From a virus: a stretch of 64,000 nucleotides of DNA. Positions 1-64,000 of the stretch are shown piece by piece; position 1 is the first letter of the stretch; each line of letters begins with the position of its first letter. The notes beneath the pieces are model-generated. The model was not told where the DNA came from and did no database searches. It saw only the letters and a list, made by a program, of their open reading frames with translations. The stretch lies in the IMG/VR virus record IMGVR_UViG_3300027896_000013. One strand, 5' to 3'. Made by a program: the position numbers and the translations under genes.

Positions 1-519
1 CTGATCTGTTGGATACTGCATGTTAATTGAACCACTCCACAACACTTCCGACCGAATTTCATATGTACTTGCTAGATTAAATTCAGAAGGTATCTTCCAA
101 GAGATTACAATATACGGATTGTTGAATGGTATAAAATTAGACAAAATCTGATCCATGTCTGTTTGAAACTTAGTAATGACAGACATATTGACTGTAATGT
201 CAACAGGTACCGGCATTCTCATTGCAGATGTCGCAGAAGGGGCTTGTTGCAATGTTAGACCCATCGTCTTATTAAAGACTCTCTCAGTACTTCTAGTAAT
301 CCCACCCATACTGATTGAAACTACAGGTATGGTTATATTCTGGGCCTTGTTTACCAGATCATACAATACACGCTGCTTAGGAGCATACACATACCGTACT
401 TGAAGAGAGTTAGCCGCTACTCTATTAGCATCGTAACGTTTAATTATAACATTGTCAAAAGCTGACACGAAACCTGATATCAGATCACGTATTTCAAAGT
501 AAAATTGCTGCGACTTCAT
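1..519 (-). CDS. gp15: T4 gp15-like tail terminator/sheath stabiliser (partial, runs off window)
   Basis: Not in the ORF track; hand translation gives MKSQQFYFEIRDLISGFVSAFDNVIIKRYD...VRYVYAPKQRVL...MPVPVDITVNMSVITKFQTDMDQILSNFIPFNNP, matching gp15 motifs. Late box TAAATA (526-531) lies 6 nt before the ATG. Confidence 0.85.
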   Translation of the reverse strand, partial: MKSQQFYFEIRDLISGFVSAFDNVIIKRYDANRVAANSLQVRYVYAPKQRVLYDLVNKAQNITIPVVSISMGGITRSTERVFNKTMGLTLQQAPSATSAMRMPVPVDITVNMSVITKFQTDMDQILSNFIPFNNPYIVISWKIPSEFNLASTYEIRSEVLWSGSINMQYPTDQ

Positions 520-528
520 TAAACATAT

Positions 529-2160
529 TTATGCGAATCTGCTAATAAAGTGAGCTGGTAACTTATCCAAAGACTTTTGCAATACATCAACTGTATTACC
601 ATCTAAGATATAGGTAACTGAGTGGTCATCAGCACTCCTTGTAGCTCTACCAGTTGTCTGTACAAGAGTACTCAACATTTTATTCTGATACCATACCTTA
701 TCGTTTTCAAACAATCTGCTTACTCTCTTATTGTATAGAGGTGCATAAGGTAGCTTAACTATAATTTGAAATCTCGCGAGATCATCTTTTAAGTCAACAC
801 CATGTGTCAATGACGGGCTCACTAACACAGTCGCCTCCGTCGTTTCAGAGTGTTGTTTAAGAATGTGTTCATTCTTCTCCTTACCTTTACGAAACAAAAA
901 CCGATCGTCATTGCTAAAGTACGTGTTTAGATAATCACAAATCTCTTGACTGTGAGTATGTATCACACCTTTTTCTGTTGCGTGTTGATCACATATCTTT
1001 TTAATATCAGCGCATATTTGAGGCAGCAACCCTTTAAGATTTTTATAATTCAGTCTATATCTCGTTGAAACATAAATCGGAGACTTCTTAGGGTCAAACG
1101 TACAAGGTGCTTCAATATATTCGTAATCTGTTATACCTAGCACCTTAGCAAAGTTCTTATGGTCTACTATCGTTGCAGATAACAACAATATCTTTTCACC
1201 ATGATCGAAGATAGATTTTGAAAGCTTGTCAACTCGGAGAGGTGTAAAATTTACACCTTCAGCTGTACGATCAACGATATATTCACTATCAGTCCAAGAT
1301 TCATCAACCTGTGTAAGTGATGTGTGGAGATTTTTCAGCAACGTTATTCTATTCTTCTCAGCAACAGTTGGTACACCTTTTCTTTCACGTATAGATGTTT
1401 GAATTGCTTTTGCTCTAGTATCAACCGAATCTCTTACATCTGCAATCCATGAACGAGCTTCTAGAAGATCATCCGTTATTAGCGGTTTAAACCTAACATC
1501 AGCATACTTCAGCTTAGCGTATACAACCTCGGCGGAGAATTGTTTAACCAACTCCTCTTCTAATTCAGACGCTTCATCACAGATTATAAAATCACGTCTC
1601 TTAACATGACTGGGTAGTGCAGAGAACATCTTGTAATTGGTAACAGTAAATTGTGCAATCAAACCATCGTTGCGAGCGTTATAGTATGGACATTTGTTTT
1701 CTTTCTGACACTCTTCTCTTATGTATGCCGCAAATACACAAGGTGCAGTCTCTACGTCATAATTCTCATCTACAACACAAGCATAGTTTGATTTTCCCTT
1801 TACCAAGCAGGTATCAGTGAACAAATCTAGATATTGATCCTGCAGAGCTTTTGTAACTGTTATTGCAATAGCACCATGTGAACCTTCAGCAAGGCATTGC
1901 ATATCATTAATATATTCACCTAAATGGTTTTGTTCAAAAGCTTCATATGTTTTTATCAAGTTAATAAAATCAGGTGTAGCCTTCTTGGCATTATTTGCTA
2001 GCGTTTTTGCAATTAGAGATTTACCGCTACCTGTAGAAGCATTACATATTACGAACTTCTTACCTTTCTTAAATGCAGCTTCAATTTGAGGTATAAGATT
2101 ACTCTGCTGAGAGTTAGGAGTATAACCAGTAGGAAATTTTGAAATGAAAGTATTATTCAC
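529..2160 (-). CDS. DinG/XPD-family SF2 helicase with Fe-S cluster
   Basis: Walker A ASTGSGKS, KGKSNYAC plus Cys cluster (APC..EC..CPYY), DEAS, LLSAT, GVDL, QTTGRATRSADD. Confidence 0.88.
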   Translation of the reverse strand: MNNTFISKFPTGYTPNSQQSNLIPQIEAAFKKGKKFVICNASTGSGKSLIAKTLANNAKKATPDFINLIKTYEAFEQNHLGEYINDMQCLAEGSHGAIAITVTKALQDQYLDLFTDTCLVKGKSNYACVVDENYDVETAPCVFAAYIREECQKENKCPYYNARNDGLIAQFTVTNYKMFSALPSHVKRRDFIICDEASELEEELVKQFSAEVVYAKLKYADVRFKPLITDDLLEARSWIADVRDSVDTRAKAIQTSIRERKGVPTVAEKNRITLLKNLHTSLTQVDESWTDSEYIVDRTAEGVNFTPLRVDKLSKSIFDHGEKILLLSATIVDHKNFAKVLGITDYEYIEAPCTFDPKKSPIYVSTRYRLNYKNLKGLLPQICADIKKICDQHATEKGVIHTHSQEICDYLNTYFSNDDRFLFRKGKEKNEHILKQHSETTEATVLVSPSLTHGVDLKDDLARFQIIVKLPYAPLYNKRVSRLFENDKVWYQNKMLSTLVQTTGRATRSADDHSVTYILDGNTVDVLQKSLDKLPAHFISRFA

Positions 2161-2181
2161 GTGAATAGACTAATCTAAAAA

Positions 2182-2544
2182 CTACTTATGTGCAAGTGTT
2201 TTTCTTAGAATACTTACTTCTGTGTCGTAAAATTTAGACGGCTTTCCGAAGAAATAAAACTTCATCATGTGTTGGAGTTCAGCATCCGTGTTTATAAACT
2301 TATCAACTTTATAAGATAAGGTAACACCATTTGTGGAGTTTGTATAGAAGAACGGGTAAGGCATTTCAAATAATACAAGCTTGCTGTTATCTGCTAGCTG
2401 CAGCCTGAAGTTTAGATAGAAGTCTTTAACCGAAAATAATATAAGCTTACCCTCTTTTAGCGTCTTATTCTTATGTGTAAATATTATCTCTTGCTGGAGC
2501 AACGAGCTCATATCTTTTTCGATTGCTTCAGTTATAATATTCAT
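2182..2544 (-). CDS. hypothetical protein
   Basis: 120 aa ORF, 4-nt overlap with the upstream gene in the same operon. Confidence 0.7.
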   Translation of the reverse strand: MNIITEAIEKDMSSLLQQEIIFTHKNKTLKEGKLILFSVKDFYLNFRLQLADNSKLVLFEMPYPFFYTNSTNGVTLSYKVDKFINTDAELQHMMKFYFFGKPSKFYDTEVSILRKTLAHK

Positions 2545-2918
2545 TGTCGCATAAACTCCATTTTTTGCTTAGTGTCTATTAGAGCTAAGCGCTCATTAAA
2601 AAACTTCCAGAACCCTGCCGTTGGCACCACGCTGATCAGCTCACAAGCATTCATACTAATCAATCTATAATCCTGCATGAATATATCCCACGCTAATACT
2701 AAATCCTTTTGCGTAAGATCATATCTATGTCTATTGTTATAGGCTGGTCTAAAATTGAGCGCTATTCGACCCTGCGGGCTATTTAATAGTGTAAGGTCGC
2801 TAGTGCACAACATACGACGAGTAGGAGGCTCACCATGCTTGACGCGCCTTCTCATAAACTTTATTTCTGCAACGTTATGCTGCAGAAGAGTTTGTAAGGA
2901 TGCTCGCGACACTCTCAT
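2541..2918 (-). CDS. DUF2693/WYL_2-like SH3/Sm-barrel protein
   Basis: LLQHNVAEIKF.RR...TRRMLCT...LVLAWDIFMQDYRLI pattern typical of this T4-like family. Confidence 0.6.
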   Translation of the reverse strand: MRVSRASLQTLLQHNVAEIKFMRRRVKHGEPPTRRMLCTSDLTLLNSPQGRIALNFRPAYNNRHRYDLTQKDLVLAWDIFMQDYRLISMNACELISVVPTAGFWKFFNERLALIDTKQKMEFMRQ

Positions 2919-3324
2919 CGTTAGATTTGTCTATTTCACAGATACCGAAAATACGCTGCTCGTTAAGGAATATACCCTTACCGAGTGTACCCGAACCAGC
3001 CACGTCAATATCTGACACAGGAATACCAAGATTATGCGGAAACAGAACATAGTCACCGACCTTTGTGATCTTCACACCGTTACCTGCGAGAATGACTTTA
3101 CCAATACGCCAAGCCTTAGTATCGGCGTTAATAGGAATGTGTAGACCTCTGCGCTGAATGGTGGTACCATCATTAGACTCATCAGCATACTCGACAAGCA
3201 GAACATCGTCGAGTATTGTTCTCAGTTTATAACCGTAGAACACTGAGTTGAAACTATTCTTCGGAAGTGCAGAGAGATCGATTAAACTCTTCTGCGGCAA
3301 TAACATGTTGATATCAGCTGGCAT
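2875..3324 (-). CDS. groES: GroES-like co-chaperonin (gp31 analogue)
   Basis: DDVLLVE...GLHIP...IGKVILAGNG...KVGDYVLFP...FLNEQRIFGI; a TATAACTA late-like box lies 5 nt upstream. Confidence 0.8.
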   Translation of the reverse strand: MPADINMLLPQKSLIDLSALPKNSFNSVFYGYKLRTILDDVLLVEYADESNDGTTIQRRGLHIPINADTKAWRIGKVILAGNGVKITKVGDYVLFPHNLGIPVSDIDVAGSGTLGKGIFLNEQRIFGICEIDKSNDESVASILTNSSAA

Positions 3325-3354
3325 AAAAGTAGTTATACCAGCTTGGTGTGTTAA

Positions 3355-3630
3355 TCAACTTATCACATCACCATTGGCTTCCATCTTCTTATCTTCATAA
3401 GGAGACAACTTACGGCGGTAGAACTCTTGCTTAACACATTCTAGAGCACCGATAAGGTTATTACCTAGAGTGTATGATGGATTTCTCTCCCAAAGACGCC
3501 AGATAATACTAGAAATTACGTAGTTTACATTACCAACACTAACACCACATTCAAGTGGGTATAGCTTATCGACTAATGCATCAATCTGCTTTTCAAACGC
3601 TTTGCGGTTTTCTTTTTCAATATATGGCAT
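3355..3630 (-). CDS. conserved phage hypothetical protein (helical)
   Basis: MPYI...GNVNYVIS...IGALECVKQEFYRR..SPYEDKK...NGDV, a recurrent phage family signature. Confidence 0.7.
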   Translation of the reverse strand: MPYIEKENRKAFEKQIDALVDKLYPLECGVSVGNVNYVISSIIWRLWERNPSYTLGNNLIGALECVKQEFYRRKLSPYEDKKMEANGDVIS

Positions 3631-3633
3631 AAT

Positions 3634-3999
3634 TTATCCTTGTAATTCTTTATACATTCTAACCTCTCTTTGGCTAATTTCAAGAGCATTAGCAATGAGC
3701 GGTATTGACTCATCTTCTTGTATTTTATCTTCTTTAGGTTTCTTAATATACGCTATTCGTTTGTTCCGGAGCTTCGGATATATTGAAACGAAGAAATTAA
3801 ACAAATCCTGCTTACACTTAAACAATCCAGAGTATTTGTTAGTTGTTGTGTTGACCACAGTAGCCATCTCAGGTGAGTGCATTGATATCCACCTATTAAC
3901 CATGAATGGTTGAAAAGATTGCTCATCATCTGCTGTAGAGAACGTAGAGCGATTCTTCGTATTTAAAATCGCACCTACATAATCAAATATAGTACTCAT
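3634..3999 (-). CDS. gp62: clamp loader small subunit (gp62-like)
   Basis: IFDYVGAILNTK...FQPFMVNRWISM...QDLFNFF...IAYIKK...IANALEISQREVRMY. Confidence 0.75.
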   Translation of the reverse strand: MSTIFDYVGAILNTKNRSTFSTADDEQSFQPFMVNRWISMHSPEMATVVNTTTNKYSGLFKCKQDLFNFFVSIYPKLRNKRIAYIKKPKEDKIQEDESIPLIANALEISQREVRMYKELQG

Positions 4000-4001
4000 A
4001 A

Positions 4002-4634
4002 TTATTTTACGTAAAGCATTCCCTTATCACCTTGCATTATATCCGTATTATCTATAGGATGATAATCTAATTCAAATTGTATAGTTCGTTGTATATCAGT
4101 GCAAGCAATTTGTGTATATTTTAACTGCTTTAGAATACTGAGACATTCTAGTACATACTCTCGATCTCTGCTTAACCATTCGAATGCAATTAGAGGTACT
4201 TTATGAGTAAGTGATCGAAATGCTAAATGCTCTCTACCTTCTATGCTCAGTTTAATAAGATCAGGCATACCATATTGATTGATTAAATGATCAAGAGTTA
4301 CAGATTTAACGCTTATCACGTCTTGTACTGTCTGTAGCAGATCAAAATACTCATCAATGAAAGCTGTTTTTTTTGTGATTCTTGCGTGGTGTTTAAAGTC
4401 AGGCCAAAGAAAGCTATTACCAGATTCCTTTGATAAGAAGAAACTAACTTTGTCAGATACAACATCTGACACTACACCCTCGATGAGATTAACACAATTC
4501 AAAGGAGATAGTTTAAATAGAGTACAAAATGTTGGGTGGCCTTCTACTGCAACTATATCCACTTCGGGGTACGCTGATATAACAGACCTAGTGTAATCTC
4601 CATGGTTGTAACCTATGTCGAATACTAGCTTCAT
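4002..4634 (-). CDS. FkbM-family SAM methyltransferase
   Basis: VFDIGYNHG, VAVEG, TLDHLI..YG.PDLIKLSIEGRE (usual KIDVEG Asp is Ser). Confidence 0.8.
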   Translation of the reverse strand: MKLVFDIGYNHGDYTRSVISAYPEVDIVAVEGHPTFCTLFKLSPLNCVNLIEGVVSDVVSDKVSFFLSKESGNSFLWPDFKHHARITKKTAFIDEYFDLLQTVQDVISVKSVTLDHLINQYGMPDLIKLSIEGREHLAFRSLTHKVPLIAFEWLSRDREYVLECLSILKQLKYTQIACTDIQRTIQFELDYHPIDNTDIMQGDKGMLYVK

Positions 4635-4639
4635 TTATA

Positions 4640-5221
4640 CTAGGTAACCTTCGTCGTAGCAATAAACAGGTCGTCTACCAAAGGATAAAACATTGCAACG
4701 ACATCATTCATAAACGCTGTTGCTTGTTCATCTGTCAGATTTGTAGAGTATGCAAATGCTGGTGCACTCTTACCTGCAGTAATATTGATACCAGTATGTC
4801 CGAGTGCAATATTGTTTCTCGACACCGTTATACTAACACTGGACTTACCTTTAAGTTGCGTAATACCACCTTGAGTGTGTTCTGCATGAACAATCAAATC
4901 ATCTCCATCAACTTCAATAGGTTTGTGAATATACTTTGAACTGAGAAGATTAGCGATCTGAGTATTGAACAACCGCTGAAATGCGACTGCACCGAGTGGG
5001 CAAAGGTTAGGAATCTCCCAACAGAAGTTGATAGCATCATCACTCTTAATAAAGTCGTTGTTCAATGAGTCTTCAAGATCGATCAAATTAATCGTAACGT
5101 CCATCGGAGCTCTGAAAGCGATAATATTACCGATCGGTAGAGTCTTATCACGAAAATACTTGTAAGCAAAACGAGAGTGGATGGTGTCGCCGTTGTAGAC
5201 TTTAATATCAGGAATAATCAT
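4640..5221 (-). CDS. DUF366-like protein (BPL/LplA-like fold)
   Basis: YNG..IH..FAY, NIIAFRAPMDV, IDLED, AVAFQRL, VDGDDL, GKSSVSI, GHTGINI. Confidence 0.7.
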   Translation of the reverse strand: MIIPDIKVYNGDTIHSRFAYKYFRDKTLPIGNIIAFRAPMDVTINLIDLEDSLNNDFIKSDDAINFCWEIPNLCPLGAVAFQRLFNTQIANLLSSKYIHKPIEVDGDDLIVHAEHTQGGITQLKGKSSVSITVSRNNIALGHTGINITAGKSAPAFAYSTNLTDEQATAFMNDVVAMFYPLVDDLFIATTKVT

Positions 5222-5246
5222 AAAAATATTATAGCTTATATTTTTA

Positions 5247-6086
5247 TCAATTCAACGTGTTATGTATTTTATTTACGAAGCTTTTTGCCATAGATTGAGT
5301 CGTGTTGTGTTGTATTAAGTGGTTGTAAAAATCTTCTTGTAATTCGTCATACTTTGAACCAGCTAGAAGCTTCTTACATAGATCTTTAGGAAAGGATACC
5401 ATTGTAAGATCTGGACACTTATCTATGCCTATGAAATATGGTAAGCACCCGTTAGCCATAATCTCGTAATGTCTCATGCAATCCCAACCTGCCTTTTTTG
5501 TGGTAACACCGTAACGAGCCTCCTGATATCCTTTGTAATAACCTTCTTCGTTTTTATAAATGTAGGTTGATCGATCTCTAGGATCACATATAGAGAAATC
5601 TCGAGTCTTAGTGGTGCAATATTTTATTTTGTCTGTGGGTATAGCAAAAGATATGGGATATAACCTAGCGTGATCATATATTAGCTCTCGCTTAAAATAC
5701 AATACACCTAGATTATAAACTGGATGTATGTTTGTTTCATCTTCACCGTCTACAGCAATTACTTTATTTGGTGGGTAATATTTTAGTATGTCTGTAATAT
5801 AGTCTGAAAATCTCCAGATTGAACCATATACAATGAAATCATAGAATTTATTCTTTATCTTTGCAGTTATATCGCTTCGATCAGCTGTATCATCCGGAAG
5901 CACTCTAGTAACGGAAAACCCTTTACCGTACAGTCTGCTAGCGGCGTCTTTATCGAATGCAATATAGTTATGAAGTTGCTTATTATGATCTACTACATCA
6001 CTACCAAATAGCTCCTTTAAACCTATCAATAAACAATCATTTTGATAGTCTACGTGGTCGCCTTTTGTCAAATATAATATCTTCAC
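5247..6086 (-). CDS. glycosyltransferase (GT-B-like)
   Basis: DYQND.LLIGL, VDGED, YFKREL, KKAGWDCMRHYEIMANGCLPYF. Confidence 0.75.
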   Translation of the reverse strand: MKILYLTKGDHVDYQNDCLLIGLKELFGSDVVDHNKQLHNYIAFDKDAASRLYGKGFSVTRVLPDDTADRSDITAKIKNKFYDFIVYGSIWRFSDYITDILKYYPPNKVIAVDGEDETNIHPVYNLGVLYFKRELIYDHARLYPISFAIPTDKIKYCTTKTRDFSICDPRDRSTYIYKNEEGYYKGYQEARYGVTTKKAGWDCMRHYEIMANGCLPYFIGIDKCPDLTMVSFPKDLCKKLLAGSKYDELQEDFYNHLIQHNTTQSMAKSFVNKIHNTLN

Positions 6087-7027
6087 TATGACAGAAATAC
6101 CTTGTTAAATTGATCCATAACATTTTTTGGTGTATATTCAGCTACTAAGTTCTTGTAGCACCCTACTGTACGCATTTCTGTTTTAAAATTTAGAAGATGA
6201 AATAAACACTCCTCTGCATTTGAATACCACATACCTAAGTCTTTTAACAGTGTACGATGAGCTTGGTCTAGACCATGTATGCTAGCTATAACAGGTTTAT
6301 CTAGAAAAAGAAACTCACTAATAGCTAACCCAAAGCTTTCACCGTGATTTCTTGCATGTATCATAGCATCACACATGCAGATATAATTAGACTTGTTTTG
6401 TAGGTCATATGTACCTTCTATGTAGATAATATTTTTATGTGTATAGAATGGACGGGTATTCATAAAAACAAAATACAAATCATCTCGCTTTTCAACAGCC
6501 TCTATAACAGCTTGATGTACATACGGGAGATCAAACTCTGTATAGCCACCGTGACGACCTATAACAGTAGCGTTTTGCGGTATACCTAGTTTATCCTTTA
6601 AACTGAAATCGTTAGGCTGGGGTAGATCGACAACATATGGTACATACACATCGCTCTCCATTTTATTAGCCAACCACTTCGAGATGTATGCGTATTTGTC
6701 TCCATGAGGTTCGCTTCGCTGAAATACAGCGTGAACTATATTCTTAACATTAGGAACTAGTAATCCATCGTTTTCACCTGCTTTTTGATAATAAACATAT
6801 TCTATATTGTTCTTATAAACAAACTCAAATGACTCTTCGAATCGGTCATATAGAAATACTTCAAAACGGTCTTGAAACTTTTTAAGTGTACTCAGGTCTT
6901 TATTTTTACTAGATATGATGTATGACTTATTACCTAGTATAGTCTCATTGTATAAGGCGTAATCATAAAGCGCAACTTCAGTACCTCTAATACCTAGCTG
7001 ATTTGAATGAAAAGCTATCTTCTTCAT
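6086..7027 (-). CDS. glycosyltransferase family 4-like
   Basis: RGTEVALYDYA, VIGRHGG, CDAMIHAR..GESFGLAISEF. Confidence 0.85.
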   Translation of the reverse strand: MKKIAFHSNQLGIRGTEVALYDYALYNETILGNKSYIISSKNKDLSTLKKFQDRFEVFLYDRFEESFEFVYKNNIEYVYYQKAGENDGLLVPNVKNIVHAVFQRSEPHGDKYAYISKWLANKMESDVYVPYVVDLPQPNDFSLKDKLGIPQNATVIGRHGGYTEFDLPYVHQAVIEAVEKRDDLYFVFMNTRPFYTHKNIIYIEGTYDLQNKSNYICMCDAMIHARNHGESFGLAISEFLFLDKPVIASIHGLDQAHRTLLKDLGMWYSNAEECLFHLLNFKTEMRTVGCYKNLVAEYTPKNVMDQFNKVFLS

Positions 7028-7716
7028 ACATTATTTCCCCACTTCTTAAATAAGTTTTGAGATTGACCATCCGTCATATTGTGTTTATTCTCGCTTGTTA
7101 GTAGATGATGTGAACCACTCACCATATGATACACTCTACTGTTACATACCAGAGCGTGTTTAATATTCTTAGATTGCAGAGATAGAGCGTAGTCATTGTC
7201 TTGATACCAGAATTCAAATTTCTCATCAAACAATTTACACTGCTCTATAACACTTTTATGCAACACTATACACCAGCCAGTTATCTCAAACGATGTGCGA
7301 TAACCTAAGTGAAAGAGCTTATCCGGTTTCATTCCTCTTTTTATATGCCAATTAGGTTCCCACGGTGAGAGTGATTTTATATCCGGGTACTGTTCGTATA
7401 CTTTATCTATTTGCGTTAACCAATTCTGAGTAAAGATTACATCATTATTTGATATGATCACCCAATCTGTTTCAAGATCCTTTATACCAAAATTAAGAAA
7501 CCTATTATAGTTAAAGGTCTCATTTGGTGTGATAACATCACATCCTTGATATACAAAACCTTCTGACAAATAGTTGGTATTTGTCTCAACTATCTTTATC
7601 TTGAAGTTAGTATCTGGTTGGGAAAGCTTTAGCGTATTAATAGCTCTCTGGGTCATACCATACAAGTTCAAGTCTTTTGTATTCGATAGGAATACGCATG
7701 TAATTTTATCTATCAT
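7024..7716 (-). CDS. glycosyltransferase family 2
   Basis: FNYNRFLNFG, ISNNDV, GWCIV, FDEKFEFWYQDND. Confidence 0.85.
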   Translation of the reverse strand: MIDKITCVFLSNTKDLNLYGMTQRAINTLKLSQPDTNFKIKIVETNTNYLSEGFVYQGCDVITPNETFNYNRFLNFGIKDLETDWVIISNNDVIFTQNWLTQIDKVYEQYPDIKSLSPWEPNWHIKRGMKPDKLFHLGYRTSFEITGWCIVLHKSVIEQCKLFDEKFEFWYQDNDYALSLQSKNIKHALVCNSRVYHMVSGSHHLLTSENKHNMTDGQSQNLFKKWGNNV

Positions 7717-8585
7717 ATGTGATGCTTTGTAAAGATATCTTTCATTATCTGTTTAACTTCGTCAGGCGTAGTATCAGGTACGCAACCTTGCCACGCTGGC
7801 AATACACCATGCTTTCGCTTAAATATTTCTGCACCTCGACGAATATTATCCTGCCAATCAGATCGCGGTCTGATAGAGCTCGACTTTTCTGAGCATTCAA
7901 TCTCATCAAGATAGTCTGTGCTGTTAGCTAAATCAGGCCAATTCCAATAAGGTGTACAGTAACCTGCTTTAGCTATCCTGTAATCGTGATCAACATGCTC
8001 AAAAGCGTTTGTATACTCTTCGTCTATTAAACCAACTTTGTCGAGAACCTCTCTGGTGTAGTAGCAAAAGGCACCTACACTGTTCTGATTAATACCTATC
8101 TGTACTCCATTACCATAGTCAACAATATATCGTGGCTTAGGAGCACCACCGGAAACATTACCTTTGTTAGCTGGCCCGTGATATGCAAAGCTAAGATGTT
8201 GTATACCAGTTTTATTTCTTGCATTTATGTAAGCATCAAATACATCTGGTCTCTTAATAACAATGTCATCTTCTATTAAAAAGATATGATCACAACCATC
8301 ATCCAGGAGCTGCTGAAACGCTATATTTTTAGATTTACCTACACCTAAATTCTGCTTATTAACCACAACTCTTAAACCACAAGCTGGTAATCGGACGAGA
8401 GGTTTGTCGGTATCTACATATGGTATATTATCTATTGCTGTACTCGTTATGTCTGAAGTTCCATCATTTACAACGACTAACTCATTAATTTTGCCGAAAG
8501 GTATAGATTTAAAACACTTTTCAAAGAAGGCTGGACGATTGCACGTTATGATACCGACGCCTATTTTTCCATTTATATCGTTCAT
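7713..8585 (-). CDS. glycosyltransferase family 2
   Basis: GIITCNR, VVNDG, NLGVGKSKN, LIEDD, GLIDE.Y..AFEHVD. Confidence 0.87.
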   Translation of the reverse strand: MNDINGKIGVGIITCNRPAFFEKCFKSIPFGKINELVVVNDGTSDITSTAIDNIPYVDTDKPLVRLPACGLRVVVNKQNLGVGKSKNIAFQQLLDDGCDHIFLIEDDIVIKRPDVFDAYINARNKTGIQHLSFAYHGPANKGNVSGGAPKPRYIVDYGNGVQIGINQNSVGAFCYYTREVLDKVGLIDEEYTNAFEHVDHDYRIAKAGYCTPYWNWPDLANSTDYLDEIECSEKSSSIRPRSDWQDNIRRGAEIFKRKHGVLPAWQGCVPDTTPDEVKQIMKDIFTKHHI

Positions 8586-8617
8586 TTGTATCTATGATAC
8601 TAACATAAATAATTAAA

Positions 8618-9304
8618 ATGGCAACTAACACAGTCAATATTATCAATCTATTGAACCTACCTCAGGCTCAATCGATTGTAGACGGTAATTTCTTTATTGT
8701 TCAGAACGAACTCGGTACTCAGATCATAGACTGGGCAGACGTACCTGTTGTTCGCGTCGATGACGCTGGTGGTAGCACAATAACATCTCTAACAGCAACA
8801 ACTATTGAAACATCTAGTGTAGTTACCACAACTCTATCAGCTCTATCAATTTTTTCAAACGGTAATACAGGTGTAACAGTCGGTGGAGAATATTACAATG
8901 CATTTACAGTTGATAACGGTATTGTAACTAGCGCTGTATATACCATTGGTAGTCCTGAATATGTAGACATTTTAACAACTCAGTTACCTACTCTATGTGC
9001 AGGGTTGTCAGATGTGTTTAAGAGGCTGTATATAGACTATACATCCGCAAATACGAGTCAATCTCAATTGGCTTCCAGTTTTGCAGTAAGCTTCACAAAT
9101 GTGACTCTCCCAACTGAGTTATCATCACCTGGTAATATAATACAACCATCAGATATTAACTGGAATTGTACACCTCCTATTACCAGTAGTCCGATGTTTA
9201 GTAACTTTCAGAATAACGCCGGTTTCTTATCAATGCAAGTTGACCTCAACTATACACCATCTGAGAGTATTGAATTCTACCTAAAGGTTACTAGAGCGTA
9301 TTAA
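8618..9304 (+). CDS. putative virion/tail-fibre-like Ser/Thr-rich protein
   Basis: N-terminal INLLNLPQAQSIVDGNFFIV...TQII motif common in fibre proteins; TAAATA (8606-8611) 6 nt upstream. Confidence 0.55.
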   Translation: MATNTVNIINLLNLPQAQSIVDGNFFIVQNELGTQIIDWADVPVVRVDDAGGSTITSLTATTIETSSVVTTTLSALSIFSNGNTGVTVGGEYYNAFTVDNGIVTSAVYTIGSPEYVDILTTQLPTLCAGLSDVFKRLYIDYTSANTSQSQLASSFAVSFTNVTLPTELSSPGNIIQPSDINWNCTPPITSSPMFSNFQNNAGFLSMQVDLNYTPSESIEFYLKVTRAY

Positions 9305-10092
9305 CTCTTGTGACGGCCGCGTTTACTTGGCGGGTCTACATAACCTGGTGAGTTTTTAACTCTTATAATCGTAGACTTTAACTGCTCCGTCTCTTTCTCT
9401 TCCTTTAGAGCGGATGTCTGCTCTCTGAGAAGTTGTTCCATCTCATTAAGATTTTCTGTTGAGAAGAGATTTCCAGTAGTTGTATTGTCAATGCTGTCAC
9501 CATACGAATTAACGTAAAACTTTATTAGTTCAATTCGCTCTAGTGGATTACCAAACACTTCTATGATAGGTGGTGCATCATCTTTGTGAAAGAACGGAGA
9601 CTTACCTTTATTGTGGCCAAACTGAACAGCTTTAAAGATATTATCAATTTCAATTCTGTATTCATTGTCAACCTCTCTACCGTCTCGAGCCTCAACCTTT
9701 ACAGGTGCTACTTTGGTTATTGGTAGAAAGAAAATGATATCAATAGCTTTCATTGCATCTTTAACAAGTGGTATACACTCATCTATAAAAGCTTTATCTA
9801 TATCTGTAGCCTTCTTATCACATGACCACAGTGAATAGATAATATTGTCCAAAGGTGACCGATCAAAGATAATATAATCACTCTTTCTGGTACCTTGTAT
9901 ATCAAGTAACAAGCACTCGAGAATTTTACGCTGACTATCTTTAGTTGTTAACTTATTTGATGGTAGCTGATGCTCCTTCAATAAATTGCGATAAGATTCA
10001 CCAGACCTCTTATACATCGGCCAGTTCTTAATAAAGTCATCAATAAGTGTTGTCTTACCTATACATTGTGTACCTGATATAGCTATTCTCAT
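9301..10092 (-). CDS. P-loop (deoxy)nucleotide kinase-like protein (AAA_28/thymidylate kinase-like)
   Basis: MRIAISGTQCIGKTT, FDRSPLDNIIYS, DG.RE; directly downstream of queE. Confidence 0.75.
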   Translation of the reverse strand: MRIAISGTQCIGKTTLIDDFIKNWPMYKRSGESYRNLLKEHQLPSNKLTTKDSQRKILECLLLDIQGTRKSDYIIFDRSPLDNIIYSLWSCDKKATDIDKAFIDECIPLVKDAMKAIDIIFFLPITKVAPVKVEARDGREVDNEYRIEIDNIFKAVQFGHNKGKSPFFHKDDAPPIIEVFGNPLERIELIKFYVNSYGDSIDNTTTGNLFSTENLNEMEQLLREQTSALKEEKETEQLKSTIIRVKNSPGYVDPPSKRGRHKS

Positions 10093-10096
10093 AAAA

Positions 10097-10858
10097 TTAA
10101 ACGGATAGAGCTTTGTTCCAGATCATCAATTGAAGTCTTGGACTGAATTTAACACAGTATTGTTTACAGATGTCTGCAACATATGCTGATTGTTTACTTT
10201 GCTCATCACGGGAACCGCAACATGGCATAAGCCATATAAGAGATTTTGGAAGCTTGACTACCGGAGAATTTACAAAGTTCCGGTCAATCTCCTTAACATC
10301 TTCTTCACTCTTAACTACAAACTTAAAACACGCATTAGCTTGCACTAATACTTTGAGAACTTCTGGTACGTATCGCTTATCTTCAGGGTCACCACCAAGA
10401 GCTAGCTTAGGTGATACTGTAAATGTTACAGAGAATAAGTTTACCCAATCTGAATGCGGCATAACGGTACCGTTAGTCTCAATATCTATCCGAGGTAGGA
10501 ATTCATACTTCTCTGCAAGACGTTTAATAAAGTTAATCAACGGTTCCTGTCTTAAAAGCGGTTCACCACCTGTAATTTTTAGAAGCGCACCGTTTTGAAG
10601 CTTTTCAATATATCCATTCTTCTCTAATAGAGCGAACGTCTCATCAAACGTCAATTTATTCTTCTGTGACCATGATACGAACGAATCACAACCATAAGGT
10701 GAATCTACAGACGCAAAACCTTTACACGTAAGGTTGCAGCCAAAGAGTCGAAGAAATACTGATGGAAAACCTGCAAAGCGTCCTTCACCTTCAACTGTAT
10801 AAAATATTTCTGGTTCAGAGTTAACACCAGCAAAGAGTAGATAATTATCGTCTGTCAT
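10097..10858 (-). CDS. queE: 7-carboxy-7-deazaguanine synthase (radical SAM)
   Basis: EIFYTVEGEG..G.PSVFLRL.GCNLTC-x11-CDS, ITGGEPLL, IETNGT, VSPKL, FSPRLQ. Confidence 0.92.
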   Translation of the reverse strand: MTDDNYLLFAGVNSEPEIFYTVEGEGRFAGFPSVFLRLFGCNLTCKGFASVDSPYGCDSFVSWSQKNKLTFDETFALLEKNGYIEKLQNGALLKITGGEPLLRQEPLINFIKRLAEKYEFLPRIDIETNGTVMPHSDWVNLFSVTFTVSPKLALGGDPEDKRYVPEVLKVLVQANACFKFVVKSEEDVKEIDRNFVNSPVVKLPKSLIWLMPCCGSRDEQSKQSAYVADICKQYCVKFSPRLQLMIWNKALSV

Positions 10859-10893
10859 ATTGAAATAATATATTACTATAGATGTAAATCAAG

Positions 10894-11097
10894 CTATGCT
10901 TTTGGATCTATACCTAATGATCTAAGCTCTGCCATAGCTTCTTCTGGTGTTAGTACCTTTTGATCACATGGTAACATCTTTGATGTTTTCTGTCTAGGTG
11001 TTGGGTCATTATTTGCACCAGTAGCTCTTTGAAGTTGTTCAAAAACACTTTCAAGCTTTTGATGTTCAGGTGATAATTGTCTTTCAATGTGAATCAT
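10894..11097 (-). CDS. hypothetical protein
   Basis: 67 aa, overlaps the upstream gene within an operon. Confidence 0.55.
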   Translation of the reverse strand: MIHIERQLSPEHQKLESVFEQLQRATGANNDPTPRQKTSKMLPCDQKVLTPEEAMAELRSLGIDPKA

Positions 11098-11284
11098 TTT
11101 TATAAAGCTTAATGTAACTTCTAGTTGCTAGATATATTGAAGCAGGCCAAGCTAATGTAGTAAGTGTAGCTACATAACGTGTTTGAGCTTCGCTACCATA
11201 TCTCATATACAAGGATGGTATGATAAAGAAACCTGACCATATCAAACCTAGAATGAAATAGCTGATTAAACAAATCTCAAACAT
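11084..11284 (-). CDS. small membrane protein (2 predicted TM helices)
   Basis: Hydrophobic stretches ICLISYFILGLIWSGFFII and YVATLTTLAWPASIYL. Confidence 0.6.
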   Translation of the reverse strand: MFEICLISYFILGLIWSGFFIIPSLYMRYGSEAQTRYVATLTTLAWPASIYLATRSYIKLYKNDSH

Positions 11285-11287
11285 ATG

Positions 11288-11629
11288 TTACTTCTTGTTA
11301 ACACCCCAAGAGGTACCTTGGAATGGATCCGACCAACCTTGAGACTTCTTGCCAGGTCCAACTGTAGCAGCTTGTGTTTCATCTCTACCTGTAGATACCT
11401 TACAACCAACTTCAGCTGGTCTTACACCAGTAGGTGTCTGTTCTTCAGGTTGCTTAACTTCATTTAACAATACCATTTGTTTATCTTCACCAGTAGACTC
11501 TCCAATGGTCCACTTCTGTACATCATTGATAATTTCATCAACACATTGTTTAAGACTACCTGCAATGATTGCTGATAGTAATTTAGCTGCACATTGTTCA
11601 ACCATCTGTTCTCGTGATATTGTACTCAT
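11288..11629 (-). CDS. hypothetical protein (early)
   Basis: TTGATT-16-TAAAAT 6 nt before the ATG. Confidence 0.7.
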   Translation of the reverse strand: MSTISREQMVEQCAAKLLSAIIAGSLKQCVDEIINDVQKWTIGESTGEDKQMVLLNEVKQPEEQTPTGVRPAEVGCKVSTGRDETQAATVGPGKKSQGWSDPFQGTSWGVNKK

Positions 11630-11786
11630 GTTATTATTTTATCCGTTTACTTTGTTAAATCAATTTATTTCACTCGAAACCTCGGATCCAACCGACAGAA
11701 AGTAGAAAATTATTAATTAAAACAGTAAAGTGTATTAGAAAACAGTAAGATGTCCAAGCCCGTGACAGGTATTCCGTCCGCCTACG

Positions 11787-11819
11787 TATTTACTTTAATC
11801 AGCAGTGGAGATAAATCAA
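11787..11819 (-). promoter_or_regulatory. orphan sigma70-like promoter overlapping a late box
   Basis: TTGATT (11819-11814)-16-TAAAGT (11797-11792) plus TAAATA (11792-11787); no start codon follows. Confidence 0.55.
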
Positions 11820-11839
11820 CTGATACGTAAACATTGAAG

Positions 11840-12730
11840 TTATTTGAAGTTCGCATCTACGTAATACACATCGATCTGTTTACCTTGGTAAGGTACCTTA
11901 CCTTGGCTCTTGATAGCACCCTCAACATCTTGACCTGATGCAAGGTCTTTACCTTTAATTTGTGTACCTGCTGCTTGACCAGCTCTAACTGTGTTACCGT
12001 CTATTACTATGATTGCAGAATATGTTTTGTTTTTACCAACCATGAAGCTTTGTTTCTGTGTATCGTAAACAATGGTATAGTTTGGATTGGACTCTGCTTC
12101 ATTCTTTACAAATGAACCAATAGCTACGTTACCTAGTTGCACTGCATTCGCAGCTGTAGCCATATCAGATACCATGCACTTAGAAATTGAAAAATATGCA
12201 CGCTGGTTTTTATCCAACTCTATTACATATTGACGTTTCAGCATGTTAGCTGTGCTGTTACCGGAGGCAGCCTCTACATTTAACACCGTTTTCTGTCCGA
12301 TATCTGATGCAGATGTTACAGCACCACTCCACACTACATTCTTTTGATCAGTAATAATAAACTTGCTACCTGTTTTAGGCCATCCAGCTGGAAAGTCCAT
12401 CTTGTTATAGAAATCTTTAAGCTGCTGATCTCTAGCTTGAGCATAAGCTGCTTTCACCTTATTATACCCAGCAACGAGAAATTGACTAATACCACCTGCG
12501 CGAGCAGCAGCCATCTTTTGCGCTGCAGCGTTAGGATCTAACAAAGCTGTTTTTAAGCCACCCAATACTGGCTTTGCTATGCCTGTGATAGCTGCTCCAG
12601 CTTTGCTACCTGCTGTGGTAGGTGCTACAGGAGCAGCTGGTGCTGCAGGAGCAGTAAACTTACCGGGTTGAGGTGCACCATATACCTCCATTAAACCAAC
12701 CAACTCGTCAAATTTATTGACAATCTTCAT
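11840..12730 (-). CDS. putative internal head protein
   Basis: N-terminus MKIVNKFDELVGLME followed by an Ala/Pro-rich segment; second gene of a late operon. Confidence 0.6.
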   Translation of the reverse strand: MKIVNKFDELVGLMEVYGAPQPGKFTAPAAPAAPVAPTTAGSKAGAAITGIAKPVLGGLKTALLDPNAAAQKMAAARAGGISQFLVAGYNKVKAAYAQARDQQLKDFYNKMDFPAGWPKTGSKFIITDQKNVVWSGAVTSASDIGQKTVLNVEAASGNSTANMLKRQYVIELDKNQRAYFSISKCMVSDMATAANAVQLGNVAIGSFVKNEAESNPNYTIVYDTQKQSFMVGKNKTYSAIIVIDGNTVRAGQAAGTQIKGKDLASGQDVEGAIKSQGKVPYQGKQIDVYYVDANFK

Positions 12731-13124
12731 ATCGTTTTAAAAATTCTCTATACAAGTTTGATATCTCTTTATTTGTAAATCCATCTTTTGATAAACGCTC
12801 TTCCAACTCTTCAAATGTCTTTGAATTAAAGGGTGCAACTGGAGAGTCACTATCAGGTGATACACCTAACAAATCCTCAACGTAACATTTAAACAAATCA
12901 AACATCGTAGGCTTAGCGAGAGCTGCTTGCGGAATATCTACAACTGGTGAACCAGGTTGAATCATCATCAATTTAATACTAGCCTCATTCTCTTCTAGAA
13001 CATATCCCTCATATCCATCAACAGCTTTATAATTCTCTGCAGAAGCATGTAAAGGGTCAACCTTAACCCTTATTCTTTTGAGGTTCTTGCCATAGATACC
13101 ACGGATTGCCGAATCAAACTTCAT
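12714..13124 (-). CDS. hypothetical late protein
   Basis: MKFD start; TAAATA (13133-13138) 8 nt upstream. Confidence 0.7.
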   Translation of the reverse strand: MKFDSAIRGIYGKNLKRIRVKVDPLHASAENYKAVDGYEGYVLEENEASIKLMMIQPGSPVVDIPQAALAKPTMFDLFKCYVEDLLGVSPDSDSPVAPFNSKTFEELEERLSKDGFTNKEISNLYREFLKRYEDCQ

Positions 13125-13174
13125 TGTAACATTATTTATGTTGAAAATCTAAAAATCACATATACAATAACTAC

Positions 13175-13834
13175 ATGGAACAATCAAAAAGTATTATAAA
13201 ACTACCATTTGCTAACGGAACACACCCTCGTTCTGTAGAAGAAAAGAATAAAATCATACAAAACGCTGCAGAAGCGTATGCAAAATATCTAGATGCACTA
13301 GGTTTTGATTGGAGAAATGACCCAAATTCATCTAATACACCTACTCGAGTTGCCAAAGCATTTGTTAATGACCTCGCGGCTGGTTGCTACGCCGAACCAC
13401 CAAAAATTACAGCATTTGATAATGTTGACAAGTATGATGGTATCGTATGTCAGAATAATATCAAAGTAGTATCGCTTTGCTCTCATCACCACTTAGCCTT
13501 CACAGGTGTTGCGCATGTTGCGTATATTCCTTCTAAGCACGGTAAAGTTATCGGACTCTCTAAGTTGAATCGAATTGTAGAGTATTTTGCTCGTCGACCA
13601 CAGGTTCAAGAGAATCTTACAATGCAGATCTCGAAATATATTGATGAGGTCTGTGAAGGAAACAATGGTACAGCTGTTGTTATCGAAGCAGATCACACAT
13701 GCTGCTCACATCGTGGTATTGGTCATAACTCTACAATGAGAACAGCTAGAATGACTGGAGCGTTTCTTGATAATAAGGATCAATCACGTTCGGAATTCTA
13801 CAAGTTTGTAGAGTTTGCTAAGACTAACAAGTAA
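13175..13834 (+). CDS. folE: GTP cyclohydrolase I
   Basis: TPTRVAK, SLCSHHHLAF.G.AHVAYIP, VIGLSKLNRIV..FARRPQVQE.LT, H.C...RG; TTGAAA-16-TACAAT 6 nt upstream. Confidence 0.95.
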   Translation: MEQSKSIIKLPFANGTHPRSVEEKNKIIQNAAEAYAKYLDALGFDWRNDPNSSNTPTRVAKAFVNDLAAGCYAEPPKITAFDNVDKYDGIVCQNNIKVVSLCSHHHLAFTGVAHVAYIPSKHGKVIGLSKLNRIVEYFARRPQVQENLTMQISKYIDEVCEGNNGTAVVIEADHTCCSHRGIGHNSTMRTARMTGAFLDNKDQSRSEFYKFVEFAKTNK

Positions 13835-13836
13835 TA

Positions 13837-14250
13837 TTAAACGACTTTCGACTTGTTAGTATCAACTACTGCGTCGATTTTCTTTAAGAATGGCTCTCCA
13901 ATCAGGACTTTCTCCTGATTGGAGCTTCTATCTGATAAGCTGAAGGGTACATTCTCGAAAAAGTGTGGTCCGATACGCATATTCAAGTGTACAACGTATC
14001 TATCATGTATCTTTTCACCAGCTAATATCTCAATTGTATCAACTATCTTCATAACAAGTGTTTTATCGTTCACTGTAAGGAACCTAACCTTGTTATCCTT
14101 AATAGGTGTTATATTATCTGCGTGAATAACGTTATAACCAGTGTTACCAGTATCTATCCGAGCAGATAATCGACCAATTCCGTCAATTTCTACCTCCTCG
14201 ACAGTACCTAACACCTGCTGGGATTCAAAAAAATCTTTAAAACGCTTCAC
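13837..14250 (-). CDS. retropepsin-like aspartyl protease (RimK-associated 'ATP-dependent Zn protease' family)
   Basis: ARIDTG, R.VV, FSLSDRS....VLIG; N-terminus MKRFKDFFE; late box 5 nt upstream. Confidence 0.82.
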   Translation of the reverse strand: MKRFKDFFESQQVLGTVEEVEIDGIGRLSARIDTGNTGYNVIHADNITPIKDNKVRFLTVNDKTLVMKIVDTIEILAGEKIHDRYVVHLNMRIGPHFFENVPFSLSDRSSNQEKVLIGEPFLKKIDAVVDTNKSKVV

Positions 14251-14290
14251 TATAGTATTTATCTCGACTAACTCATATAAATAACTGTAT

Positions 14291-14869
14291 ATGGTTATTA
14301 ACGAGAATCACGACATCATGAAGATCTACAAAGAGAATCTTCAGACACCATCACAGGTACTAGGTATTGGACATGAAAATCTGTCAAAACTTCAAGTACC
14401 TACACGCTGCTGTAAGAAATGTGGTAATTGCCCTGAAGAGTCAGAGGAAGATATGGGTGAAGAGGATGGTGAGACACCTTTAAACTCGTCAACTGAAGAG
14501 ATGTATCACGATAAGGTATCAGTTGATATAGACGGTTTGGGTAGAGCTTTCGATATCGTAGATGTAAATGACACTGTTATACCTTACAAGATTAACATCG
14601 ACTTCAGATCTTGGGGTATTAATGGCATAGATGTTAGACCTACAGGTGAAATTTCAGTTAATGCGTTCTGTACAAAGTATGACAACGGTGAAGGTAAAGA
14701 TATAGAAGTAGAACGCAACTTTAAGGTTAATCTTGATAAACTAAAAGTGGAATATCATGATGGTAGAGTTATTAAACCATGTGAGCTTCACCTTTATATT
14801 GGACCTGATCACGAAGTTCTTTATGAAAGATCTTATATTGAGTTCTATATGATCTCAACAGACTTTTAA
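14291..14869 (+). CDS. hypothetical late protein (Cys cluster, acidic)
   Basis: Perfect TATAAATA (14276-14283) 7 nt upstream; CCKKCGNC. Confidence 0.7.
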   Translation: MVINENHDIMKIYKENLQTPSQVLGIGHENLSKLQVPTRCCKKCGNCPEESEEDMGEEDGETPLNSSTEEMYHDKVSVDIDGLGRAFDIVDVNDTVIPYKINIDFRSWGINGIDVRPTGEISVNAFCTKYDNGEGKDIEVERNFKVNLDKLKVEYHDGRVIKPCELHLYIGPDHEVLYERSYIEFYMISTDF

Positions 14870-15060
14870 ACGGACGGGTAACCAGGAAACTTACCTTCAA
14901 AATCACCTGTTACCATTGAATTACTTGGTAATGATGATGGTGTATTAACGTAATTACACTTTCCAGTATAATTCTCTGGGTTCATATTAGATGGAGCATT
15001 ACTCCTTACCCGCTTTAAGCGTTTTTTCTTCTTGCTTATAAACTCCTTAAAGGATTTCAT
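14866..15060 (-). CDS. small basic late protein
   Basis: MKSFKEFI start resembles the T4 internal-protein leader; coupled to the upstream gene. Confidence 0.65.
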   Translation of the reverse strand: MKSFKEFISKKKKRLKRVRSNAPSNMNPENYTGKCNYVNTPSSLPSNSMVTGDFEGKFPGYPSV

Positions 15061-15063
15061 AAC

Positions 15064-15480
15064 TTAAACAGATTTGAGGAGACCTTCAACTGTTTTATCT
15101 TTAGAACCATACTTGCTAATAATAGGCAGAAGCTTGTTAAACGCATCATCTGCGTTAGTTTCATTTATCTCATTAGTGTCAGCACCATCAGCACCTTTAA
15201 ATTTCAGGTCATTAACAGCAGCAATATCAGTTTCATCAGGTGAAGCAGTGAAAGCTGTCTTTAAAAGCTTTACCAACATCACATAATTCTCAGATGAGAG
15301 CTGTTTTACTTCCGGTTGTTGGTTTTCGATCGTTTCAGGAGCAGGTTCAGCAGCGTTAGCATCTGCAGCTGGTGCTGCTTCTGCGCCTGGTGCTGGTATA
15401 GCTGATTCGGTTGAGCCTAAAGTAGCATCCTCTTCGGTGAGAATACCATAACGTTGACAGATTGAATTAAAACGCTTCAC
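15064..15480 (-). CDS. putative internal head protein
   Basis: MKRFNSICQRYGILTE then Ala/Pro/Glu-rich; TAAATA (15486-15491) 5 nt upstream. Confidence 0.65.
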   Translation of the reverse strand: MKRFNSICQRYGILTEEDATLGSTESAIPAPGAEAAPAADANAAEPAPETIENQQPEVKQLSSENYVMLVKLLKTAFTASPDETDIAAVNDLKFKGADGADTNEINETNADDAFNKLLPIISKYGSKDKTVEGLLKSV

Positions 15481-15491
15481 AATAGTATTTA

Positions 15492-16073
15492 TTAGATCGA
15501 CATAATAAGCTTTGATTTAAGGCTTTGAAAATATTCCTTGTTAAGATACTTTAAACCTTCCTTTTCGGTATACTTTCGCACCTTTTCAAATGTAAAATCA
15601 CTGTAATCTTTATCAGCAATAGCAGATAACTCCCTCTTTACTTCCTTTATTACGCCTGTTGCTATGAGCGGATTGACAAAATCTGTGTATTGATACTTCG
15701 CGAAGTAAACAAGTATAGGTAGCTTCTTATCTATGTCGTTTAATGTATGCCAGATAGCTCGGACAACGTACGGGTGCACCGAAGGACACGCTATCTCTAC
15801 TACATTTTCAAGCTCATCCTTGTTAGTATATACAGTTGTTTTAAGATTACCGTGTGAATTAGCCTTTCGCACCTCCTCACACACGCCTAGTATGACATTA
15901 TGTTTGATTAAACGCTTTGCGATCGGTGTAGGCTCCTGCCACCACTTAATATCTAGATTGTTTAGTTGTACACCTAGTGTAGGTGCAATCTTAACCTTAT
16001 ACAAGGTAGAGAAGTCAACTACACAAAGGCCCACATCCGGTAGTAGTCGGAACCGTGGTTTCAAGCTGTTCAT
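15492..16073 (-). CDS. hypothetical protein
   Basis: 193 aa ORF downstream of the resolvase. Confidence 0.65.
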   Translation of the reverse strand: MNSLKPRFRLLPDVGLCVVDFSTLYKVKIAPTLGVQLNNLDIKWWQEPTPIAKRLIKHNVILGVCEEVRKANSHGNLKTTVYTNKDELENVVEIACPSVHPYVVRAIWHTLNDIDKKLPILVYFAKYQYTDFVNPLIATGVIKEVKRELSAIADKDYSDFTFEKVRKYTEKEGLKYLNKEYFQSLKSKLIMSI

Positions 16074-16584
16074 TGCATGATTGTAGTATTTCTGCGCGTT
16101 TATTCAAGAGAAAATCTTTGTTAGCTTCAAAAAAACCATCTATGGTGCAGATAGTGTATCGTTTGTATTGAATATAGTTACCAGGTGTACGGATCTGAAG
16201 AGAATTGTGATACTTACTATCAAATACAACGAAAGGTGTTACGTGATTTAGTTTAACGGCTAGAAACCACAGCTTATTACAAGCAGAAGCTTGTTCTATC
16301 CAACCATCCAATTGTTTATTTGTATCAAGAAGACTGACAAAGGAGAAATCTTTATAGAACTTACATTCAAATGCCAAGTGGCTTAGCTCATCTGGTGCAA
16401 TCAAATCACCCGTTGATAGTAAAGCTTGACTTTTAGTTAGCTTATTCAACCTAAAAGAGTTGAAGCCACCTACAAAGGCTCCGCTGGAAGGCACTCTCTC
16501 GAAGTTTAAACCAAAGATTGCTGTAAGCTTCTTTGCGAGCTCTCGCTCAAATGATTTACCTTTGTTCTTAGCTGCGTTACTCAT
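16015..16584 (-). CDS. PD-(D/E)XK Holliday junction resolvase-like nuclease
   Basis: KNKGKSFERELAK, RVPSSGA, GDL, FECK. Confidence 0.85.
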   Translation of the reverse strand: MSNAAKNKGKSFERELAKKLTAIFGLNFERVPSSGAFVGGFNSFRLNKLTKSQALLSTGDLIAPDELSHLAFECKFYKDFSFVSLLDTNKQLDGWIEQASACNKLWFLAVKLNHVTPFVVFDSKYHNSLQIRTPGNYIQYKRYTICTIDGFFEANKDFLLNKRAEILQSCNEQLETTVPTTTGCGPLCS

Positions 16585-16805
16585 GCTGCAGATAACTTAC
16601 ACCGTTGCATCAAGATGGCAACCTTCTTACTCTTCTTACCTTTTTTCTTCTTTTGGCCGAGAAAGCTTGGCATTCTAGCATCACCTGGTGCGTATATTTT
16701 GTCGCTGCTAAATACTGAGTGAGAAACATCAGGTGAACCAAACGCAGTTGAGGCTACATTTGACATCTCCATTAACTTATTGTATGTTGAGTTGAAGCGC
16801 TTCAT
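16581..16805 (-). CDS. small late protein with basic C-terminus
   Basis: MKRFNSTYNKLME; YAPGDARMP; Lys-rich tail. Confidence 0.65.
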   Translation of the reverse strand: MKRFNSTYNKLMEMSNVASTAFGSPDVSHSVFSSDKIYAPGDARMPSFLGQKKKKGKKSKKVAILMQRCKLSAA

Positions 16806-16838
16806 TGATTTCCGTACTTTGTGTTATATAATTTACTT

Positions 16839-17234
16839 ATGGTCGATATTGAAAGCTACATTACAGAACTTGATAAAGATCTTCAAGTTACTGCTTTTAA
16901 CATAAAAGAAGTTCAGATGAGGTTACCTGCTATTAAACATAAGTGGGTCGGTAGATTTATTAGACATAAGATAGATTTGTTCAAAAAGCTTGCAGCTCGT
17001 GACGCAAAAGCCAAAGAAATGAGAAATGCTATTATGGATCAATCTCCTGTTAAAATCACTGAACCCGCCGCTGATAGAGTAGCCATAAACAGTCAAACTA
17101 TCAAAGACATGGACGCAGAGATAGATAATCTCAAGCTTGTTCTCGAATTCTTGGAAAAATCAGAGAAGACTTTAAGCTCAATGACATGGGATATTAAGAA
17201 TATGGTTGACTTAATTAAGGCAGAGCAATCATGA
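16839..17234 (+). CDS. uvsY: recombination mediator UvsY
   Basis: Helical; LPAIKHKW, LEFLEK..K.LSSMTWDIKNMVD; next to uvsW. Start moved to ATG 16839, 6 nt after TATAAT. Confidence 0.8.
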   Translation: MVDIESYITELDKDLQVTAFNIKEVQMRLPAIKHKWVGRFIRHKIDLFKKLAARDAKAKEMRNAIMDQSPVKITEPAADRVAINSQTIKDMDAEIDNLKLVLEFLEKSEKTLSSMTWDIKNMVDLIKAEQS

Positions 17235-18694
17235 TAAAATTTTATTTGGATAAGGGTGGTAAGTACGCTGTAATAGAGACAGATCACCTCACAGAGATAC
17301 GAGAACACTTCTCAGTTGAGAACGATAATGCTAAATTTATTAAGCGTTTTAACCGCTTTGCTTCACCTCGACAGTACGCAATTACACCTACAGGTAGATT
17401 TGATGCACCTCTATTCTCGGAGATATTAAAGTATTTGTTAGCCAGTAACAACACAGATGAAATCGTAATAGAAGACTCCGAATTTAAACACTGCGTATCA
17501 CCTGCAAACCATCTTTGGGGTGCTGACCATTCAACGGAGCCGTATAAGCTGAATCTAGAATTGAGGGATTATCAAGCGGATATTGTTAATAAGTGTTTAG
17601 TTGTAGGTAGAGGTACGGTTGTATTAGCGACAGCTGGTGGTAAAACACTTACAATGGCTTCACTTATAAGTCGAGTGTTTACGTTTTTTAAATCAACTAA
17701 CCACGCGGACGATTTTAAGTGTTTGGTTATTGTACCAGATAGAGGTTTAGCATCTCAAACGTATAACGATTTCACATCTTACGGTGTACCTTTTACATTC
17801 TCGAAGTGGACTGGTGATGATGCTCTTAATCTGTCTAGCAATGTCATCATTGCTAATGCTGGTATAATGCAAAGTGAGAACAGCAATCTAGATTGGGCAG
17901 AGTTTGTTGATATGTTGGTCGTAGATGAAGTTCACAAGGTAAGAAAAGGTAACCAGATAACGGATCTAATAAAAAATATCAAGACATACTGCAAATTCGG
18001 CTTTACTGGTACAATGCCAGAGGGATTACTTGATCAATGGAATATCATCGGTAAAGTCGGACCTATAATCTATGAGAAGAATAGCACCTCATTGAGAAAG
18101 GAAGGTTATATATCCAATGTAATCTGTCAAGTCATTGAAATATCTTATAAGGATATACCTGCACCAGTTGAAGACAAGATGAAGGCATACAGAGCAGAGC
18201 TTGAATTTATTATCAGTAATCAGTATCGCAACAACGTTCTAGGTACTTTAGCTAAAAATGTAACAAACAATTCACTAATCCTAGTAGACTTCATCGAGCA
18301 TGGGTTGATTCTTGAAGAAATTCTTAAGAAAATGTGCACAGACAAGCAAGTATTCTTTATTAGAGGTTCAGTCGAAATTGATGAACGAGAGAGAATTAAG
18401 CAGCTGATAGAAAGCAATACTAACGTAGTTGTTGTTGCAATATCAAAAATCTTCTCAACAGGTATTGATATTAAGAATTTACACTACATTATATTCGCAG
18501 GTGGAGGTAAAGCTAAAATAAAAGTATTGCAGTCAATCGGTCGCGGGCTGAGATTACATACATCAAAGCAAAAGCTGACTCTTATTGACATAGTTGACGA
18601 TTTAAAATATGGCAACCGACATGCAGATAAAAGACAAAATTTATATGAAAAAGAAAACATCCCCTTCTCAATCAAAAAAATTGAAGAAGCTTGA
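17231..18694 (+). CDS. uvsW: UvsW SF2 DNA helicase
   Basis: LRDYQ, ATAGGKT, VDEVH, GFTGT, IFSTGIDIKNLH, LQSIGRGLR. Confidence 0.93.
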   Translation: MIKFYLDKGGKYAVIETDHLTEIREHFSVENDNAKFIKRFNRFASPRQYAITPTGRFDAPLFSEILKYLLASNNTDEIVIEDSEFKHCVSPANHLWGADHSTEPYKLNLELRDYQADIVNKCLVVGRGTVVLATAGGKTLTMASLISRVFTFFKSTNHADDFKCLVIVPDRGLASQTYNDFTSYGVPFTFSKWTGDDALNLSSNVIIANAGIMQSENSNLDWAEFVDMLVVDEVHKVRKGNQITDLIKNIKTYCKFGFTGTMPEGLLDQWNIIGKVGPIIYEKNSTSLRKEGYISNVICQVIEISYKDIPAPVEDKMKAYRAELEFIISNQYRNNVLGTLAKNVTNNSLILVDFIEHGLILEEILKKMCTDKQVFFIRGSVEIDERERIKQLIESNTNVVVVAISKIFSTGIDIKNLHYIIFAGGGKAKIKVLQSIGRGLRLHTSKQKLTLIDIVDDLKYGNRHADKRQNLYEKENIPFSIKKIEEA

Positions 18695-19289
18695 TATTGT
18701 TGAAAGCTTGGTGGATGCAGATATTATTACTGCAGATCCGACAGATGCTGACATCAAAGAGCTTGCAAAGATTGTACCTGTAGACATTGTCGGTGAGGCT
18801 ACACTCACTGTGAGCATTGTAAACGGTAAACCAAAGAAGATACGCAAGAAGTCAAAAGCAAGTGAAAGAGAGCACTATGTTAATGGTAAGGAGTTTGAAG
18901 AGCGTATTAAAGTGTTCTACGATACGGGTAACATATCAGATGAATTGGCAGATTCAATTAATAAGATAGCGAATGGTTTAAGTTTTGCTCCAAACTTCAT
19001 CAACTACTCGTACAAAGATGATATGGTAGGTGACGCCATCGTAAAGATGTTCTCAGCTCTAAAAAATAAGAAGTTCATGCTCAATTCAGGTTTCTCACCT
19101 TTCTCATACTTTACCACAATCGCATTTCATGCATTCATCAACAGAATAAAAAAGGAGAAGAGGTATCACGAAGCTATAACAGAGTATAAAGAGAAGGTAT
19201 ACACTGATACAATGCATCAAGTTGGTACAGCAACAAGCACTATCTACGTCGAGCCTGTAAGCAACGGTAACGAGGATAATGGCGAATAA
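18645..19289 (+). CDS. gp55: late-transcription sigma factor gp55
   Basis: HYVNGKEF, KIANGLS..PNFINYSYKDDMVGDA, PFSYFTTIAFHAFINRIKKEK; upstream of gp47/46; start uncertain (18609 or 18645). Confidence 0.9.
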   Translation: MKKKTSPSQSKKLKKLDIVESLVDADIITADPTDADIKELAKIVPVDIVGEATLTVSIVNGKPKKIRKKSKASEREHYVNGKEFEERIKVFYDTGNISDELADSINKIANGLSFAPNFINYSYKDDMVGDAIVKMFSALKNKKFMLNSGFSPFSYFTTIAFHAFINRIKKEKRYHEAITEYKEKVYTDTMHQVGTATSTIYVEPVSNGNEDNGE

Positions 19290-19291
19290 TT

Positions 19292-20326
19292 ATGAAAGTA
19301 GCTATCTGGAGCGATCTACATATCGGTACTCACGCTAATTCACTCTTCTGGCATAAAGTTGCGCTAGATTGGACGGATTGGTTTAAGAGTGAGATACTTA
19401 AGAGGGGTATAACTACAACCTTATTTCTCGGAGACTTCTTCGACGATCGAGATGAGATTGCAGGTAATACGCTCGACGTAGCGGCTGACATATTAAACAA
19501 ATTTCGCGATACACAGCTCGTAATGATACCGGGTAACCATGATTGTTTTTATAAAGATCACTCAGGTGTTAACTCTGTTAAAATCTTTAGCGGTTGGAGC
19601 AATATAAAGGTATGTAACACTGTATCGTCTATAGACTTTGGTAATTCATCTGCTACATTTGTACCTTGGGGTGGCGATCTTAGCGAAGTTAGGTGGACAC
19701 CGTATCTATTTGGTCACTTCGAGATTAACTCATTTAAGATGAATGGGTCTAAGGTATGCGATAAAGGAATTGATAAAGAGGTTCTATTCAAATTATCACC
19801 TCAAATATTCTCCGGTCATTTTCATCAACGCGACGTTCGGCAGTACGATAAAAATTCTATCATGTACGTTGGAAATGTTTTTGAAACAAATTTTGGTGAA
19901 GCAAATTCTCCAAAAGGTTTTCATATTCTAGATTTTGATACAGGTGAAATTGAATTTGTAGAAAATAAACTCTCCCCGAAGCATATTAAAATATTCGTAT
20001 CGGAATGTTTAAAAAATTCCGGCATTACACCTGAGCAAAGTGAAAACATAAAAGGAAATATTATTCGTCTGATAGTTGATAAACAAATTCCCGCAGATGT
20101 TATTGACGCGTTACAAGCCAAAATAAAATCATATCAACCTGCTGCAGCTACAGTAGAATTTCTAACAAACAGTAATATAATTGATGTTAACGATGCTATA
20201 AAAAGCAGTGATTTATCCGATGTAAGTGTAGAAAAGGCTATAAATGAGTTTATAACGTTCCTCGAGACACCTAATAAGGATAAAATCACAGAAGCTTGTA
20301 TCGATTTCTATAACAAATGTAAATGA
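19292..20326 (+). CDS. gp47: Mre11/SbcD-like recombination nuclease gp47
   Basis: SDLHIG, LGDFFDDR, GNHD, GHFE, SGHFH. Confidence 0.93.
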   Translation: MKVAIWSDLHIGTHANSLFWHKVALDWTDWFKSEILKRGITTTLFLGDFFDDRDEIAGNTLDVAADILNKFRDTQLVMIPGNHDCFYKDHSGVNSVKIFSGWSNIKVCNTVSSIDFGNSSATFVPWGGDLSEVRWTPYLFGHFEINSFKMNGSKVCDKGIDKEVLFKLSPQIFSGHFHQRDVRQYDKNSIMYVGNVFETNFGEANSPKGFHILDFDTGEIEFVENKLSPKHIKIFVSECLKNSGITPEQSENIKGNIIRLIVDKQIPADVIDALQAKIKSYQPAAATVEFLTNSNIIDVNDAIKSSDLSDVSVEKAINEFITFLETPNKDKITEACIDFYNKCK

Positions 20327-22149
20327 AACACGTAATCTTTAAAAAACTAACCATGCAGAACTTCATGTCTATTGGCAAAGAGCCTGTAGAAGTGGTGTTT
20401 AAGCAAGGTGTCAATGTTATCACAGGTACTAATAAGGATAAGATCGATCGTCGTAACGGAGTCGGTAAAAGCTCTGTTGCGGACGCGTTATTCTTTGCAA
20501 TGTACGGTAATGTCTTGCGACCTATTAAGAAAGAAGCTATAAAGAACGATAGCACAAGGGGAACATGCTCAGTATCGTTAGAACTAGATGTTGTTAGTGA
20601 AAGTACTACACAGTCAGTACGTATATCTCGTGAGCTAGAACCATCAAGAGTATTGTTGGAGATAGATAATGTTGACAAAACTCGAGATAGTATTGCGAAC
20701 ACGACAGAATATATAAGCGAGCTGGTAGGTTGTAACTCGGACGTGTTTGAGAATTGTGTTGTTATGACTCTTAACAATGCTTTACCTTTCATGTGTCGTA
20801 AGAAACAGGAAAAGAGAGACTTCATTGAAAGCATCTTTAACTTAGAAGTTTTTAGTCGGATGTTGAAGGAAGCGAAGGCTGAATATAGCGATTGTAAGTC
20901 TGATCTAGATGTTGTAGCAGGTCGTAAAGATGAAGTTAATGTTTCAATAACAACCATTAAAAACCAGCAATCAACATTTGAAGCCACCAAACTTCAAAAA
21001 ATTAACAGGTTGAAGGGTCTTATTACAGAGCTACAAGAAGATAGAGTTGATCAAGTCGATAAGCTAAACAAAGAAGTAGACTTAAGCGAAGACGAGATTT
21101 CAACACTTAAGAATTTTATATCTGTGATCTACCCTGAGAAGGAGCAAACACTTAATACTGAGCAGCAGACGGTTTCCAATCTCATAGCTGAAAAGCAAGC
21201 TAACATACAATCCGCAAAGACCGCTTTAGCAAAGATGAATGCAAACATGGATAACTGTCCAGTGTGTTTAAGAACCATAACACCTGAAGATAGAGCTCAT
21301 GTAGATGCAGAACGTGAAAGTACAAACTTGATTATAGCAGCTAACGAAGATGTCGTAAAGAATCAAAAACTGGTAGCTCTTAATGTTTTGCAGTGTTTAA
21401 CTGATCTTAAAAAAGAGAAGAGAACTGCTGATAGTAAGATTGAGACACAGAATGCTAGAGAGAAAGTAAAGACCAATATAAAGAATGCTATAGCTGCGAT
21501 AGACACTAATATAGCAAGCGTAAACAATCAAATAGCTGAAGCGCAAAAAGAAGAAGCTCCGCTTGATACCTTACTGGATCAGCAAAAGGATAAACTTAAA
21601 GAGATAGATGAGAATATTAAGACGTGTAATGATAAACTGAACTTATTAAATCAGGTTAAGTTTGTCTTCTCTGAAGAAGGTGTTAAATCTCTTATTGTTA
21701 AAAGAGTGTTGAACATATTCAATACACAGCTAGCTTACTATTTACAAAAACTAGATTCAAATTGTACGTGTGTTTTTAACGAGTATTTTGAGGAGGTTAT
21801 CGTCAATGATAAGGGTAAAGAGTATTCTTACTTCAGTCTCAGTGGTGCAGAGCGCAAAAGTATAGACTTGGCTTGCTTGTTTACCTTTATGGATATACGC
21901 AGGCTTCAAGGTAATGTAGCATTCAATATTAGCATATTTGACGAGCTACTTGATTCTAGTTTAGATGCGAAGGGTATAGATCTAGTTCTCTCAGTGCTTA
22001 AAGAGCGCGTTGATAAGTTTAATGAGTGTGTTTACATTATCAGTCATAGAAAAGAAAGCACTAAGATGGCTACTGGTGAAGTTATATATCTTGTAAAGAG
22101 TAACGGTGTATGTACCCGGGTGCCTTATAGCGAAACGCATGCTAGTTAA
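20323..22149 (+). CDS. gp46: Rad50/SbcC-like ATPase gp46
   Basis: NFMSIG, NGVGKS, CPVC zinc hook, LSGAE, FDELLDSSLD, ISH. Confidence 0.95.
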   Translation: MKHVIFKKLTMQNFMSIGKEPVEVVFKQGVNVITGTNKDKIDRRNGVGKSSVADALFFAMYGNVLRPIKKEAIKNDSTRGTCSVSLELDVVSESTTQSVRISRELEPSRVLLEIDNVDKTRDSIANTTEYISELVGCNSDVFENCVVMTLNNALPFMCRKKQEKRDFIESIFNLEVFSRMLKEAKAEYSDCKSDLDVVAGRKDEVNVSITTIKNQQSTFEATKLQKINRLKGLITELQEDRVDQVDKLNKEVDLSEDEISTLKNFISVIYPEKEQTLNTEQQTVSNLIAEKQANIQSAKTALAKMNANMDNCPVCLRTITPEDRAHVDAERESTNLIIAANEDVVKNQKLVALNVLQCLTDLKKEKRTADSKIETQNAREKVKTNIKNAIAAIDTNIASVNNQIAEAQKEEAPLDTLLDQQKDKLKEIDENIKTCNDKLNLLNQVKFVFSEEGVKSLIVKRVLNIFNTQLAYYLQKLDSNCTCVFNEYFEEVIVNDKGKEYSYFSLSGAERKSIDLACLFTFMDIRRLQGNVAFNISIFDELLDSSLDAKGIDLVLSVLKERVDKFNECVYIISHRKESTKMATGEVIYLVKSNGVCTRVPYSETHAS

Positions 22150-22188
22150 CTTGTTGATAAAGCATAACACGGAATATAATTAATAACA

Positions 22189-23412
22189 ATGATACCACAG
22201 TCACCATTTGCATCTCCATTTCCGGTTCCGTTTCCGAAGATGTATCCAGCCTTACACAATGAGCCACCCGCTCATATGCCGATGCACCCACCAGAAGCTA
22301 ATTTTAGACGTGCTTTGAACTACTACGCTGATTATAGCGGTTGCGGACATTGGCGAATGATATGGCCTGAACAAGTTATTAACGCTCACAACAAGATGAC
22401 GGTTCACGGTACCACCGTAATGTCCTTTGACCCTCGCTATTTCGTTGGTGTTAAGTGTGTACGTATTCAACGTCAAGCAACTGAACACCAATTAGCGTTT
22501 GTAAAAGGTTTAAGAAAATTAGCTGACGCTCAAGGCTTCCGCATTGTGTACGAGATTGATGATGTTATCTTTAGTGAAGATATCCCTGATTATAACAAGT
22601 ATAAGCCAGCGTTTACTGATCCAAAGATTCGTCAGTGTTCGCTCGAGATTATGTCTTTATGTGACGAGGTGACTGTTACCTGTGAGTTTATGAGGCAGTA
22701 CTACATGAGTAAGACTGGTCATAAATGTATAACGGTTATACCAAATTATCCACCAGAATTCTGGATGGGTAACCATTACAGAGCAAACAAAATTGAAGAT
22801 AACTATCGAAAGTTCTGTTGTGGTAAGAATGCAAAACCTCGTATTCTTTATCCTGGTAGCGGTGCTCACTTTGACGTAGAGAACCGTACAAATCAAAATG
22901 ATGATTTTGCTCACGTTCGTGACGCTATAGTTAAGACAATGGACAAGTATCAATGGGTATTCTTCGGTGGTTACCCATTACCTCTCCACCAGTTCGTACA
23001 ATCTGGCAAGATTGAGTTCCATCCATGGAAACGCTTGTATGAGTACCCTAAACACATTGCTAGCTTGAATGCAAATATAATGGTAGCACCTCTATGCGAT
23101 AATAACTTTAACAAAGCAAAGAGTGACCTTAAGCTAATAGAAGCAGGTTGCTTTGGTATTCCGATTGCTTGTCAAGACATAGAGACATACAGTGAATCAC
23201 CAGTTAAGTTTAAAACCGGTGATGAGATGATTGATCAGATAGGTTTAATGATCAAGAATCCTGGATATTATAAAACTCTAAGCAAAGGTGGTAGAGAGAT
23301 GGCAGAGAAGAGATTCCTTGAAAGAGATGAGAACATCGACAAATACGTCGAGATGTATACTCTACCATATAAAGATGAGAAGCGCGTACTTCTAAATAGT
23401 ATCAACAAATAG
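22189..23412 (+). CDS. glycosyltransferase (GT-B) immediately upstream of DNA polymerase
   Basis: SGCGHWRMIWP, YEIDD, APL.DN.FNKAKSDLKLIEAG. Confidence 0.8.
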   Translation: MIPQSPFASPFPVPFPKMYPALHNEPPAHMPMHPPEANFRRALNYYADYSGCGHWRMIWPEQVINAHNKMTVHGTTVMSFDPRYFVGVKCVRIQRQATEHQLAFVKGLRKLADAQGFRIVYEIDDVIFSEDIPDYNKYKPAFTDPKIRQCSLEIMSLCDEVTVTCEFMRQYYMSKTGHKCITVIPNYPPEFWMGNHYRANKIEDNYRKFCCGKNAKPRILYPGSGAHFDVENRTNQNDDFAHVRDAIVKTMDKYQWVFFGGYPLPLHQFVQSGKIEFHPWKRLYEYPKHIASLNANIMVAPLCDNNFNKAKSDLKLIEAGCFGIPIACQDIETYSESPVKFKTGDEMIDQIGLMIKNPGYYKTLSKGGREMAEKRFLERDENIDKYVEMYTLPYKDEKRVLLNSINK

Positions 23413-23447
23413 CTTGAATATTATAAAAAGTCAATTATTATACAGTA

Positions 23448-26237
23448 ATGTATAGAAATGCAGTTTATCTTCCGAAGAATAAGATAATTCGACTGTACTC
23501 ATGGGATATGCATGGTAAGCGAATATCCTATGATACCTCGTTTGAACCTTATATCTATCTTGAAACGTCTTACGAAGGTGATGCAAAGAGCATATTCAAT
23601 ACAGCTCTCAGAAAGAAGACTTTTAGTGCTCAATACGAGAGATACAAATACGTAGCTGATAATGAGAGTCAGCGTATTTTTGAAAACTTACCCGTTACAC
23701 AACAGTTTCTAGTCGATGTCTTTCACGGTAAAAATGAAGCACCCGAATTTTCGCAGTTTCCTCTTAAGTTAATGTTTATCGATATCGAAACAGATACACA
23801 TGACCATAAAGATTCTCAGATGGTGAAGATTCGTAAGATCAATTCCGGGAACGAAAGAGAGATAACTCTTGGAGAAATAAGGCAGAGCAAGGAATTTCAA
23901 AAAGATTATGAAATTTATGATGATGGTAAATGGTTAACATATCATTCTACATGTTATGCTATAAATGTCTCATTTCCTAACACCGAGCAAGCGAATCAGG
24001 AAGTTAATATCATAACAGTATATGATTCATTATCACAAAAATACTACACTTGGAGTACACGCAAATGTTCAAAAGAGATAGAAGATTGTGTATATGTTGC
24101 ATGTAATACAGAGAAACAAATGTTCTTAAAGTTTCTTGAATTCTACGAGAGTGATTACCCTGACATCTTGTCAGGTTGGAATTCAGAAGGCTTTGATATA
24201 CCATACATTATTAACCGGTTAAACGTACTATTCGGTGCAGATTATGCTCAAAGATTATCACCGGTTGGTAGAATGTCTTCACGTACGTTTATGTCTAGAT
24301 TCGGTAAACAGCAAGTACGTTGGTATATTGAAGGTGTTTCTTGTATTGACTATCTTGACATTTATCGGAAGTTTTGTATGTCTCAGCGTGAAAACTATAA
24401 GTTAGGTAACATAGGTGAGACAGAGTTAGGTGAGAGCAAGGTTGACTTTGGTGATCAAACTCTAGCTGCGTTGTCTGACACTGATTGGGATCTATTCGCT
24501 GAGTATAACGTAACCGACGTTAAGCTATTAGCTAAGCTTGAACGCAAGCTGAAATATCTTGAACTTCTACGATCTATCGCATATGCTGGTTGTACTACGT
24601 TTGAAAGCGCTTTAGGTACATTATCGGTTGTTAACGGGTTATGTGCAATAAAAGCTCGTTCTAAGAATCTTAAAATACCTACATTCAACCGCGAAGATGG
24701 AGAGGGTAAGAAGAACGAAGGTGCTTATGTTGGTGAACCACAGAAAGGGTTTCAAGAGCATATCGTATCATTCGACGCAAACAGTCTATATCCAAACGTG
24801 ATGATATCTCTCAATCTATCACCAGAGACGAAGATTGGTAAGATTATAGAGAAGACTGATACACACGTTACTATTGCACACGTAAATGGTCAACGCTTTG
24901 ACATAACTCATCAAGGTTTAAAGGATTTCCTTAAAGCAGAGAAGGTGACGATGTCAATGGCATCTGTTCTCTTCTCACAAAAAGAGAAGGGTATTGTACC
25001 TGATATTGTAGATAGCTATTACAAAAAGCGTGTTGAGATTCAAAAGAAACAAGACAAATTTTCTCGTGTATTATCTAATACCGAGCAGGAGATTAAAAAG
25101 CTAAAGCAAAGTGGTGTTGACGTAGCTGATAAAGAGGCAGAGTGTGTACAACTTAAGAAGGAGATTGAACAATTCAATATTCGTCAGCATACAATCAAAA
25201 TTCTTATTAACAGTATCTACGGATACTTCGGTAATAAACACGCTCCGATTGGTGATGATGATTTAGCACGGTCAGTTACCCTCACAGGTCAAGCAGCTAT
25301 TAAGCAGTCGAATTGCTTAATGCAAGAATACATACAAACTAACGCTAATCTACCTGATGATTACCTGAAGAGTTATGATCCTGTTATATACAATGACACT
25401 GATTCATGTTATATCTCGCTAAAGAAAGTAGCTGAAGCTAAAAAGTTAACGATGATTGGTGCTAACGGTCAAGTTACCCAAGAATATCTAGACGAAGTGA
25501 GTAGAATTGATACACATCTAAACACAGGTATTAAGAAATGGGGAGAAGATGCTTTGAATTCTCATGATTGTAGGTTAGTTTTTAAACGAGAAGTTATTGC
25601 AGATAGTGGTATATTTCTATCTAAGAAGCATTACGTTCTGCATATTTTAAATAATAAAGGTATTCCTTGTGACAAATATAAGTACGTCGGTGTAGAAATG
25701 GTTAAGACAACGATGCCTAAGAATATTAAACCTTACGCGAAGAAAATCGTTGAAACAATGTTGAAAACAAAGGACAAGGTTCAAGTCGATAAAGTGTTTA
25801 ATGAAGCGTATGAAACATTCAAATCATTAAGCATAGAAGATATTGCTCACGTTAGTGGTATTACAAACTATAACAAGTTTGCTGATAAGTGTAATGAGTT
25901 TACTACAGTAAAGGGTATGCCGAAGCACGTCAAAGCTGCATACTTTTATAACTTACTTCTTAAGAGGTTTAGTATTGATAACAAGTATGAATCAATTTCT
26001 TCAGGTGATAAAATTCGATATATCTCAGTGCGCCAACCGAATAAATTTGGGTTGAAAGCAGTAGGATACAAATATTACTACCCGCAAGAGTTTAAGGAGT
26101 TCTTTGAACCAGACTACGAAGAGATGTTTGATAAGCTAATGTTTAGCGTTATAGAGAGGTTCTATCAAGCGGTAAATTGGCAGATCAGAACACCATCTAT
26201 GAATACTCAAACGGATCTATTCGATCTGTTTAGTTAA
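23448..26237 (+). CDS. gp43: family B DNA polymerase gp43
   Basis: DIET, GWNSEGFDIPY, YN..DV, SFDANSLYP, KILINSIYG, YNDTDS, KKHY; TTGAAT-16-TATTAT 6 nt upstream. Confidence 0.97.
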   Translation: MYRNAVYLPKNKIIRLYSWDMHGKRISYDTSFEPYIYLETSYEGDAKSIFNTALRKKTFSAQYERYKYVADNESQRIFENLPVTQQFLVDVFHGKNEAPEFSQFPLKLMFIDIETDTHDHKDSQMVKIRKINSGNEREITLGEIRQSKEFQKDYEIYDDGKWLTYHSTCYAINVSFPNTEQANQEVNIITVYDSLSQKYYTWSTRKCSKEIEDCVYVACNTEKQMFLKFLEFYESDYPDILSGWNSEGFDIPYIINRLNVLFGADYAQRLSPVGRMSSRTFMSRFGKQQVRWYIEGVSCIDYLDIYRKFCMSQRENYKLGNIGETELGESKVDFGDQTLAALSDTDWDLFAEYNVTDVKLLAKLERKLKYLELLRSIAYAGCTTFESALGTLSVVNGLCAIKARSKNLKIPTFNREDGEGKKNEGAYVGEPQKGFQEHIVSFDANSLYPNVMISLNLSPETKIGKIIEKTDTHVTIAHVNGQRFDITHQGLKDFLKAEKVTMSMASVLFSQKEKGIVPDIVDSYYKKRVEIQKKQDKFSRVLSNTEQEIKKLKQSGVDVADKEAECVQLKKEIEQFNIRQHTIKILINSIYGYFGNKHAPIGDDDLARSVTLTGQAAIKQSNCLMQEYIQTNANLPDDYLKSYDPVIYNDTDSCYISLKKVAEAKKLTMIGANGQVTQEYLDEVSRIDTHLNTGIKKWGEDALNSHDCRLVFKREVIADSGIFLSKKHYVLHILNNKGIPCDKYKYVGVEMVKTTMPKNIKPYAKKIVETMLKTKDKVQVDKVFNEAYETFKSLSIEDIAHVSGITNYNKFADKCNEFTTVKGMPKHVKAAYFYNLLLKRFSIDNKYESISSGDKIRYISVRQPNKFGLKAVGYKYYYPQEFKEFFEPDYEEMFDKLMFSVIERFYQAVNWQIRTPSMNTQTDLFDLFS

Positions 26238-26665
26238 GCTTGAACACCAACCGGTTGTGTACCAGGTGTAGCTCCAGCTGCTGGATTAGTTGCCGCACCT
26301 TGCTGTGGTTTAGATGTTGCTGGTGAAACTGGTGCACCCTGCGGTTGTACAGGTGTCTTCGATGCAGGCGACTTAGCAAGCATATCCTGTATAGCTTTTG
26401 TTACTGCCTGTACATGCTTAGGATCTTTAAGACCTTGCAATGCAGTTGCGAGAGATTGAACAGCATCAGTCGCTGCTTTAACCTCAGGTGCATTAGGATT
26501 TGCTTTATCACCCTCTGCAGTCTGAGCATTAGCTGGTGCTAAGTTCTGCGGATTTTGTGGCCCACCGGCATTTTGTACACCAGTCGCGGGAGCTTCTTCA
26601 TTTAGATGTTTGATGTAAGAGTTGTAAATCTTTGTAAACTCGGTTTTGCACAATGGTTTCGGCAT
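26234..26665 (-). CDS. putative internal head protein (Ala/Pro/Gln-rich)
   Basis: FTKIYNSYIKHLNE then low-complexity sequence; TATAAATA 5 nt upstream. Confidence 0.65.
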   Translation of the reverse strand: MPKPLCKTEFTKIYNSYIKHLNEEAPATGVQNAGGPQNPQNLAPANAQTAEGDKANPNAPEVKAATDAVQSLATALQGLKDPKHVQAVTKAIQDMLAKSPASKTPVQPQGAPVSPATSKPQQGAATNPAAGATPGTQPVGVQA

Positions 26666-26723
26666 ACAATTATTTATAAGATCCTGAGTGGATTTACCGG
26701 CAGGTAGTAGTTAATATCTATAT

Positions 26724-27089
26724 ATGGAACAACAAAAACTAACAACCTTTATCGACCAAACCGGCAGAACCATTATCGGTATTCTCGCTAGTGAAACGCC
26801 TGAAACTATTATTGTCAAGGATCCTGCGATTCTTTATGTGCAACCTACCCAAGATGGTAAGCTAAACGTCCAAACAATTCCGCTCTACTTCCGTGAATTT
26901 ATTGGCGACAAGCATAAGAATGATGGTACGCTGTGGGTATACAACAGAGCAGGTATCACACTGGGTCTTGACATTGATAACGATCAACGTCTCGTTACGC
27001 AGTATAACAACTTGTTTAACGCACCTATTCAATCGGCTCAGCCGACACCCGCTACTACGCCCGCCGTAGTTAAACTGTTTGATAACTAA
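26724..27089 (+). CDS. hypothetical protein (possible Sm-like fold)
   Basis: 121 aa upstream of uvsX; leaderless sigma70-like promoter. Confidence 0.7.
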   Translation: MEQQKLTTFIDQTGRTIIGILASETPETIIVKDPAILYVQPTQDGKLNVQTIPLYFREFIGDKHKNDGTLWVYNRAGITLGLDIDNDQRLVTQYNNLFNAPIQSAQPTPATTPAVVKLFDN

Positions 27090-27094
27090 TCAAT

Positions 27095-28267
27095 ATGAGC
27101 CAGCTTGATAAAAGAGTTCTAGAGGCACTATCGGAAATCGATAAGATTAATCCGTACGCTACATTCCTTAACGAGAGTACTATCTCAAATGTAGAAGAGT
27201 GGATCGACACAGGTTCAATGCCGTTGAACGCTATTATCAGCGGTTCATTATATGGTGGTATCCCACGTAATCGTGTTACATTGGTTGCTGGTGAGAGTAT
27301 GACGGGTAAAACGTTCTTCCTCTTGCAAATCCTTGCAAGAGCACAAAAACAAGGACTTATACCCGTCATATTCGATCCGGAATTTGCAATTGATAAGAAA
27401 TCTGCAGAGAATCTCGGACTAGATCCTGCCGGTGTCAAGTATGTTCCGAGCTACAGCATTGAAGAGACTCGTAATTCACTTTATAAGTTTCTTACTAAAG
27501 CAAAGGAGCTGGGTATTGAGAACAAGTTTATCGTTGCGATTGAGTTGGGTAACTTAGAGAATCAACTTCAAATCTCTCGAATGGAAGCTCCACTTAAGAG
27601 TGGAGAGTCTAACACTTCGATGGATATGGGAACTCGTGCACGTGCAATGGGATCTCTTCTTAAGACGTGTACAATTCTCTCAGGATACACTAAAACTACG
27701 TTCTTGCTTACTAATCACATTTATGATGACCCGTCAGCAACTTACGAGTCTATTATCAAGACTATGCCGGGTGGTAAGAAAGTTATCTATCTTCCAAGTG
27801 TTACGGTTCAGCTAGCACGTAAACCTGAAAAAGGTGATGAAGGTAAGACGATGGATGCGACACTGGCTGTTGGTCAACGTAATTACCCTGGTGTTATTCT
27901 TCGCGCTTTGACAGTTAAGAACCGGTTCATTCAGCAGTATATCCAAACTGAAATGTATCTAAGCTTTACAACTGGTCTAGATAAACACTACGGTCTATTG
28001 GATCTCGCTGTAGGTTTCGGTAGCGTTATCCAAGGTGGAGCGACATACTCTCTACCAGATGGTACTAAACTTGGATACTACTCTAAGTGGAGAAAAGACG
28101 AAGAGGTATGGGCTAAGATCCTACCTGACTTGGAACAGAAGATTAAAGTTGGCTGGGCTTATGGTAAGAAGAGTGATGTTGAAGAGGAGATGCCGGATGA
28201 AAGTGAATCTCTTCCAAGTAACGTTGGTAAGAAAGTCAAAGTCGAACTACCAGATGACGAAAAATAA
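27095..28267 (+). CDS. uvsX: RecA-like recombinase UvsX
   Basis: IDTGS..LNAIISG, GESMTGKT, DMG.RAR, TNHIY, GG, KNRF; Walker B altered (see findings). Confidence 0.92.
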   Translation: MSQLDKRVLEALSEIDKINPYATFLNESTISNVEEWIDTGSMPLNAIISGSLYGGIPRNRVTLVAGESMTGKTFFLLQILARAQKQGLIPVIFDPEFAIDKKSAENLGLDPAGVKYVPSYSIEETRNSLYKFLTKAKELGIENKFIVAIELGNLENQLQISRMEAPLKSGESNTSMDMGTRARAMGSLLKTCTILSGYTKTTFLLTNHIYDDPSATYESIIKTMPGGKKVIYLPSVTVQLARKPEKGDEGKTMDATLAVGQRNYPGVILRALTVKNRFIQQYIQTEMYLSFTTGLDKHYGLLDLAVGFGSVIQGGATYSLPDGTKLGYYSKWRKDEEVWAKILPDLEQKIKVGWAYGKKSDVEEEMPDESESLPSNVGKKVKVELPDDEK

Positions 28268-28270
28268 TTT

Positions 28271-28462
28271 ATGAGTAAACTAATACTGCAGATGAATGTA
28301 GTCGGTGAAGCCGACGGCAAAACGATCATTAAGTCACAGATACCTATTGAGACCTTGAGCAAGATGCTTCAGGCTCATGGTGAACCTGGCGTTAAGGATA
28401 CGTTGATGGAGATGTGGAGACGCATCGCTGATGATCTGAAAAAACCTTCACCTAAAGCTTGA
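28271..28462 (+). CDS. hypothetical protein
   Basis: 63 aa, 3 nt after the uvsX stop. Confidence 0.6.
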   Translation: MSKLILQMNVVGEADGKTIIKSQIPIETLSKMLQAHGEPGVKDTLMEMWRRIADDLKKPSPKA

Positions 28463-28492
28463 TTTAATCAAGAGGTTTAATATCATTGAAAT

Positions 28493-29200
28493 ATGAGTAA
28501 ATGTGTTATTCCTTTTTCAGGTGGGATGGATTCTACCACGATACTGTATCATGCCATAAAAGAGCATGATACAGTATACGCTGTTTCTATTGCGTACGGT
28601 CAGCGACATCTACAACGCGAGATTACAGCTGCTAATAATATACTGAACGACCTTAATAAGGTTTGTAATTCAATCAGTTATAAAGTTCTTGATTTGTCAT
28701 TCTTTCGAGACGTAGCTAGTATATCATCTCTTACAAACAATAGCATTAATGTAGCTAAAGCGAAAGATGTTATGGGAGACCCGCAAACGGTTAACTATGT
28801 ACCCTTCCGTAATATGATGATGCTGAGTATCTGCTCAGCGTATGCTGAAACAGTTGGCGCAGAAGTTGTATATCACGGTGCAGCTCAAGCAGATAGCGTT
28901 GCTGGATTCTGGGATGGTAGCAAAGAGTTTATTGAAGCTATTAACAATGTAAACATGCTCAATAGACGACACAAGATTAGAATTGAAGCACCACTACTTG
29001 ATAAGAGTAAGGCTGATATCATTAAATGGGGAATGTCTATGGGTGTAGACTATTCTAAGACATGGACTTGTTACGAAGGAAAAGAGCAAGCTTGTGGAGT
29101 TTGTACAGCTTGCTCTTTGAGAATCGGTGGGTTTATGGCAGCCGGTATAAAGGACCCTGTCGAATATTCAGTTAAAATTCCTTGGCCTAACCAGAAGTAA
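28493..29200 (+). CDS. queC: 7-cyano-7-deazaguanine synthase
   Basis: SGGMDS, YGQRH, YVPFRN, KADII, TWTCY...CG.C.ACSLR. Confidence 0.95.
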   Translation: MSKCVIPFSGGMDSTTILYHAIKEHDTVYAVSIAYGQRHLQREITAANNILNDLNKVCNSISYKVLDLSFFRDVASISSLTNNSINVAKAKDVMGDPQTVNYVPFRNMMMLSICSAYAETVGAEVVYHGAAQADSVAGFWDGSKEFIEAINNVNMLNRRHKIRIEAPLLDKSKADIIKWGMSMGVDYSKTWTCYEGKEQACGVCTACSLRIGGFMAAGIKDPVEYSVKIPWPNQK

Positions 29201-29876
29201 TCTGGTTAGGTTCACTTACTACCTCGGCATCGATAGGTTCTTCTGATTTCTTCCTTCTCTTAGATTTACCTTTACTCTTAGCTTTACCGGTAGCTGCTTC
29301 AGATTTATTTACAGCTGCTTCTGCTTCTGCTTTCAATGAGTTTAGATTCTGCTGCAGTACGTTAACATTAACAGTTTCTCCACGTTCAGCCTTTTTCTTT
29401 TGTGCAGCAGTTAAATTGCTTATAGATCTTTGTAACGATTTGATGGTCTTTTGTAAATCCTCAACCACTTTATTATTATCTATTGTGGTACCACCTATAT
29501 TACTAGCTTGTGGTCCTGCAGGTCCACCCTGATGTACACTACCTTGTTGACTTTGAACCGTTTCATAATCTTCAATAGCATTAAGAAAAATCTGTCCAAT
29601 ATCACCTGGTATCTCTTGAGAGTATTGAGTTTCACCTAAGATACGTTCAATAGTCTGACGTATGTTAGTTATCTGTTGTCTAGGATTGCGAGCTAGTTCA
29701 GATAGTGTTCGAGATGTAGAGGTATCAACTGTTTGTGATTGTTTAAAGAAATCTATAAGTTGCTGGCCTGTCGCACTTACATCCGCTGTTGGTTGAGGTT
29801 GTTGAGCAGGCGCTGCAGCTGCAGCAGCATTTGCTACAGCCTCTCTATAAATCGATCTTGCGTCAAATCTTAGCAT
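29187..29876 (-). CDS. putative internal head protein
   Basis: MLRFDARSIYRE then A/P/Q-rich, coiled coil and basic tail. Confidence 0.6.
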   Translation of the reverse strand: MLRFDARSIYREAVANAAAAAAPAQQPQPTADVSATGQQLIDFFKQSQTVDTSTSRTLSELARNPRQQITNIRQTIERILGETQYSQEIPGDIGQIFLNAIEDYETVQSQQGSVHQGGPAGPQASNIGGTTIDNNKVVEDLQKTIKSLQRSISNLTAAQKKKAERGETVNVNVLQQNLNSLKAEAEAAVNKSEAATGKAKSKGKSKRRKKSEEPIDAEVVSEPNQITSG

Positions 29877-29879
29877 AAA

Positions 29880-30347
29880 TTAAGTTGGTTGCTGTGCAGG
29901 TACTGCAGCTGGTTGAGCTGGCTGAACAGCTTGAGTATTATCCACGGGTACCGCCTCAGGTTGAGGAGCTGGTTGAGCTGTTTGAGTGTTTATCCACGCT
30001 TCAAATTCATTATATACTTTAGATACCTCTTCAGGTGTATTCTTCAATAACCCAGTCAGCGTCGGGGATTGATCTGCTTTTAGACCAACATATTTTTCAA
30101 AATATGTTACTAGGTTACCTACAGTTACACGCTTATCTCTCTGGGTTCGTAACCACGCTCTAAAGCTATCATAAGCCTTATTAACGTTAGCCTTAAAATC
30201 TTTACTCTGCTGTCCACCTACTCTACCTGTGGATGTAGGTGAGAGTTTACTCTGTATAGCCGATCCCATTCTGCTAAAGATGCCAAATGGTTTACCTTCA
30301 GTTACAACTTCATATCGTTCCGCAAGTAATTTTAAATCATTATTCAT
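29880..30347 (-). CDS. putative internal head protein
   Basis: MNNDLKLLAERYEVVTE; P/A/Q-rich tail. Confidence 0.6.
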   Translation of the reverse strand: MNNDLKLLAERYEVVTEGKPFGIFSRMGSAIQSKLSPTSTGRVGGQQSKDFKANVNKAYDSFRAWLRTQRDKRVTVGNLVTYFEKYVGLKADQSPTLTGLLKNTPEEVSKVYNEFEAWINTQTAQPAPQPEAVPVDNTQAVQPAQPAAVPAQQPT

Positions 30348-31335
30348 ATGAACCTCTTACATCCGTTTTACCACCCATCGTTTGTCTTTCAAGGTCGCTG
30401 AAGACATCATCATGGCGCTCATCTTCATCTGGTTTATCTAGAACAGGTATATGTCTCTCATCGTTCTCATCCTCACCACTATCCTCTGTAATAGCACCAA
30501 TAGCTAGTAAGTCCTTAACAGCTTTAGTAGCGGTATCCCAAGGCATTTCGAGCTTATTAATTAGATCAGCTCCTTTTATAGTAGCACCTTTACCAACATT
30601 GCTTATCATGCGATGACGAGCGATTTTTGCTTCCATCTTACGTTCACGGTTAGCTATTTTATTAAAAGCATTATCTGGTACTTCATCCTCAATATAATAG
30701 GTATTGCTGAGACTCCATTGAGCACCTCTAGTTATAGCAGATACTCTCGGGATAGCTATATCAGCTTCAGTTTCAACAGCCTTAGGAGCGACTTCAGGTG
30801 CTTTTATAACCTCACCAAGAGCATCTAGAATAGCGCTGTCATGCGACGCTCTCTTTATTTTAATAGTAGATGTTCTTACCCCGGCACTCTCTCTAGATTT
30901 AATCGGCAATACTCCAATAATATCATTCATTATAACACGCGCAGCATGGCCAGCCGCAGTATTAGCAGCACTTTGCGGTAAGTTACAAACGTCAACTATA
31001 ATTTTCTTAACCTCTTCCTTAAACTCCTCCGGGTCACCAGGGTAATATAAATCATATTGTCTACCACCTACGCTATGAGGTTCTGCAGTAAATACATTCT
31101 TCTTGACTCTATCAAGAATCTGAGTTACCATATCAACAAGATCTCTGCCAGTTTGTTGAGCAGTTTTACCTATTTGATATCCACGAGGAGCAGGTTGACC
31201 CTTCTCCATTGGCTGCTTTATAGTGTTTATTTTAGTAGCTGTTCCAGCTGGATCATAATCACCACTATAGACTGGTGACCATTCTTTTAATACAGAGTTG
31301 TATTTTTCTGATAGTATTTTATAATCAGTATTCAT
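30340..31335 (-). CDS. putative internal head protein
   Basis: MNTDYKILSEKYNSVLKE; TAAATA at 31354-31359. Confidence 0.6.
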   Translation of the reverse strand: MNTDYKILSEKYNSVLKEWSPVYSGDYDPAGTATKINTIKQPMEKGQPAPRGYQIGKTAQQTGRDLVDMVTQILDRVKKNVFTAEPHSVGGRQYDLYYPGDPEEFKEEVKKIIVDVCNLPQSAANTAAGHAARVIMNDIIGVLPIKSRESAGVRTSTIKIKRASHDSAILDALGEVIKAPEVAPKAVETEADIAIPRVSAITRGAQWSLSNTYYIEDEVPDNAFNKIANRERKMEAKIARHRMISNVGKGATIKGADLINKLEMPWDTATKAVKDLLAIGAITEDSGEDENDERHIPVLDKPDEDERHDDVFSDLERQTMGGKTDVRGSYE

Positions 31336-31397
31336 TTGAGTAAAGCTTTGAAGTATTTATTCTTGATGTTTGTGTATTTGCACGTATAATAACATGT

Positions 31398-31430
31398 ATG
31401 AACTTCAAACCATATAGAAAGGAAGGGTAA
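31398..31430 (+). CDS. putative leaderless uORF MNFKPYRKEG
   Basis: ATG 7 nt after TATAAT (31385-31390) of TTGATG-16-TATAAT; the stop lies 4 nt before the ATT of the next gene. Confidence 0.4.
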   Translation: MNFKPYRKEG

Positions 31431-31434
31431 ATCT

Positions 31435-32103
31435 ATTTGCGCTATATTTGCATCCCCAATGTTTTCCGAGTTTAAAGAGCTCTACAAGCTAAATCAGAGT
31501 AGAGGTAACGCAGCTCTTGGTGTCTTACTTCTGTCCAAGTCACCACAATGTGTAGGCTATGTAACGTTAAAATTCGAAGGAGTTGTCGACCTCGACAAAG
31601 AGCTCGCTGAATATAAGTTAGATGACATATATTATTTTGTCGGTCATACACAAGCACCAACATCCGCAGCCCAATCATTTAATCATAGAACTTCTCACCC
31701 GTTTACATACGGATCCTGGATTGTTGCACATAATGGTATATTGACAAATTTTGACAAGCTGAAACAAGATGTACCTGTGGGTAGGTATAATATTGTTGAT
31801 AGCTCTATAATACCAGCCATGCTGCATCAACGCTGCACCAAATCAGATGATATAACGTCAGTTACGCAAGTCTTAGGTGAGTTAGAAGGTACACATGCAA
31901 CATGGATATACAATATACAAACACAGAGGTTGTATATCTCGAGGTGTGGTAGTGTACTCTACGCAAATCAAGATAAGTGTGTATTCTCATCTGTACCAAC
32001 AGAGGATATGGAAGAGTTGCAAGATGGTACGTTATATATTAAACTTGATAAAATATGCAGTGTAAGCAAGTTTAAGAACAATTCACCTTTTTATATAGTA
32101 TGA
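31435..32103 (+). CDS. class II (Ntn) glutamine amidotransferase, probable ATT start
   Basis: In-frame ATT-TGC-GCT-ATA-TTT gives (M)CAIF upstream of the track start; N.SRG, GHTQAPT, SHPF, VAHNGILTN, VDS. Confidence 0.85.
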   Translation: MCAIFASPMFSEFKELYKLNQSRGNAALGVLLLSKSPQCVGYVTLKFEGVVDLDKELAEYKLDDIYYFVGHTQAPTSAAQSFNHRTSHPFTYGSWIVAHNGILTNFDKLKQDVPVGRYNIVDSSIIPAMLHQRCTKSDDITSVTQVLGELEGTHATWIYNIQTQRLYISRCGSVLYANQDKCVFSSVPTEDMEELQDGTLYIKLDKICSVSKFKNNSPFYIV

Positions 32104-32768
32104 AAACAGTAATCATATCAGCTACCAAGTCAAACGACATCAGCAAGACCATCTTGTATCAGAGTCTTCAATCGCTCACTACCAGAAATGTTTCTTTTAC
32201 ATATGAGTTTGAAAAGAACAACTCAACAGGTTTAAGCAAAGTGTATAACAAATATATTGAGCAATATGCAGATCAAACTGATTGTATGATATTTGCTCAT
32301 GATGATGTCTACATAGACGACGCCTTCTTTATCGATAAAATTGAAGACAGTTTTTGTAACGGTTACGATATCATAGGCGTAGCTGGTGGTGTTTCACCTA
32401 ATATCAAAGCACCGACATTGTGGCATATAATGTGCGGCCAGGGTAACTTGAGAGGCGCAGCTGGACACTTCAGCCCTGATATGTCTGCGATACAGATTAC
32501 ATCATTTGGTCCAATGCCTGCAAGAGTAGCTTTGCTTGATGGTTTGTTTATTGCTGTAAATACTAAAAAGATTCGTGAAGCTGGTTGGAAGTTTAATGAA
32601 AACTACGACTTCCATCTTTACGATCTTGCAAGTTGCTTAGATGCTAATAAAAAGAAGCTCAGAATGGGTGTAATACCAATACATTTGATTCATAAATCAC
32701 CAGGTCTTACATCGTTCACTGATTGTTTTAATACCAATCAGGCCAAATTTCTTGCGGAATATTCATAA
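32100..32768 (+). CDS. glycosyltransferase family 2-like
   Basis: GLSKVYN, FAHDDV, IGVAG, LLDGLFIAV, FHLYD. Confidence 0.8.
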   Translation: MKTVIISATKSNDISKTILYQSLQSLTTRNVSFTYEFEKNNSTGLSKVYNKYIEQYADQTDCMIFAHDDVYIDDAFFIDKIEDSFCNGYDIIGVAGGVSPNIKAPTLWHIMCGQGNLRGAAGHFSPDMSAIQITSFGPMPARVALLDGLFIAVNTKKIREAGWKFNENYDFHLYDLASCLDANKKKLRMGVIPIHLIHKSPGLTSFTDCFNTNQAKFLAEYS

Positions 32769-34102
32769 TGAATTTAAATTTAGACCAATTTGAAACACTA
32801 TTGACGTATAAATGTCTAACGGATGAAGTTTATCTTTCATCAATTATAGACCATTTAAAACCTGAATACTTTAAGAGTAAGGAGATTCAAGCTGTACTTG
32901 GTATCATTACAGAATTTTATAGTAAGCGTAGCGTTGCACCAACTCTCACAGAGATTCGAAACTATCTATCAACCGAGACACTAAAGAATCAATTTAAAAC
33001 CGTAGTTGGTTCTTTCACAGGTATAGATAAAAACCTAAACACTGATGAGTTGTATGAGAATACAGAGACATTTTTAAAAGAGCGAGCAGTTTTTCACACA
33101 CTGTCTAGCGTAGTCAATAAAGTATCAGGTAAAGATGCAATAGACACCGCGGATATTCTAAGCCGTTTTGAGAAATCTTGTAATATATGTCTGAATTACG
33201 ACATAGGTCTTGACCTCGTACCTGGTATCGGTAGAGTGTATGATGACTTAAAGAGAACAACACCTTATATCGGTACCGGTTGGAAGTGGTTAGACGGTAA
33301 ACTCGATGGTGGATTTCTTGAGAATGGTAGAGCTTTGTATGTATTTGCCGGTGAAACTAACGTCGGTAAGAGTATATTCCTTGGTAATATAGCTTCAGCT
33401 ATAGCTTCTACAAACAAAACAGTACTGTTAGTGTCATTAGAAATGTCTGAGATGATGTATGCTAGAAGAATATGTACAAACATCACAAAGATACCTATAA
33501 GCAGGCTCCGTGACGAAGCAGATGTACTCAAAGTAAAGGTAGCTGAGTTCGCTCAACAGAAACCAGCAGCTAAGATAATAATCAAGGAGTTTCCACCTAG
33601 CACACTCACTGTCAGTAGTCTAAAAGCTTATATTCAAAAGCTGGTTAACAAGGGTATTAAACTAGACGCTATTGTAGTGGACTATGTTAACCTCTTACAT
33701 TCACCGACGGGTAACAATTCATATGAACGAGTGAAGTATAGTGCTGAGCAACTACGAGCACTTTCATATATTTTTAGTTGTCCGGTTATTACTGCAACAC
33801 AACTAAATCGTAGTGGTTACGGTATCAATGAACCAAAGCTTGAGACTATATCTGAAAGTATGGCGCTACCAAATACAGCCGACTTTATGTGTGGTATCTG
33901 GCAGGATGATACCGATCGACAGCTAGGAGTCATTAAGATGAGCTTAATGAAAAACCGTTTCGGACCCAATTTTGGTACCTGTAATATGAGAATTGATTAC
34001 GGTACCTTAACAGTATATGAAGATAACGATGTAAGCAAAACAGAATCAAGTAATTCTACTCTATCAACATTAGCAGCCTTGAGCGTTGATAAAGGCAAGT
34101 GA
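32768..34102 (+). CDS. gp41: replicative DnaB-like helicase gp41
   Basis: GETNVGKS, SLEMSE, IKEFPP, VDYVNL, TATQLNR, SES, KNRFG. Confidence 0.95.
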   Translation: MNLNLDQFETLLTYKCLTDEVYLSSIIDHLKPEYFKSKEIQAVLGIITEFYSKRSVAPTLTEIRNYLSTETLKNQFKTVVGSFTGIDKNLNTDELYENTETFLKERAVFHTLSSVVNKVSGKDAIDTADILSRFEKSCNICLNYDIGLDLVPGIGRVYDDLKRTTPYIGTGWKWLDGKLDGGFLENGRALYVFAGETNVGKSIFLGNIASAIASTNKTVLLVSLEMSEMMYARRICTNITKIPISRLRDEADVLKVKVAEFAQQKPAAKIIIKEFPPSTLTVSSLKAYIQKLVNKGIKLDAIVVDYVNLLHSPTGNNSYERVKYSAEQLRALSYIFSCPVITATQLNRSGYGINEPKLETISESMALPNTADFMCGIWQDDTDRQLGVIKMSLMKNRFGPNFGTCNMRIDYGTLTVYEDNDVSKTESSNSTLSTLAALSVDKGK

Positions 34103-34123
34103 TAGCATAACTACTTTAACACC

Positions 34124-35020
34124 ATGGCAAAGAACGTATTCATATTTGCAGATAAAGACATGGACGGCGCTGGTTGCGTACTAGCTACTGTCTGGTCTCT
34201 ACCGAATGTAAATATCAAATTCATATCTGCAGGTGAATACAATTTCAGAGAGGTTTTTACGAAGTGGTGGGCTGATGCGGAAACCCACAATACAACCGAT
34301 CAAGTATTTGTCTGTGATCTAAATGTAGCTGCCGACCATGCGGATATATTAGATTATGACAAGGTTTGCATTGTTGATCATCATGTCTATAGTAATGATG
34401 TAAAGCATCTTTACAAGCGAGCACATCTTTTTTGCGATAAATTAGCCTCTAGTAGTACGCGACTTATGTGTACACTACTCAACAACTATAGTACATTTAC
34501 CTGGCAACAAAGAAAGCTAATTGATCTGATAGATGATAATGATTCCTTTACACACCTGATACCTGAATCAAGAGATCTCAATACAGTATTCTACTCTCTT
34601 CAAGGTGATAAAGTGAGAGCGTTTGTTAATCAATTTAAGACAGGTTTTAACAGTTTTAATTTAGAGCAGCAGAACATTATCAGATTTCACAAATTAAAAC
34701 TACAACAAACGATTGATAACGTAACACCGTTTAAAGCAGAGCTAGACCTTGGAGGTGCTAAACGCGTAGTATTTTCTGCGTTTGCTGATTATGGTGTTAA
34801 TGATGTAGCACAGCATCTTATTAAAAATTACGGTGCTGAGATAGCTATTATCATAAACCTTAAGAACAAAACAGTATCGTTCAGACGAAGCAAGACGAGC
34901 AATTATGACGTTAGCATACTCTCTAAACAGCTAGTCGGTGGCGCTGGACATGAGAAGGCTGCAGGTGGTGTCATAACTGATAAACTCCTAGCATTTTCAA
35001 AACTCTTTCAACCCGCATGA
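34124..35020 (+). CDS. DHH/DHHA1 phosphoesterase
   Basis: DKDMDG, CDL, VDHH, SFR, GAGHEKAAG. Confidence 0.85.
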   Translation: MAKNVFIFADKDMDGAGCVLATVWSLPNVNIKFISAGEYNFREVFTKWWADAETHNTTDQVFVCDLNVAADHADILDYDKVCIVDHHVYSNDVKHLYKRAHLFCDKLASSSTRLMCTLLNNYSTFTWQQRKLIDLIDDNDSFTHLIPESRDLNTVFYSLQGDKVRAFVNQFKTGFNSFNLEQQNIIRFHKLKLQQTIDNVTPFKAELDLGGAKRVVFSAFADYGVNDVAQHLIKNYGAEIAIIINLKNKTVSFRRSKTSNYDVSILSKQLVGGAGHEKAAGGVITDKLLAFSKLFQPA

Positions 35021-35301
35021 AATTTGACGATTATATTGAAACAGAAGTATTAGAAACCTCTTATCTATTTTTAAGCTTCTGTACTTTTGCCTCTCTCTCA
35101 CAAGGCAAAAAGCTCAACACTGCTAACGTCTTCTTGTTGCTTCTTCGCAATAAAAACTTACGCAACATTTTCAAGCGTCGTATGGAGATAGATAGTGATT
35201 ACGAAGCTGTTAGTTTATTTCTCAAATTTGACTCATCATTATACAAGAGCAAATATATCATGAAATATTTAAATAAAGCTGGAGATAAGAAGATAAAGTG
35301 A
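35017..35301 (+). CDS. hypothetical protein
   Basis: 94 aa, ATGA overlap with the upstream gene. Confidence 0.7.
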   Translation: MKFDDYIETEVLETSYLFLSFCTFASLSQGKKLNTANVFLLLLRNKNLRNIFKRRMEIDSDYEAVSLFLKFDSSLYKSKYIMKYLNKAGDKKIK

Positions 35302-35313
35302 TATACTTAGGTA

Positions 35314-35967
35314 ATGGAAAATTTCGAAAAGTATGTTTATAACACTTGGTTGAAGCACTCACGTAAGGGTCAGCCATGGCAGCCTCGGAAAGATTTCTCT
35401 GATTTCGAAAATGATAAGAATTATGTACCGTTGATGAAGTTAGTCAGCTTTTTTAGATCACACCCAACAGTAAATGTAGAATGGTTTATTCAAGCACCTT
35501 ATCTAGTTCACCCTGAAGAGTCATTCTATTTAGACTTCTATATAACTTTCCGTGCTATAACTGCCTATAGTGTCATGACTTCTACTATTGCTAATGAGCA
35601 ACCAGATAAATTGCTTAGTCATATTGTAGACTCTTTTCAATTCATCAGAGACTTCTGTACAGAAAAGGGAATTACCATAGAAGAATACCTATCATATAAG
35701 GCTGGTGTTATTAACGATTTTGTTACTCATTTACTGCAACACAAGACAAACATATACGGTTTATTTGCATTTCCTAACTACGATTCTCAAATAAAAGATT
35801 TTTCAAAAGAAGAGCTGGAATTTATACTTGGCTCAAAATTTGTAAACCAATTGGATATGTTCAGGACTCGCTGGCAGACATCGTCCAAAGCTAAAAAACT
35901 TTCTGTAGAGTGCTACAAAAAAATTAAAAAAATACTTGAAAAAGAGAAAGAAGAGACTAAGATATAA
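35314..35967 (+). CDS. hypothetical protein, possibly gp59-like helicase loader
   Basis: Size, aromatic/helical composition and position directly upstream of gp32 as in T4; no diagnostic motif. Confidence 0.45.
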   Translation: MENFEKYVYNTWLKHSRKGQPWQPRKDFSDFENDKNYVPLMKLVSFFRSHPTVNVEWFIQAPYLVHPEESFYLDFYITFRAITAYSVMTSTIANEQPDKLLSHIVDSFQFIRDFCTEKGITIEEYLSYKAGVINDFVTHLLQHKTNIYGLFAFPNYDSQIKDFSKEELEFILGSKFVNQLDMFRTRWQTSSKAKKLSVECYKKIKKILEKEKEETKI

Positions 35968-35970
35968 CGT

Positions 35971-36031
35971 ATGACGCTTCTTGTGAAGCTGAAATGCACA
36001 ACAGAAAAACACAAATAAAACAAAAACTAGT
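35971..36031 (+). promoter_or_regulatory. gene-32-type translational operator (H-type pseudoknot plus A-rich tract)
   Basis: GCTT/AAGC and TTGTG/CACAA stems, then about 30 nt that are almost purely A/C. Confidence 0.55.
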
Positions 36032-36883
36032 ATGAGTACATATACAAACAGCATGTTCGAGAGTATCAAAGGAGCACTTCAGAAAAACGACTCCGGTAGC
36101 ACACGATACAAAGACCAACTCCGCCTTGAAGTGGGCAATTCCTATACAGTACGGCTTCTACCGTATGTGAAGGACCCAAACAAGACGTTTCTTCATTATT
36201 ATTCCTTTTCGTGGGCTAGCTTAGCCACCGGACAGAAGCAAATCTTGACGAGTCCGACGTCCTGGGGTGACCCGGATCCGATTGCAGAGGAACGCAACCG
36301 TGTCTATCGCAATGGTACCGAAGCAGAAAAAGCGAAGATTAAGGCAATCCGCAGAAGCGAAAACTGGATGGTTAACGTTTACGTTATCTCTGACCCAGTT
36401 AACCCTGATAATAACGGTAAGGTTAAGACGATTCGTATGGGTCGCCAGCTTTACAAGATTATTAACGACGCCATGGAAGGTGAAGGCGCAGAGGATATCG
36501 GTCCGCGTATGTTTGACTTGAGTGCTGCAGGTTGCAGCTTGGTTATCAAGGTTGAACAACAGGGTGACTATCCGACCTACGTGTCATCTAAGTTCCGCTC
36601 AGCCAAGGCTATCGAAGGTCTTGCTGAAACGGAGTTCGAGAAAATCTACGGTTCAGTGCACGACTTGAGTCAGTTTGTTACGACCAAGACGTACGATGAG
36701 CTGAAGACGATTCTTAACCAGCACTACTTCTGTATTGGTGTTACAACGCCGCATCCAGTTCAAGATAATATTGCACTGCCTGCTTCCGTAGTTGAATCTA
36801 CACCTACAGCTGTTGCGCCGGTGGCAGCAACTGCAGGTAGCCAAGACCCACAGCTTGATGCACTGATGGCAACACTCAAGTAA
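36032..36883 (+). CDS. gp32: single-stranded DNA-binding protein gp32
   Basis: VRLLP, DPDPI, NVYVISDPVNPDNNGKVK, FDLS..G, YPTY.SSKF, YDELK. Confidence 0.9.
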   Translation: MSTYTNSMFESIKGALQKNDSGSTRYKDQLRLEVGNSYTVRLLPYVKDPNKTFLHYYSFSWASLATGQKQILTSPTSWGDPDPIAEERNRVYRNGTEAEKAKIKAIRRSENWMVNVYVISDPVNPDNNGKVKTIRMGRQLYKIINDAMEGEGAEDIGPRMFDLSAAGCSLVIKVEQQGDYPTYVSSKFRSAKAIEGLAETEFEKIYGSVHDLSQFVTTKTYDELKTILNQHYFCIGVTTPHPVQDNIALPASVVESTPTAVAPVAATAGSQDPQLDALMATLK

Positions 36884-37324
36884 ATGAACAATCCTGATGA
36901 CATGTCATCTGTTGACCCGCTTATTGCACGGCAAATAGCTATGCAGTTTTGCGGGCAACAGATGGGGGAGATGAAAGACCTTAACAGTCGCATAGTTTCA
37001 TCAAACTCCACTATGCAGCCTGTTAAGGTCGACATCAAAGCTGTGGTAGACTCTGTACCCATCTTTAGAGGTCCACCAGTACAACAGACGCCAGTTCACC
37101 AATCAATGAGTCAACCGGCGCCAAGTCTACCACAGCAGATTGTACACGTACCTATGGCACCACCGCAAGTGTTACCACCGGTGGTATCTAGAGATTCAAA
37201 TCAACTTGAATTGATTTTTGATTATAACGCAGCTCAAGATGTTATTAAGCGTCTTGAACGTATCGAGGCATTAGTTAAACGTATTGCAGAAACAATGCCT
37301 CAGCCAAAGCAAAAAAAAAGTTGA
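36884..37324 (+). CDS. hypothetical protein (Pro/Gln-rich)
   Basis: 146 aa abutting gp32. Confidence 0.7.
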   Translation: MNNPDDMSSVDPLIARQIAMQFCGQQMGEMKDLNSRIVSSNSTMQPVKVDIKAVVDSVPIFRGPPVQQTPVHQSMSQPAPSLPQQIVHVPMAPPQVLPPVVSRDSNQLELIFDYNAAQDVIKRLERIEALVKRIAETMPQPKQKKS

Positions 37325-37355
37325 ACTTCCTTCAAATAGTTCGTAATATATTCGA

Positions 37356-38090
37356 ATGAATTTACATTTTGAAACACCCGGTGTCTTTATAGACTCCTTT
37401 CTTCAACCACTAAGTCGTATTACTGATAGTGGTATTATGAAGATCGAACCTTCAAAGATCTCTTGTTTGATTGCTACAGGGGATGGTACTATAATCGTGT
37501 ATGGTGAATACACTGACCAGTTTAAAGAAATTGTAGATCCACTTACACTGAACATACCTGACCTTAAAAAGCTTCATAAATTGCTTAATCTCATTGACGG
37601 TGCTATCGACTTAGCTGTTGATACCAATAGTGTATCGTATGATTCAGATGCAATACGTTTTAAATATCATCTCTTCGAAAATGGTATTATTAAGACACCT
37701 TCTCTAAACATGAGCAAGCTAGCTACCATACCGTTTGATAGTAGTTTTAGTATAACGAATGAGAAGCTTCACAACCTATTGAAAGGTAGTACATTAAACC
37801 CGGATATTAATAAGATATACCTGTCCTTCAAGGAGAATAAGGTTTACGCTGAGATTACCGATAAGTCTAAGCACAATACTGACAGTTACGCAACACTCAT
37901 TTCAGAGAACTATACAGGTCCGACAATATCTAAACCCATACCTGTTAATTTTGAAATTATCAGGCTACTTAATAGTAGTAAGATTGCAGAGTTTAAAGCA
38001 AAGCTTTCAACGAAACTTAATGTTTTTAACTTTGAATTGATTTCCGATAAAGTGGTTCTAAATTATATTGTATCAGCACTCATCAACTAA
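37356..38090 (+). CDS. gp45: sliding clamp gp45-like
   Basis: 244 aa two-domain alpha/beta pattern, LNIPDLKKL..LL, C-terminal LNYIVSAL; replication context. Confidence 0.72.
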   Translation: MNLHFETPGVFIDSFLQPLSRITDSGIMKIEPSKISCLIATGDGTIIVYGEYTDQFKEIVDPLTLNIPDLKKLHKLLNLIDGAIDLAVDTNSVSYDSDAIRFKYHLFENGIIKTPSLNMSKLATIPFDSSFSITNEKLHNLLKGSTLNPDINKIYLSFKENKVYAEITDKSKHNTDSYATLISENYTGPTISKPIPVNFEIIRLLNSSKIAEFKAKLSTKLNVFNFELISDKVVLNYIVSALIN

Positions 38091-38091
38091 T

Positions 38092-38541
38092 ATGTCATTA
38101 TCTAAAAATAAGCTAAAGACGGCAGGTTATGTTACCAAACGTCTCCGCGACAATGGATTTATTGTTCTTAAACTATTCGCGTTCTACTCGAAGACTGATC
38201 CACGTCGATGGACTCTACTCATTAACCCGGGTGAGGCTTCATTGTTTATGACGTGCTATCATAATCTAGACAATATTGACGAGTTTCAATTTGAGTTGAA
38301 TGATGGTGGAACAAGATTCCCGAGAAATTATTCAATCAAGACCGACAGCTTAGAAGTTATTATTGAATTCCTGATTAATAAAGGTGTCACAAATAAAGAC
38401 TACTGGCCTGGTAAAAATAAGTTTGTTAAAAGCAGATTAAATACTATTGATGAGCAAAAAACCCAACTCCAAGGCCAAGAAGTCAACGGCTGCGACGAAG
38501 AAAACTCTCAAGGTAGCAGCACTGCCACCAGCTCCGTGTGA
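38092..38541 (+). CDS. hypothetical protein
   Basis: ATG 1 nt after the clamp stop (track start 38068). Confidence 0.7.
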   Translation: MSLSKNKLKTAGYVTKRLRDNGFIVLKLFAFYSKTDPRRWTLLINPGEASLFMTCYHNLDNIDEFQFELNDGGTRFPRNYSIKTDSLEVIIEFLINKGVTNKDYWPGKNKFVKSRLNTIDEQKTQLQGQEVNGCDEENSQGSSTATSSV

Positions 38542-38773
38542 GATAGTAGCAACCACGAGCAGAGCGACAAATGATAATTACGAAACTCTGATGACAATAT
38601 TGTCAGAGTTTTTAGATTGTTATATTATTCTAGGTTTTAATACAGAGGGTCAAGATGTGAGAATCGCTTTTTCACACAACACCAAAGAGGCTTGCAGTCT
38701 CTCAACTCTTGTTAATGATTTTGCAGCTCAGCTTCGTGAACCACCCCCACAGTCACCACCAGAAAACAGTTGA
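38450..38773 (+). CDS. hypothetical late protein with basic N-terminus
   Basis: TAAATA (38438-38443) 6 nt before ATG 38450. Confidence 0.68.
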   Translation: MSKKPNSKAKKSTAATKKTLKVAALPPAPCEIVATTSRATNDNYETLMTILSEFLDCYIILGFNTEGQDVRIAFSHNTKEACSLSTLVNDFAAQLREPPPQSPPENS

Positions 38774-38803
38774 TTAATAGCGAATACGAGCTATTATGTA
38801 AAT

Positions 38804-39661
38804 GTGAAAACTGTTATTATCCTTGGTAAAGGGTATGTGGGGTGTAAGATGAGTGAAGAACTATCTAAAGCAGATAGCTCTTTGAACGTCATTAATATAT
38901 CTGCTCGTGTACCCCAGACAGATTATACCAGTCGACAAGTCTTTGATACAATTCTGAGCGAGCATACCAATGGTGATCCACTCATCGTAATAAATTGTTC
39001 TGGTCCATCAGAAGTTAAGCTAGCAGATGACATAAAGTATGGTTTAGAGTTACCTCTTATGTTAGACGAAGTATGTGCCTCTCGAGCTGCAAAATTTATA
39101 CACTTGGTAGACGCTTCGATATACAGAGGTCATAATACACTGTTTACAGAAACTGATAAGGTAACCGACGCTGGTGAGCAAACATCTTTTAAAGAGATGA
39201 TTAAGTGTATATGTGAAAATATCCTCTCAGAAAGAGGTGACGCTATCATACTCCGTACAAAAAATTTATTCGATGATACTCGTAACAAACGCAATTTTAT
39301 TCAACAGGTTCTAAACGGTTCATACAGAGAAACAGACACGTGTGAGGATAATTACACTAGTTTAATTGATTTTTCTATATTTATTAGTAGGCTTCTATCT
39401 AGAGATGCAGAAACAGATTCTGGTATATACAACGTAGTTAATGAAGGTATAATGACTCCTCGCACTATAATAATGCTATTGCGTACAGCTGGGTATAGCC
39501 ACCATGATTGGCACCACGGATCAGCTCGAGCGACCAAAAATAGCAGTATCCTATCGACGAGCAAAATAAAAAGTATGGGGCTTGGTTTACCATCAGTAAG
39601 TGAATCTTTACAGGATTGTATTAATGAAATCAAAAATCCAACAACTGCTAACGTACCGTGA
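38804..39661 (+). CDS. RmlD-like extended SDR (NDP-sugar epimerase/reductase), degenerate
   Basis: ILGKGYVG, VINCSG, FTETD, IILR, GIYNVVNEG, SILSTSK. Confidence 0.75.
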   Translation: MKTVIILGKGYVGCKMSEELSKADSSLNVINISARVPQTDYTSRQVFDTILSEHTNGDPLIVINCSGPSEVKLADDIKYGLELPLMLDEVCASRAAKFIHLVDASIYRGHNTLFTETDKVTDAGEQTSFKEMIKCICENILSERGDAIILRTKNLFDDTRNKRNFIQQVLNGSYRETDTCEDNYTSLIDFSIFISRLLSRDAETDSGIYNVVNEGIMTPRTIIMLLRTAGYSHHDWHHGSARATKNSSILSTSKIKSMGLGLPSVSESLQDCINEIKNPTTANVP

Positions 39662-39926
39662 TATTCACCCAAAAAAGCGTTACTCTTATGCCGTAACTGC
39701 TGGTGTTTTTGTCGGGGAGATATTGGTTTATACTGAATCAACACCAGAGAATCATTATTTTCTTAGCATACCTAAGATGGTTAATAGAGAGGTACCTGTT
39801 GAGAAGTTTAGAGAAGCTTTAACGTGTAAACTAGTAGATATTGTCGAGAAATTACCAAAATCTGTCTACAAAGTGTGTTATTTGCAGTATAAAAAGAACA
39901 ATCCACCACTAAGTAATCATACATGA
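39624..39926 (+). CDS. hypothetical protein
   Basis: About 100 aa with normal codon use; start uncertain. Confidence 0.65.
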   Translation: MKSKIQQLLTYRDIHPKKRYSYAVTAGVFVGEILVYTESTPENHYFLSIPKMVNREVPVEKFREALTCKLVDIVEKLPKSVYKVCYLQYKKNNPPLSNHT

Positions 39927-40117
39927 ATGCACCAACAATTAAGCCGATAATTATCACATCACCGATTAGTGGCCAGCCCTGCAGACCGACGCTAGCTACC
40001 TATATTCGCGGTGGTAAGAAGATTACTGAAGCTTCTTATATTGACCCCGCTTCAGGTGCCTTTATTAGAAAAGGTATTGTTAGCGTTGAGGATGTCGCAA
40101 AAGAAGAGAAGAAATAA
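39923..40117 (+). CDS. small late protein
   Basis: TAAGTA (39910-39915) 7 nt upstream; SPISG...DPASG knuckle-like turns. Confidence 0.65.
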   Translation: MNAPTIKPIIITSPISGQPCRPTLATYIRGGKKITEASYIDPASGAFIRKGIVSVEDVAKEEKK

Positions 40118-40155
40118 CTCTTGCACTTCTATTAGATACTTCGTATAATTCCAGG

Positions 40156-41211
40156 GTGAGTTTACCTGAGGAATATATAATTCAGAAATTCTTTTCTTAC
40201 AATGGTGGTGTAAAATATCTTAAGCACCAGCATGTATATCAAGGATCATGTTACATCTGTAAAGAAGGTAACTCGTGGCTAAAAAAGAAGCGTTGTTACT
40301 ATCTCACTAAGGAAGATGCAATTTGTTGTCATAATTGCGGGTGGTATAGCAAACCGTTAAAATGGATAATGGAGGTAACAGGTTCATCATATGCTGAGGT
40401 GATGAAAGAAGCAAAGACTTTTGAGTTCATACCAAAAACTTTAGAAGATACTGTTAAGGTTAAACCTAAGATAGCGGAAAAACTACCACATGATTCAATA
40501 AATCTTCTCGATAAATCTCAGGTAATGTTCTACAAAGATGTTCCAGTGGTTCGAACGGTTATAAACCTAATGATGAAGCGTAGGCTTGCTACTGCTATTA
40601 ATAGACCGAAGGGTTTATACGTCAGTTTAACAGATAAGGTGCATGCCAATAGGCTTATATTACCGTTTTATAATGAGGTCGGTGATGTTGTATTTTATCA
40701 ATCTAGAGGTGTACTTGATACTGATATTGCAAGCAGACCGAAGTATATCAGTAAAATCGGTGGCGACAAAACACTCTTTAATATCGATAAAATCACCAAT
40801 GATTTTGATAGTATTTTCATTTTTGAAGGCCCTATAAATTCGTTCTTTTGTATTAACGGTGTAGCTGTTGGAGGTATTCAAGAGAAGAGTTACAACAACT
40901 ACACACCTATGCAGGCGAAGCAGATACAGAAATATCCATTACATCGAAAGATATGGGTATTAGACTCTCAATGGATAGATACCGCTAGCGCAAATAAATC
41001 ACAGCGATTGATTGAATCAGGTGAGTCGGTTTTTATATGGCCGAAAGACAAAGGTACCAAATATAAAGATTTTAACGATATTGCTATTGCAGAGGGTATA
41101 GATAAAATTGACCCCCAGTTTGTATTTGATAATACACACCAGGGGTTAAATGCTAAACTAAAGCTAGCTGAGATATTAAGAGTTAGAGGAGATAAGGTAC
41201 CCCTTCATTGA
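40156..41211 (+). CDS. gp61: DNA primase gp61
   Basis: CYIC...CHNCG zinc finger, RLILPF, YQSR, PKY, FEGPI, VLD, KDFND. Confidence 0.92.
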   Translation: MSLPEEYIIQKFFSYNGGVKYLKHQHVYQGSCYICKEGNSWLKKKRCYYLTKEDAICCHNCGWYSKPLKWIMEVTGSSYAEVMKEAKTFEFIPKTLEDTVKVKPKIAEKLPHDSINLLDKSQVMFYKDVPVVRTVINLMMKRRLATAINRPKGLYVSLTDKVHANRLILPFYNEVGDVVFYQSRGVLDTDIASRPKYISKIGGDKTLFNIDKITNDFDSIFIFEGPINSFFCINGVAVGGIQEKSYNNYTPMQAKQIQKYPLHRKIWVLDSQWIDTASANKSQRLIESGESVFIWPKDKGTKYKDFNDIAIAEGIDKIDPQFVFDNTHQGLNAKLKLAEILRVRGDKVPLH

Positions 41212-41601
41212 CTCAGATAGAGAGCTAAGCTCAGCTGCGAGACGGGATATCTTCTTCTTTTCACTGCGAGCAATGTCATCAAACATGGTATCACAACCAG
41301 CTGCATGAAGCTTTGATTGCAGAGAATCAGGTGTTGGCGCATTAAGAAATTCAATAAAATTGTCAATCGTAGCAATCCACGCTTTAAGTTCACCTATCTG
41401 TTTATGCTTATGTTCGTCGTTCTTCTGGGGTGGTGTTGGTACATCGTAATCTTCAGCTCTTGCACCACTATCGAGAGAATTCGCCATAGCTGCGCGCTCA
41501 GCATTATCAGCATTACCGACGTCTCCACTAGGGTTAGGAGCGGCATCAACAACTGGAGCATCCTGCTCCAAAGCGAGTATAAAGCGATCTTGGTATTTCA
41601 T
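41176..41601 (-). CDS. putative internal head/late protein
   Basis: MKYQDRFILALE; TATAAATA 6 nt upstream. Confidence 0.65.
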   Translation of the reverse strand: MKYQDRFILALEQDAPVVDAAPNPSGDVGNADNAERAAMANSLDSGARAEDYDVPTPPQKNDEHKHKQIGELKAWIATIDNFIEFLNAPTPDSLQSKLHAAGCDTMFDDIARSEKKKISRLAAELSSLSESMKGYLISSNS

Positions 41602-41648
41602 TGTAATTATTTATATCTAGCCATGCTAAAATAGGTATAAATAATTCG

Positions 41649-42008
41649 GTGAATAGAACTACTGCACTCTTTGAAGATACAACAATGGCATATAATAGAT
41701 GGGTACAGGGTATCGCATCTAGAGAACTTGCTTCGACACGTGTAAATGTACCACAGGTTTTAAACAAACAACCTATAGTCGACAAAGCACCGAAGACGAT
41801 GCACCCAGTTTTAGACAAGACACCAGAAATTGTTGGTAGTCTTATACTAAATCTGACCAATCTTAGTCAGAAAGTCGACCTTGCTCTTAACTCTAATTTA
41901 GTAAAGAGTGAACGGAAAAAGGAAACACTCATTAGACTTCAAAAGAAGATAAAGAAGAATTTGAGATATGTTAGCACATTTATTACTGATTTCGAGAGTC
42001 TATCTTGA
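41649..42008 (+). CDS. hypothetical late protein
   Basis: TATAAATA (41636-41643) 5 nt before GTG; MNRTTALFE. Confidence 0.68.
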   Translation: MNRTTALFEDTTMAYNRWVQGIASRELASTRVNVPQVLNKQPIVDKAPKTMHPVLDKTPEIVGSLILNLTNLSQKVDLALNSNLVKSERKKETLIRLQKKIKKNLRYVSTFITDFESLS

Positions 42009-42038
42009 TTTCGCGTAAAAATGTCGTAAAATATCTGC

Positions 42039-42512
42039 ATGATTAAAAGAGCAATATTCGGTCTCCTCATCGTTACTACTATTAGCGCTCTAGTAGCATT
42101 CGTATTTTCATCTGGTACATTATCATTCCTTAGATGGTTTATAGGTACATTCGTATTCCAGTTTATACTTCAATATGTGATTACACTGGTGTTAGATGCA
42201 AGAATCGGTTCGAAAATTAAACAATTTGAACAACAAACTGCAGAGCTTTTAACTAAAAATGAACAGCCAGTGGCTTGTCCATGCCCTGTAAAAAACGTAC
42301 AATTGGTATCTGTAGATTTCTCTAATCCAGTAACATACAAGTGTTCACAGTGTAATAAAGATATCAAAGCTTATACTGAGATCACATCTGTTTTAGCAAC
42401 AGTGCCAATTGATAACAAAAAAGTTCTCAAAGAGAGTCTTGATAAGCTGAATAGTGAAGTAACGAAAAAAGAAAAGGATGTATATGCTCACTCTGCAACA
42501 AGCGACCAGTGA
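42039..42512 (+). CDS. membrane protein with 2 TM helices and a zinc ribbon
   Basis: Two hydrophobic N-terminal helices; CPC...CSQC. Confidence 0.7.
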   Translation: MIKRAIFGLLIVTTISALVAFVFSSGTLSFLRWFIGTFVFQFILQYVITLVLDARIGSKIKQFEQQTAELLTKNEQPVACPCPVKNVQLVSVDFSNPVTYKCSQCNKDIKAYTEITSVLATVPIDNKKVLKESLDKLNSEVTKKEKDVYAHSATSDQ

Positions 42513-42846
42513 AGTTGATCTAGCAGTACTTAAATCTGCTAATAGAGAAATGTATGAGGCTTATAAAAAGGGCCAGGAAAGCATGCGTAAAGTATTCACA
42601 AACGACGCAGAATTTGTTCAATGCTTTTTAAAGTCGTTTTTTGAGTATTATTCAACTATCATTTTAACACTTCCAGAAGCCGATAGAGTTATAGAAACTG
42701 CGAAACTTAGGCTTGCACAAGAGCAGCTAGAAGCCATAATGAAAATATTTGTTTTTAATAAGAATTATCTTGATAAAAACTTATTTCTGTTCTATACTCT
42801 AGCCTATGTCAACGACATTGTTAGAAAACAAAGTGGTAACGCGTAG
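42478..42846 (+). CDS. hypothetical protein
   Basis: 122 aa ORF overlapping its neighbours. Confidence 0.6.
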   Translation: MYMLTLQQATSEVDLAVLKSANREMYEAYKKGQESMRKVFTNDAEFVQCFLKSFFEYYSTIILTLPEADRVIETAKLRLAQEQLEAIMKIFVFNKNYLDKNLFLFYTLAYVNDIVRKQSGNA

Positions 42847-43087
42847 TAAACAAGGTATAGCAACATACGACCTAGATGAGTATTGTAGATGGTTGTGCTT
42901 ACTTGAAGCAATCGAACATATCGATTACAAAGCTAAAGAATTAGACTTCGACTTAGATACTGATAAAACATGGGTACAACCTCTAGCTCTTCAGAAGTAT
43001 ATTAGAGAACGATTCCTATCTATGAAGTTTGATGTGGTTTCACAGCTCGGTGGAGATGTTAGTGGTATTACACTACCAGTAAAATAG
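42806..43087 (+). CDS. hypothetical protein
   Basis: TTGATA-17-TATACT 7 nt upstream. Confidence 0.68.
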   Translation: MSTTLLENKVVTRSKQGIATYDLDEYCRWLCLLEAIEHIDYKAKELDFDLDTDKTWVQPLALQKYIRERFLSMKFDVVSQLGGDVSGITLPVK

Positions 43088-43091
43088 CTAG

Positions 43092-43817
43092 TTAGTATCC
43101 ACCGTAGACGTTATCGTTTCCGTTGGTTTGCGAATAGTCAAATACGTTGGTTTTATTATCCGTATTAACGTCATAGCTATACGTCTTGGCTGCACCGGAA
43201 ACACCAGCTTGTAATGTATCATCATATACCTGCTGGTTAACTGTTTCACCACCACTCAAACCAGGTTCGAATGAGTATTCGAATCGCTTAGCTTTTATGA
43301 GCCATACATAGTGACCTGCAAGTGCATTTATTTGAGCTATGTCCTGATCTAGCCGCTGTGTTATCTCATATATGTTACCGCTTCGGCCACCGACACGGTC
43401 AGAACCGTATTCAGACATACGAAAGATATCACCAGATTTAGGTTCTGCATTAACACCAAATACAGCATAGAAAGAGCTGATGTGTATAAAACCTGTAAGC
43501 TCATCATCACCAACTAACCCCCATTTGCTGAGCATTAGAGCATTTTCGTTGAGACTTATACCCAACACGATAGATTTAGGAGCATCGTATTGTTGAGTAG
43601 GTTGTTCACCGTATAGGTTATCTGCAGATAGGGTAGAGTAGCTGTGTTGTTGATACTCTACCTTTTGACCGTATAGATTAAGCTGTTCTCTCCAGTAGCT
43701 ACTATAAAGTGCACGCTCACATGCAGAGTTATCTTTATCTGTAAACCTATTACATAAGTTATCAGTTGGCGCTGTCGGGTAAACAATGATTTCTGGGCTA
43801 CCTATACGACCTAACAT
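43092..43817 (-). CDS. gp14: neck protein gp14
   Basis: EQLNLYGQKVEY, DNLYGE, LSKWGL..DDELT..I, EPKSGDI, FEYS. Confidence 0.85.
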   Translation of the reverse strand: MLGRIGSPEIIVYPTAPTDNLCNRFTDKDNSACERALYSSYWREQLNLYGQKVEYQQHSYSTLSADNLYGEQPTQQYDAPKSIVLGISLNENALMLSKWGLVGDDELTGFIHISSFYAVFGVNAEPKSGDIFRMSEYGSDRVGGRSGNIYEITQRLDQDIAQINALAGHYVWLIKAKRFEYSFEPGLSGGETVNQQVYDDTLQAGVSGAAKTYSYDVNTDNKTNVFDYSQTNGNDNVYGGY

Positions 43818-43818
43818 A

Positions 43819-44133
43819 TTATTTGTTCTTTGTTAATACAAACTTACCGTCTCTGTAACTTAGCAATATACCTGTATTGCCTAATTTAACAGGTTTAGCT
43901 ATAGACAACCTAAATCTAAACTTGTCATGTAATTCGTGTATATCCTTCTGAGTTAAAAACTCTGTACGTGATGTACCATTCTTAATGTTTAGGAACTTGA
44001 TATTTTCATCAGTTTTAGTCTGATGCATCTTTGGCACAAATCGTCCAGGAAACTTCTTTGAAATTCGACTAAGAGACTTCATGTGGCGTCTCTTATCCTG
44101 ACCCGTTTTGTAAAAAGACTTAAAGTTTAACAC
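43819..44133 (-). CDS. basic late protein
   Basis: MLNFKSFY; TAAATA (44139-44144) 5 nt before GTG. Confidence 0.68.
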   Translation of the reverse strand: MLNFKSFYKTGQDKRRHMKSLSRISKKFPGRFVPKMHQTKTDENIKFLNIKNGTSRTEFLTQKDIHELHDKFRFRLSIAKPVKLGNTGILLSYRDGKFVLTKNK

Positions 44134-44146
44134 AGAATTATTTAAT

Positions 44147-44176
44147 AAAAAAAGCCCCGGCTAATGCCGGGGCTTT
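44147..44176 (-). terminator. intrinsic terminator
   Basis: Stem GCCCCGGC-TAAT-GCCGGGGC flanked by A7 on the + strand (U-tail on the - strand), just downstream of the 44198 stop. Confidence 0.9.
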
Positions 44177-44197
44177 AAGAGCAATTAACTTAATGGA

Positions 44198-45091
44198 TTA
44201 CGTACCAATCTGACGACCCTGTTTAACGTTGCCGTTGGCTACGTTCTTCTTAGGATAGGTCATACCCTTGTTCATACGTTCCGGGCTGATCAGCGGATGA
44301 ATACCGGTTTCGGTATTACCAACCTCGTCCGTAACTGTGGCTTTAGCCTTACCACCAGCTACCTTGCTAGCATGGCCGGGAACGACGTTCGCCTTACCTT
44401 TTGGGCTCGTTGGCTTTGTATTTGGAAGCTCCTTCATTTCTGTGGCTTCACCGGCGACTTCCTCTTCGTCTTCACCCTTCTTCTCTTCGTTGTCTTCAGA
44501 ACCACCATCGGCGTTGTCAAAATGTTCACCCTCTTCACCTTCACCCTCGGCGCCAAAATGTTCACCCTCTTCGCCTTCACCCTCTTCCTGCATATCAAGC
44601 TGGTCGAGCAAATCGCGAATCTTGCTGATGATCTCAGCTGGGGTCAGCTCTTCTAATTCACCACCCTCGCCTTCACCTTCGCCACCTTCATGGCCATATC
44701 CTTCATGACCGGATTCTGGTGCGGCGGAGATATCATCGATTGTTTCGATGTCGGGGTTTTCAAGCTGGAGACGGCCATTAAGAACGTCACTTACAATTTT
44801 ATCAAAGCTTTTGCTCATATGATTATTTATATTCTTATTCTCTGTTTTTTCTGATGATAGGGAAAATTTTGATTCTGCTTTGGTGGCTGGTTTAAATCCA
44901 GATGCACCCTCAGGACCAGTCTTCTTACCAACAAACGGTGCCTTCTTCTTTTTCTTGGTAGGTTTACCCTTAACACCTTCAAAGGTACCTTTAGGTGGGA
45001 ATTTGTTCGCTTTTTCGGTTATAACCTTATCAAGCATGTTACCGTAGAGCTGGTTTATTTCAACTAAATAGTTGCTGCCTTTGTGTTTCAT
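44198..45091 (-). CDS. abundant head/core-like protein (basic N-terminus, acidic Gly/Glu-rich middle); nested isoform from 44818
   Basis: TATAAATA before both ATG 45091 and the in-frame ATG 44818; has its own terminator. Confidence 0.7.
   Translation of the reverse strand: MKHKGSNYLVEINQLYGNMLDKVITEKANKFPPKGTFEGVKGKPTKKKKKAPFVGKKTGPEGASGFKPATKAESKFSLSSEKTENKNINNHMSKSFDKIVSDVLNGRLQLENPDIETIDDISAAPESGHEGYGHEGGEGEGEGGELEELTPAEIISKIRDLLDQLDMQEEGEGEEGEHFGAEGEGEEGEHFDNADGGSEDNEEKKGEDEEEVAGEATEMKELPNTKPTSPKGKANVVPGHASKVAGGKAKATVTDEVGNTETGIHPLISPERMNKGMTYPKKNVANGNVKQGRQIGT
44518..44584. repeat. intragenic direct repeat, 31-nt unit, 36-nt period (EGEGEEGEHF x2)
   Basis: 44518-44548 and 44554-44584 match at 30/31 positions. 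Confidence 0.85.
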
Positions 45092-45105
45092 CGTAAGTAT
45101 TTATA
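45092..45105. promoter_or_regulatory. overlapping bidirectional late promoters
   Basis: TAAGTA on + (45094-45099) and TATAAATA on - (45105-45098) between divergent ATGs. Confidence 0.7.
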
Positions 45106-46862
45106 TGGCCAGTGCAAAAGATAATCAGTTTTATTTAGGAAACCCTAATTTACCTACACCTGGAGCTACCTTTAATTATGAAGAGCATCCAGAATGGGTA
45201 GAAGATCTAGAGAAGTGTCGTAAGAATATATTGTATTTTGCAGAAAACTTCTTTTGGATTGTTAACCTAGATGAAGGTAAAACACAGATAAAACTAAGAC
45301 CTTACCAAAAACGCATCTTACGCGCTTTAAGAGATAATCGATTTATTATAATGTTAGCAAGTCGTCAAGCTAGTAAAACTACATTGATGACAATATACGC
45401 TCTTTGGGCAGCATGCTTCTTTGATGATCAACGAATATTGATTGTAGCTAACCGTGAAGCAACTGCAGCGGGTATATTTAAACGTGTCCGTGTGGCGTAT
45501 GAACAGCTTCCTAACTATCTTAAACCAGGTACAGTTGAATATGGTAAAACTTCATTAGCTTTAGGTAACGGTTCTAGTATCGGTATATCAACTACGAGCA
45601 CAGGGTCTGGTCGTGGTGAATCTGTAAACGTTCTAATTGTTGATGAAATGGCGCACATCGAAAATGGTATTATGCAAGAGTTCTGGGAATCGGTATACCC
45701 TGTAATTTCATCTTCTAAAAAATCTAAGATATTCGTAGCATCTACCCCTAGAGGAGCTGGTAACCTATTCCATTCCTTGTATGAAGGTGCTGTCAAGAAT
45801 GATAATGACTGGCATCCAGAGCGAGTTGACTGGTGGGAGGTACCAGGTAGAGATGAAGCTTGGAAGATAAAAACTATAAAAACACTTGGTAGTGAATCTG
45901 CATTTAATCAAGAGTTTGGTTGTGAGTTTCAACAGGCCGGTGAAAGCGCTATTAACGAAGAGCTGTTTAAAAAGCTTGTATCTGAATCTAGAGCTCCTTT
46001 ATATGTATTTGAAGATGGGAAATATCTGCTATGGGATAAGTTTAAACCGGATCATTTATATGCAGCAGGTGTGGATGTTAGTGAAGGTGTAGGCGAAAAC
46101 GCTAGTGTTATACAAGTGATAGATATCACAGATTTAAAGGATATTCAGCAGGTTGCAATCTACAAAAATAAGAATATAAACCCCTTACAATTTATACCTA
46201 AGTGTCACGAAATATTACAACATTGGGGATCGCCACCTGTATTAATTGAACGCAATAACTGTGGTGGTCAAGTCGTAGATCAACTAAAAACAACACTAGA
46301 ATATCCAAGTGTTGTTAACTACGGTCCTGGTGCTGCCGGTACAAGCTACAATCGTAATGGTATCATGGCTCATACAAACACCAAATATAAAGGTGTTATG
46401 AATATGAGGTATTACATAAACGAATTAACGGTAGTAAAGCTTCGTGATGTAGATACTATAAACGAGTTGAGAGGTTTTATTAGACATGCTAACGGGACAT
46501 GGTCCGCAAGACCCGGTGCTAATAGCTTAGATGATACTGTTATGAGCCTTGTATGGGCTCTAATGATATTAGACTCTGACATAGTTGAGAATTACTTTAA
46601 TGTAGTACAAGTAGATGATAATAAAAAACCGTTATTACTCGAAGCATTCAATAATGGTGCAGTTCGCAAATATATAGACCCACTAAAAACTTTAGGTGTT
46701 AGTCAGGATACAGATAATACAGGAGGTGTGATGCCTTTCCTGTTTAACGATTTTGGTGGGAGCTCTGAGCTCGAAGTCTTCTCAAGACAGCAAGACGTTG
46801 CCGCTCAAGTAGATAAGGAAGATTTAGATAGAAACGGCTGGAAACCTTTAAATACTTACTAG
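45105..46862 (+). CDS. gp17: terminase large subunit gp17
   Basis: YLGNPNL, LRPYQ, SRQASKTT, LIVDE, ASTPRG, QEFGCEF, GVDVSEG, IERNN, DDTVMSL; start moved to ATG 45105. Confidence 0.96.
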   Translation: MASAKDNQFYLGNPNLPTPGATFNYEEHPEWVEDLEKCRKNILYFAENFFWIVNLDEGKTQIKLRPYQKRILRALRDNRFIIMLASRQASKTTLMTIYALWAACFFDDQRILIVANREATAAGIFKRVRVAYEQLPNYLKPGTVEYGKTSLALGNGSSIGISTTSTGSGRGESVNVLIVDEMAHIENGIMQEFWESVYPVISSSKKSKIFVASTPRGAGNLFHSLYEGAVKNDNDWHPERVDWWEVPGRDEAWKIKTIKTLGSESAFNQEFGCEFQQAGESAINEELFKKLVSESRAPLYVFEDGKYLLWDKFKPDHLYAAGVDVSEGVGENASVIQVIDITDLKDIQQVAIYKNKNINPLQFIPKCHEILQHWGSPPVLIERNNCGGQVVDQLKTTLEYPSVVNYGPGAAGTSYNRNGIMAHTNTKYKGVMNMRYYINELTVVKLRDVDTINELRGFIRHANGTWSARPGANSLDDTVMSLVWALMILDSDIVENYFNVVQVDDNKKPLLLEAFNNGAVRKYIDPLKTLGVSQDTDNTGGVMPFLFNDFGGSSELEVFSRQQDVAAQVDKEDLDRNGWKPLNTY

Positions 46863-46863
46863 A

Positions 46864-47469
46864 ATGCCACAACAATTTGTACAAGCACCGCTTAACAAGC
46901 AACGCAAAGACAAGTATCTTATAGTGATACCTGTACCTAAGGGATTGCGAGAGATGGTCGGCGGTTCAAGCGATCGCGCTAATTCTAAGATTATACCTGA
47001 AGCGCTTACAATGTCTATATATGGTAGCGTTACACCTGATATCGTTGTACCACCACTTACTCAAGGATATGCTGGTCAACATTACAGTGTATCATCTCTT
47101 GCTCGTGAAGCATATCCACCGATGAATATTAATTTCACAATTGACAACAGGTTTAACAACTGGTGGGTTATTTATAAGTGGTTGAATATATTGAATGACG
47201 AGAAAAAAAGCGAGTACGATACCAAGAATACCACAGATGTACAACATAAGAACGAGGTGTCGTCACAATATTACATGACCAATATCTCTATTTTCGCTTT
47301 AGACGAGTATAACAAGCGTGTTATCGAATTTAAATATCATCTTGCCTATCCGACAAAATTAGGTGGCATAACTTTCAGTGACCGAGATCCAGGCGAAGCA
47401 GAAGCTACACTTGAATTTGCTTATAGCCAATTTACTGCGGAACTCGTTGAGAGTGTGGAAAGTTTGTAA
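46864..47469 (+). CDS. tail tube-like / tail completion protein (gp3/gp19 fold)
   Basis: INFTIDNRFNNWWVIYKWL, FKY..AYPTKLGGI.F, FAYS. Confidence 0.7.
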   Translation: MPQQFVQAPLNKQRKDKYLIVIPVPKGLREMVGGSSDRANSKIIPEALTMSIYGSVTPDIVVPPLTQGYAGQHYSVSSLAREAYPPMNINFTIDNRFNNWWVIYKWLNILNDEKKSEYDTKNTTDVQHKNEVSSQYYMTNISIFALDEYNKRVIEFKYHLAYPTKLGGITFSDRDPGEAEATLEFAYSQFTAELVESVESL

Positions 47470-47516
47470 ATTGTTTAAAAAGCGTTTTTAAAACGCATAA
47501 ATAATTTACAGATATT

Positions 47517-49880
47517 ATGGCAACAGTTACATCACTTCGATCACCAGGTGTTCAGCTCTCTGAAATTGATCTTTCATTGAGTCCCGTTCTAAATAACGCG
47601 ACTACTGTATTTGTCCCTGGTTTCGCACCAACGGGACCGGTTAATGACTCCATCCTGGTCTCTGGCTTGACCGAGTTCCAGCAGATATACGGGCTACCTA
47701 CAAATGGCGCTGAAAGATACTTCTACCACACTGTTAGGGCTGCTTTGAATAGTCCTGCAAGTGTCGTAGTTTCTCGTTTACCTTACGGTGATTCTTCACT
47801 TTCTGCTACAGGTTCAACGATCGGTTTACTTGCTTATCCGGGTTATTGGGTTGATACTACAGATGCAGCATCCGTTACAGCAACAAGTTCTTGTACATAT
47901 GCTGCAACTGGCGGTACCTATGTTCTAGGTAAACCAGCACACTATAACCTAACCAGAGAACAATTTGACGAATTTAAACAGGGTAGCTTGTTCTCATACC
48001 AATCTGCAGGCACAACATCAGATTATCTATCTGGTGAGTCAGCACTTAACGGTTCACTCTCATCTCTCGGATTTGCAGCTCTTATTGTCGCAAATCAATC
48101 TCAATCGATTATTAACTCGATGTATGAAGGTTATTATATTGGTATTGCAGACAATACCAATCTTAACCCGGCATGTGATTTTGATACAATTGGACACATC
48201 AAGACTGTTGTAAATCACAACCAGGGTGTAACTAACTACCTTGGTGTCCCAGCTCCGCGTATTTCATTCCCACTTTCTGCTACATCCATGGGTGTTGACG
48301 GCAGCTTATCAGAACAGCTTGAAAGCAGCATCCCAAGCTTTGATATCTATAGCGGGCGCGAATTTGATGATACGATTATTGTTGGCTTATTCAAACTCTC
48401 TAAGTTTAATAGCTCTTCATCGAGCATTCAGTTGCAGTTTAGCTTAGAGGAAGGTTACGTTGGTTCTCTTGATAGCCAGCGCCAGATTAACACTGAAGAC
48501 GGTAGCCCAGCTACAAGCTTCAGCATTGAGACGGTTGTTAATAGCTCTAGCCCAAATCTGATAGTTAAGGTTAACCCTTACTTGTCTCGCATTGTTAATG
48601 GTCAAACTTATCTGCAGCCAGATGGTACACCAGCTGTGAAGATTCGCTGTGCAAATGCAACACTTAACAACAGCGCATTGTTTGCAAATAATGCTACGAA
48701 TCGCTCAACGATGATTGGTTTCGATAACAAGGATGTAGTAACTGAAATCATAGATATAAATGGTAGCACAAATGCAATCTACCCAGTAGGTTCGTATTAT
48801 TCCGCTGACATTACAGATAAGAGAATTGGAAATGTACCTCTTAAGTTGCAGACAGTTCTAGACAATCTGCTCAACGTAGACCTTTACCAGCTCAATGTTG
48901 CTTGTGAAGCAGGTCTAGGTACGGTATATGCGTGCTCTAAGACAGCCACTGCATCCGCAACTGAAGCATTCGATGATTATGCATATGTCGATGTATCAGC
49001 TCTGTCAGCATTTGACGGTACACCGGTAGTTAACGACCTTGTTACAAACTATCAGGCAGTTGTAAACACGCTGCAGAGTTTTATTGAAAACAGCGCACGT
49101 AGAGATTTGCTTGGTATTCTTGATCCGCTTACACCTATATTAGTACAGTCTAACTCGGTGAAGACAATCAAAAACATCGACTCTAACTTCACGCAGAGTA
49201 TCTTGTGGCCGCTTAAGAATCTATACGCGCCATACAATACCAGCTACCTTTGCAGCTTCCCACAGGTTGTGAGAATTGCCGATGCAGCAACTGGTAATCC
49301 AATCTGGGTACCATTCTCTGGTTACATGGCAGCGATCCTTGCGAACATGGATACATATTACACTCCATGGTCTGCACCGGCTGGATTCACTCGCGGTGTT
49401 GTTACCGGTGTATCTGATCTTGCTTACTACCCACGTCAGAAGCAACGCGATCAGTTGTATACTTCAAACTTCAACCCTGTAACGTTCTTTACAAACGAAG
49501 GTTTCGTAATCTACGGTCAGAAGACGTTGTTGAAGAGACCGAGTGCGTTTAATCGCATTAACGTCCGCCGCTTGTTCTTGAACTTGGAAATCGCAACACG
49601 CGAAACGCTCAAGTATTACGTGTTCGAACCGAACACGTTGTTCACACGCACACAGGTTATCAACTCTATTACACCTATCTTCGAAAATGCGAAGAACACA
49701 CAGGGTGTATACGATTACCTGATTATCTGCGATGAAAGAAACAATACACCGGCTGTAATCGATCAGAACACAATGATAGTTGATATCTATATCAAGCCGG
49801 TAAGAACGGCTGAATTTATCCTAGCAAATTTCTTTGCAACTCAAACAGGTGTTAACTTCCAAGAAATTATTGGTGGTTAA
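47517..49880 (+). CDS. gp18: tail sheath protein gp18
   Basis: SPGVQLSEIDLS, PWSAPAGFTRG, GQKTL, AFNRINVRRLFL, FEPN, IYIKPVRTAEFI. Confidence 0.96.
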   Translation: MATVTSLRSPGVQLSEIDLSLSPVLNNATTVFVPGFAPTGPVNDSILVSGLTEFQQIYGLPTNGAERYFYHTVRAALNSPASVVVSRLPYGDSSLSATGSTIGLLAYPGYWVDTTDAASVTATSSCTYAATGGTYVLGKPAHYNLTREQFDEFKQGSLFSYQSAGTTSDYLSGESALNGSLSSLGFAALIVANQSQSIINSMYEGYYIGIADNTNLNPACDFDTIGHIKTVVNHNQGVTNYLGVPAPRISFPLSATSMGVDGSLSEQLESSIPSFDIYSGREFDDTIIVGLFKLSKFNSSSSSIQLQFSLEEGYVGSLDSQRQINTEDGSPATSFSIETVVNSSSPNLIVKVNPYLSRIVNGQTYLQPDGTPAVKIRCANATLNNSALFANNATNRSTMIGFDNKDVVTEIIDINGSTNAIYPVGSYYSADITDKRIGNVPLKLQTVLDNLLNVDLYQLNVACEAGLGTVYACSKTATASATEAFDDYAYVDVSALSAFDGTPVVNDLVTNYQAVVNTLQSFIENSARRDLLGILDPLTPILVQSNSVKTIKNIDSNFTQSILWPLKNLYAPYNTSYLCSFPQVVRIADAATGNPIWVPFSGYMAAILANMDTYYTPWSAPAGFTRGVVTGVSDLAYYPRQKQRDQLYTSNFNPVTFFTNEGFVIYGQKTLLKRPSAFNRINVRRLFLNLEIATRETLKYYVFEPNTLFTRTQVINSITPIFENAKNTQGVYDYLIICDERNNTPAVIDQNTMIVDIYIKPVRTAEFILANFFATQTGVNFQEIIGG

Positions 49881-49940
49881 TAGGTTGCAATTGCGATTTA
49901 AATAGGAAAAGTAGATACAGCTACATAAATAATTGTACAT

Positions 49941-50486
49941 ATGGCAGACGTAAGTCAACTAATCACGGATTTTTATAAGGTAGCGCAAAATCGCGATTTT
50001 GCTCGCGATATTAACTTTCGTCTACTTTCTATTACACCAGGCGATGCATCAGCAATAACGTTTAATCAAGACGACCTTGTCTACATTAAAACCGCTACGC
50101 TTCCAGGCAGAGCGATTACAAACGTACCAGTTCCGTATATGGGACTGAAGTTTAACATTCCAGGTACCGCTTCTTATCCAGGTAGTGAATCTTACGAATT
50201 GAAGTTTTATTGTGATGCTAAATCAAGACTTCGCCAGCAATTTGAAAGATGGCAGCGTGATATATTTGACGATGCTACCTCAACTGGTAACTACTTCACA
50301 CCTAAGCAGAATTCAACGATTGACATGGTTCAGCTCGATTTCCAAAATAATCGTATTGCACAATATCAATTAGTCGGTGTCGCCGTTAACGATGTTGGAG
50401 CTCTTTCATACAACATATCAGACGGTACAGGTGCTACAATTGAATTTACTGCAAAGATCAGCTATCATTACTGGACACGGAAATAA
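49941..50486 (+). CDS. gp19: tail tube protein gp19
   Basis: ATLPG, VPYMG, PG, FERWQ, VGALSY, IEFTAKISYHYW; follows the sheath gene. Confidence 0.88.
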   Translation: MADVSQLITDFYKVAQNRDFARDINFRLLSITPGDASAITFNQDDLVYIKTATLPGRAITNVPVPYMGLKFNIPGTASYPGSESYELKFYCDAKSRLRQQFERWQRDIFDDATSTGNYFTPKQNSTIDMVQLDFQNNRIAQYQLVGVAVNDVGALSYNISDGTGATIEFTAKISYHYWTRK

Positions 50487-50535
50487 TCCGTACGATATCC
50501 GGTAGCTGTTTTATTAATACTGCATAAGTATTTCT

Positions 50536-51456
50536 ATGAACAACCCCTTCTCTTCTGCGCTATCGGAGCTCGGAAATAATATTGGCAAAATAAAATCAGG
50601 GGAGAACTCTCTTTTCGCTCCACAAGTTACCGAGCTATTTGGTTTTAATGTTCAAGGTGTACCTTTAATCAGTTCTCGAGATTACTTCCTGACTCAAATG
50701 GAGTCTTGGTTTACGTCAATACCACTTCAAACACAGTGGATAGTATTGATAAACCCATATCCTAAATGCGTTAATACTTCCATTCTCCAAGGACTTGAAC
50801 GTACGGAAGGCAATAGCAAAGCATTTGATCTAAACAAAGCTAAGAGTATATTAACATCTTACCCTCTACAGAAGGTTACAGGTTGCATTTTTGCTCAAGG
50901 TGTCAACTTACCCGCAGAGTCGTTTGATGTTGAATATGTAAACGTTGAGAACAACAGAGGTTTCACACCTGCACCTATCACATCTAAGCGTGCTAACCCC
51001 GGTCAGCTTACAATGGACTTCCTGGAAACAAATACATCGTTTACAGATTTCGTTATTAGGCCATGGATTATAGCAGGTTCACATTTTGGCTTTGTTGCTC
51101 GTGACCCAAAGGATAAAGTAGAAGCTTCAAAGAATGTAAGAACAACCGTTACAATATTACAATATACAAGAACATATCAACGCGTCTCAATGATACCTCG
51201 AAAGATATGGACCTTTTATAATTGTGCACCTATTAATATTGGAGATCAGTCTCTAACGTATGATTCTGAGGCCTTTACAGGTGGTAGAGCGTTTCACCAA
51301 ACACGCTGGGTGTATTCACACTATACAGTAGAAAATAATTTGTATCTACCTCTTGCAAATATAATTAACAGAATATCTAACGGTCAGTTACCAAGTATAA
51401 CAACGCTGCAGCAAGCAGGCGGTATAGCTGGTATTAACCCGGCTGGTTTATTCTAA
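50536..51456 (+). CDS. baseplate tail-tube initiator-like protein (gp54/gp48 fold)
   Basis: FAQGVNLP, LTMDFLETN, WTFYNCAP..IG; TAAGTA 5 nt upstream. Confidence 0.6.
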   Translation: MNNPFSSALSELGNNIGKIKSGENSLFAPQVTELFGFNVQGVPLISSRDYFLTQMESWFTSIPLQTQWIVLINPYPKCVNTSILQGLERTEGNSKAFDLNKAKSILTSYPLQKVTGCIFAQGVNLPAESFDVEYVNVENNRGFTPAPITSKRANPGQLTMDFLETNTSFTDFVIRPWIIAGSHFGFVARDPKDKVEASKNVRTTVTILQYTRTYQRVSMIPRKIWTFYNCAPINIGDQSLTYDSEAFTGGRAFHQTRWVYSHYTVENNLYLPLANIINRISNGQLPSITTLQQAGGIAGINPAGLF

Positions 51457-51602
51457 TCACCTTCTCCACCTTCATCAGGTATATCAATGTTTATATCACC
51501 ACCATCATTGAAGCCGCTATCGTTAAACATTGATTCATCAGCATTTAAACCATCGAGAGCACTTACTTGGGAGCTGGCTGGGTTTGTTCCTGGGTCACTC
51601 AT
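51453..51602 (-). CDS. unannotated 49-aa acidic late peptide
   Basis: MSDPGTNPASSQVSALDGLNADESMFNDSGFNDGGDINIDIPDEGGEGD fills the intergenic gap; TAAATA (51610-51615) 7 nt upstream. Confidence 0.6.
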   Translation of the reverse strand: MSDPGTNPASSQVSALDGLNADESMFNDSGFNDGGDINIDIPDEGGEGD

Positions 51603-51648
51603 ATACCGGTATTTATTGACTTAACCAAAACCAGCAATAATTAATTCT

Positions 51649-52476
51649 GTGAAGTTTTATAGTGAAATAACATTACCTGAGACTGGCGAAGTATGCAAAA
51701 TACAGCAAGTTCCATTCTCGGCTTATTATGAGTTGAATAAGTTCATACAGAACAATATAGACAGTCATATTGAAATTGCGTTCATAGATCTGCTTACAAC
51801 ATATACAAACAAAAAGCATTTTACTACCTTAGATGCATTCGTTGCTTTGTTGTTCATGCGTATTATTTCAGTTGGGTCTACTTTAAAATTGGTATCTGAT
51901 CGTATACAATACGAAACAAAACTGGTTGATACTCTACAACGCTTCTCTGATATAAAGATAGAACCGCAAAAAATTCAAATAAACAACGACATATTTTTCA
52001 ATATAAAGACACCAGCAAAACTGTTTAACATAGACACCGAAGATTTTATCTACAGCGTTGACGTTAAGGGTGAATGTACAATCTTAACTACCGACGAGCG
52101 AAAACAAATAATGGAAATGCTGCCAGCTACAGCTCTAGAGACTCTTATATCATATAGTGATATTGTTGAAAATATTCTCAGCAAGATATTTGTTAGAGTA
52201 GTAGATAACAACATAGCTTGCAGCTTGCAGGATGATGTACTGTTTGAACTACTTAAACTACTATACAAAGATGATATATTAGCCTGTCAAAAGAAACTAT
52301 TACAAGCTGTTCACTACTTTGGAGTGGAAGCTGAATATGTAAATAGTTTACCACCCGCAGAAGTAGATATCCTAATGAGTATAATAGAAGCTCAGGAAGC
52401 TAAAGAGAATAGTCAGAGCTCATCAGGTAGTATACCTATACCGTCAAGAGTTCATGGCAGCTCACCAGACGCTTGA
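51649..52476 (+). CDS. baseplate hub assembly protein (gp26-like, with gp51-like C-terminus)
   Basis: ITLP.TG, LTTLD...LLFMRIISVG, EYVNSLPPAEVDIL. Confidence 0.6.
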   Translation: MKFYSEITLPETGEVCKIQQVPFSAYYELNKFIQNNIDSHIEIAFIDLLTTYTNKKHFTTLDAFVALLFMRIISVGSTLKLVSDRIQYETKLVDTLQRFSDIKIEPQKIQINNDIFFNIKTPAKLFNIDTEDFIYSVDVKGECTILTTDERKQIMEMLPATALETLISYSDIVENILSKIFVRVVDNNIACSLQDDVLFELLKLLYKDDILACQKKLLQAVHYFGVEAEYVNSLPPAEVDILMSIIEAQEAKENSQSSSGSIPIPSRVHGSSPDA

Positions 52477-52506
52477 TAAAGAAATACACTGTCCTAAATA
52501 ATTTCC

Positions 52507-53244
52507 ATGAGTGATTTTAATAAAATACTGAGCGCTGTAAAGGGTGCAGTAGACAGCCAACACGTTAATATATTCGTACCATCGGCTAATAATCAAATTC
52601 TGTTCAGACCACTCACTGCAAAGCAGCAGAAAGACTTGGTGAAGACAGCTGTAGATACAAACCTAGGTGCTATTACTTTTCAGGATGCGCTCAATAACAT
52701 TCTTACGACTAATTGTCTTCTACCTCACGCTATACTCGTATCAGATCGTCAATATCTAACAGTTATGCTTAGAGCACTAACTTTAACTCCGAAGTACGTT
52801 GATAACAATGTAACTTACGATTTGCTAGCACTCAAAAACAATAATACACCGCTAGCTGATGATCTCAAGGCAAAGACTATAACCGTCTCTGATTTTATTA
52901 TTAAGTGTAAGGTACCTACTCTTAAGCAAGATTCTATCTATAACGGTGTAGTGCTTAAACAATCAGCGGAGAAAAAAGATAATGCAGAAACATTTGGTGA
53001 TCTGTTTATCTACGAAGTTCTGAAGTACGTTGAGCGTATTGAGTGTCCAAGCCTGCAAATAAATGTCGCTATGAGTGAGCTTTCTATGCATCAGCAGTAT
53101 CAACTAATAGATAGTTTACCTGCAACTGCGTACAACGAAATTGTCGACTATATAAATAGCGTTAAGACTTCTGAAGAGAGTCTCTTTAAGATTGATAACG
53201 TTACTCTCAACATTGATGTTGACCAAGGGTTCTTTACACCATAA
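52507..53244 (+). CDS. baseplate hub assembly protein gp26-like
   Basis: IFVPS...FRPLTAKQQKDL, DRQYL.VMLRA, IDSLP, C-terminal FF. Confidence 0.7.
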   Translation: MSDFNKILSAVKGAVDSQHVNIFVPSANNQILFRPLTAKQQKDLVKTAVDTNLGAITFQDALNNILTTNCLLPHAILVSDRQYLTVMLRALTLTPKYVDNNVTYDLLALKNNNTPLADDLKAKTITVSDFIIKCKVPTLKQDSIYNGVVLKQSAEKKDNAETFGDLFIYEVLKYVERIECPSLQINVAMSELSMHQQYQLIDSLPATAYNEIVDYINSVKTSEESLFKIDNVTLNIDVDQGFFTP

Positions 53245-53263
53245 TACCTAATAAGTATTATTG

Positions 53264-54997
53264 ATGGACGCCGAACTCATATTAAAAGTAGACAGAGTTA
53301 TCGAACTGCTTAGCAGTATATCTAAGTCTGCCATTGCTGCTGAAAAGAAAGCACCTAAAACTTCAGGTGCAGATGCCTTTAAGGCTAAGCTTGCAGCTGA
53401 TAAAAAAGAAAAAACAGGTGCACCTGGAAAGAGTGATAAACCACGCGAAGTTATCAAACATGACACCCTCGTTGAAGTAGATGCTTATAGTGATAATGCT
53501 AAAAAGTTCTGGAGTGAACTATTTGACAAATATTTTAAGCACGATGAATCAAAGAAGAAACCTGCTGAAGACGGTGGAAAAACTAATTGGTTAAAAACAC
53601 TCCTAACACTTCTTGGAGGAGCTCTGTTAGGAATATATACACTGTTCAAAGAAAAAATTCAACCATACTTAAAACTAGCGTGGAATGCTATTAAAGGGTC
53701 TCTTAAGTTACTCAAATCAGGTTTTAACAAAATAGTTGGCCTTATAAAAGAGGCTTGGATAGCTATCAAAGAAGGTAAGATTGGTGAACTGTTTAAGAAA
53801 ATTGGAACGGCAATAAAAAACTTCTTCGGGAAATTAAAAACAAATATTGTAAAGCAACTAGGTAAAAGTAAAGTAGGTCGCTTTATTTTGAGAGTATTTG
53901 AGTCTATCGGAGAAGCCTTTACCAAGTTTGGTAAAAGCATAATGAAGGTAGTAAAGAGTTTTAAGTCTAGTAAATCGGTAGGGGTAATAGGTAAAATTTT
54001 TAAAGCTATTGGTAAGATTTTTAGAGCGTTTGCCAAAGGTGCTAAGGTAGGTCTCAAAACTGGCGCTACAGTAATCAAAACTATCATGAGGGTTTTGAAA
54101 ATGGTATTCAAGGCTTTTGGTGGTGTTGGTAAGATACTCTGCAAACTATTACCTGGTATTAAGATGATTGGTAGAGTTATAGGTAAGCTGTTCGTACCAC
54201 TGACAATCTTAATGGCTGCATGGGATGTTGTTAGCGGTTTAATATCTACAGTTCAAAAAGAAGGTCTATCATTTACCTCTGTGCTTAAAGGTCTCGCAGT
54301 AGGCTTAATAAAAATGTTTACTCTGGGCTTCTTAGACTCAGATAAAATTCTTGGTGGTCTCAATACAGCTATAGAAAAGCTTAGTGATTGGTTTGTTAGT
54401 ATCTGGGAGTTTATAACTAACATACCTAAGATGGGTAAGAAGCTCCTTAGCAATATACCTGGCATCGGTAGATTCTTTAAAGAAGAGAAGAGCAATGAAG
54501 AAGTTCTGCAGGATAAGCTCGCAGCGCAGCAGAAGCGTAAAGGTGAAAAATCAAAAGGAGCTCCAGCAACAGAAAAGAAAGCTGAATCCGATGGAAGTAT
54601 TAAAGACCCTGACACTGGAGAGGTTTATAGTAAGCAAGATTTAGAAGGTAAACCTAAAAAGGTTGCTCAAGACTTTGTGAGTAGGCCTGGCAAAGAACCT
54701 TTATACTTCACCGGCAAGGATACTGTATTTGGAGCAAAGAGTGGAGGACCTATTGAAAGCTTGTTGGCAAAATCCGTAGAGGGTAGCCAGCAAATCGGTC
54801 AGAGTACATCGGCTGCAATTGCAAAACAGGCAGCTCTTCTTGAGATCAACAATAAATTACTGAACGATATACTCAACGTATTGAGCGCTGATGGTAAGAA
54901 GAAAGGTGGAACAGTTGTCGTATCTAGTCAAAACAATAACCTTGTTATGGGTGGAGTAATGGCACCCACAAAATTTAGAACTAACGCCGCATCTTAA
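53264..54997 (+). CDS. tape measure protein (gp29-like)
   Basis: About 577 aa with long amphipathic Lys/Gly/Phe repeats, located between hub genes; TAAGTA 6 nt before ATG 53264. Confidence 0.7.
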   Translation: MDAELILKVDRVIELLSSISKSAIAAEKKAPKTSGADAFKAKLAADKKEKTGAPGKSDKPREVIKHDTLVEVDAYSDNAKKFWSELFDKYFKHDESKKKPAEDGGKTNWLKTLLTLLGGALLGIYTLFKEKIQPYLKLAWNAIKGSLKLLKSGFNKIVGLIKEAWIAIKEGKIGELFKKIGTAIKNFFGKLKTNIVKQLGKSKVGRFILRVFESIGEAFTKFGKSIMKVVKSFKSSKSVGVIGKIFKAIGKIFRAFAKGAKVGLKTGATVIKTIMRVLKMVFKAFGGVGKILCKLLPGIKMIGRVIGKLFVPLTILMAAWDVVSGLISTVQKEGLSFTSVLKGLAVGLIKMFTLGFLDSDKILGGLNTAIEKLSDWFVSIWEFITNIPKMGKKLLSNIPGIGRFFKEEKSNEEVLQDKLAAQQKRKGEKSKGAPATEKKAESDGSIKDPDTGEVYSKQDLEGKPKKVAQDFVSRPGKEPLYFTGKDTVFGAKSGGPIESLLAKSVEGSQQIGQSTSAAIAKQAALLEINNKLLNDILNVLSADGKKKGGTVVVSSQNNNLVMGGVMAPTKFRTNAAS

Positions 54998-55005
54998 GTA
55001 TCTGT

Positions 55006-56271
55006 ATGGCCAATTACCTATGGCAATTTACAACATCGAGCAACGCCGCTGACCTCACACCGGTTATTACACCAGTGAACACCGGTACCTCTTTCACTGC
55101 TCCAATAGATGTTGTAAACGAATTTTATTGGACTAACTCTAAACTAGGTACACAAGCTGGTGGAAGACAAGAGGTACCTACTCTGATCTTAAAGGAGCGA
55201 ACTGTTAAGACCAACTCGTTCGTCGCTCAAGCTTTATACTCTACAGGTGCAATTGGTGATAGCTTAGGAGCTCTTGGAGTTGATACACCACTAAAAGATG
55301 TTGAAGCATTACTCGCTAAGGCTAAGAACGCAGTTAAAAGTGCATCAAGTGCTGTAACTGGAGCTCTTGGCAACGGTACGATCTCAGCGGCTACCTCTAC
55401 GGTTGCTGAAGAGATTGTCAAGGGTATAAGCAGCGCTCAGGATGACCCGTTGTTTCTTAAAGACCCTTGGTTAAGACCGTACAAAGGTCTGTATCTAACA
55501 GAGCCAACCGGGTGGATTTATTATCTACCGTTCATCTCAGCTAACAAATATCAATCTACATCTAACAATTGGGGTGATAGCTCTGGACAATCTGGTGGTC
55601 AAATGGTTCTTGGAGCTTATACGAGCATGATAGACGAGGGTTCTAAACTGCTTGGTGATATAGCTACAACGTTTGACGTTGGTAGTTATCAAGAAAAGCC
55701 AAAGTTTTATAACTATGACACAAACGGAGATCAGATAACTGTTTCATTCCCATTAATTAATACAGGTTCTGCAACCTACGATGATGTTGTCCGCAACTGG
55801 CAATTCATCTATATGTTGATCTACCAGAATAGACCTGAGAGGCTTACACGCAATATTGTTAACCCACCTCCAATATATGAAGCGGAGATACCAGGTGTTA
55901 GATACATGCCGCTGAGCTTTATTTCGAATATCGATGTAGAGTATAGAGGTGCTCGTAGAACGATGAAGATAACCATTCCTACAGATAAAGGACAATCTTC
56001 ATTTCAAACTATTATACCAGAAGCATATCAGTTAACTATAACGCTTAGTACGCTTCTAGGTGAATCTAAAAACTTTCTTTACGCTGCAGCTGCCAAGCCG
56101 AATAATATCACAGTATATGATATTAAAGACCTTGATGTTACATCATTAACAACACCTAACCTGAATGCAGCAGAAGCTATCGGTGCTCAGCAGTTGAAGA
56201 ATATACAACAACAGAATCTAAACCTTCCGAATAGCTTAGGTGGTTCGAACGGACAAACAATATTATCATGA
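55006..56271 (+). CDS. baseplate tail-tube cap-like protein (gp48-like)
   Basis: YYLP, ITVSFPLIN, PPPIYE, FISNIDVEY, P..YQLTITL. Confidence 0.6.
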   Translation: MANYLWQFTTSSNAADLTPVITPVNTGTSFTAPIDVVNEFYWTNSKLGTQAGGRQEVPTLILKERTVKTNSFVAQALYSTGAIGDSLGALGVDTPLKDVEALLAKAKNAVKSASSAVTGALGNGTISAATSTVAEEIVKGISSAQDDPLFLKDPWLRPYKGLYLTEPTGWIYYLPFISANKYQSTSNNWGDSSGQSGGQMVLGAYTSMIDEGSKLLGDIATTFDVGSYQEKPKFYNYDTNGDQITVSFPLINTGSATYDDVVRNWQFIYMLIYQNRPERLTRNIVNPPPIYEAEIPGVRYMPLSFISNIDVEYRGARRTMKITIPTDKGQSSFQTIIPEAYQLTITLSTLLGESKNFLYAAAAKPNNITVYDIKDLDVTSLTTPNLNAAEAIGAQQLKNIQQQNLNLPNSLGGSNGQTILS

Positions 56272-56633
56272 GCGATCTAGGACAATATCAAAACTCAATA
56301 CCTGAATTACCAACACTTGGTAACCTGAGGTATGAAAATATATTCAAGGTGTATGCGAATAAGGATGGAAAGTATTTCTATAACGTATTAACTACTGTTA
56401 TGTTTCCTAATGAAACAGATGAGAACTTATTCAATACTATAACTCTCAGCAAATCTGTACCGTGGCCTATTATAAGCTACAATGCATATAAGACTATCGA
56501 CTTGTGGTGGCTCATTGCTTTAACAAATGGTGTAAAGAACCCGTTTACATTCCCAACAGATGGTAAGATACGGATTTTAAAACCTAACTATGTTGGTGAT
56601 GTTATATCTCAAATATCGCGCTCACTGTTATGA
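56268..56633 (+). CDS. gp53: baseplate wedge gp53-like (LysM-like)
   Basis: IISYNAY...DLWWLIALTN...NP...IRILKP. Confidence 0.8.
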   Translation: MSDLGQYQNSIPELPTLGNLRYENIFKVYANKDGKYFYNVLTTVMFPNETDENLFNTITLSKSVPWPIISYNAYKTIDLWWLIALTNGVKNPFTFPTDGKIRILKPNYVGDVISQISRSLL

Positions 56634-58141
56634 TGTCGACCGTAAATCAGAATGATAAAGTAACAACAGTACTGATTAATAAAACTGAATATGATTTCAG
56701 GGTTATATTAATCAGTCCTGAGAATAGATTCTTCGTGTTCAGACCAGAAGCGATTAAAGAGCTGAGCATATGCAGCACTATTAACAATTACTACGCTACA
56801 GGGCATCTTGTCATTGATGATAGCTATGATGTGCTTGAAAGACCTGCAGGTGACGGAACAAAGCCGTTTGCGTTCCGAGGTGATTCCAGAGAGTATATTA
56901 AGGTTGAGATTACTCCTAAGCTAACGAACAATAACATAACCGCAGCAACATCAGACAAGGTTAAATCTGTATTCACTCTTGCGTATGATTTTGCGATCCA
57001 TAATATAGAAGACCTTTTAGACGCAAAGCCTAACGTCAAGTATCGCAAATTACACCTCTGGGATATGTGGCACCAGATAATGATTGAGCGTAACATTCAG
57101 TTCTCAACGTCAGAGGCGTTAACAGGTGTACCGTATAAACCTAATGTCAATAATGAGGATCGTGGAATTCCGACAGGTACAGCTATTAAGGAAGTAATTA
57201 AAAAGGCTCTGCCTGCTGATGAGGGATTTAATCCATCCTTTTCTGTCTTTGATGTTGGCAGTACTAATGTATTCTTCACATCACCAGCTAACTATAAAGC
57301 AGAGGATTGCATACAATATCTACTTGAGCGTCATGTAACATCACAAGCAGAGAACTATGATAGAAGCTTTCTCAAGATTGAACGCTATCCTAAAGCATGG
57401 TCTCTAACGAGCTTGAAGTCGCTGTTTGATCAAGCATATGACGCTGCAGGTGACGCAGGCGGTCAATTATTTCTAGAGAAGTTTATTATCGCTGGTAATT
57501 CGGACGTAACCGCATCTAATAAACTTCAAGTAATCATAAGTCGTGCACCAAAGGTAGCCGTTTATTTTGCCGACACAAACACGATTGACAACTTCAGCTT
57601 TATACCACCCGCAGGCCGAATCACACAGCAACGCGTGAATAATCGTATAGTACACAATTACGATCAAGGTTCTAAGATGTTCTCCGTAGATACTAAGGAT
57701 AATACATTCGATACTGTACAAACGGTGTACAAACAAAACTATGTAGATAGTATGAAGGGCCACAACGGCAAACCAGCTTCTAACTTAGTGGGTAACTTTT
57801 TACGCAATCAATGTAAGAATGTTGAGCATGTATACTCGACAGCATCTACACCTAATCAAAGATTAGGTGTTGGAAGAGGTGAAGCTCTCATGCAAGCGGT
57901 TCTAAATAGTAATACAATAATCTTTAGAGCAAGAGGTGCGACCTACAGAGATGCAGGTAGGTTTATAGGTATCGATCGTGATAACAGTTTACCCGATTCG
58001 ACATTTGATAGTAAGATGCTAGGTATCTATCTGATTGTTAGCGTAACTCACTCGTTCATAGGTGGTGACTATTATACAGATATGATATGCGTTAAGACAT
58101 ATAATTTTGCAGATACAGGAGAGGCTGGTCAATATATCTAA
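56630..58141 (+). CDS. baseplate hub gp27-like
   Basis: Position; C-terminal G...R.AG.FI.I, GIYLIVSVTHSF....Y.T....VK. Confidence 0.7.
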   Translation: MMSTVNQNDKVTTVLINKTEYDFRVILISPENRFFVFRPEAIKELSICSTINNYYATGHLVIDDSYDVLERPAGDGTKPFAFRGDSREYIKVEITPKLTNNNITAATSDKVKSVFTLAYDFAIHNIEDLLDAKPNVKYRKLHLWDMWHQIMIERNIQFSTSEALTGVPYKPNVNNEDRGIPTGTAIKEVIKKALPADEGFNPSFSVFDVGSTNVFFTSPANYKAEDCIQYLLERHVTSQAENYDRSFLKIERYPKAWSLTSLKSLFDQAYDAAGDAGGQLFLEKFIIAGNSDVTASNKLQVIISRAPKVAVYFADTNTIDNFSFIPPAGRITQQRVNNRIVHNYDQGSKMFSVDTKDNTFDTVQTVYKQNYVDSMKGHNGKPASNLVGNFLRNQCKNVEHVYSTASTPNQRLGVGRGEALMQAVLNSNTIIFRARGATYRDAGRFIGIDRDNSLPDSTFDSKMLGIYLIVSVTHSFIGGDYYTDMICVKTYNFADTGEAGQYI

Positions 58142-58143
58142 CT

Positions 58144-64000: not shown

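What the first reader, a model, noticed from the sequence alone, without database searches (positions are those of the whole stretch)
31363..31461. Amidotransferase probably starts at ATT, behind a leaderless uORF that contains a strong SD
Seen: the called ORF (31459) lacks the N-terminal Cys. Eight codons upstream in frame is ATT-TGC-GCT-ATA-TTT (31435), giving M-C-A-I-F, and no ATG/GTG/TTG occurs in frame back to the TGA at 31399. AGAAAGGAAGG lies about 9 nt before the ATT, the clearest SD-like element I saw in a window that otherwise mostly lacks them. It sits inside a 10-codon uORF (MNFKPYRKEG, 31398-31430) that starts at the predicted TSS. Known: Ntn amidotransferases need Cys as residue 1 after Met removal, and AUU initiation (infC) is sensitive to IF3. 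Inference: this is a deliberate low-level or IF3/re-initiation-gated control on the enzyme and its downstream glycosyltransferase-helicase operon.
Basis: partly seen in the sequence, partly recalled or inferred. Interest (0 to 1): 0.7.

Follow-up and report, generated by a model that had tools for sequence, protein, structure and literature searches.

The report
Phage amidotransferase gene starting at ATT
A glutamine amidotransferase gene of an uncultured T4-like phage really does begin at the rare start codon ATT, behind almost the only ribosome-binding site in the genome; about half of its relatives in other phages do the same, and the rest use a leaderless ATG, so gene callers mis-call about half of this family.

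Summary

**Sequence.** The protein is a stand-alone class II (Ntn) glutamine amidotransferase. Its family begins M-C-[AG]-I-F, and the window reads ATT-TGC-GCT-ATA-TTT.

**Relatives.**
- Of 82 homologous loci (39-54% identity), 42 have ATT before the Cys. All 42 carry a strong SD 7-9 nt upstream (11 nt for the window's AAGGA).
- The other 40 have ATG. 37 of them lack an SD and sit 6-9 nt after TATAAT, so they are leaderless.
- No GTG, TTG, ATA or ATC occurs at this position.
- Several ATT genes have an in-frame stop 6-21 nt upstream and no ATG anywhere in the ORF.
- The tree needs at least 5 ATG/ATT switches.

**Genome context.** The phage group barely uses SDs: 2 of 77 window genes, and 0 of 464 flanking genes at -10 kcal/mol or below.

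**uORF.** It is not universal; most ATT loci lack one. Its geometry (5'-terminal ATG, SD inside, TAA, 4 nt, start) recurs in two other leader types. In L204 it is visibly a duplicated copy of the gene's own leaderless start. The arrangement resembles thrS-infC (UAA GGU AUU).

**Open.** IF3 gating is untested. New variant of a known kind.

Earlier scan notes on this place are first-reader repeats without follow-up.

The parts
31363..31390 (+). Sigma-70-type promoter TTGATG-N16-TATAAT. The -10 box is at 31385-31390 and the expected +1 is about 31397-31398.
   Evidence: Promoter scan, 10/12 matches. It aligns with the promoter of the type II leaders (A2).
31398..31430 (+). 10-codon uORF (MNFKPYRKEG, stop TAA 31428-31430) that starts at the predicted 5' end of the mRNA. 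It is in the +1 frame relative to the enzyme.
   Evidence: Its ATG is 7 nt after the -10 box, in the range (about 5-8 nt) seen for the window's leaderless genes. Counterparts exist in L204 (MYAIFCRKEG) and in the type II loci (MNNIYSNRRGG).
31417..31427 (+). Shine-Dalgarno element GAAAGGAAGGG inside the uORF, 7 nt before the ATT.
   Evidence: Duplex with the anti-SD is -8.3 kcal/mol, in the top 0.5% of window positions. All 42 ATT loci have an SD; 41 at 7-9 nt, the window's AAGGA at 11 nt.
31435..31437 (+). ATT initiation codon of the amidotransferase.
   Evidence: The triplet is ATT in 42 loci and never ATA or ATC. In relatives there are in-frame stops 6-21 nt upstream, and some ORFs contain no ATG at all.
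31435..32103 (+). Corrected CDS of the stand-alone class II (Ntn) glutamine amidotransferase, 222 codons. It was called from 31459 as 214 aa.
   Evidence: Pfam GATase_6 at 30.5 bits against a cut-off of 27. phrog_12378 aligns from residue 1. The family profile matches the E. coli GlmS glutaminase domain from residue 1. Alignment A1.
32100..32768 (+). Glycosyltransferase (Glyco_tranf_2_5). Its start overlaps the amidotransferase stop (ATGA).
32768..34102 (+). gp41-like DnaB helicase. Its start overlaps the glycosyltransferase stop (TAATG).

Best explanation
The amidotransferase is translated from AUU 31435. Initiator tRNA still inserts fMet, and removal of Met exposes the catalytic Cys1.

This phage group normally translates leaderless or SD-less mRNAs, and leaderless initiation needs AUG. 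A near-cognate AUU can therefore only work if the ribosome is held by SD/anti-SD pairing. That explains why ATT and a strong SD always occur together, and why the SD is nearly unique in the genome.

The SD-plus-AUU pair is an alternative solution to the leaderless AUG used by the other half of the family. It probably gives a similarly modest, start-limited output for the first gene of a translationally coupled operon (amidotransferase, glycosyltransferase, gp41).

In this window the SD sits inside a 10-codon uORF that begins at the mRNA 5' end and stops 4 nt before the AUU. Ribosomes that load on the 5'-AUG in the phage's usual leaderless mode would terminate on top of the SD and can re-initiate at AUU. 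30S subunits can also bind de novo. This is the thrS-stop/infC-AUU layout.

**Shown here:** the ATT start, the SD linkage, the recurrence in relatives, the uORF geometry and its origin by duplication.

**Inferred:** the TSS, re-initiation, the expression level and any IF3 sensitivity.
For: 1. The family N-terminus is M-C-[AG]-I-F, and the window aligns as I-C-A-I-F. The profile matches the GlmS glutaminase domain from Cys1.
2. Across 82 loci, ATT occurs in 42, all with an SD of at least 5 nt; 41 at 7-9 nt spacing, the window's AAGGA at 11 nt. ATG occurs in 40, and only 3 of those have an SD.
3. Anti-SD duplex medians are -11.5 kcal/mol for the ATT class and +0.7 for the ATG class.
4. Among 464 neighbouring genes in the relatives the median is -0.1, and none is at or below -10.
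5. Codons 2-7 vary synonymously while Cys, Ile and Phe stay fixed. The start triplet is ATT in 25 of 25 distinct N-terminal strings, whereas the Ile codon 4 is ATA 18 / ATT 7.
6. In-frame stops lie 6-21 nt upstream in many ATT loci. L003, L055, L062, L067, L081 and L083 have no in-frame ATG in the whole ORF.
7. The tree needs 7 ATG/ATT changes, and well-supported branches alone force at least 5. The window sits in a 98%-supported clade with four leaderless-ATG loci.
8. The uORF layout (TAA, 4 nt, start) is shared by the window, L204 and the type II loci.
9. L204 equals a leaderless L205/L214-type gene plus a 37-nt insertion, and its uORF begins with a copy of the gene's own start.
10. The leader is unstructured, z = +1.2.
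11. Literature: leaderless mRNAs need AUG, and SD pairing helps near-cognate starts (PMC8459731). The infC junction UAA GGU AUU is translated by re-initiation plus de novo initiation (PMC3592434). 5'-terminal uAUGs bind 70S ribosomes and can influence the downstream cistron (PMC4965119).
Against: - There are no reads, no TSS map and no proteomic N-terminus for this phage.
- The window's exact leader has no second assembly.
- The window's SD is the weakest of the ATT class.
- An in-frame ATG lies 8 codons downstream, so on its own the window is ambiguous.
- Most ATT loci have no uORF, so re-initiation is dispensable for ATT use.
- Near-identical leader cassettes occur in different protein clades (type II; window versus L204). 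Some 'independent switches' may therefore be recombination of one module rather than new mutations.
- The host and its initiation machinery are unknown.
Confidence: 0.85

Rival explanations
1. The uORF is a passive relic. AUU is used only by de novo 30S binding to the SD, and translation of the uORF is irrelevant or even inhibitory because it occludes the SD.
For: About 34 of 42 ATT loci have the short leader TATAAT-N5-AGGAGG-N7/8-ATT, with no room for a uORF. The uORF peptide is not conserved apart from the residues that the SD itself imposes. In L204 the uORF is visibly a leftover duplicated gene start.
Against: The frame, the stop and the 4-nt gap are kept in three diverged leader types whose lengths differ by exactly 3 nt (37 versus 40 nt). 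The uORF ATG sits at the distance from the -10 box that genuine leaderless genes use, so ribosomes should load there.
Confidence: 0.4
2. The SD-AUU module is a true regulatory gate that responds to IF3 level or ribosome state (for example phage bS21). It would time or throttle the operon.
For: AUU starts, leaderless starts and re-initiation are all lowered by IF3 in E. coli (PMC2268962; PMC8459731). The stop-gap-AUU layout copies infC. ATT is the only alternative seen, never GTG or TTG. Relatives encode bS21.
Against: No phage IF3 was found. Nearly all genes of this phage are leaderless and would be equally IF3-sensitive, so IF3 would not single out this gene. Nothing here measures regulation. 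Simple compensation of expression level explains the same pattern.
Confidence: 0.25
3. Translation starts at ATG 31459 as called, giving a Cys-less protein. The upstream CAIFASP is untranslated.
For: It is the first canonical start, and gene callers chose it (P0002).
Against: Cys1 and the CAIF motif are conserved at the amino-acid level with synonymous variation. Relatives have no such downstream ATG, the next one being at codon 135-228 or absent. No SD or promoter fits 31459.
Confidence: 0.04
4. The ATT is a sequencing or assembly error or a private mutation of ATG, or the gene is a pseudogene.
For: Only one assembly of this exact leader is available.
Against: 41 other loci from many samples have ATT. 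It is always paired with an SD, and the ORFs are intact and under purifying selection.
Confidence: 0.03
5. Translation starts further upstream, and a propeptide is removed to expose Cys1, as in Bacillus subtilis PurF.
For: Gene callers extended some relatives upstream (P0073, P0075, P0090). Autoprocessed propeptides are known in this enzyme class (general knowledge).
Against: The window has no canonical in-frame start before TGA 31399. In relatives, in-frame stops lie 6-21 nt upstream. The extended calls begin at a TTG inside the -35 box, or between the -10 box and +1 of the promoter.
Confidence: 0.03

Closest known systems
E. coli infC (IF3) AUU start after the thrS stop (UAA GGU AUU)
   Same: An AUU start with the SD inside the preceding ORF. 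The upstream stop lies 3-4 nt before the AUU, and translation can come from re-initiation plus de novo binding (PMC3592434).
   Different: Here the upstream ORF is a 10-codon leaderless uORF rather than a full gene. The product is an amidotransferase rather than IF3, so there is no obvious autoregulatory loop. The genome is otherwise SD-free.
E. coli pcnB: expression limited by an AUU start
   Same: A near-cognate AUU is used to keep an enzyme at a low level (Binns and Masters 2002, as cited in PMC3592434).
   Different: This is a phage family in which the AUU state alternates with a leaderless AUG state across relatives.
5'-terminal uAUG mRNAs of E. coli (Beck, Fleming and Janssen 2016)
   Same: The mRNA has both a 5'-terminal AUG that can bind 70S ribosomes and a conventional SD-led downstream gene. 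The uORF can influence the downstream cistron (PMC4965119).
   Different: Here the downstream start is AUU, the uORF carries the SD and stops 4 nt before the start. Its origin by duplication of the gene's own leaderless start is visible.
Class II (Ntn) glutamine amidotransferase domains of GlmS, PurF and AsnB
   Same: Cys1 nucleophile, an HNG oxyanion motif and a conserved Asp. The profile match to the GlmS glutaminase domain starts at residue 1.
   Different: This is a stand-alone domain of about 220 aa with no synthase domain. It lies in a T4-like replication module, next to a glycosyltransferase and 2 kb from QueC. Its acceptor is unknown.

Membership tests
Class II (Ntn) glutamine amidotransferase | Catalytic Cys immediately after the initiator residue (Cys1 after Met removal) | tested here: met
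   TGC at 31438 directly follows ATT 31435. Cys is present wherever the N-terminus is included: 30 of 36 rows of A1, the rest being truncated calls, and 52 of 52 distinct N-terminal strings.
Class II (Ntn) glutamine amidotransferase | Profile match above the curated cut-off | tested here: met
   PF13522 GATase_6 scores 30.5 bits against a cut-off of 27. GATase_7 scores 24.1 against 25, just below. The family profile matches the GlmS glutaminase domain at E = 1.4e-13.
Class II (Ntn) glutamine amidotransferase | Oxyanion Asn-Gly and the glutamine-binding Asp and Arg | tested here: met
   H99-N100-G101 and D122 are invariant. R23-G24 is nearly invariant in A1. HNG and D align with the HNG and D of GlmS. 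The roles of these residues come from general knowledge of GlmS and PurF.
Class II (Ntn) glutamine amidotransferase | Glutaminase activity coupled to an acceptor (synthase) partner | not testable with these tools
   There is no fused synthase domain. QueC and a glycosyltransferase are neighbours.
infC-type AUU initiation | AUU is the functional start codon | tested here: met
   Comparative evidence only: 42 loci, flanking in-frame stops, ORFs without any ATG, and a start triplet that is never ATA or ATC. There is no direct protein or ribosome data.
infC-type AUU initiation | SD upstream within the preceding ORF, whose stop lies a few nt before the AUU | tested here: met
   SD at 31417-31427 inside the uORF, TAA at 31428-31430, a 4-nt gap, ATT at 31435.
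infC-type AUU initiation | IF3-dependent discrimination or regulation | not testable with these tools
No phage IF3 was found in 3 related records.
5'-uAUG / leaderless uORF mRNAs | AUG at the mRNA 5' terminus | tested here: inconclusive
   The TSS is only predicted. ATG 31398 is 7 nt after TATAAT, in the range (about 5-8 nt) seen for the leaderless genes of the window.

The most novel reading that the evidence does not exclude
The single SD in an otherwise SD-free, leaderless phage genome, paired with AUU, is a sensor of ribosome or initiation-factor state (IF3, or the phage-encoded bS21 that sits next to the anti-SD). The phage would use it to time a DNA-modification and replication operon. 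The module would also be a mobile cassette exchanged between phages.
Probability: 0.15. Interest if true: 0.85.

Novelty: new variant of a known kind. Interest (0 to 1): 0.66.

Why it matters
1. **Annotation.** Gene callers do not call ATT. About half of this widespread phage family is therefore truncated, wrongly extended or missed. In the protein database 106 of 120 hits begin MC, whereas at the DNA level 42 of 82 loci are ATT. The window's own call lacks the catalytic Cys.

2. **Mechanism.** This is a natural, replicated comparison showing a rule so far drawn mainly from reporters: leaderless mRNAs need AUG, and near-cognate starts need an SD. The intermediate state (SD plus ATG) is rare, and the dead state (ATT without an SD) is absent.

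3. **Evolution.** It shows how a uORF-coupled, infC-like start can arise from duplication of a leaderless gene start.

4. **Host biology.** It shows that the host ribosome of an SD-free phage can still use SD pairing.

5. **Experiment.** It offers a compact test system for re-initiation and for IF3 or bS21 effects.

Tried and rejected
- **Close relatives of the window's leader.** A DNA pattern in viral contigs gave only chance hits. A looser pattern recovered only the known type II loci. The single metagenome scan gave unrelated SD-ATG amidotransferases. P0026-like loci are absent from IMG/VR. The called protein P0002 is not on record for a contig look-up. No second assembly of the window's exact ATT was therefore found.
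- **Cultured phages.** There is no DNA match, and only two weak protein matches in Vibrio phages.
- **A dedicated initiator tRNA reading AUU.** The window has no tRNAs. The ATT-class record G004 has Thr, Tyr, Arg, Ile(UAU) and Leu tRNAs only. Rejected, although the records are incomplete.
- **A phage IF3.** None was found in three related records.
- **RNA structure hiding the SD or start.** The leader folds no better than shuffled sequences.
- **Other SD plus near-cognate starts in the window.** None lies at the head of a long ORF.
- **The out-of-frame TTG inside ATTTGC.** It opens only a 12-codon frame and cannot make the enzyme. At most it is a competing start.
- **The sign test for SD following ATT on independent tree pairs.** There were too few pairs (3-4 the same way, 0 opposite, p about 0.125). 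The association therefore rests on the 42/42 versus 3/40 counts and on the several distinct leader sequences.

Full report
**1. What is in the sequence**

The window is part of an uncultured T4-like phage.
- Neighbouring genes: gp43-type DNA polymerase, UvsX, QueC, gp41-like helicase (31% identical to the cyanophage gp41), a DHH phosphoesterase and gp32.
- G+C is about 38% and there are no tRNAs.

The coordinates in the finding are correct.
- The called ORF begins at ATG 31459.
- In frame upstream are ATT(31435) TGC GCT ATA TTT GCA TCC CCA.
- The frame is closed by TGA at 31399-31401 and contains no ATG, GTG or TTG.
- GAAAGGAAGGG (31417-31427) ends 7 nt before the ATT.
- It lies inside a 10-codon ORF, ATG 31398 to TAA 31428-31430.
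- A promoter TTGATG-16-TATAAT (31363-31390, 10 of 12 matches) puts the expected +1 at the uORF ATG.
- The leader RNA is unstructured, z = +1.2.

**2. The protein needs the upstream codons**

- The extended product hits Pfam GATase_6 above its cut-off, and phrog_12378 aligns from residue 1.
- The search listed 120 of 269 database homologues, and nearly all of those cover 100% of the extended query.
- In alignment A1 the family begins M-C-[AG]-I-F-G-S, and the window aligns as I-C-A-I-F-A-S.
- A profile of A1 matches the glutaminase domain of E. coli GlmS from residue 1 (E = 1.4e-13). The HNG motif and the Asp are aligned.
- This is therefore a stand-alone class II (Ntn) amidotransferase whose nucleophile is the Cys right after the initiator.

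**3. ATT is a recurrent, constrained state of the family**

I fetched 83 related loci and read the triplet before the Cys, which could be done in 81 of them plus the window.

| Start triplet | Loci | With a strict SD (≥5 nt, 5-13 nt spacing) | Median anti-SD duplex |
|---|---|---|---|
| ATT | 42 | 42 | -11.5 kcal/mol |
| ATG | 40 | 3 | +0.7 kcal/mol |

- No locus has GTG, TTG, CTG, ATA or ATC.
- Every ATT locus has an SD (GGAGG, AGGAGG, GAGGAGGG or GGGAGG; the window has AAGGAAGGG). The spacing is 7-9 nt in 41 loci; the scoring script took the window's AAGGA, at 11 nt.
- The ATG loci sit 6-9 nt after TATAAT, behind CTTGAA-N17, so they are leaderless or nearly so.
- Within the ATT class, codons 2-7 vary synonymously (TGC/TGT, ATA/ATT, TTT/TTC, GGN) while Cys, Ile and Phe are invariant. 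The region is therefore translated.
- The start triplet is ATT in 25 of 25 distinct strings, although the Ile codon 4 is mostly ATA. It therefore does not behave as an ordinary Ile codon.
- Many ATT loci have an in-frame stop only 6-21 nt upstream. L003, L055, L062, L067, L081 and L083 have no in-frame ATG in the entire ORF. Nothing but the ATT can start these genes.
- This rules out a sequencing error, a private mutation, a pseudogene and a PurF-like propeptide.
- The upstream 'starts' that gene callers chose in P0073, P0075 and P0090 are TTGs inside the -35 box, or between the -10 box and +1.

**4. The SD is exceptional for these phages**

- In the window only 2 of 77 ATG-started ORFs have a 5-mer SD.
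- The amidotransferase SD scores -8.3 kcal/mol, in the top 0.5% of positions, against a gene median of -0.9.
- Among 464 distinct neighbouring genes in the relatives' flanks the median is -0.1, only 0.9% are at or below -8, and none is at or below -10.
- Many window genes follow TTGA-N17-TATAAT, or a late-type ATAAATA box, by a few nucleotides.
- The phage group therefore runs on leaderless or SD-less initiation and reserves a strong SD for this ATT gene.
- No other long ORF in the window starts with SD plus a near-cognate codon.

**5. Evolution**

- A maximum-likelihood tree of 67 distinct proteins needs 7 ATG/ATT changes, and well-supported branches alone force at least 5.
- The window lies in a 98%-supported clade with four leaderless-ATG loci.
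- The independent-pairs test has too few pairs to be significant (3-4 the same way, 0 opposite, p about 0.125).
- The ATT leaders come in several distinct sequence types.
- Intermediates with SD plus ATG exist (L046, L063, L068, L204). ATT without an SD never occurs.
- This fits the path leaderless ATG <-> SD-ATG <-> SD-ATT.
- Caveat: the type II leader is nearly identical in three protein clades. The window shares 20 of 21 nt (AGAAAGGAAGGGTAAwTCT) with L204, although the proteins are 48% identical. Leader cassettes are therefore either exchanged by recombination or very strongly constrained, and the number of truly new ATG-to-ATT mutations is lower than the number of switches on the tree.

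**6. The uORF**

- Most ATT loci have the short form TATAAT-N5-AGGAGG-N7/8-ATT. The expected +1 then falls at the SD, and there is no uORF.
- Three leader types do have one:

| Leader type | uORF peptide | After the uORF |
|---|---|---|
| Window | MNFKPYRKEG | TAA, 4 nt, ATT |
| Seven type II loci | MN[IDN][SI]YSNRRGG (MNISYSNRRGG, MNDIYSNRRGG or MNNIYSNRRGG) | TAA, 4 nt, ATT |
| L204 (a 222-kb phage seen in many samples) | MYAIFCRKEG | TAA, 4 nt, ATG |

- The distance from the uORF ATG to the main start is 37, 40 and 37 nt. The uORF frame and stop are therefore preserved.
- The window's promoter and leader align with the type II leader (A2).
- L204 differs from its close leaderless relatives L205 and L214 by a 37-nt insertion placed just after ATG-T-GCTATATTCT. 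Its uORF starts with a copy of the gene's own M-C-A-I-F codons. This uORF was thus born from a duplication of the leaderless gene start.
- In the window the uORF ATG lies 7 nt after the -10 box. The phage's genuine leaderless genes have about 5-8 nt there, mostly 6.

**7. Mechanism**

- *Shown:* the ATT start, its obligatory SD, and the conserved uORF geometry.
- *From the literature:* leaderless mRNAs are highly selective for AUG, and SD pairing stabilises near-cognate starts (PMC8459731).
- The E. coli infC junction is UAA GGU AUU. In reporters it is translated by a sum of re-initiation and de novo initiation, at about a quarter of the AUG level (PMC3592434).
- IF3 overexpression lowers re-initiation (PMC2268962).
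- 5'-terminal uAUGs on SD-led mRNAs bind 70S ribosomes and can affect the downstream gene (PMC4965119).
- *Inferred:* in this window ribosomes load on the 5'-AUG, translate ten codons, terminate with the SD under the anti-SD, and re-initiate at AUU 4 nt downstream. 30S subunits can also bind de novo.
- The net output is modest and sets the flow into the glycosyltransferase and gp41, which follow by ATGA and TAATG overlaps and have no SD of their own.
- Whether AUU is a regulatory gate (IF3, or the bS21 that relatives encode) or simply compensates for the gain of an SD cannot be decided here.
- No phage IF3 and no unusual initiator tRNA was found.

**8. Novelty and verdict**

- AUU starts (infC, pcnB), SD support of near-cognate codons, and 5'-uAUG uORFs are all known.
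- I did not find, in three literature searches on AUU/ATT start codons, a phage gene family that alternates many times between a leaderless AUG and an SD-led AUU, in genomes otherwise devoid of SDs, with an infC-like uORF form whose origin by duplication is visible.
- Practical consequence: at the DNA level half the family is ATT. In the protein database 106 of 120 homologues begin MC, and the ATT genes appear truncated or wrongly extended. The window's own call lacks its catalytic Cys.
The ATT start is very likely (about 0.93). A functional contribution of the uORF is plausible (about 0.5). IF3 gating is speculative (about 0.25).
- Earlier scan notes at this place are first-reader repeats of the same idea without follow-up.

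Noticed in passing
window 28493-32768: QueC (192.9 bits) lies 2 kb upstream on the same strand as the stand-alone amidotransferase and a GT-A glycosyltransferase, between UvsX and gp41. The same order recurs in L001, L003 and L204. It may be a split Gat plus QueC or a 7-deazaguanine/sugar DNA-modification route. No dpdA, folE, queD or queE was examined.
   Followed up: partly
whole window, e.g. 4640, 11288, 13175, 15492, 16839, 22189, 42039, 60137 (early type); 8618, 14291, 44198, 47517, 49941 (late type): There is genome-wide leaderless architecture. Early genes follow TTGA-N17-TATAAT by about 6 nt, and late genes follow an ATAAATA box by 4-8 nt. Only 2 of 77 ORFs have a 5-mer SD.
   Followed up: partly
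window 40093-41211: The ORF called from ATG 40369 has a 92-codon in-frame extension without any ATG, and about 440 nt of apparently empty DNA lies before it. ATT 40321 follows AAGGAAG by 6 nt (ATT-TGT-TGT...). This may be a second non-ATG start. There was no Pfam hit.
   Followed up: no
L003 5605-5747; G001:C1:15868-16029; G002:C1:89444-89584: Related phages encode a ribosomal protein bS21 homologue (60.8 bits in G001). None of three records encodes IF3.
   Followed up: partly
L024, L037, L044, L048, L055, L058, L060 (about -60 to -1 of the ATT): A nearly identical promoter-uORF-SD-ATT cassette sits in front of amidotransferase genes from three different protein clades. It also has a different upstream neighbour from the usual divergent gene. 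This suggests modular exchange of the 5' region.
   Followed up: partly
L217 1581-1674 (G004): A phage tRNA called Ile(UAU) is 94 nt long, which is unusually long. It may contain an intron or be a mis-call.
   Followed up: no
window 31436-31474: ATT-TGC always creates an overlapping out-of-frame TTG (A-TTG-C), at slightly longer SD spacing. In the window it opens a 12-codon frame and could compete with the AUU. In addition, the ATT class prefers TGC at codon 2 (17 of 25) while the ATG class prefers TGT (22 of 27). This is unexplained and may simply reflect shared ancestry.
   Followed up: no
window 29187-31335 (minus strand): Three antisense genes without Pfam hits are wedged between QueC and the amidotransferase. 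The start of the last one (CAT at 31333-31335) lies about 30 nt upstream of the -35 box of the amidotransferase promoter, and in most relatives it abuts the -35 box directly.
   Followed up: no
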